NCBI GenBank assembly: GCA_001642005.1 | Contig: LWCA01000037.1 | Coordinates: 7,257-71,256 of the forward strand | Length of the DNA stretch: 64,000 bases | Origin: Intoshia linei | Lineage: Eukaryota; Animalia; Orthonectida | Reading direction: 5' to 3' | Shown here: piece after piece, positions 1 to 64,000 of the stretch | How positions within the stretch are numbered: the first letter of the stretch is position 1 | Layout: every line of letters begins with the position of its first letter | Position numbers and translations under genes: made by a program | The notes under the pieces: model-generated | What the model was told of the DNA's origin: nothing | Database searches by the model: none | What the model saw: only the letters and a program-made list of their open reading frames with translations

Positions 1-10
1 TGGGACTACA

Positions 11-1743
11 ATGCAAACGATTGGAAATGTGATTAATGACGGTACTACCAATACCTTTGTATGTAATATATGCAACCGTGTCTTTAACAAATTCGCCATT
101 TATAATAAACACATGTCAACACATACTAGTATTATTGCCAGTAATGCGGACAAAAAGTTTATTTGCGAGGTTTGCGGAAGGCGTTATCTTTACGAAAGGA
201 ATTTACGTGATCACCAGCAACAAGGGCACGACAGTGAATGTAAGCCCCATAAATGTCCGTACTGTGATAAAGGATATGATTTGGCTAACAATTTGAAATA
301 TCACATGATTTGGTGCACATCTGGGGCCAAAGCTAATGACATTGAAAGGATTGAACTGAGATCTATTGTTAACCAAATGAAAGTAGATAAAATTAAAAAA
401 ACTGTTTCTTGCGTTTATTGCAATAACGTCGTTTCCAATTTGCAAAGTGTCAAAAGACACATGTGGATTACTCATAAAAAGTTTCTGAGTCTAGATTACC
501 CACTGAGATGCCCAATTTGCAAAATTATGTATGATTCCTCCTTTGATTTTCTGATTCATTTGAAGTCTTGCACAGGTTTATATTTATTGGGTGTACAACT
601 TGGAAAATGGGTCAATTAACTTAATAATTTAAATGGTTGTACACCCTATTGTGTGTAATTTATATATTTATTTTAATTATCATTTTAGGGACTGTTCAAC
701 TAATTGCCGGTAGTAATGAAATAAAAACTTTGGCAATGTCAGAAACTCTGGAAAAGGAAAAAATGGCACTACTTAATAACGTGGACTATGCCACGATTGT
801 CACTGATGTTGATTCTTCTAACGGTTATCGATGTGGCCTATGTAATTATGTTTCCAGTACTTATGGTGGTACCAGACGACATTACTTTAGAACTCATGAA
901 AATAAACCCATTCCACAACCCAATTCTCTAAAATGTACAATTTGTGAAACCTACTTCAAATCCCCTGGAGGTTTAAAAGCTCATATGCGCCATCATAATG
1001 GCAAAGTAAGCAGTACTAAATTTTCTCTCAAGTGTGCAGATTGCGGCCGTTTATGTGCCACGCCGTATGCTTTACGAGCTCATAGGCGAATTCATACTGG
1101 AGAAAAACCATTTAAATGCGAAATTTGCTCTAAATCTTTCAGATTTTCTTCCGAATTACCAGTTCACATGCGTCTCCACTCTGGATCCAAACCCTATAAA
1201 TGTGACAAGTGTGGTCGCTCTTTTCACCAATCCAGTAACTTTAGACGTCATGAATATACTTGCAGTTCAGGTTTAGTGCCACCCCCACCAAACAGCATAT
1301 GTCACATATGTAACAAAAGTTTCTCTCATAGTTCTAGTCTTACTGCTCATATGCGCATTCATACCGGAGAAAGGCCTTATTTTTGCAAACATTGCGGAAA
1401 AACCTTTGTTCAAATGTCAAATAAAAAACGCCACGAGATGAGCTGTGCCGGGTGTCAAGGTTCTTCCATGATTTGTCCCGTTTGCAATCAATTTTATAAT
1501 GGAATGGCTAGTCTTAGAGCTCATATGCGACGGCATTCTTCAGATTCTGACAAGAAAATGTACCAATGCTGCAAGTGTGGCATTAGTCTAACTACCGCCA
1601 ACGAAAGAACAGCACACGAGGGCACCTGCGAAAACACAATCATTGTATTAACTGTCAATTCATCAGATGCTTCAGAAGTACCTGCAAATGTTACGGAAGA
1701 AGAGGTGATTAATTCAACTACTATGGTCAATAATGTTTTGTAA
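11..1743 (+). CDS. Multi-finger C2H2/C2HC zinc-finger protein; exons 11-575 and 689-1743 (may extend upstream of the window)
   Basis: Many CxxC..HxxxH/C fingers with HTGEKPF/HTGERPY linkers. A GT..AG intron at 576-688 joins the two ORFs in frame (G|GG ACT GTT). Confidence 0.85.
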
Positions 1744-2072
1744 TTTGTATTTTATTTTTATATTAAATTTTTAATTTTTGTATTTTATAATAAATTTTAG
1801 TTAGTTTTATATTTTAAGATTTGTATTTTTCTGTTTCGAATAATTTTTGAAAACACTTTAAACAAATATTAAAATGTTTCATTTTTTACCAATATTTTAT
1901 TTAATGATCTTAAGGTTTTAATAAGTTCGTATCAACATTTCATCATACACCAAAATTTCTTTACTAAATTTAAGTTAACCAAATAAAAATATATTTATAT
2001 TAAAATATAGAATCGTTTGTAATCTTGGAACATTTTCAAATATCAATGTGCTTTTTCTTATCAAAATTGTAG

Positions 2073-4281
2073 GTGTGGACCAAATTTTATTTATTTCACA
2101 ATTGCGCCCTGTAGTAAAAAAGGTTAAGAAACATTGCCCTATAATAATTAAAGTTTCGTGTAATTTTCTAATATTTACTTTAACTTGTTACTTTTTATAC
2201 TATGCAATGAATGTACATGGTTTAATGCGTCTAAATGTGATAATCAATTAGCGTAGAGCCAGCGTTTTCAACAAATGAAACTAGTGATTTAGTTTTTAAA
2301 AGATATATAATGATGTAATTTTAATTATATAAATATTTTTCTATTCAAGAAAATTTAATTATGCTAGAAAATGTTTTTCATTTATCACAATTTTAACACT
2401 GATACATTGAGATTAAAATATACACGAGTTATTTTTAATGTGTCCAATTTTACCTTTTATAAAATGAGATGTACATTGTACAGTGTAATAAAAATTTATT
2501 AGTCCTACAAATCAGGTTTATCGCGCGAGAAAACATTGTTTACTAAGAATACATAAAAAACGTTTTTCAAATTAACGGGTTGAAAGTTTATAAAGGAATA
2601 AGTATTATAATAGATCGAAATATTTTAAACACTGTTTATAACCCCATTGTTTCATGACGGTTAGATCCATATCCGTTGATAGGTGGGTTGTGGTTATATG
2701 CAATGTATCCCCGTTTACAATTTTTGAGGTTTATTTTAGATTTATGGTGCCTCGAGCATTGGTATGCTTTGTGATCAATAATTATTGTATTATAATCGTG
2801 TTGGGATAAATTAATCGCAAAAATTAGTGTGGAACACTTTGAACTGATATTTAATGAAAATAATAAATATATCTTAAATGCTAACAATTAACGAATGAAT
2901 TATTGTAACTGAAATAAATAGACTATTTTTGACTTGGAAAATGATATACTGGAAACATTATATATTCATGTCATCACGAAAAATTTTTTTATGTCGCCTA
3001 GTGAAACGGGTTTGAAAGCACTGATCTATTAAAATAAATTATAAGTATTTATTTGTATAATTAAAATTATTGATTTGTTGATCAAAATTAGGAGTTGATA
3101 ATGTTTTAGAAATCAAGCTGGTCTGTGACCATTTGGCGCAAATTATTTAAGAAACCCATCATTATGTGATACCGTATGATGTAAATTTTGTTTATTAGAT
3201 TTCTGTGGTTTTTAATTTGAAATATAGCCGTATTTACCTGGATTATGAGAACTCAGAAGATGCAATAACTTCATAACATCCGTTATAAATATAGATTTCA
3301 CGCTTTAGAAATGTATAATAAGCGTCCGTATAATGAAGGTTGACTAACAGTGATTAACCTGCGTTTAACATTAAATATCCTTACTTATATAATATGCTAC
3401 GCAATATTTGTTTGCGTATGTGTTCCACTTTATTTCAATAACTACCTTTTGTAAGTTTATAATCTTAGAATTTTATAAAGTTTTGCTGGTATAAAAGTAT
3501 AAAGTTATTTTGCTGGAATTTATGACAATTTTTAGGATTGGACTGTTTAACCTAGTATATTATAATATGTTGGCGCAATAATTATTGCACCATATAAAAT
3601 TTTTAGAAAGATTTCGTAAAGTTACCACAGGGAAACTAGATCAACCTTTTTTAGATTCTAAAATGTTAGGAGTCCAAGTGGGTTGCAGGTACTAATTTTC
3701 CAACATACGTCAAGATATGAACCATACTAACACCTTCCGGGGATCGACAAAATATCAGTACATATGCAAATTAGTTGTATTGATTGTGTGTATATATTTT
3801 CAACTTTATGAAATGCCAATAAATATATAATTATTGTAGACCTGTCTTTATTTTTGGTGATGACTTCGCATATAGTAAGCTCAGCTCTGCATACAAATTT
3901 TTATATTGTGTAAAATTATTATTATAAAAATATAGGATAAAGTTATTTTTAAATAATATGATTGAAACTTCAACAGAAAATTCTTCATCATTATCACAAT
4001 TGCAGAATATTAATGTAAATATTGGTGAACACAACACAGAAATATGTTTAAAGAGATATTCAAATTGTATATTGATGTTGATTACCCAGACTGGAACAAT
4101 AAATAAAATTGTTTATTTAAAATATATTGTTTATATTAATTTTTAGTTTGACTACTCTAAATCAAAATCTATATCAAATTTATCCATAAATAAACAATAT
4201 ACAGGCCGTATGGTACTGGGAACATCAGATAATTTGGTAACATTAATTGATCTAAATAATAGTATTCTTTTATTGGACTAA
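2073..4281 (+). CDS. Possible multi-exon gene, weakly WD40/dynein-intermediate-chain-like; model unresolved
   Basis: A series of short GT..AG-bounded open segments (SWSVTIWRKLFKKPII; RFRKVTTGKLDQPFLDSKMLGVQVGC; GRMVLGTSDNLVTLIDL*). No full frame was reconstructed. Confidence 0.3.
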
Positions 4282-4588
4282 TACTTATAATATTAATACG
4301 ATTAATAAATAATAAATTATTATACGGTTAATCAATGATGTAATTAATTATATAGTGTATAAGTTATGGTATATATTCCCCAAGAACATAAATGTTCCTT
4401 AAATGGAATATTTGGTAACTTCGGAGTTCCTAGGAATTCAATTTTTTGTAGATGTATTTTATTTCCTTATTTATTTTATCTTGTTATATTATATTAGCAT
4501 GTGTTTGACAACATACAATACATGTATGTAAAGTAAGAATATATACATCTACGGCACCCTGACTACAACTAAAATAATCATTAAATAT

Positions 4589-6009
4589 CATCAGTTGCTT
4601 ATATAACAATGAATGTCTGTGTGTATTACACACTAACCATTTATTGAAAAAATGTCATTTTGAATAAAAATGTAATAAAACATACATTCTGGAACGCGTT
4701 TTAAAATCATTAAGATTGCCGTTAATCTCAAAAACGCATACCTTCATGATCAATATCCCAACTTACCCTTTGTTTTAAAAATGAAACACGTCATAAAATT
4801 TTTTTAAACATAAATTCTGGGATAGTTTTTAAAATCATAAACATTTTCATAAATGGAAACATCAAAAAAAATAATTTTTACGATCAAAACCCACATTACC
4901 AATTTTTAAAAAAAACAGCCCTAGGATTTAAAAAAATTGTAGATGGTAGTTGTATCCTGTTAAGACACACAAAAAATTTTAATCTGAATAAGTGACACCT
5001 TCACGGTCAAAAAAGTACTTTAAAATTAATTTTTTTTTTATTTTGAAACTATTTTATTATAACAAAAAATTTGAAATAATAATTAATAGTCCTACAATTA
5101 AAAAAAAAGATTATTCTGATAGAGCTTATTCCATTTGATATAAATATAAAATTTCAACCCCAGAAGTTTGCATTTCCGGTGAAAAATAATTTTTAATATA
5201 TTACAAACCAATATTTTTCAAATGTTGGATTAAAATTAAAAATAATCATCCTACAATTTAAAAAAAAGTGTTCATTGAACGTAGCACGATTTACACGATT
5301 CTACACATTTACAATATATAAATATGGGTGGAAATCTATTTAATTGATTCCTTCGGGATTTTTTTCATTTCTACGCAATTTTTGATTCTCATTTTCAAAA
5401 CATTTTGTTTAAAATTTAAACTAAAAATACAACAACGAATTACTAAAAGTAATACAACTTTGTTATTATCATTTTTATATTATTACAATCGGTTTGCAAT
5501 ATTGGTAAAATTCATCTGAAATATGTTTTTAAAGTGCTGATTCCGTTAATTATTACATATTTGGTATTTTTAATTATTTATTAAATTGGTACTGAATATA
5601 TATATAAACACATTGAAAATTACAAAATAGGTTTTTACAATTTTATTTTTTCTGGAATTTATCTTATTTATGACAATTTTTAGGATTGGACTGTTAATAC
5701 TTTATTTTTAATATTCACACATTCTGTCTAATTAATTAAAAAAATGAAACAATTTTTGTTAAAATTCTTTACACAAACGTTAACAATAAATTTAACGTAT
5801 AATATTTAACTTTAAATTAAACGGTAATGTGATATTACGGGTCCACGTGTAACAAGTTTAGAACCAATCCTTTAAATGATTGATAATGGTCAATAGTAGC
5901 ATTTTTAGGTTAAATTTTCTTAATGAATTTATTTTTCTGGTAGAATAAAATGTCCGCCCTTTGCAGAGCTATGATGCTGTTTGTACGAAGTACATAACAG
6001 TCAAGCTAG
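4589..6009 (+). mobile_element. Non-autonomous Helitron-like element
   Basis: The 3' end has hairpin CTGTTTGTAC-GAA-GTACATAACAG then TCAAGCTAG|T. The 5' end resembles TC...TATATAA...GTCTGTGTG (5' boundary approximate). Its 3' ~650 bp recurs at ~13430-14076; the 3' end recurs at ~45010-45257 and, reversed, at 34071-34150. Confidence 0.65.
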
Positions 6010-6888
6010 TATGTGATATAGAGTGTTCGGCGAATTGACCAATGTAATATGTCAAAGACTTTCATTAATTGATGTAGATTCTATGTGATATAATGTAAAA
6101 TTATATTCCATCAATATAACTTTGATATATCAAACACATAATTTTTGTTAGCATTGCCGTAATTGTTTTAAAATTCTCAAAATATAAACAATGAAAGTAA
6201 AATATAACCGTACTATGTAGTCTATTAGAAAACATATAGATATCAACTACATGTGTTATAATTTATAACATTATATTAATTACACTTATTTTAGAATGAA
6301 ATTGAATCATATTGTGATTGTTTGGTGAATAGTTTCAATTTTAAACACGACAGTCTTCGTTTAATTTTGAGCCTTAAAGATGAATCCGCAAATACGTTTA
6401 AAAAAATTATAGAAATATGTAAAAAAGAAATAAATTATAATTTATGAATTACTCTCAATAGCGATAATTTATTGAAATCGATCTACCTACATTTATTAGT
6501 AACTAGCCTCACTGTTATGTAGTTCAACCATTCTCTACGGGGTCCATAAAAATTTTAGTTAAATTATTTACAAAAATAAAACAATGATATTTCCGCAATG
6601 ATTTCTAATTAACTCCAACTAAGTAAAAAAATAATAAATATGCTCCGCGATACATTTTATAATTTATTAACGGGCCGCCGTGAAAAAAGTGTAGGAACCC
6701 CTGCTGTATCCCATATCCTCGTCTTGAGATTACCATATAGTTATGCAGTATTGCAGATATGTAGTATACACTGTATACTATACAGTGTTGTATATAGTAC
6801 AGAATATTTTAGCGTTTTAATTTATTACATTTATCCATAACAACCAACTGTCATGACAATAAACTTTATTTCCTGTACAATATAAAAT

Positions 6889-7953
6889 ATGTCTATTGCA
6901 TTGACGCGGTTAATCGAAGAAAGAAAGCAATGGCGCAAGCAGAAATTATTTGTAATTTGACCTTTTTTGATTTAACCGTTATTTAGGCATTTGAGGCTAA
7001 ACCTATAACAAAAGATGGAACTTTGAATATGTTTGAATGGAATGCAACCATCCCTGGAAAAACTGGAGTAACTATTTTATTGTGTAATATCCCTAAAGAC
7101 TAAATAGACTAATTGGGAAAAGGGATCTTTCAATTTACGATTGTATTTCAAAGATGATTATCCAACAACGCCCCCTCGATGTAATTTTAAAAAAAGTATA
7201 AATATCCCATCAAAGTATGAATGATATATCTAGATTATAGAAGTTTACAGTATTACAACTAATTGATAATATAGAATATTTAAATTTTTTGAATAGGGCC
7301 AAATTTTCTCAAAGTATGAACAAAATTAGTTCAAATAAGTTTAATTAGTTAAACCCGTCAGATTAAAATTTTTAGATATTGTTAATGATTATAATTTTTT
7401 CGTGTTGGGTGGTATTAATCTTTATTTGGACCTACAGTTGTGACAATTTTTAATAAATAAATCTTAATCAAGATTAGTAAAACTTTGATTTTATTTTTAA
7501 TATTTTAGGTAAATTTGAACCGACTATTTTCCATCCCAATATTTATCCATCAGGAACTGTTTGTTTGTCACTGTTAGATGAGGATAAAGACTGGAAACCA
7601 TCCGTTTCAATCAAACAAGTAATTAATTTTTTTGGGTATCATTTGGAATTTTAAAAATTAGAAAATATATATTATGACATTTGAAGTTGCAAAAACTGTA
7701 TAAACTCCATTTAACAGTGATCGTACTAAAGTTATGATAGTGGTAGTTCAAAATAATGAAATTTTTTAGATTTTAACTGGCATTCAAAAATTATTAAATG
7801 AACCAAACATTAAAGATCCTGCACAAGCTGATGCATACACTGTATATTGGTATTTTTAAAAAAAATTTAAAATATTTTAAATTTAGTAATAACCGCGAGG
7901 AATATGATAAACGAATACGCGAACAAGCAGAACGATTTCATAAAAATTATTAA
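6889..7953 (+). CDS. UBE2I: SUMO E2 conjugating enzyme Ubc9 (6 exons)
   Basis: Spliced: [27 protein letters not shown]|[18 protein letters not shown]|[36 protein letters not shown]|[24 protein letters not shown]|[17 protein letters not shown]. Mini-introns at 6952-6986, 7068-7107 and 7850-7886. Confidence 0.95.
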
Positions 7954-10854
7954 ATTTTATTTCATTATTTATACATTTTATCATATCTTGCATCAACGGT
8001 GCATCTGGTGTAATACATGTTAAATTAAATGATTTTAAATAATTTGCAGTTTGTTTTCCCATACAAATATATCTCACCTTGTTGGCAAAAAAACTTTCTA
8101 TTTTGGAACCTAGATTATTTTATAAAAAAATCAATATGTATTAGTAAGTGACTATTTTCAATGTATATGATACGGTTCTTTCTGGAATTTCGAAGGGGTC
8201 TCAGGTCATTAAATTTTACTTTAATTGCTTTATAAATTGTCTGTAATCATTTTTTCATCATCTTAAATCTGGTTGGAAAGCTGAATAAATGGTTACCGCC
8301 CCTGCATTGAAGGAAAAATGCACTGTAGATTAAATTTAACCTAATACTAATGGAATAAAACAGTTATTTATATTTAAATATCGATGATATTCTTACTAAT
8401 CTAACATTGATTATTTACAAACTGAACCAGAGGTGGGGATGCATTTACTGTCCGAAGGCCGCAATAACGTCCAAAAACATTTTAATAAGGTCGCACCTTT
8501 CTCAATAAAATTTAATCAAATACAGCAGTGCTTCTCATTGGGGTGAATGATAAAATTTTAGCATATTTTATTTAATTTAGTAAAATCTTATGAGAAAAAG
8601 CCAAAATTTTATCGACCCTTAAGGAAATAATCCCTTTACCAAACTTTTAAATCAAAAACTCCTCTATCTGATTCCAAAAGCAAAAGCCTAATTTTACCAA
8701 CACTTTAGGAAAAAATGGCTTTTACCAATATTTTTCTGATAATCCCATTTTATAAAAAATTAATATTTTGAATGATAAATAAAATAATTCAAATTGTTCA
8801 GAAGGTCCCACCTCTAAACTAAACTATATTGTTAACCATTTTTGTCTAGTGAATGAATATTTAATATTCAACAATTTTTTATAATACACGATAAAAAATT
8901 ATAAGGACCCTGACTTGAATAAAATTATACTTACCAAATATAAGTAGTTAAAATAAATTTATAAAATTGAATTTTGACTTGGTAAATTAAATTATAAAAG
9001 TAAACTGTATTTACATTTATATAAGTTAGATATATCATTCAATACTACCAATGCATAGCGAATTATACATTGAAAATAATGGCCTTAATAATAATAATAT
9101 TAATAAATAATAACATGTATAAACTACAAAAGCTAATTTTACGTAAAATTAGGTTATCGTGTCATTAAAAAATAAACCAATTTGATTAATAATAACGTTG
9201 AAAACAGATTCGACGCCAGAAGGACTGAAAAATGCAACAACATGAGCATTTCGCTAAAAATGTAAATGTATACGTGAATTAAAAATAGTACCACACCCGG
9301 TTGATGAATTAATGTTTGCAATTGTGAATTAGGAATAGTATTGTAGACATAAAAACTTTTATATTCAATTTCTAAAATATAAAATAAATTATGCGATAAT
9401 AACCTTATTTAAAATCAAGGATACAAATCAACATAGGAACGATTTGTCAATAAAATTTTATAAAACAATTGAATGGGATTGCAAGATTTGCTATTTGGAA
9501 AGAAAAAGCAAAATGATATTAAAAAATCAATCCAAAACCTCGATCTCCAATTAACCACCAATCAAAAACGCATAGATGACTGCAACACCAAATTCGAAGC
9601 TTGTACAAAGAGAGCCCTAGAATTTAAGAAAAAAGGGAAAACGAATGGTAAACCTAATCGACCCGAATATACTAATTTTAGATGCTATGCGTGTTTTAAA
9701 GCAGCGAAAGCGTATAAGTGAACAAATTAAAAAATTGGATAATCAAATAGCTAATTTGGACAATTTAAAATTTGATCTAATTGAAGTTCAAACGCAAAAA
9801 GAACATATAAAATCGGTGAAAGAAGCTTCCGATGCAATTAAAAGTGAAATGAAAAATATGTTTGATATTTTTAATCGTTTTAATGTATCATGTTTATAGT
9901 ACCATTGATAAAGTTAGTGATACTCAAGATGATTTGAATGCAATCAGGGACGATCTTAATGATATGAACAACATTCTGGCAGATAATGCTGAAATGAGAG
10001 ACAGCGAGATTGGCTTGGAGGCATATTGTATTTTGACATTGTAAATTGATTTTAGGACCTTGAAAATGAATTTATGAACCTTGAAAATGAAATACAAGCA
10101 GATGAACTCAGTCCTATTAAAGAAGAAACAGACACTAAAGACATTGATAAGGATATAGAACTCATTCTGAACGATTTAGAAGACGTGCCAACTGATAAAG
10201 TTAAAAAAGAAACTGGTTCAAATTTAAATATTTTTAATTACTAGTTATTTAGAAACAGATTTCCGTGATAACCTCGAAAAATGGCTTACGTGACAAAATG
10301 AAAATGTAGCATTAAATGTTTATATTAAGACCTTTTTCTTGGAAATATTTATCAATAATGTCCAAAGAACGAACTCCTCGAATATATATCAATATTCTTT
10401 CTTCTAATATAATAAAAATTTGTACAGAAATAATAAAATACCATTTTCGAATAATTCTATCAAATTATCAGCGCTATTAGCTATAATTCGACTGGAAAAC
10501 GGGGCAAAACTTTGCACTAAGAAAATATTGTATATGACTACGACTGAACGCTTACCAAATTTTGCAATTTGTCTTCCAACAATATAAAATTTTGCATCAT
10601 TTAATCCAAAATTTTCTAATCTCTTGGCAGCATATTTGCTGGTTAATATAATGGTCAAATTATTATTTTCCCGCAGCAAATTGAGCAATTCATTGCTAAA
10701 GGTAAATTGAATAATATGAATCGGTTCAATAAATAAAACGTCCGCATCTTTTGAAATTGTCTTTGAAATTTATATTTTTATGTCAAAAATCACATACATT
10801 TTCATAAATATTGTTTGAATCTGAATGCGTTTTGAAAAGTATCACTTTTTTCAT
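7883..10854 (-). CDS. UROS: Uroporphyrinogen-III synthase (HemD), 7 exons
   Basis: Spliced: MKKVILFKTHSDSNNIYEN|..IEPIHIIQFTF..IILTSKYAA..FYIVGRQIA|..NSADNLIELF|..LIYIRGVRSLDII..QEK|EIEYKSFYVYNTIP|..VAFFSPSGVESV|..RYICMGKQTANYL..PDAP. This matches the UROS motif order (IFTS, VVG, VYQT, FFSPSG, AIGPTTA). All junctions are GT-AG and in frame. Confidence 0.85.
9473..10293 (+). CDS. CHMP4: ESCRT-III Snf7/CHMP4 (Vps32) family protein, nested antisense in a UROS intron
   Basis: MGLQDLLFGKKK..AMRVLKQRKRISEQIKKLDNQIANL.. with acidic C-terminus DLENEFMNLE..LEKWLT*. Four mini-introns. Confidence 0.85.
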
Positions 10855-10999
10855 TATTATAATTAATTGGTAACCAATTTTATCATTGTCACTAGTGTAC
10901 TAATTTAAATTATGTGAAAATAACTTTATAAGTTATTTGTAAATATTTGGTTTGTTTTTGTAAATGATATCTGTACAAATTAAAAGTATTACATAAGAA

Positions 11000-12273
11000 A
11001 TGGTATGATTCTACTGTAAATTGACATTCTAATGTTATATAGGCATATCATTCGACATTTACAAATAATAATTATAAGGTTATTGGCGATACAGCCTTAC
11101 TACCTTTACGTACAAAAATTAGAGGACCAGCTGTTAAAACAAGTTTATCTATTTGATACTTTTTATATTTTTCAGACGAAAATTACGATATCATTGATGA
11201 AGTTTTATTATTTTTTAAAGCCAATATCCTCTTTAAAAGTTTCACTATCCAGGTAGAATCGGTCATTTTTATTTTGTATGTCTTTTTAGTCTGAAGCTGA
11301 TCGTACCTTAATTTACATTACTCTTTATATTACAGAAGTTTTGAAAAAAGCAGTCAAGGTACACTATTAATTCATCAATGGTCACGTTAAGACTTGTCTT
11401 AAGAGTCAAGATAACAATACCTGTAAAAAGTTGATTGTTGACAAGTTTAACGAACAAACGTTGATTTAGAAATTTTTAATAAATTTTATTGATCAATCAC
11501 TTATTTTACTAAATTGACATTTTATAAAAAAGTACTAACTGTACTGTACTTGAATAATTTATTTTTACTAAAAAATAAAAATGATTTATTCATAGTATTC
11601 CATTTAAAATGTTTTGTAATGAGAATAATGAATAAGGTACGAGAAACAATTCAAAAACAACATAAAAATAAATTTTTTTATTTTTCATTCTAATTAAAAA
11701 TTCCGTTAGCGTTAACGGGATTAAAGTGTATTAAAATTACGCTGATTTGGTTATAAGTGAATTTATGATTTAAAATCAAAAAAATTAGTCATGTCAGTTT
11801 AGAATAGTCAATTTCATACAAATTTTTTTTGAGAATTTGTGAGAATCATTATAATGTACTTATATGTATTGATAATTTAGTGCCAAAATAAAAACAACAC
11901 TGTAAAAGAACTGCATTCTATGAGTATTGAAAAATTTTCTATACCTGGAGATCAATCATTTCCTCTTAAAGGTTTATATGCCTCTCCAGCAAACCGAAAC
12001 GAAGAAGGTTTTTAACTGTTATGAAATATTTTATAGATTTTAAATTTTTATTAAATTATTTGTAATTTGAGTTTTATTAGCAGAAATACGAGGATACCTA
12101 ACCCAAGTGCGACAGGAAGTAAACGAAAGATTGTCAACCATTTTGTTCAAGGATTCTGATAAAAAACCTTCAAAAGTTTCATTTTTAAACGTGTAATTTA
12201 AATTTTTTAGTGGTGGACCTGTTTCGTAAAAAGAAAATTTATGGATAAAAGTCTATCTAAAGCTGGACAATGA
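11000..12273 (+). CDS. ARPC3: Arp2/3 complex subunit 3 (p21-Arc)
   Basis: M|AYHSTF..GDTALLPLRTKIRGPA..DIIDEVLLFFKANI..EADRTLIYITLYI..FSIPGDQSFPL..RGYLTQVRQE..KPSK|WWTCFVKRKFMDKSLSKAGQ*. Confidence 0.95.
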
Positions 12274-12321
12274 ACCAACCTCTTTATTAATTTAGCTTGA
12301 CTAATAAATATTGAATATTAT

Positions 12322-15300
12322 TTATTCAGTTACATCTTCTAAATCTTTTTCTTTTATTCTAAATACATGCAGAAGAATGTAGATAATCGATGCGAAAGCA
12401 TATGAAACACCAACCATGATAAACATGTCGAAATATCTTCCAGTTGTCCTTATTATTTGAGCTAAATATACTTTTAGTTGTAATAATTTCATTTTTGTTT
12501 TATTTTATTATGAGAATATTTTTAAACCCAACCATTTTTACTAAAAATCCACTTTTATCAACCCTTAAGCGAAATTCCACTTTTACAAACTCTTTAGGGA
12601 AAATTCCGATTTTACAAATCCATTAGAGAAAAATCGAGTTTCACCAATCCTAAGGGAAAAATGTAGTCTTATTAACCCTAAAATGAAAAAATCAGTTTTA
12701 CCAACCCTTAAGACAGTGCTTTTCAACTATTTTTGGTTGGCAACACATATTTCAATCTCAAAAAATTTCGCGACACATCAATCAAAAAAATACACGATTG
12801 ATTAATAAATATAATTGAACCAATTTTTTTCTAATAATCTAAAAATAAGCTATGTAAAATTTATCATCGTCACTAAAAATATCTTTGATTTGCATTTTTA
12901 TGTCTTCCAATTGTATTGTCTGCTAATGAAATTTAAATAAAATTTTAAGTTTGGCGATACACAAAAGTTTCACGATACACTGGTTGGAAAGCACTGCCTT
13001 AAGGGATTAATTCACCTTTACAAACCCTAAAACTTGAAATTTTTCCTGAAGGTTTGGTAACACTAATGGTTTAATTTCAGTCTTGTAAAACTGAATTTTT
13101 CCCTTAAGATTTGGTAAAACAGGAATTTTCCCAAAAGGGTTGGTAAATTTTGATTTTCAGTAAAAATGATTAGATTTAAGTAAAAAATGGTTGGATTTAA
13201 GTAGACACCCTTTTATTACAGTGCTCGTTCTCCAAAGTGACCACTTTTGATGAACGAAGGATCGTGGAGAGTCAACAGTGGGTCCGTTGTAGATCAAAGT
13301 GATAGGCCCTATATACAAACTAAAAAAATATATATCCATGGTTTAACTATTTCTTCAGTGCTACACGGCTGGAGTAACAAAATTACACCAACACTTAAGT
13401 AAAAAATCCACTTAATAATATTATTTTTTTGAAATTTGTTCCTTCATTGCTTCGAAATATTTTTTATTGCTACGCAATTTTTCAATCTCAAAAATCTCAT
13501 TTTTAAAACATTTTGTTTATAACTTAAATTAAAACTACAACTTTGTCATTATCATTTTTATATTTATTACAATCCTTTGCAATATTGGTAAATTCACGTG
13601 AAATATGTTTATAAAGTGCTGATTCCGTTAATTATTGATACATAATTGGTATTTTTAAGTATTTATTAAATTGGTACAGAATATATATTATCACTTTGAA
13701 AATGACAAAATAGGATTTTATAATTTTATGTTTTCTGGAATTTATGCTATTTATGACAATTTTTAGGATCGGACTGTTTTTACTTTATTTTTAATAATAT
13801 ACACACATTCTGTCTAAAAATTAAAAAAATGGGATAACAATTGTTTGTAAAATTCTTTATACAAATGTTAACAAAATTAAGATGGAATAATTCAATTTAA
13901 AGTAAAAAGTAATATGATATGACAATTTCACCTGAAACAAGTTTGAGAACCACTCCTTTAAAGGATTGATAATAGTAAATAGTAGAATTTTAAGTTAGAT
14001 TTTCAACGTGTATTTATTTTTTTGGTATATTAAAAATGTGCCCTCGGCAGAGCTAGGTGCTGTTTGTACGTAGTACAATGTACTATATATAATTACTTGA
14101 ACAAAAAAATAATATTTTCAAATTTTACGTACTACAATCAAAATAAATTTTTTATTGGTCAAAATAGTCCACATGAACCACTTTGGCAACCCTTTTTTTA
14201 ATATATTCTGAATATCACGAAAAAAATAAGCAGGTTTATTCAATTGGACACAAAAAATGACAAGTTTCATTATTACATAATCAATACCAATTTATTTAAA
14301 CTGATGATTAATATTGATTTTTCGGTTTTTCTGATATTAATATTTCAACTAATGTATTAATTTACCGGCTATTTGAGGACCAATAGCTAAACCAATACCC
14401 ATACCGAACCGATAAATGACAAATAAATGTTTTATTTTGCGAGTGTTCATTATCTCTTCACAAGATACATACATTCCTGCAATTATTGGACCGCCGAATA
14501 ATCCTTGACCTATGTGAAACATGTACATTTTAATTTTGAATGCTTTTAACAAATTACCGATAACATAAAGATACATTTCAAATAATTGATTTGAAAACCC
14601 TCCTCCAATAGATATTAAAAAAAGAGATAATGCACAACCACCATAGATTATTAAAAACTTTCCTTCCAAAAATCGACCAATTGCTGATGTTAATAATCGA
14701 CTTGTTGCTTCTGATACACCATATATTGTTACTACTTGGACAGCATCAACAAGATGTATATTTTTTGATAACATGTATCGTATCTAAATTTTCACAGTAC
14801 AATTCAATAATAATTATAATTATTGGGCTAATTTTTTTTAGATAAAAAAACTGATAATGGTAAAATGTGATTTTTAAATACCCAATTTTGTAGCATATAC
14901 TAAAGAATATGGTCCCATGAGAAGAGTCGCACCTAACATGCACAAAATCCCTCTTTGGAGGCCAAATTGAGAATTTATAAAATTTCCATTTTTCATACAC
15001 TAGTCATGGCTCAACTGCTGTGGAAAGGTGGTTAGAGGCTATATGGAATAACGAATCTCTCGTCAAATTTTTAGGGACCTATTATTACATATTGATATCT
15101 CATAAGAGAGTATCGTAGATTCGGCTCCACCCGTTAACCGGGCCATGTGGATTCTGTTTATATGTAATCAAAATACAATGTATGACTTTATTTACTTACA
15201 TAAATTACCATATTAAATGTTTCCGACTTTTTTGACATACATTTTAGTATAACTAATAATTTTACATTTTTTTTGTTTTATCAGCTTATTTGTATTACAT

Positions 15301-17413
15301 GTATATTCGAAAAAACTGAATTATTTTTAATTCCAATTTAGTTATAAACATTATAATTCTACGATGTAATAGAATAGTTAGATTCTAATTATTTTAAATT
15401 TAACTTCATGTACGTGATTGTGATTAAGGTAATGACAAAAATTACTATATAAACGATTGGGGTATAATACCCAATAGCTTTGAAAAAAGAAGCAAAGAAT
15501 AATAAGATTTGAAGATAGAGAGACTTGCTTATCAATTTTTCTGGAATATTTTTTTGGACACTACTGCTACATTCACTATTCAAATATCCTCCGTAAGCTG
15601 ATGACAAATTACGAATTTTGAATTTTCCATCTTCTCGATAACTATTAATTCTGCCTGATTTCTGAGTGTCTGTTACAGCACATTCGGAGCATTCTGAAGT
15701 TAATTGTACTCCGAATAATGTTCCGTAGTGTGCTAAAATATCGTTAAACTTTACAAAATATTTATTTTAATATATGCTAATGACATTACTCAAATATTCT
15801 GAACAATGGACGAATCGTCCCTCAGGTCATGGGACTTGTGAAATATAAAAAATATTTCTTAGCCTATATCAAATAGTTAATATTTTACAACATAAAGATA
15901 CATACACTTAACAGGATTAATAATTCATGATATAATGATGAGATTCCCAAAGTTTTTATCTGGACAGATCATTTTGCTTTATATTTTTTGCAGGCTGTTT
16001 AAAATAGTATCCCTAAGAAATATTATCAGTGATAATTTATTACATTATTTTAGAACTAAGACCATGTCCTATATTCAAATTTTCAAATTTTTTAGCAGCC
16101 CTTCACTTAAATCAGTGGTTCACGATTCAAATAGTTTACGGACCCCATTTCAAAATATTTATGAAAAAATCTTCAATTTATTCATAAGATTTGATATAAT
16201 CGGGGTTTTCAAAACATTGGAAAAAGTTAATTTTTCCCTTAAGGGTTGGTAAAATTGTGTTTTTCACAAAAATATTCGAAAAATGTGATTTTTCCATTAA
16301 GGGTTAGTAAAATTGTATTTTTTATTTTGAATTTTAGATTATGAAGGTGCTACTCACAAGATTTGGCAAAATAGTGTTTTTCAAAAAAATATTGGAAAAA
16401 GTGGATTTTTCACCTAAGGTTTGGTAAAATTGTATTTTTTATTTTGAGGTTTGATTAAATTGACTTTTTCATAGGGTTTGGTAAAATCGGATTTTTCAAA
16501 AAAATATCGGCAAGATTTGATTTTTTCCTGAGGGTTTGAAATTTCACGATTACATTGTCGAGTGTTACATGATATAATTAAAATTTTTAAAGATCAAATA
16601 TAAATTTAATTACGTTGTATTTCATTTATAAGGGTTGTTTCTTCATTATCAACATTAGATGATTCATTAATTTCAACGACATTTGTATATGTGGTTTTTA
16701 GAGGAGGCTGAAAAATATATATTGAAACTGTGGTGAGTATAAGAATAGCTGTTCCATAAAAATAATATACATATACCCAACCATAATATTTTATCAAATG
16801 GTAGGATAATTTACTTCCAATTATGGCTCCTAAATTGAATTTAAAATTAAAACAAATTATACCAAAAAATATAATTTTTAATTTATACTAAATAAATTAC
16901 CGAAAGGATACCCTAAAGCTCCAATACTAGTTACGAAAGCATGCCACTTGTCATTCTTTGGAAAATACTTGTCTATGACATAAATGGGCTATTCAATTAA
17001 ATTAGATTATATTACTAGGAATGAAAAAATATTATATTTACCGATGTAATAATCATGGAGAATGAGAATGGGAAAATAAAAGCGATGAATAATATAAAGC
17101 AGTATTGATTTATAACTATTGCAAGATGAAATGAAGATATGGCCGCCAAAACGCCACCAATAAAGACAATTTTGGCGCAATCTAATACAGTATTATCTTC
17201 AACATACTGAACAAGAGATGAGCATACCAGAGGTAACGAGAAACTAGCAGCACATATAAACCCAATTACATTTTCTGTATAATTAAATTGGCTCTTTATA
17301 TTTATTATAATTTGACTGAGTGACTCCAAATAACAACACATTGTAGTGTACTGTAAAAAATATGTGGGAACTACCAAAATTTTTCGAATTCGATGGTGAA
17401 TCCTTGTCACCAT
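12322..17413 (-). CDS. MFS transporter, monocarboxylate transporter (SLC16)-like
   Basis: Multiple hydrophobic TM exons: DKYFPKNDKWHAFVTSIGALG, IKYYGW, GYYTPIVY, SEATSRLL, GIGLAIGPQIAG; last exon TTGRYFDMF..DVTE*. Confidence 0.75.
12524..13210. mobile_element. Foldback-like element made of inverted arrays of a ~28 bp unit (TTTTACCAACCCTTAAGGGAAAAATC)
   Basis: Units in the left arm run one way and units in the right arm are reversed. The right terminus is the reverse complement of GGGTGTCTACTTAAATCCAACCATTTTT, which is also seen at 18975 and 63950. Confidence 0.55.
12714..12996. mobile_element. hAT-type MITE inserted in the foldback element
   Basis: TIR CAGTGCTTTTCAAC...GTTGGAAAGCACTG with 8-bp TSD CCTTAAGA/CCTTAAGG. 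Confidence 0.8.
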
Positions 17414-17801
17414 ATCTTGCAATTTTAATATTCTTTTATACAATGTTGTGATAATTAAAAATATTTCTACAATTAATCTAGATTTTCTTGTAATTTTTCA
17501 TTTATCACGCTCTATAGATTTATCTATAGATCACTTGTCATTTATGGCCTATAATTTCTGTTAAATGTGTAATTTAAAATACACATTTGTTATTTCAAAT
17601 TCAATGCTAAAATGTTACATCTTTATAATCTACATAACAATATTTAAAATCAAGTATTCATCAAAAATATATACATTGTGGTCAATTCTTGGATGGCTTC
17701 ATTCATTATTCACCAAATATTTTTTCATAGTAATGTAGGATTACAAAAATTTGACGACCACCGGATTAATCTATAATTCGTTATTTTTTACTTACATAAT
17801 A

Positions 17802-18671
17802 CAGGCTAATTACGAGTTAACGGAATAATTTGCCCTGGAAAAAATCCTATTCCGTTAACGATGAATTTTTTGGGGAAAAACGTTTTCGTTAACGAATTTT
17901 TTATAAATAATATATACATTAAAACAGTGGTTCCGGATTGGGGTCCCAAATTATATGGCTGGGGCGGGTGAGATTTAAATTAAATATGGAAAAATTTTAA
18001 TTAACTTTTGTTTATTTTTATAGGATAATTTTTAATATTTATTACAGACTTTTTTAAATGTTGATTATCCAAAAGTCTAGAAGATGCTACCTTATTATTT
18101 CAAAAATCACACTTTTATTCCACCATTAATAAAATTTAATCAAAAATACCATTTCAAGCACTAGGGGGAAATTGACTTTTACCCATATTTTTTTGAAAAA
18201 TCCAATAGTAACAACCCTTAAGGAAAAAATACCCTTTTCCCAATATTTTTTTGAAAAACAAGATTTTACCAAACCTTAAGGAAAAAATCACCTTTTTCCA
18301 ATATTATTTTGAAAAACACGATTTTACCAAATCCTGTGAGTAACACCCTCATAATCCAAAATTCAAAATAAAAAATACAATTTTACCAAACCTTAAGGGA
18401 AAAATCACCTTTTTCCACTTTTTCAATTTACCAATTTTTTCATCGCAGTTTTATATTTCATGTTTCCCTTGAAATGTTTAAAAAAATAAATATTTTAAAA
18501 TGGAAGTCCGTACACTATTTGAACAGGGAACCACTGAATTAAAACAATTAAAAAATTAAAATATTTTGATTTTCATTCCATTTAACCTATATTTGTAGGT
18601 CATCCGGTAGTAGTCCCTTAATCAGGATTTTTTTCCGTAACGAGGAATTCCGTTAAATAGAAATTAGCCTG
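17802..18671. mobile_element. Tc1/mariner-type MITE with a nested hAT MITE (17925-18536)
   Basis: Outer element TA|CAGGCTAATT..TTAACGGAAT ... ATTCCGTTAA..AATTAGCCTG|TA. Inner element CAGTGGTTCC...GGAACCACTG with TSD CATTAAAA/AATTAAAA and an internal minisatellite. Confidence 0.75.
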
Positions 18672-19180
18672 TATTTAAAATATAGTACCGATAAATAAGA
18701 TGAACTAGTCGTGAAAATGTTGAAGAGTGAAGGATAATACAGAATGTACAGAGAAAATTTACAATACAAAATGTAATTTCAAATTTTGATTAAATCTTAT
18801 TTCATTTATGGAAATATGAATGATAATTATCATTTCCTATTATAATAAGATATTGTCTGTTAAAAAATAGTAAACGCAATTTTAACGTATCTTACGTTAT
18901 CATTACTTAGTATATAGCATTTCCGTATGAAAAATTAATGTCTGTGTGTGTTTGTTACGGCTTATTTAAAAAATGGATGTCTACTTAAGTCCGACCATTT
19001 TTACTAAAATCAAAATTTACAACTCTTTAGGAAAAATTTCTGTTTTACCAAACCTTAAAAGAAAAATGCAGTTAAGGTTTTAATTTTTTGGGGTTGGTAA
19101 GACGGAATTTTTCCCTTAAGGATTGATAAAACTAGATTTTTCATTTTAGGGTAAATAAGACTGAATTTTTCCCTTAAAGC

Positions 19181-19455
19181 TAGTGATTGTGATTTCCCGG
19201 GAAAAATAAAAAATTTTTATTCACATATAATATTAATTTTAGAAACAAAAAGAAATTTAATTAATGAAATAACACGAATCTAGATTGAAAGTTACAAATT
19301 GAGTTTGATGCAGTGGATTTTTTTCATAAGATTTTGTAAAATCGGATTTATGAAAAGAATATCGGTGTAAGACAATTTTTCCATGAGGGCTTGAAATGGT
19401 ATTTTTGATTAAATTTTATTAGTGGTGGGATTTTTGAAATGGTAAATTTTAAATA
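19181..19455 (-). mobile_element. Internally deleted reversed copy of the hAT-derived TAGTGATTG element
   Basis: Begins TAGTGATTGTGATTTCCCGGG and matches the reverse complement of segments of 37610-38340. Confidence 0.6.
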
Positions 19456-20273
19456 TCCTATTTTATATAATATGCTACGCAATATTTGTTTTTGTGTGTT
19501 CCACTTTATTGAAATAACTACCAGTATTAGAATTTTATAAAGTCCACATTTCAATTACAGTTTTTTCAGGGACATATAATAAGATAAATTTTAATCTCCC
19601 AAACTTACATCTTACGGATCAATAACCTCAATTATTCTTCTTTTTGAAAATTAAACGTGTTGGAGAATTAAAAAAAATATATACGCTGATACGGATTTTA
19701 AAATCATAAATATTATCATAAATTTAAATTTAAAAAAATTATATTTTCAAAGCCAAAACCACAAATTACCCTGTTTTTTTAATGAAAACAGCTCTAGAAT
19801 TTAAAAAAACAAGCAAGGACAATTTTTGATATTTTTACTGGTAAGGCATAAAATTAATCCTTTTTATCAAAAGATTTTAAGGGTGGTATGATATTTTTAG
19901 GGATTTATTTCTGCAATATTTGTATGGATGCTGCCTTCATTTCTAAACGGTTCACAATCCTAGACAAATACTCATTTTCACATGTACGCTATTTATAAAG
20001 ATGTTAGTATTCAGGATTAAATTAAGCCTACTAATCCTTATGAGAATGGGTGTTGATTGGAGATAACTAATCTAGTTAAATTAATTACACACACTTGTTT
20101 TTCTGGGTGTGTATTTCTGTTTTTAATTGATTTTTTTAACCCATTTAAATTTTTTTACTTTTTGTCAATAAAATGTAAAATAAGTGTAAATAAGCAACCA
20201 CAACATTGAAATTTTATAAAATAAAGTCTTTTTCATAATTAAAACAAACAAATTTTTGAACGACATTAAATTT

Positions 20274-21233
20274 ATGGATAAAAAAATGTTGATTAGCGCT
20301 ATTGCAGCGTTTTTTCGCCGTGAAAAGGAAAATTTTGGCAAAGAAAATAAGATTAGCCAAGTTAATGGTGTAGATTCAATTTTAAATTTAATGAAAAGCG
20401 TTTACGCTAATCAAATTGACGAAACAATGGATTCGTCAATATTAGATAAATTGATTATTTCTAGTGAAAATATCCCACATATGACAGTTTTAAACACTGA
20501 AGCAGATGATTGGAAAGTCAAAGGAAACAATTTGATGATTGAACAGAAATTAGACGTAATTTTTAATAAATATAGTTTATTTAATCTAATTTAGGAAGCT
20601 TTAGTATGTTACGATAAAGCTATCGAAATTAACCCAAGGAACCCAGTTTTCTATGGAAACAAAGCAGCCGTGTTGAACAAAAAGAAGGATTTTTTAGGAT
20701 CAATTTACTACTGTGACTTGGCAATTGAAATCGACCCACAATATTCAAAAGCCTTTAGTAGGAAAGGATTAGCATTGGTAGGTCTGAATAAACACGAAGA
20801 TGCTGTTAAATGTTACGAAAAAGCGATAGAATTGGATCCGAAAAATGAATCCTATAAAAAAAATTTGCAAATTGCAAAATCCAAACTCCCACAAATTGAA
20901 ACTCAGACAGCTAATCCGGCTGCAGCTCAAAGTCCTATTCCCGGTTTGAATTTCGCGGAATTGATGAATAATCCAAATATAATGAATCTTGCGAGTCAAG
21001 TCATGCAAGATCCTAATTTACAACAAACTATGGCTTCGATAATGCAAAATAGTGAAGCTAACTCACCCAACAATGCAATGAACGCTTTCACCAATTTTAT
21101 ATCACAAAATCCAAACTTGGTGAATAATTTGATGGGAAGTTTAAACATTAATCAGAATCAAAATGAAAACCCAAACGATGAAACTGACAAGGAAAAAGAA
21201 AAAGAGAATCAGAGTGACGAAGATATGTCTTAG
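20274..21233 (+). CDS. SGTA: Small glutamine-rich TPR co-chaperone (SGT)
   Basis: N-terminal MDKKMLISAIAAFF, three TPRs (ADDWKVKGNNLM..AIEIDPQYSKAFSRKGLA..AIELDPKN) and an N/Q/M-rich STI1 tail. Intron at 20556-20594. Confidence 0.9.
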
Positions 21234-21384
21234 TTCGTTAATAAACATTTATTTTTAATCTTGTGACCTGACATAATAAATTTAGTTAATAGCAACTAGT
21301 TAATCGTATTGTAAACAACTTAGTTTGAATTCGAGTTTTTCAATTTACTGTTTAGAATCAATGTCGACATGCTAGAAAACTGAC

Positions 21385-40936
<19,552 letters not shown>

Positions 40937-41454
40937 AAAAATGCTGATTCTATTATGTATATAGACACCGTCATATTTATTACATTTTTATTTTCATTTT
41001 TTTTATACTAATCATCCCACATTTGTGAATACTCAAATTTAATTTATTGGCTCAGTTTTTATTAATTATATCTGTAGATTAACAAGAATGTAATTAACCC
41101 TTAGATAATGCGAGCCACGTTTGAATGAAAATAATTTACATTAATTCTTATATCATTTTTACTTTTTAGCAGGGCTGGCTGAAATCCTGATACCAGCTGT
41201 ATTCAGTACAGCTGGTGCCACCCCTGCTTATTAGTAAAGAAATAAAAATTAATTTACAATGTATGCTAATGACACGTTTTAGCATTCAATTTATACATTA
41301 TACTTGTTTATATAAAAGTTAAAATTCTGAGCTGTAAGATGCATATGAAAAATACAATGTTTTGGACGCACCCAATACTCAGATCTCAATAGTTTTGATT
41401 TTATTGAAAATTTTAATACTCATATCTGAGTTCTTTGGAGTCTAAGGCTTAAAA

Positions 41455-41656
41455 CAGTGGTTTTCAACCTTTTTGTGTTCGCGACTCCGTTATAAACATA
41501 AAAAATTTTGCGACCCAAAAATTTTCAGAATGTAAAAATATTTCCGTAACATTATTACTGTCAATAATATATTAAAATAAATAAATGTATTCATAAAATT
41601 TTCAAATTTTCACCACCCCCTGATTAATTTCGCGACCCCCTGGTTGAAAAGCAATG
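41455..41656. mobile_element. hAT-type MITE, 202 bp
   Basis: CAGTGGTTTTCAACC...GGTTGAAAAGCAATG with a perfect 8-bp TSD GCTTAAAA. Confidence 0.85.
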
Positions 41657-42337
41657 GCTTAAAACAATGAACGTGAAAGAGATTGATAATAAAAAAATTT
41701 AATTAAAACTTAACTAGAGAGTTTACTTTTCGATTTGACAAATGTAAACTTCTATATCGTTAAATATGTTGTGTATTTTAGTACTGAATTCACTGTTTTA
41801 AAATTTTATTTCAATTCGAATAATTGCTGCTAAATTGAAGTTTACTCTAGAAATAAAATTGCATCTATATCCAATTTTGGCTCTAAGAAGCTAAAAAAAA
41901 TATTTCATCTTAAAATAATGCGTGCTTATTGGCGTGATTAGAATTATACATTAATTTTTAATTTATCAGCAAAAATGCGAAATTACACAAGGTTACATCA
42001 CCTTTTTCTTGAAAATGGTTATGTTTGTATCGTTTTGCAATAACACTGATACGTTCGCTTAAAAATCAACGACGGTACGTATTAATTATGAAATTTGATA
42101 GCTTTATTCACAACTCACCTGTTGGAAAGAACCTTTACATCCCGTAATATATTTAGTTCTATCAACTAGAATAAATGTTAACGACCGAATTGAAAACAAA
42201 ATTAGTTTTAAACCAGTATTGGACAATTTAAATAAAACATATTTATACTGTATAACTAGCCAAACATTTAATATTTGTACACGCTAGATTATTTATTTTA
42301 AAAAATTATACATCTAAAGGTGTTTATTGAATTAGAT

Positions 42338-44669
<2,332 letters not shown>

Positions 44670-44673
<4 letters not shown>

Positions 44674-45517
44674 TGATTAAAATTATCAAATTCATGTGTG
44701 TTAAAGTAAACTCCAATAGATATACAAGATATTAATGTAACTATAATTCCACAAATATTAAACCAGAGAGAAATATTACTATACTTTACTGAGGTCTTAA
44801 AATTGGTGGTTCCGGAAGCCATGAGCGAAAAGAATAATGCAATTATACCTAAAAAATAAAGTATTAAGTATAAATATAATTAATGCAATCTTTAATCAAT
44901 GTTAATACAATTCCAGTTGATATAAATACAAAATTTCCAAAAAAACTAATAAAATTCACACCCTAGTCTACACATTTCCTATAGAGATATGTGTGGAAAT
45001 CTCATCAATTGATTCCTTCGTTTTTTTTTATTTTCATACTGTTCTTAATTTATTTTTAAGATACACTCATTCTCTTAAATTAAAGAAATGGGATGATAAA
45101 ATTTTTACAAAATTCTTTACACAAACGCTACAAAATAAAATTAAGTCGGAATAATTCACTTTAAATTAAAAGGTAATGTTAAATGACGGGTCCAATGTGA
45201 AACTTTGTCCAAATGTGTTAAGTGCTGTTTGTACAAAGTACATAACAATCAAGCTAGTATATATAAATTTTACATATAAAACGTTATATTTCAATTTGTA
45301 TTTTCATTGTATAATTACCGAAAAGAGGATTACAACAAAAAAGAGTAAATATTGATAAAAGCGTATAATTTCTAGAGTTGGTGACGTTATTAACATACAC
45401 AACATTTACGGGCTGAGAGACTACAACAGTTTGAGGTCGATCCGTAAGCACTACATCCTCGTATGGTGGAGCGTTTTCATAATTTTTGTCATTGTTCACA
45501 AGTGGTTCAGTATACAT
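44670..45517 (-). CDS. CD225/dispanin (IFITM/PRRT-like) membrane protein, 2 exons
   Basis: PPPY-like APPY motif; NYTLLSIFTLFCCNPLF|GIIALFFS (CD225 CC..GI.AL motif with the usual intron position); second TM segment; ends ..DNFNH*. Confidence 0.85.
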
Positions 45518-46118
45518 TTACTAAATTTTTAAACTTTAGCAGATGTATTTTAAATAAATAAGTAATTGACAAAATTTAATTCAGTAAAGATTAAAACAAA
45601 TACAGTAACAGCATGCATACTGTAAATCCCAAAATATACCTATTTAAATTTCAAATCCTCTTCGAAAATGAAGTATGCTATGACGACAGTACTATAAAAT
45701 GATTTTCTAGTTTCTCATGTCACACATTATCTTTTATGCATTTCAATTTTTTTTTTTCTGTTAATTTTTATACTTGAAATTACAATTATGTCATAATTTA
45801 GTATAGTTAATAGGGTGTCCACTTTTTTAAAAATCAAAAAGTATATTTGCATATAGATGTATTTTTATGCGCTGATCACGATTATGTATACACTTTATGT
45901 TTTAATTAAGATTTTCTTCGCCTATTTTTTAAAACGTCTTTTAATAAAATAAACGTAAACATACCTTTATTTATTTTACAACACAATTGAATTTAATATT
46001 GATAAATGCCAAAAGTTAATAATTTAATCTGTAAAAATGGTTTGAATTGGACACGTTCATATGGTGTAGTGATTAGTGTACCTCTAGATCAGGGGTGCAC
46101 AACCTGCGGCCTTACGGN

Positions 46119-46773
46119 ATTTAAAATTTACCATTTCAAAAATTCCACCACTAATAAAATTTAATCAAAAATAACATTTCTAGCCCTCATGGAAAAATTA
46201 TCTTACACCGATAATCTTTTTAAAAATCCGATTTTACGAAATCTTATGAAAAAAATCCACTTCATCAAACCGCAAATAAAAAATTAATTTTCCAGCCCTT
46301 AATGGAAAAATATCCTTTTTCCAATACTTTTTTTAAAAACCTCTCATTCCAACCACAAATTACTAACGCTTAAGGGAATTATCCTATTTTTCCAATATTA
46401 TTTTAAAAAATATTATGAGTTGTTACGAACTGGAATGCTATCATCAAGATTGTTAAAATTAAAGGAAGCCCTTATAACCGTTCAACTTACGTCAACACAA
46501 AATGAAAGAAATTTCTCTACTGCTTCTATTTTCGTTACAAAACGTAGAACGTGTTTAAAAGACGAATCTATCAATATTATGTGTGCTTTGAAACACTTTT
46601 TCAACAATCTAAAATAAATAATTTTTTTCTAATTAAATTTGTAAATTTCAATCTAGATTCTGGTTATTTCATTAATTAAATTTCTTTTTGTTTCTAAAAT
46701 TTTTAATGCTTCTATATTATATATGAATACAAAAAATTTATTTTTCCCGGGAAATTAAAAATTAAATTTCCCG
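46119..46773 (+). mobile_element. Non-autonomous hAT element copy with transposase dimerisation remnant (ORF 46420-46617)
   Basis: TSTQNERNFSTASIFVTKRRTCLKDESINIMCALKHFF. Near-identical to 23877-24027, 37431-37608 and 37670-38310. Confidence 0.75.
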
Positions 46774-47250
46774 TCTTCTTCTAGTAAACTTCTAGGTTCT
46801 GATTAGAAAATTAATTTTTTCAAAATTATTTCGCGGACCGGCATTTGGGAAACGCTTTTATAGCGTATAGATCATGTATACGGTTATTATGTATATATAC
46901 GCAACCTCGCGAAAAATTTTGCGGTACACAGTTTGGGAATCATTGGTTGGGCTGTATTTTTAAAAAATAGAAAAATGGACTTGGTGATCAAATTTTTTAT
47001 TGGTAAAAGTAATAAAATGAATTAGTGGGAATCCAATTTAACATGATTTCATGACACTGGAAACACATGAATGTAAATTTTAACACATTTTAAAGTTTAA
47101 AATTTAAACGATCATAAACCATAATTTATAAAAATCTATATGTTTAGTTATTGAACGACGTTTGCAAGGTATTAGAAGACAAAAAATGGACAGATTACTA
47201 CCAAAAATAAAAATAACCGTTAGATACGTAGATTTGAAAATGTCAACATG

Positions 47251-48716
47251 TTATGACACCTTTAATAAATTTGACAATGTACATTGGCATGTCATGATCG
47301 ACATTGAGGTTTTACTCTGACGACTATGACTATGATAAGGACAATAAAGAGATTCTCTAATATCTGTGATGGGTGTTTGTTTTTGTTGAATAGGGATATT
47401 GTGAGTATAATTCTTATTGTGTATTTCGCAATTTTCAGTTTCACCATGATCAAAATAAGGTTTAGTATTATAAGCATCGTACATAGTATTAGAGCTGGCA
47501 TCATTTTTGGTAGACCTATTAATTTTGGATCTAAGCTTTAAATACTTTAAATACAAATAAAAATATTAATTACCTCTTTATATAAACTATGCACACAATT
47601 ATAGCAAATATGTATATGATTATAACTATTCCAATTCCAATTAGCATGAAATTGTACATGGCTAAATAAAACATTAATTAAGATAATAAAATATTAAAAT
47701 TATACTGATTAGAAAAACCGAAAACATTATCATTCATTGATAAGTCTAGATAATAATTACAAAAAAATGAAAGAAACTACGTAATTGACTGCAATTGAGT
47801 TTCCCCTTATCAGCAGACATCCATTCTCCATCGCCACATTTATAAATTTGGAAATTGTTAACCTTTTTGCAGTAAACAATTAAATGGGTCTTATAAATAT
47901 ATTTAGAATCGTTGTTATTACTTAGTTGATTAACTTTCGATTTAAAATTACTTTTATATTTAATTATAAAACTTTTCTCCACATTGGTGTAAATCTCGTA
48001 ATTTATATAAATATAAATTACATTGCTCAAACTAATGTATTGGGTTTTTTGAATATGAGAAAAATTTCAGTTTTGACTGGGGTAACTACAAATTTACCAT
48101 TTTTTATTTACGACTGGTTCGTAGATGTATCTAATAATATCCAGGCAATATTTGGATCTCTGGTTTAGATTGTTGTTATATTGTAGGTAATGTGAATTTG
48201 TAGGTCGGAACTCATTACCTTCTGTAAAAGACAAACTTTCGGATGCGAAATTATAAAAAATTAAGTGTAATTTTTCATACTCTATTACACTCAATTTGAG
48301 AGGAAATTGGTTAGAGCACGTGTCAAACGTCCAATTTTGAATATATTCCATAGATTTAGATAAATTCAAAGTTAAATTATTGCAAATATACGATGCAGCG
48401 ACTTTTATAACTAAAAATAACAACAAAAAAACAAAAAATTACCTTTTACGCAATGATATCTAACATCAAGGTAAACTGAAACATCTTTTAGGTACATATT
48501 CAAACGTAAAAGTTTAGGGTTGGAAACTTGAAATGAGCATTCTATTTTTCCAGAACATTCACGATTCACAAAATTAATGACATTAGCACGACAGCCAACA
48601 TATCCAAAATTCCTGGAAACGCATTTTCCTAGTTGCATTCGACCCAAATAAGCACTGTCTGCTCTGCTATACAGTATTGTTGACTCGTGTCTAAATTTAA
48701 TGGAACATAATATCAA
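47251..48716 (-). CDS. SUEL/galactose-rhamnose lectin-domain single-pass membrane protein; 5' end unresolved
   Basis: AYLGRMQLGKCVSRNFGYVGCRANV..CSGKIECSF..YLDVRYHCV, followed by a beta-rich domain, a TM exon (~47575-47660) and a cytoplasmic tail. Confidence 0.65.
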
Positions 48717-49227
48717 AATATACCTACCACCTAAATTCGTTTATTGGGCCTGTGCGAGGATATTAATCACAATGATTAACTTTAAAAGCATCCTAAAATC
48801 TTATCAACAAATTTATACATTCAATTTAGCGAAAAACTTGACTAAAATTACCCACAAAGAAAATATAATGTAGTTAATCTTTAGTGTATTGATTTTCAAT
48901 GTAGATTATTTTTTTAAATTAATTCAATTACATCAAATTAAATTGTGAGCTCTCGTTTCAGAAACAAAATTACCAGAAATGGGCAAGACCGTAGCGACAA
49001 AACACTTGTCGCTAATTTTAAAATTTACTAATGAAATTACAGTTCAACGACTTGGAATTTGATTTTCAATAAAGCCGCACAATAATTTGCTTTCTTGACT
49101 AATTATAATTATATACTTGAACATTTTAAAATGAATTAGTCATTCAATTCCATTAGGTAAAAGGTTTATATTGTATAAATTAGACAAATGCAAAAATTTT
49201 GTTCATTATAAACAATAGCACAAATTA

Positions 49228-50723
49228 TCACATCTTTAATCCAAATACTGGGGGATTACACGATTCCTTGAGAATATAATTTCGCTTAGACATTTCTACA
49301 ATCAACTGTAATATATTCCGACAATCGTCTGTTCAATTTAATTAGTAGCCATATAATATATTCAATACCGATTCCACTGTGTTTACGGCCGAAATGAGTC
49401 AACTTAAAATAGAGAAGCATTTCTTCCAAGCCATTCGACGGCCATTTATGCGTCAAGTTGCAAAATTCCTATATTTTAATTAATATTTAATTTGCAATTC
49501 GACGCCAAAGCTAGCTATATATATAGTGCATAGACACTACAAATCCAATTTTGGATTTTTTATGGATGGTAAAATCCTTACTTATAAAATAATTTAGCTA
49601 AAAATGTAAAATGTCATTTATTTACGAAAGTAAGAAGGTAAGAGTTTTAAAACACCAATTTTCAAGACAGTTTTTCATGGGTCTTGTTTTATTTTTATAA
49701 ATTGACTCATTCAGAGTAAAACCTAAATTACCCCTTTTTTTTTAATAAAATGAGTCCTAGAATGTTACAAAACATTGATTCTGGGATAGTTTTTAAAATC
49801 TCAAATTAATCGAAAATATCAAACTCAGAAACTTAAATCTTCGTGATCACCACAAATGAACCCGTAAATTAATTTTTTTTTAAAAAAATGAAAATTTCAG
49901 AATATTATAAAACATAATTCTAGAATAGTTTTTAAAATCATGAGCATTATCATAAATCGCAACCTCAGAAACTTGCATTTTCACGATCAGAAGCAAGATT
50001 CCTTTTTTTAAAAATAAAATGAATCATAGAATGTTACAAAACTTTGATTCTGAAAGAGTTTTTAAGTTTGAGTTTTTTAGGGCGAGGGTGATGCCACAGA
50101 TTCAACGAGTTAATCACCTCTTTGATATTAATCCATTTGGAAAAATAATTTGGAATTTCCATATTTAAAAATTGGCATTGTTTTTTTAACCTAAAATAAA
50201 AAATAAAAATTGACAAAAACCATAAATACGCAATATTTAAATCCCAATTGCCACATGTAATAAAAACAGTGTTGTCTACACTTAAATTATTTGATTCGTA
50301 CCATTTTTGAAATTTCTAATAATAAAATGATATAAATAACCCAGAAAAAAAACCTGCATTACGACTGGAAACTCGTCTTCGTTTTTTAGTTTATTAGGGT
50401 GAATTCCAGTCAACTAAAATAAAGGAATTACAAATGTAAACTATTGTAAAAATGACAAAAAAATCTTTACTTGAGTGCAAAAACTGGTAAGTTTCGTATT
50501 TACTGTTGGTCTAACAAATTCATGAAAAATACTACATTGTTTCAGAGTCTCTTTTTCAATTAAAATGGTGGGGAATTCTATAATTTCCTTCAAAAATTTA
50601 AAATTTAATACACGATAATACCAAAGGTTCAGGTTGTATCAATTTGTCGCAATTTGCTTCGAAATCAAGGATAATGTAGTATTTTAATCGATTCACATAT
50701 GAAGATAATTTGATAAAATTCAT
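49228..50723 (-). CDS. ERI3: ERI1-family 3'-5' exoribonuclease 3 (DEDDh)
   Basis: YYIILDFEANCD..|EIIEFP..FHEFVRPTVNTKLTSFCTQ|LTGI..|..QCQFLNMEIPNYFSKWINIKE|..WPSNGLEEML..FGRKHSGI|DDCRNI. Confidence 0.9.
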
Positions 50724-50830
50724 TATAATTAAAGTGTAAATTAATAATTTAGATATTTAACTGAAAGGTTAGTTTATTTTAAAGTTTTTTAAAAATAAAG
50801 TCACATTTTAATTGGTAAAATTTAAATTTA

Positions 50831-51645
50831 ATGTATCAATTGACTCACGAAGAATTTCTGAGAGATGAAACTGACAAATTTATACTCAATGAAACACCAT
50901 TTGATAGAATCAAATTTATATGGAATAATGGAACATTTAGACAAAAAAATGATTCTTTACCAAAAATATTAACTTTGGCAAATATAACCGGTTTTAGTTT
51001 TTTAACATGCAATTTTATGTCTGGAGCGTTGATTGGTGCATTAAATGCACTAAAATGCTCAAAAGCTAAAAATAGATACACAGCATATCCGTCAATTATT
51101 GCCGCACAAGTAACGTTTTTGAACTTTTTTAAACACTTATACAATTATTCATTTTAGCGAGTACATTTCTTGTCCATGGGTAAAATGGCACTTGTCAGAG
51201 GGATGCAAAATTGTCTAAGTACTGCACCTTTTATTGGACTTAGTTTGTACGGTATTGATGAATCTAACTAAACACTTTTAGATTCGTTTGGTTACACTGT
51301 ATGACATATTCTAATCAACTAAGCATTCACCAATTTCCCATTTCTACAGGTTCAAATATTTTTTGTAATATGGAATGACAAAATAACATAAACATGTAGC
51401 CATTGCTGGAATGGCAACTAAATGGCACCGTGGATTTAAAGGATCTTTAGGCGGAGCTTTGATCGGTTTGACGTTAGGGTAAGTAAAAACAAATTATCAA
51501 TTTATAAATACTAAACATTAGCCTAATTACAACTCCAATCATTTCCTTGTCTGCTTATATGACTGGGTTTGATGTAGCTCAATACCATTATCAGGATATT
51601 TACAAAATAATTGAACATGATAATTGGCACCATAAAAAAATTTAA
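50831..51645 (+). CDS. TIMMDC1: Tim17-family complex I assembly factor
   Basis: NETPFDRIK.., TAYPSIIAAQ|R.., KWHRGFKGSLGGALIGLTLG. Five exons separated by mini-introns. Confidence 0.75.
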
Positions 51646-51675
51646 TTTATTCTTTATTAAACTTTTTTCGTTACA

Positions 51676-54600
51676 TTACATTTTTTTTCGCGTTCTGCGA
51701 CCCGGCATTTTTGCTTTTTCAAATATTACTTCTTCTCTGTGATAATTTTGAGGGTTAATTTCTTGTAATATGTTGGTAATATTGAGTCCATCCGGACCAT
51801 CTACTTCAATCTAATTTATTCCAATTAAAATTAAAAAAATACATGAAAATGTATTTTGTACAATGTTCATTTAAGATTTCAACGACTTGGGTATAAAAAA
51901 CTTCCCTTAAAAAACCTTACCAAATTTGGCACCAACTTATTTTCAAAATGGTTAAAAATTGGGTAAAAAAACTTCGCTTAAAAAACCTTATCAAAATTTG
52001 GTCTCAAAATTATATTTAAAATATTGAACGGATTTTTTTTTTTTTGCCAAATTTTTAAAGATTTTTATGATCATTTTTCTACCAAAATTTTTTCATCCAA
52101 TTTTTAAAGGTTGGGTGGTCTTGATATCTTGATTTTTAAAAATTTTTAGTGAAAAAAACTTACCTTAAAACCCCTATCAAATTTTGGTCCCAAAATTATC
52201 TTCAAAATCTTTAAAAATTGGGGTTCCCTATCAGATCATCATTAATCATTTTATAATAAAGTTATTTCATCACCAATCATCTCATCAGTAATTCATATTA
52301 TCAGTTTCATTCTCATCAGTAATTTTAATACATTTTCGATTTTAAATTCATTTTATATATATTTTTAATTTCTTTTGATCTCACAATCTGTATTGTTATC
52401 GACAAGATTAACATTATTTTTCAATTAAAAATAATCCTTTTCAAATTTGTTGTTATTTAAGTATTATCTTTGGAAGTGTGATCTTGTTTATAATTCGAGC
52501 TGAATATACATTTGAATACTACTTATTTTTGTATAATTAGGAATAAATACATTTTTTCTCAGAAATCAACAACAGATATATAAAGTTGTCCAGTTTTGAA
52601 TGAACAATATAATATTTGGAACAAATTAAATTTTATCAACATAACATATAATTAATTAAATTAATATAAATCATAAAGATTAAAATATTTATTCAAAATT
52701 AAGAGATATACCCTGAAGATTTTCTACATTATCAAATAAATTTAATACATTTTGCTCAGCTAAAATATGTTCCTTTTTTTCTTGAAAAGATTCTACCACC
52801 AATATATAAAATATGTCATAATCAATTAAATTTAATNTTTTCAAATTTGTTGTTAAGTATTATCTTTGGAAGTGTGATCTTGTTTATAATTCGAGCTGAA
52901 ATACATTTGAATATTGCTTATTTTTGTATAATTAGGAATAAATACATTTTTTCTCAGAAATCGACAACAGATAGGTGAAGTTGTCCAGTTTTGAATGAAC
53001 AATATAATATTTGAAACAAATTAAATTAATATAAATCATAAAGATTAAAATATTTATTCAAAATTAAGAGATATACCCTGAAGATTTTCTAGTAATGTTC
53101 TATTTTCTACATTATCAAATAAATTTAATATATTTTGCTCAGCCAAAATGTTCCTTTTTTTTTCTTGGAAAGATTCTACAACCAATATATAAAATATGTC
53201 ATAATCAATTAAATTTAATACTAATTATATCTAATATTAATCTTAAATTACAAATTATTAAAACAATTGACATAAAACTGATGACAAAATACTGATAATA
53301 CGAATTACTGATGAAACGATTGCTGATGAAATAATTTTATTATGAAATGATTGCTGATGACACGATTACTGATAATGTGAATAAGCACGAAAAATTGGGT
53401 ATAAAAAACTTCCCTTAAAAAACCTTACCAAATCTTGGCACCAACTTATTTTCAAAATCTTTAAAAATTGTGTGAAAAAAGCTTCCCTTAAAAACGCTAT
53501 CGAATTTTGGTCCATAAATTATTTTCAAAATGGTTAAAAATTGGGTGAAAAAACCAATAACATAATTGATTAGCAAAATCTATGATTATATCGCTCTAAG
53601 ATATATCGCTCAACTGAATGTTCGCCACAATGTACATTGTACATTTATTTATTTTGTAAATTACATTTTTGAAAATTTCCACGTCAAATTTTTTTATATA
53701 GTTGACTATTGCAGATCGAGATGAGGCGTATATCATTCTGTCTTTAATTTTACAGCCACTTTCAGGGAGGGTGTATATAAAAACTAAATGAATTAAAATA
53801 AAATTGATTAAATTTAAATTTTTTTAAGAGTATTGGATTAGGGTGTTTAAAAGGTGGCCTATAAAAAAATACCAATTTTGTTTTCTGACGGGATATTAAA
53901 TAAATGATATCTAGGTTCATCCTGGTCGTATTGATTTATCAATTGATCGAAATCAATTTTTTTGTGGCAATCAAAAACGAAACGTTCATCTTTTATTTTC
54001 TATCATTACATTTAATTATAAATACACGACTTTTAAACTCACCATTCTTAGGTAATTGTATTTTGATTTATTGAAAGATTTTATGTTTGTTGAAAGAATA
54101 TCATCAATAGGAAATTCTATTGCTCCACTAGATACAGAAACCAATTTTTGATTCATCAACATTGTCTAATTATATTATAGTTTACTAGTTAGTTTGTTAT
54201 TTATTGATAGTTTAATAAACAAAAATTACTGTCTGATGATTGACTTCCTGGAGTGAAATTTCTGCTTGAGTCAATGGAGGTGGTATTGTTGAATCCGAGT
54301 AATTGCGATAAGCCGAGAACTCAAGATCTTTCTAAAAGTCAATAAAAAACAGTCGGTAATAAAAAACTTTTGAGTAAACGTTATACTCTTTAATGGATTC
54401 ATTAATTTCTCTCTTTAGAGTCGATCTTGTTCCAGCATAAAGCATTTTATGACGTACCTAATAAGATAATCATCGTAGAGGTTAACATTATACCGAGCTG
54501 GTCTCCGGAATGTACATAATAAAAAGCCAATATGTGTCGCAATGAAAAAGAATATACAAAGGTTCAGTTGAATCGCCGTGTAATGTGATAAATTCTTGGT

Positions 54601-54837
54601 AATCCGACTTGACGTCCGCATTTTTCACATGGTTCGAAATCAAACAAAGTTCAACTAGACAGTCATGATTAATGATATTTACATTAAAAAGTATATTACC
54701 GTCTTGTATATTCATTAAAATGCATCTATATAATGATTTCTTAGCCAAAATATCTTTTACTTCTCTAGTAACTAAATTTCATGAATAAATAAATAATTAA
54801 AAATTAATTAACTCTTTATTCCGGTTGAGTGAGACAT
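51676..54837 (-). CDS. TWF: Twinfilin (two ADF-H domains plus basic tail)
   Basis: MSHSTGI..VRHKMLYAGTRSTLK..PPPLTQAE..EPRYHLF..VFIYTLP..KDRMIYASSR..IEVD..FEKAKMPGRR. Confidence 0.92.
52222..53389. mobile_element. Mutator-like MITE with long TIRs in a twinfilin intron (internal duplication at N 52837)
   Basis: ~70 bp imperfect inverted repeats built of TCATCAG units. The direct flank AAAAATTGG(G) on both sides gives a 9-10 bp TSD. It is inserted in a ~70 bp tandem repeat (51890-52220, 53390-53550). Confidence 0.7.
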
Positions 54838-54983
54838 TTTATAATTATTATGTCGAATATAATTATATTACATGTACAAAAGTAAATACTAAACAACAAT
54901 TCTATGGTTATCTCAATAAATAGACCAAAATCAATAAATAATATTAATTTTAATAAATAAAAATTGTATAATTGTTATACAGA

Positions 54984-56048
54984 TTAAGTTATCACTGATT
55001 CACCAGATTGTTGCAATGCAACATTGGAATGATCTTGTGAGTTGTAGACATTTATATTCCGTCGTATAGATTCGGCCATATCGATGTAATTAATTCGTTG
55101 AGAATAGAAATTTATAAATTCTCCATTTGGAGACATGAGAAATGAAATTATAGAATGGTCCACAATATAATCATTGTCAGCATCTTTCATACCAGGACTA
55201 TAGTATATTCGATAAGCCTTGGCAATCTAAATAATTGAAATTAATGAGGACGTACCGATAAAAATAACCTTTTTAATAGTTTCCGGTGTGTCTGTAGTTA
55301 ATCCAACAAATTTATTTGAAAATTCAGCCAAGTATTCGTTAATCACTTGGCAGTTGTCACGTTCTGGATCAACTGTTATAAAAATAGGTGTTATTTTCAA
55401 AGGACCAAACTGATTATATCCCTGAATTTTGTCAATCTTCATAATAAACCATTTCTTAATACTTTCAGTAATTGAAAGCTTAACGGTTACATCTTTGTCC
55501 TCTTCGTATTCATCATCTTCATCCCTAACAACAATACTTGGAGTTTGATCTAATACGTCTATAGCTTTAACAATCTTATCAAGTTCAGATGGACATACAT
55601 CTGGACATTTTGTAAAACCAAAATATACCAACGTCCATTGACCAAGAAAATCTTTATCTGTCATTAATTTGCCCGTTTTTGTATTAATAAGTTCGAATGG
55701 ACCGCCAATATCAGCACTACCTACATTAGCCATATTCTGCATGGTTTGATATCGATCTTCCAAAGCCACATTGATAAAGTATGCTAGAGTACAGAATGTA
55801 CCACCCATACACAAAATAAATAAATATAGCTTCCATCCTAAATATGATTTACTCAATTCATTTTGATTACGTAAATGCCTCAATTGGATCAATTTAAAAT
55901 TATTTGATTTTTTTGTAATTAACTTGGTATTTGATAGTGTATTCATTCGACAGTATGTTCTTGAGAGTAATGGACAAGTCAAGGCTTTTGAAAAACCATT
56001 TCTCAAAAAACACGAATGGACGTTTCGCGATGTCAAAATTTTTAGCAT
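54984..56048 (-). CDS. SCO1: SCO1/SCO2 cytochrome c oxidase copper chaperone
   Basis: Mitochondrial presequence, TM segment, IGGPFEL, YFGFTKCPDVCP, FITVDPERD, YIVDHS. Intron at 55227-55268. Confidence 0.93.
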
Positions 56049-56099
56049 TGAAGAAACTTTATTAAAATTATGATTTAATTCAAATTAATTACAAATATT

Positions 56100-56395
56100 G
56101 TTGGATAATCTTTACTACATACAAAAATTTTATCCAGGTCCAGAAACAATACTGGTTTATCGTCCTCGGTTCTAAACATTTTCAAAACATAATCTAATCA
56201 AAGTTATGTTTTAAATTCTCGTCAGAGTTTCGTTTGCTCTTATATTAAATGCTTTATATTGTCAAAATTCCGTCATTTTTTGACTAACGTGTGCCATTGT
56301 GTATATAACATTAAAGAGCATCGTTTGATCTAAACATTTTCAAAGCATAATTTTATCAAAGTTATGTTTTAAATTCTCGTCAGAGCCTCGTCTGC
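56100..56395 (-). pseudogene. Partial duplicate of the phosphatase 5' region and its upstream repeat units
   Basis: 56100-56174 copies 56976-57048 with DLDET changed to DLDKI. The ~145 bp unit AACATTTTCAAAACATAATCTAATCAAAG.. occurs at ~56175, 56333, 57225 and 57369. Confidence 0.65.
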
Positions 56396-56524
56396 TCGCT
56401 TTCGCGACCCAGGATGCACGACGTGGACGTGAGGTTGACTTGACTTAACAATTGTAAGCCCTTGCACCTCTACGGAAACTGAAAAAAAAAAAAAAATCAG
56501 TTTCCGCTTCACTAAAAATATTAC

Positions 56525-57047
56525 CTATTCGACAACTTCCTGAACACACTGATGAATAAAATCCTGAAAGTTTTTGTAATGGGACAATTCCATCAAAATC
56601 TTTCCCAAATTCATCAACGTGTGATCTGAAAGGCTGCCATTAAAAGCCTTGACCATTATCAGATTCCTTGGCTAAAATTTCAATAAGATTAATAATTTAA
56701 AATATTTGCTTGATTTCTTCCGTTGCATTTTTTGTCATCTACCAAAACAGTTTTCTCCAGGTTTGAAGAAAACTTATCCAGATTTTTGACAGGGTCCTGA
56801 CGCAGCATGTCACAATGTTCCCTCGAATAAATCTCTGAAAAGAACATCTTTCTTGGATCAAGTAGCTTTGCAACTTCCATAACATAACTCTTTTTTCCGT
56901 GAGAAAAAATGTTCATTTTGTATGTAGTAGACATTAACCTCAAAAAATGTCGGATACCAGGTCTAACAATTATCGTTGGATAATCTTTACTACATACCAA
57001 AGTTTCATCTAGGTCCAGAAACAATACTGGTCTATCGTCCTCGGTTC
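56525..57047 (-). CDS. FCP1/SCP (CTDSP-like) HAD phosphatase domain; 5' exons unresolved
   Basis: FLDLDETLV, RPG, IFSHG..YV..V..LDP, REHC, KNL, VLVDD; last exon PRNLIMVKAF..EVVE*. Confidence 0.75.
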
Positions 57048-60000
57048 TATTTAAAATTGATTAGATATGATTAGAAAGATAATTACGTGATCAAATTTTC
57101 ACTTTTATCAGAGTTTATAAAATCATGCATCATTCATTTAATTTTATGTATTGTGAAAATTCCGCCATATAATAACTATCCAATGTTATTGTGTATCTAA
57201 CGTTAAACGGCATCTTTTGATCTAAACATTTTTAAAACATAATCTAATCAAAGTTATGTTTTAAATTATCGTCAGAGTCTTGTCTGCTCTTATATTGTGA
57301 AAATTCCGCCATTTTTTGACTAACGTGTGCCATTGTCTATATAATGTTAAATCGCATCTTTTCATCTAAACATTTTCAAAACATAATCTAATGAAATTTA
57401 TTTTTTAAATTCTCGTCAGAGTCTCGTCTGTTCTTATATTAACTGTCAATACATTCAACAATATTGACTGAACATATAAAAAAAAAATAGAAATTAAGTA
57501 AGGTTTATACAAACGATTCACTTTGAAACAATCACAATATCTTTTACTACCGAGATTCCAAATTATTTTTATAAATTCGTATATCCTATCACATATATAT
57601 TTTTGTGATCTTTAATTGTTGTATTCGATCTGGTTTTATCGTTATAGCACAGCTATCTCTGGTTCCATGTAATTACGTCGCATTTAATCCAATGTTCACA
57701 ATGTTACAAACTTGAATACCACTGTATCGGATTTCGTGATTATTAATTTTTTTTATATTGTAAGTTTTTATAGATTGAGTTATTTGTTATATTTGGATTT
57801 GAGTGATATAATTATATATATATTTATTTTTCTATATTTATGTATTATGCATCTATTTTAAAATTTTTAGAATTAATTTCATTAGCATTTTCTATAATAT
57901 ATTAATATTTCTGCGATAACTGATAAATATTTATTATTATCTTTAAAATCTTTTATTTTAGTGATGATTTCCAAAGCAAGATTAAATATGCAAGTAATGA
58001 GGTTGAAATTTATGATAATGCTTATGATTTGTATACTTTATAAAATAGTCCATAATTTGTGTTTTTTATATTTAGAGGACTTTTTTTATTTAAAAAAAAT
58101 TGTATGATGGGTTATTCATTTCAGCGTGAATCTACCAATTTGGTCATTTTACATGTATCATACTTTGTGCACCATAAAATCTCACTTTGAATTTAATTTT
58201 GAAATTATTGGACTTTCAGTTACACAAAAACAGACACAGATTTTTAGCAACTTGAACTTTATGTAAGTAAGGATGACAGTTTTTCCTAATTTTTTGTTTT
58301 TTACCTTTGTTTAATAATTTATAAGTAATATTGTAAACTACATTTTACATTTTAATTATTTCTAGAATTTCTAGACTTTTTAGAAAAATTTCTTAAACCA
58401 GAGGTCACTACAATAATAGGGTCCCTGTTTTAATTTGGAATTTGAAATATTTTCAGTCGATGAAATATTTTGATATTTTTGTAATTATTAAGGGAATATT
58501 GATTTAGAAAGAAACGTGGATTGAGCATTACACATAATTCAAGATTTGAAATTGCACAATGAATCGAATATTATGATTCATCAAATTAAAATTAAATGAT
58601 TTAAACCTATATTCAGTTGTAAAGAGTAATTTCTACTTAGGCATTTTAAAATATAATTATGCATGTAATTGAAAACGAGTGCAATTTCGTTATTTATTAA
58701 AAATTGGCTTTTGTCGCTTTTTAAGTATAACGTATATTCCGTTAATCCACTTTATTATCATAACCTTGTCTAATATATTATTCCAAGGACAGAAACACAA
58801 TTTGTGATAATTTGAGAACGACCTTGGCTTATTGATTCTTGGTGATACTGCAAATGCTTGCCAAATATATTGATAAGTTAATTAATTAATTTCTTTGCGA
58901 TTCTTAAAAAATATTACATCTCTGTCTTAGCTTATCATTTTTTCTTAGGGGTGGGTGAAAGTGGATTTTTTAATGAGAGTAGGTAAAAGTGAATTTTGGA
59001 ATGATGGATATTGAAAACATTTAAAATTATAGAAAATTCTTCACTTTGACTTATAGAAATGACAAAATGACGGTTTGAGTCATTCTTCAGATTGAATGAA
59101 ACTCCAAACAGACGGTAACATATAGATTAATCTTTTTAGTGATTTTTTTGCAAAATATCACTTTAGGTCGGAAAAAGTAAAAATTTCCCATACCGAATGG
59201 GTACTAACATACATTTCGTTGTGAAGCTATATGAGTTAAGGGAAAGTTAAGTTAAAAAAAGACAAGAGAGATAGATAAAGAGTATATTAATACATGTACC
59301 AATAAGTCAAATGTAATGAATTTGCCATAATTAAACGATAAATTGAAAGCGACGAATGCTCTCAAAGTAAGACGTAATTCATAATGAATTTTTCGCTCTC
59401 CTTGATAAAATCTTCGCTAAACTGAACACCCATTTTTTGCACTACCTTTGGACCTTTTTTATTACATTATTTGATTTGACGCATAAAACAAAAAATGACT
59501 TTCAAATAATATTTACACAACAAAGAAAATCTGCATTATTATTAATAAACCGAAAAAAGTATCCTGATAAACCCTTGAATGATAATTTTCCTAAAATTCG
59601 CATTTTTTTCAAATATAAGATTGCTAAATTTGAAACCCGTTGTTTTTCATGAATGGATTGATAAATTTAATTTTATATTTTTAACGTTTGATTCGCTATT
59701 CAAATAATAATCAACCCTGCTTATTTCCGTAAAGGTTTTTTAAACCCTTATGGTAACCCTAAAAATATTTCACTATTGGCATATTATATATATCAATTTT
59801 CATTATATTTTCGAATAAATTAACAAAATGATTCTAAAGTTGTACTCACAGAATTTTCAATTTTCAAATTGATATATAACATAGATTAATGTGTTGTATA
59901 CTAGTATGTACATGTAAATAAATCTTGAACGAGAAATGTGACCTCTAAAAAGGTATAAATTTCAGTTTAACATTATAGTAAATACGATCAACAGACTAGC

Positions 60001-60170
60001 GTTCCAGTGCCATTAATATAATGCTCTGAACTATGAAAAGTAAGGTTACAACGTAATATTGTAAATAATTTAAATACGTGTATGACTACTATGTTTAGTA
60101 TAAAGTTTACATAGTATATATTATATTATTTTATAAATATTTGCACTATTTTCATATAAATTTTTATAGT

Positions 60171-61046
60171 ATGGAAAACTTGCTTATCAATATTAAAAAG
60201 GCGTATTCGAAAGACAAAGTTGATGTGGAGTATGTAAAAAATATTCTATGTGAATATCAATCAGACGAAAAAGATTGGTCGCAATACTGTCTATTTGAAA
60301 AATCTTGGTATATCCATAATTTGACCTTTAATATAGTTTTTAGCTCATTCTTGATTATATATTTAATTTTACGGTAACACTTGAATTTTTCGGTAGTTCC
60401 ATGATTGAAAAATGTAATAGTTGTCAATCATCATTAAATTTATTTTACCATTCTTAGTGGTGTAAAATTAAATATTAATGTATAAACCTATACCGATTTG
60501 CACATTTGTGCCGGACGTTGGATAATTTAGTGATTTAGTTACACGCGGAATCTAATTGATTCTGGAAATGAGAAATATAACGTAATGATTTTATGTTGGG
60601 ATAAGTCTACAGAAAGTTGTATTCACAGCCATTCTGGTGCTCACTGTTTTGTCAAAGTGTTGCAGGGGGAGATAGAAGAATCTATATTCGGTTGGCCAAT
60701 GGAAAAGCAGGATATGTGCATACCGAGCAAACAAACGGAAAAAAATGAAAATTTTGACCCTTCGAAATTAAAGATGTTAATGAATACCAAGCTGTGCACC
60801 AACAATATTGCATACATTAACGGTAAATTATACAAATCTATTTAACAGCTCTATTTAGATGACATTGGAATACATAGTATGAAAAACGCATCAGACGATA
60901 AATATGTAACCACTCTACACATATATTCACCCCCATTTCAGCAATGTCACACATTTGACCCTGTGATAGGTAAATGCAAGCTCGTTTCGATGAACTTCAA
61001 TTCAATGCATAGAGATTTATGCAATCATAATAATCAAGCACATTAA
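60171..61046 (+). CDS. CDO1: Cysteine dioxygenase type 1 (3 exons)
   Basis: [23 protein letters not shown] (His/His/Cys), AYIND|[14 protein letters not shown]. Confidence 0.93.
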
Positions 61047-61353
61047 ATAAATCTTTAATAGAATATTAAATAATACATATTAAAGTTTAATTTTATTCCG
61101 TTTTTCCGTTTCATAAATCAAATGGCATTTGTCCTTTTCCCATTTCTTTAAATACTTTTTTTTTTCTACATCAAGTTTTTTTATTAGGGTACTCAGATTA
61201 GTTTGGTGAAAGCATATTATCCGTTTTGCATTTTTGAGAGAATGAGATTCCGTATTGTTTATCAAATTTAAATCAAAAAAAAGATTGGAAATATTGCCCA
61301 TGTAAATATGAAATCACATGTGTTTTATCGATTTTTCAATTGTGTTTAATAAA

Positions 61354-63865
61354 TTAAATAATTTTAGGTAGCTTGAATTTAATAATCGATGAAACAAATC
61401 CTTTAGCTACCAATTTGTTGAATCTAATAATTATTTTTGACATTACTTTAATACACTCGATACGATGTTTAAATTTAAATTTAATCAAACAAGGTTTTCC
61501 TTTTTCAACGGTCTAATGAAAAAATGCAAAAAAATTTAAAATTAAAAAAATTACCTCTGGTATATCGATAATTTTTACAATTTGACGAATAGAGCAAACA
61601 TTTATAGGAACCTCGAGACCGACAAAAAGGTGATGTTGCGAAAAAACTGTGATTGAAGCCATAAATTCTTTGCAGGGTATAGCATTCAAATGAGTATCGA
61701 TAATCACCATGCCCTAAACATAAAATTAATTTTAAAATTAAATAATATTTACAGCTCGTATTTTACATCCAGATATAAAACCGAGATTTATACCGGACTG
61801 TTGACCAGCGAAAATTGTATTCGTTTTTGAATGATTCTGTTCTATAGATTGTGCGCTAACTTTTATAAAATCTCCATTGATATTTGGTCCAATAAACAAT
61901 GCATCCTGTAATGAGATTCTTCCCGAAATTAGTCGTCCAACAACAATTACTCCATCTTCCCGGTTGTGTACTTTTGAAATTTCAAATCTTACCGATTCAA
62001 ATTTCAGTTGATCCAAAGTATTGGGAGAAGGAACTGAACTTAAAAATAAACGTAGTAGATTCAGGTTTTGACCAGTTACACAAGACACAGTTATTACTGG
62101 ACAGATTAAACCCTTTAAAAATGACGGCATTGCTTTTTCAATATCTTGGTCATTTGAAATAAAAAAAGGATCACTAGTTGGTGTTATCATTGATGCTATC
62201 ACATGTATCGTTTTTAAAACACTATTTTCTCGATTATTTTTTTTTATCTTGTCAAATTTGTTTACAACTAATAATATTGGAATTTTCAGCAACATTACAT
62301 TTTCCAATTGATTTAAATACAACATTTGATCATCAATTATAAATATATTGTATTGTAAATTATAAATACTGAAAGTGTACAAATTTGTTTTCATGTATTT
62401 TTTATAACCGCAAGTATCAATCAGATTTATTATCCTATTTGAATTTGATATAATTTCAGCATGAGAATCACAATTTTTGTAATTGTATATCTACGTTTAT
62501 AAATTAAATCATTTCCCAAAGTGAACGTTGTGAACCCCAAAATCAAAAATTGTTTCTTATGGGCACACATGATTTTCATCAATCAAATTCTTTCTAGTAT
62601 GAATGTATAGTGTAAACCAAAAGTTTTCAACCTGGGCGATTTTTAAATTTCAACGTTGTTATAAATCCTTTTGTAAAGCTTATAGTTTTATTTTCTTGTG
62701 ACAATTTTTTCAAAAACTCCTTATTTATTAAAAATTTTGATTTTTAAATAGATTATTCTACATTTGGGCCATAAAAATTTATATCACCATAAAAATATAA
62801 TATAATAATTAATAAATAAAATAATTTATATTGTTAATTACAACAATTTAATACATAATTAATAATAACATACAAAAGTAGTATAATTGTTTTACGAGAA
62901 TTGTTTTATTATATGTATGTTATATATGTTTTATTGGTTCCACGGGTCGATTCTTTAAAAAATTGAATAACAGTAACAACTTGTTTAGGAATTATGGAAG
63001 AGCCATTTTAAAAAAGGTTGTGAACTCCTGATTCTACACGGTGGGTGAATCGCACCAAGGGTGTGATTTTTCTATATTATTTCACAAAATACATAATTTA
63101 AATTTTTTTTTTAAAACGACTACATTTTATTAAATTTTTTAGCTAAAACAACGTACAAAAGTTTTTATTCTTTTATAAGAATTATAATTAATTGTTATAT
63201 ATGGGACAATTCTAAAAAAAGGTTGAGAACCACTGATGTAGACCCAGGGGTCCACATTCGCCACTTTATAAAGTGCTAAATTAGTCATTTTCTCAATGAT
63301 CATTAAAATTATTCAAGATATTTTAGATTAATCCAATAATCGTTACTAAATAAACTGCGTACAAAAAGGTGGATAAATTAAAAAATTTAACATGTAACAG
63401 TTGCAACATACCAGTTGAATTTATTTTATTTAGATTATCATGTAATCCAATTTAAATGTTTACGTTTACATTTGAAATTTAATAACATAACACTTTAACA
63501 ATTTGAAAATGCAAAAACAATTGGGACAATTTAAAAAATTACTGCATCGTTTATATCAAATCCAATAAACGCTATAGATCTACTAGAAGTATGGCCAGAT
63601 ATGATTTCGTGACTATGCTTGAACATTTTAACCCTGGAACTGCCATGCCCATTGTCTAATTCATCGTGCATAATAATTCCCAATAAAGTACTTTTTCCAA
63701 CTTTGAAATTCCCCGAAACTGCAACAAAAATTTCTGGAATCTACCATAAATATTACAAATATAATTGTATTTAATAGATACCACATGCTTCACATAATTT
63801 CTGAAAATATCTATTACTGCATAATAAAATGTTTCATTTTTTTTTGAAAAATATTTAATATCCAC
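61354..63865 (-). CDS. GTPBP2: GTP-binding protein 1/2 family translational GTPase; 5' end beyond the window
   Basis: VAVSGNFKVGKSTLLG..ELDNGHGSSR..FKHSHEIISGHTSS..LIDTCGYKKY..VNKFD..VSCVTG..IGP..GDF..AGQ..GMV..IRQ..KFKFKHRIE..AKGFV. Confidence 0.85.
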
Positions 63866-63949
63866 ATTACAGATTTTTGAATTGATGCTAAATTAAAATT
63901 TTTATAAATCAATCTAGTGTAAAATATTGTTTATAGGTTCATTATGTAA

Positions 63950-64000
63950 GGGTGTCTACTTAAATCCAACCATTTTTACTAAAAATCAAAATTTACCAAC
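63950..64000. mobile_element. Terminus of the foldback/minisatellite element family
   Basis: GGGTGTCTACTTAAATCCAACCATTTTTACT, the same terminus as at 18975 and the reverse of 13183-13210. Confidence 0.55.

What the first reader, a model, noticed from the sequence alone, without database searches (positions are those of the whole stretch)
7883..10854. Hidden UROS gene carries the whole CHMP4 gene antisense inside one intron
Seen in sequence: UROS exon 4 ends at 10332 (..QEK G|GTCTT). The next exon starts at 9371 (TTTTAG|AA ATT GAA) and continues in frame into VYNT and FFSPSG. The 960-bp intron (9372-10331) contains the complete five-exon CHMP4 gene (9473-10293, +) with only ~100 bp upstream and ~40 bp downstream. 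Inference: the CHMP4 promoter and 3' end must sit on or overlap UROS exons. Nesting two unrelated housekeeping genes (heme synthesis and ESCRT-III) implies a relocation during genome compaction. No N gap lies in this region.
Basis: partly seen in the sequence, partly recalled or inferred. Interest (0 to 1): 0.8.

Follow-up and report, generated by a model that had tools for sequence, protein, structure and literature searches.

The report
ESCRT gene nested inside heme-enzyme intron
In the tiny parasitic worm Intoshia linei, the gene for a heme-making enzyme (uroporphyrinogen-III synthase) has a 960-base intron that holds a whole membrane-remodelling gene (Snf7/CHMP4-like) on the opposite strand; this is a real but ordinary kind of gene nesting, and it shows that the public gene model of the enzyme is cut in half.

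Summary
The window is Intoshia linei. On the minus strand a 7-exon, all GT-AG, 262-codon uroporphyrinogen-III synthase (UROS) gene runs from 10854 to 7883. Its intron 4 (10331-9372, 960 nt) contains a complete plus-strand 5-exon Snf7-family gene (9473-10293).

- **Public model:** GenBank's A3Q56_00580 (142 aa) is exons 1-4 plus a read-through into that intron. It matches Pfam HEM4 positions 12-141.
- **Downstream exons:** exons 6 and 7, beyond the guest gene, match positions 168-188 and 193-230. Exon 5 fills the 26-position gap and supplies the family's invariant tyrosine.
- **Genome context:** this is the only HEM4 locus in the genome. ALAD, HMBS, UROD and ferrochelatase genes are present elsewhere.
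- **Guest gene:** it needs one GC-AG intron to stay open.

The N-terminal half is not hidden, since it is annotated and UniRef names it UROS. Overlap of the guest's promoter or 3' end with host exons is plausible but untested. "Relocation during genome compaction" has no support. Both long introns are expansions (one holds the gene, the other a MITE-like repeat), and 3.4 kb of ORF-poor, repeat-bearing DNA lies next door.

Nested antisense genes are well known in animals. No RNA evidence was reachable, and the joined spliced protein was not searched.

The parts
10798..10854 (-). UROS exon 1 (ATG at 10854; 19 codons)
   Evidence: Reading. Identical to the start of GenBank protein A3Q56_00580 = P0001.
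10556..10760 (-). UROS exon 2
   Evidence: Part of P0001. In the ESM Atlas, all 30 named nearest clusters carry HEM4. BLAST to a Rickettsiaceae UROS gives E 1.8e-5.
10442..10516 (-). UROS exon 3
   Evidence: Part of P0001. GT-AG, flanked by 39- and 38-nt introns.
10332..10403 (-). UROS exon 4 (last exon before the guest gene; ends in phase 1)
   Evidence: Part of P0001, whose HEM4 match ends at profile position 141. The GenBank model then reads six codons into the intron and stops.
9372..10331 (-). UROS intron 4, 960 nt, holding the guest gene
   Evidence: gt...ag borders. Single copy in the genome. No flanking direct or inverted repeats of note.
9473..9647 (+). Snf7/CHMP4-like exon 1 (ATG 9473)
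   Evidence: Reading. No family match on its own.
9682..9859 (+). Snf7/CHMP4-like exon 2
   Evidence: Pfam Snf7 32.5 bits, above the 27.3 cut-off, profile 43-100. Best solved relative is Drosophila Shrub 5J45.
9900..10020 (+). Snf7/CHMP4-like exon 3, ending at a GC donor (gag|gcatat)
   Evidence: Only this donor keeps the frame. The GT at 10028 gives a TGA.
10056..10215 (+). Snf7/CHMP4-like exon 4 (acidic C-terminal region)
   Evidence: Open frame and splice phases.
10253..10293 (+). Snf7/CHMP4-like exon 5 with L-E-K-W near the end; TGA stop at 10291-10293
   Evidence: Reading.
10311..10316 (+). ATTAAA, candidate poly(A) signal of the guest gene, 16 nt before host exon 4
   Evidence: Reading only. 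Such hexamers are common in 27% G+C DNA.
9295..9371 (-). UROS exon 5 (carries V-Y-N-T with the family's invariant Tyr)
   Evidence: Needed to keep the frame between exons 4 and 6. MAFFT places it in columns 202-229, with its Tyr on the 100%-conserved Tyr column; 2 of 200 shuffles land in that slot. No HMM or BLAST support on its own.
9178..9253 (-). UROS exon 6 (F-F-S-P-S-G)
   Evidence: Pfam HEM4 14.0 bits, profile 168-188. Third-best of 3454 window fragments against my own HemD profile.
8110..9177 (-). UROS intron 6, 1068 nt
   Evidence: Phase-1 donor at 9178 and phase-1 acceptor at 8109. A second phase-1 acceptor 12 nt downstream is equally possible (reading).
8409..8812 (.). MITE-like dispersed repeat inside intron 6
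   Evidence: At least 430 first-look candidates in the genome, 71-88% identical copies. Shared ends of the type CAGAGGTGGGGA... / ...CCCAC.
7883..8109 (-). UROS exon 7 (TAA stop at 7885-7883)
   Evidence: Pfam HEM4 18.6 bits, profile 193-230 of 231. The only HEM4 candidate in a six-frame scan of the whole genome.
7887..7953 (+). Last exon of the convergent UBC9-like gene, wholly covered by the tail of UROS exon 7 on the other strand
   Evidence: Reading. The preceding exon matches Pfam UQ_con at E 3e-4.

Best explanation
This is a host-guest (nested) gene pair in the nuclear genome of the orthonectid Intoshia linei.

The host is the animal's single uroporphyrinogen-III synthase gene. It has seven exons on the minus strand (10854-7883) and 262 codons.

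The guest is a complete Snf7-family ESCRT-III gene, most likely the CHMP4/Shrub orthologue. It has five exons on the plus strand (9473-10293) and 224 codons, and it lies entirely inside host intron 4.

Inferred mechanism: RNA polymerase II reads the host through the guest on the opposite strand, and the spliceosome removes the 960-nt intron, joining 10332 to 9371. The guest is transcribed from its own promoter. That promoter sits in, or just beyond, the 101 nt that separate the guest from host exon 5. The guest transcript ends near an ATTAAA 18 nt after its stop codon, at or just inside host exon 4. The two transcripts therefore probably overlap antisense by a few to some tens of bases.

The public 142-residue model (A3Q56_00580) is a prediction artefact that stops in the intron. 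It is not a real half-enzyme.

Shown: the coordinates, open frames and splice signals; family membership of the two halves of the host; Snf7 membership of the guest; uniqueness of the host locus.

Inferred: that both halves are on one mRNA, where the guest's transcript ends, and how the arrangement arose.
For: - **Organism and public model:** one search returns A3Q56_00580 [Intoshia linei], which UniRef names UROS. Its sequence equals exons 1-4 plus six intron codons.
- **Complementary collinear HEM4 matches:** P0001 scores 23.4 bits (E 3.8e-5) on profile 12-141. Exon 6 scores 14.0 bits on 168-188 and exon 7 scores 18.6 bits on 193-230. The 26 missing positions equal the 26 residues of exon 5.
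- **Exon 5 placement:** MAFFT fragment placement puts exons 1-6 in order without overlap. Exon 5's Tyr and exon 6's Ser fall on columns that are 100% conserved in 25 HemD sequences. Shuffles reach those slots in 1% and 3.5% of trials.
- **Window-wide ranking:** against my own HemD profile, the three best of 3454 six-frame fragments of the 64-kb window are exon 7, exons 2/3 and exon 6.
- **Fold:** the AlphaFold model of P0001 (pLDDT 84.5) has UROS structures as its 11 best PDB matches. They cover about half of each target.
- **Frame logic:** seven exons, all GT-AG, 789 nt, no internal stop. Exon 4 joined straight to exon 6 would shift the frame.
- **No separate start for the second half:** exons 5-6 have no in-frame ATG and exon 5 starts in phase 1.
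- **Need for the gene:** this is the only HEM4 locus in 41.6 Mb. UROD, HMBS, ALAD and ferrochelatase are present.
- **Guest:** exon 2 alone passes the Pfam Snf7 cut-off. The 224-codon frame is open with one GC-AG intron. The intron content is single copy.
Against: - No transcript evidence of any kind was reachable.
- No single piece of the host reaches Pfam's 27.5-bit cut-off. The joined protein was deliberately not searched.
- Exon 5 has no family signal of its own.
- The fold model was built on an alignment of HemD sequences, so its UROS-like fold is not fully independent evidence.
- The host exon-4 donor (AAG|gtctta) and exon-6 donor (TTG|gtttat) are weak-looking.
- The guest needs a non-GT donor.
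- The public annotators' pipeline ended the gene in intron 4. That could in principle reflect real premature termination.
Confidence: 0.8

Rival explanations
1. UROS is a dead or dying gene. Arrival of the Snf7 gene (and of the repeat in intron 6) broke it. Only the 142-residue stub, or nothing, is made, and the downstream exons are relics.
For: The GenBank model stops in intron 4. The two long introns are about 17 times the published median of 57 bp (PMC6543705). The donors at exons 4 and 6 look weak. The protein is so diverged that no piece passes the Pfam cut-off.
Against: Exons 5-7 keep 126 codons open in DNA where about 8.5% of random codons are stops, so the chance expectation is about 1e-5. 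All splice signals and phases are intact. The family's invariant Tyr and Ser are kept. This is the only HEM4 locus, while four other heme-pathway genes are retained.
Confidence: 0.08
2. The enzyme is split. The N-terminal half (exons 1-4) and the C-terminal half (exons 5-7) are two separate genes flanking the Snf7 gene, and their products assemble. In that case nothing is nested.
For: The annotated stand-alone N-terminal product exists in GenBank. The break falls at a domain-crossing region of a two-domain fold (one search shows the N-half covering about half of UROS structures).
Against: Exon 5 begins in phase 1. There is no in-frame ATG between the upstream stop and the end of exon 6. The first Met of the C-terminal part lies inside exon 7, after the F-F-S-P-S-G strand. 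Exon 5 has a proper acceptor with a pyrimidine tract and fits the phase of exon 4 exactly.
Confidence: 0.04
3. Assembly artefact: the Snf7 segment was placed inside UROS by a mis-join, and the two genes are not nested in the animal.
For: The assembly is a draft in 3520 contigs.
Against: There is no N within 13 kb. The 960 nt are single copy, with no repeat at either border that could seed a mis-join. Both borders are clean splice sites of the host. Two mis-joins exactly at an exon-intron boundary pair would be needed.
Confidence: 0.03

Closest known systems
Nested (intronic) protein-coding genes of animals, e.g. Drosophila 2mit inside an intron of timeless2 on the opposite strand
   Same: A complete protein-coding gene with its own introns lies inside one intron of an unrelated host gene, in the opposite orientation. 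In D. melanogaster, intronic genes make up about 6% of genes and about 85% of them code for proteins (PMC3786989, abstract). Host-guest transcriptional interference has been described (PMC3192792).
   Different: The host intron here is very small (960 nt) and the guest fills 86% of it, leaving 101 and 38 nt of spacer. The guest's control regions therefore probably touch host exons. Both partners are single-copy housekeeping genes. The organism is an orthonectid, for which I found no description of nested genes in the papers searched.
Uroporphyrinogen-III synthase (HemD/UROS, Pfam HEM4 PF02602; structures 1JR2, 3RE1, 1WD7)
   Same: Collinear matches to nearly the whole HEM4 profile. UROS fold for the N-terminal half. 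The invariant Tyr and Ser are present. Length is 262 residues.
   Different: It is very diverged. Each piece is below the Pfam cut-off. The only relative found in 1.84 billion representatives is a Rickettsiaceae UROS at 31-33% identity. About 30 residues beyond the domain's end are encoded antisense to the last exon of a UBC9-like gene.
CHMP4 / Shrub / Snf7 (ESCRT-III, Pfam Snf7 PF03357)
   Same: Exon 2 passes the Snf7 cut-off at profile 43-100. The best solved relative is Drosophila Shrub. It has an acidic C-terminal region, and an L-x-x-W near the C-terminus like the ALIX-binding helix of CHMP4 (my own knowledge; read at 10253-10293).
   Different: Subfamily is not proven: the Shrub match has E 0.029, and exons 1, 3 and 4 match nothing on their own. 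The N-terminus (M-G...L-F-G-K-K-K-Q) also recalls CHMP6. One intron needs a GC donor.

Membership tests
HEM4 / uroporphyrinogen-III synthase | Pfam HEM4 score of the whole protein above the gathering cut-off (27.5 bits) | tested here: inconclusive
Only pieces were searched: 23.4 bits (exons 1-4 as P0001), 14.0 (exon 6) and 18.6 (exon 7). Each is below the cut-off; their plain sum is 56 bits.
HEM4 / uroporphyrinogen-III synthase | Collinear coverage of the whole domain by one reading frame on one strand | tested here: met
   Profile 12-141, then 168-188, then 193-230 in genomic order on the minus strand. Exon 5 (26 residues) fits the 26-position gap and MAFFT places it there. The 789-nt frame has no stop.
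HEM4 / uroporphyrinogen-III synthase | HemD-like fold | tested here: met
   N-terminal half only. The model has pLDDT 84.5, and its 11 best PDB matches are all UROS, E 3e-5 to 5e-3. Caveat: the model used a HemD alignment. The C-terminal half was not folded.
HEM4 / uroporphyrinogen-III synthase | Conserved Tyr (A-Y-R region) and Ser (F-F-S region) of the family | tested here: met
   Exon 5 Tyr falls on column 210 and exon 6 Ser on column 241. Both columns are 100% conserved in 25 bacterial HemD rows.
HEM4 / uroporphyrinogen-III synthase | Converts hydroxymethylbilane to uroporphyrinogen III | not testable with these tools
   Context only: sole HEM4 locus, and ALAD, HMBS, UROD and ferrochelatase are present.
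Snf7 / ESCRT-III | Pfam Snf7 above the gathering cut-off (27.3 bits) | tested here: met
   Exon 2 alone: 32.5 bits, E 8e-8, profile 43-100; 33.8 bits in the genome scan.
CHMP4 subfamily of Snf7 | Closer to CHMP4/Shrub/Snf7 than to CHMP1-3, 5-7; C-terminal Bro1/ALIX-binding helix | tested here: inconclusive
   The best solved relative of exon 2 is Shrub, E 0.029. L-E-K-W near the C-terminus was read from the sequence. The other Snf7 loci of the genome look like CHMP2 and another subfamily by eye. No tree was made.
Nested (intronic) gene pair | Whole coding region of the guest lies between two consecutive exons of the host | tested here: met
   Guest at 9473-10293; host exons end at 10332 and start at 9371.
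Nested (intronic) gene pair | Host exons on both sides are joined in one mRNA; guest has its own transcript | not testable with these tools
   No RNA data could be reached.

The most novel reading that the evidence does not exclude
The guest fills 86% of a 960-nt intron. Its promoter and poly(A) site would then lie on host exons 5/6 and 4, so two single-copy housekeeping mRNAs (heme synthesis and ESCRT-III) would be obligatorily antisense-paired at both ends of the guest, with each constraining the other's coding sequence and expression. Together with the antisense coding overlap of UROS with UBC9 at its 3' end, and other nested pairs flagged in this genome by first-stage readers, gene-in-intron packing would be a recurrent feature of orthonectid genome architecture rather than a one-off.
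Probability: 0.2. Interest if true: 0.45.

Novelty: new member of a known kind. Interest (0 to 1): 0.27.

Why it matters
- **Annotation:** it corrects a public gene model. I. linei's only UROS is annotated as a 142-residue 'hypothetical protein' that would be half an enzyme. That could mislead any survey of heme synthesis in this reduced parasite. With the full 7-exon model, five of the pathway's steps (ALAD, HMBS, UROS, UROD and ferrochelatase) have a gene in this genome; ALAS, CPOX and PPOX were not searched.
- **Gene finders:** it is a clean, very tight example of an antisense nested pair in a short-intron genome (published median 57 bp). Gene finders that cap intron length will systematically split such hosts.
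- **Limits:** the phenomenon itself (a gene inside an intron of another gene) is textbook. It opens no long-standing question.

Tried and rejected
- **Single exon pieces against PDB sequences**. There were no UROS hits. The chance matches (uL23, chemokines, DDM1) were rejected because they are short, weak and out of context.
- **NCBIfam on the pieces**. Only a 12.6-bit UROS hit for exon 7.
- **Word searches** with the exon 2-3 read-through and with P0001. They found only the GenBank protein itself.
- **A search with a P0001 + Rickettsiaceae alignment**, aimed at catching a transcript-derived full-length protein. It found only another Rickettsiaceae-like HemD (P0016).
- **The big representative search**. 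The top hits were WD40 repeat proteins, each matched many times by residues ~80-120, and were rejected as repeat-summed chance similarity. The only true relative was P0014.
- **My own profile of 31 proteobacterial HemD regions**. It ranks exons 7, 2/3 and 6 first in the window but cannot see exons 4 and 5. It also aligns exon 7 to the equivalent motif of the first half (positions 67-99) rather than to the C-terminus.
- **BLAST of pieces against those sequences**. Nothing for exon 5.
- **Smaller checks.** The look-up of encoding contigs does not serve this locus. Rfam at E<=1 over 7000-12000 found nothing. Flanking repeats or a second copy of the intron content: none. The genome search 'relatives' is not possible for this eukaryote.
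- **Literature.** No paper on nested genes in orthonectids was found.
- **Left out by rule.** joined the exons only inside the script, to count length, phase and stops.
Full report
**What the sequence is.** The window is 27% G+C. It belongs to a 41.6-Mb assembly in 3520 contigs. A word search with an open stretch of the minus strand returned one protein, 'hypothetical protein A3Q56_00580 [Intoshia linei]', which UniRef names uroporphyrinogen-III synthase. The organism is therefore the orthonectid Intoshia linei. Nothing here is human or viral.

**Checking the observation.** I read 7600-11200 on both strands, made three-frame tables and tabulated the exon borders.

Host exons on the minus strand:

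| Exon | Coordinates |
|---|---|
| 1 | 10854-10798 |
| 2 | 10760-10556 |
| 3 | 10516-10442 |
| 4 | 10403-10332 |
| 5 | 9371-9295 |
| 6 | 9253-9178 |
| 7 | 8109-7883 (stop included) |

- All six introns are GT-AG. Their lengths are 37, 39, 38, 960, 41 and 1068 nt.
- The exons add up to 789 nt (262 codons) with no internal stop.

Guest exons on the plus strand: 9473-9647, 9682-9859, 9900-10020, 10056-10215 and 10253-10293.

- The spacers to the host exons are 101 nt (5' side of the guest) and 38 nt (3' side).
- The window's five N letters are all far away.
- One correction: a GT donor at 10028 would join T to GA and make a stop. Only the GC donor at 10021 (35-nt intron) keeps the 224-codon frame open to the TGA at 10293.

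One search joined the exons only inside the script, to count length, phase and stops. The evidence comes from pieces and from the GenBank protein that a tool returned.

1. P0001 (A3Q56_00580, 142 aa) is exactly exons 1-4 followed by six codons read into intron 4 and a stop. It matches Pfam HEM4 at E 3.8e-5 (23.4 bits). Residues 25-139 align with profile positions 12-141 of 231.
2. On the far side of the guest, exon 6 matches HEM4 positions 168-188 (14.0 bits) and exon 7 matches 193-230 (18.6 bits). Exon 7 is also the only HEM4 candidate in a six-frame scan of the whole genome.
3. The two halves are therefore complementary, collinear and on the same strand. The 26 profile positions missing between them equal the 26 residues of exon 5.
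4. Exon 5 gives no family signal alone. MAFFT's fragment placement on an alignment of P0001 and 25 bacterial HemD sequences put it in columns 202-229, between exon 4 (178-200) and exon 6 (232-256). Its tyrosine sits on a column that is Tyr in all 25 references, and exon 6's serine sits on an all-Ser column. Shuffled exon 5 landed in that slot in 2 of 200 trials, and shuffled exon 6 landed in its slot in 7 of 200.
5. Exon 5 is also required by arithmetic. Exon 4 ends in phase 1 and exon 6 starts in phase 0, and joining them directly shifts the frame into an early stop (reading). The 77-nt exon 5 restores the frame.
6. Against a profile that I built from 31 proteobacterial HemD regions and two Rickettsiaceae-type proteins, the three best of 3454 six-frame fragments of the whole window were exon 7, exons 2/3 and exon 6. 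That profile aligned exon 7 to the equivalent motif of the first half of the enzyme, not to the C-terminus.
7. The ESM Atlas put exon 2 next to 30 named clusters, all carrying HEM4.
8. An AlphaFold model of P0001 (pLDDT 84.5) has UROS structures, bacterial and human, as its 11 best PDB matches. They cover about half of each target, as expected for a truncated model. Because the model used a HemD alignment, this is supporting evidence, not independent evidence.

**Alternatives for the host.**
- *Split enzyme made from two genes.* This is unlikely. Exon 5 starts in phase 1 and there is no in-frame ATG before exon 7.
- *Decaying gene.* This is also unlikely. Exons 5-7 keep 126 codons open in DNA where roughly one random codon in twelve is a stop. 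The locus is the only HEM4 locus. UROD, HMBS, ALAD and ferrochelatase are all present elsewhere in the genome, so the pathway needs this step.
- *Mis-assembly.* This would need two mis-joins exactly at a splice-site pair, in single-copy DNA without N.

None of these alternatives can be excluded without RNA. No RNA evidence was reachable.

**The guest.** Exon 2 alone passes Pfam's Snf7 cut-off (32.5 against 27.3 bits, profile 43-100). Its best solved relative is Drosophila Shrub, the CHMP4 orthologue, but only at E 0.029. Exons 1, 3 and 4 match nothing alone.

From my own knowledge of the family, three features fit CHMP4:
- the I-D-K-V motif at the start of exon 3;
- the acidic exon 4;
- the L-E-K-W near the C-terminus, which resembles CHMP4's ALIX-binding helix.

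The M-G...L-F-G-K-K-K-Q start also recalls CHMP6. Two other Snf7 loci in the genome look like other subfamilies by eye. 'Snf7 family' is shown; 'CHMP4' is likely but not proven.

The guest has four introns, so it is not a retrocopy. It is single copy, and no target-site-like or inverted repeats flank it.

**How it probably works.** The host pre-mRNA is transcribed across the guest on the opposite strand, and the 960-nt intron is spliced out. The guest has its own promoter and terminator. Only 101 nt lie upstream of its ATG, so the core promoter and 5' UTR must be very short or must extend over host exons 5-6. An ATTAAA lies 18 nt after the stop, at 10311-10316. That predicts cleavage around 10326-10346, at or just inside host exon 4. 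These points are inference; in DNA this A+T-rich such hexamers are frequent.

'Relocation during genome compaction' is not supported.
- The published median intron of I. linei is 57 bp (PMC6543705), and four of this gene's introns are 37-41 nt. The two long ones are therefore insertions.
- Intron 6 holds a roughly 400-bp dispersed, MITE-like element (about 8409-8812). It has hundreds of related copies and shared termini.
- Immediately upstream of UROS there are 3.4 kb without any ORF over 74 codons, carrying a repeat with thousands of first-look candidates. Space is not tight at this locus.
- The simplest reading is a DNA-level insertion or rearrangement that put an intron-bearing gene into a pre-existing short intron. 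When and how this happened cannot be told without related genomes.

**Comparison with what is known.** Protein-coding genes nested in introns, mostly on the opposite strand, are common in animals.
- About 6% of D. melanogaster genes are intronic (PMC3786989).
- Overlaps involve 5-14% of vertebrate genes (PMC2151771).
- Interference between host and guest has been studied (PMC3192792).

This case is a new, unusually tight member of that kind. First-stage notes on the same genome flag further nested pairs (s1-784038, s1-780920, s1-784655). I did not test them. If they are right, nesting is recurrent here, which makes this instance less singular. I found no paper describing nested genes in orthonectids, but the held library lacks most subscription journals.

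**Verdict.** The practical result is a corrected gene model: the public UROS is half a gene. The biological kind is known, so I score interest at 0.27.

Noticed in passing
window 7883-7953: The last ~23 codons and the stop of UROS exon 7 (minus strand) run antisense through the whole last exon of a convergent UBC9-like gene (7887-7953, plus strand, stop at 7951-7953). The HEM4 domain ends about 30 residues before the UROS stop, so this tail may be a run-on to the first available stop.
   Followed up: partly
window 10021-10055: The third intron of the Snf7/CHMP4-like gene has to be GC-AG (gag|gcatat...ttttag|gac, 35 nt). The nearby GT at 10028 would create an in-frame TGA at the junction. The alternative is a one-base assembly error.
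   Followed up: partly
window ~8409-8812 (inside UROS intron 6); copies e.g. L123, L124, L125: A roughly 400-bp dispersed repeat with shared termini (CAGAGGTGGGGA... at one end, ...CCCAC at the other), 71-88% identical copies and at least 430 first-look candidates in the genome. It looks like a MITE and accounts for much of the 1068-nt intron.
   Followed up: partly
window ~13443-14078: A roughly 635-bp repeat with 83-90% identical copies on many contigs (4078 first-look candidates). It lies in a 3.4-kb stretch upstream of UROS that has no ORF over 74 codons.
   Followed up: no
P0001 (UROS exons 1-4) versus P0014: In 1.84 billion representative proteins, the only non-self HEM4 relative at E<=1e-3 is a UROS from a Rickettsiaceae MAG (31-33% identity over residues 1-123). 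No animal UROS made the list. Shared A+T-driven amino-acid composition is the likely cause. A bacterial origin of this intron-bearing gene was not tested.
   Followed up: no
window 8097-8109: Two phase-compatible acceptors for UROS exon 7 lie 12 nt apart (ctag|GT at 8109 and atag|AA at 8097). Either keeps the frame, and they differ by four residues.
   Followed up: no
G000 contigs C1714 and C3393: Ferrochelatase (PF00762) matches fall on two different contigs with overlapping profile ranges. This suggests two ferrochelatase genes or two haplotype contigs.
   Followed up: no
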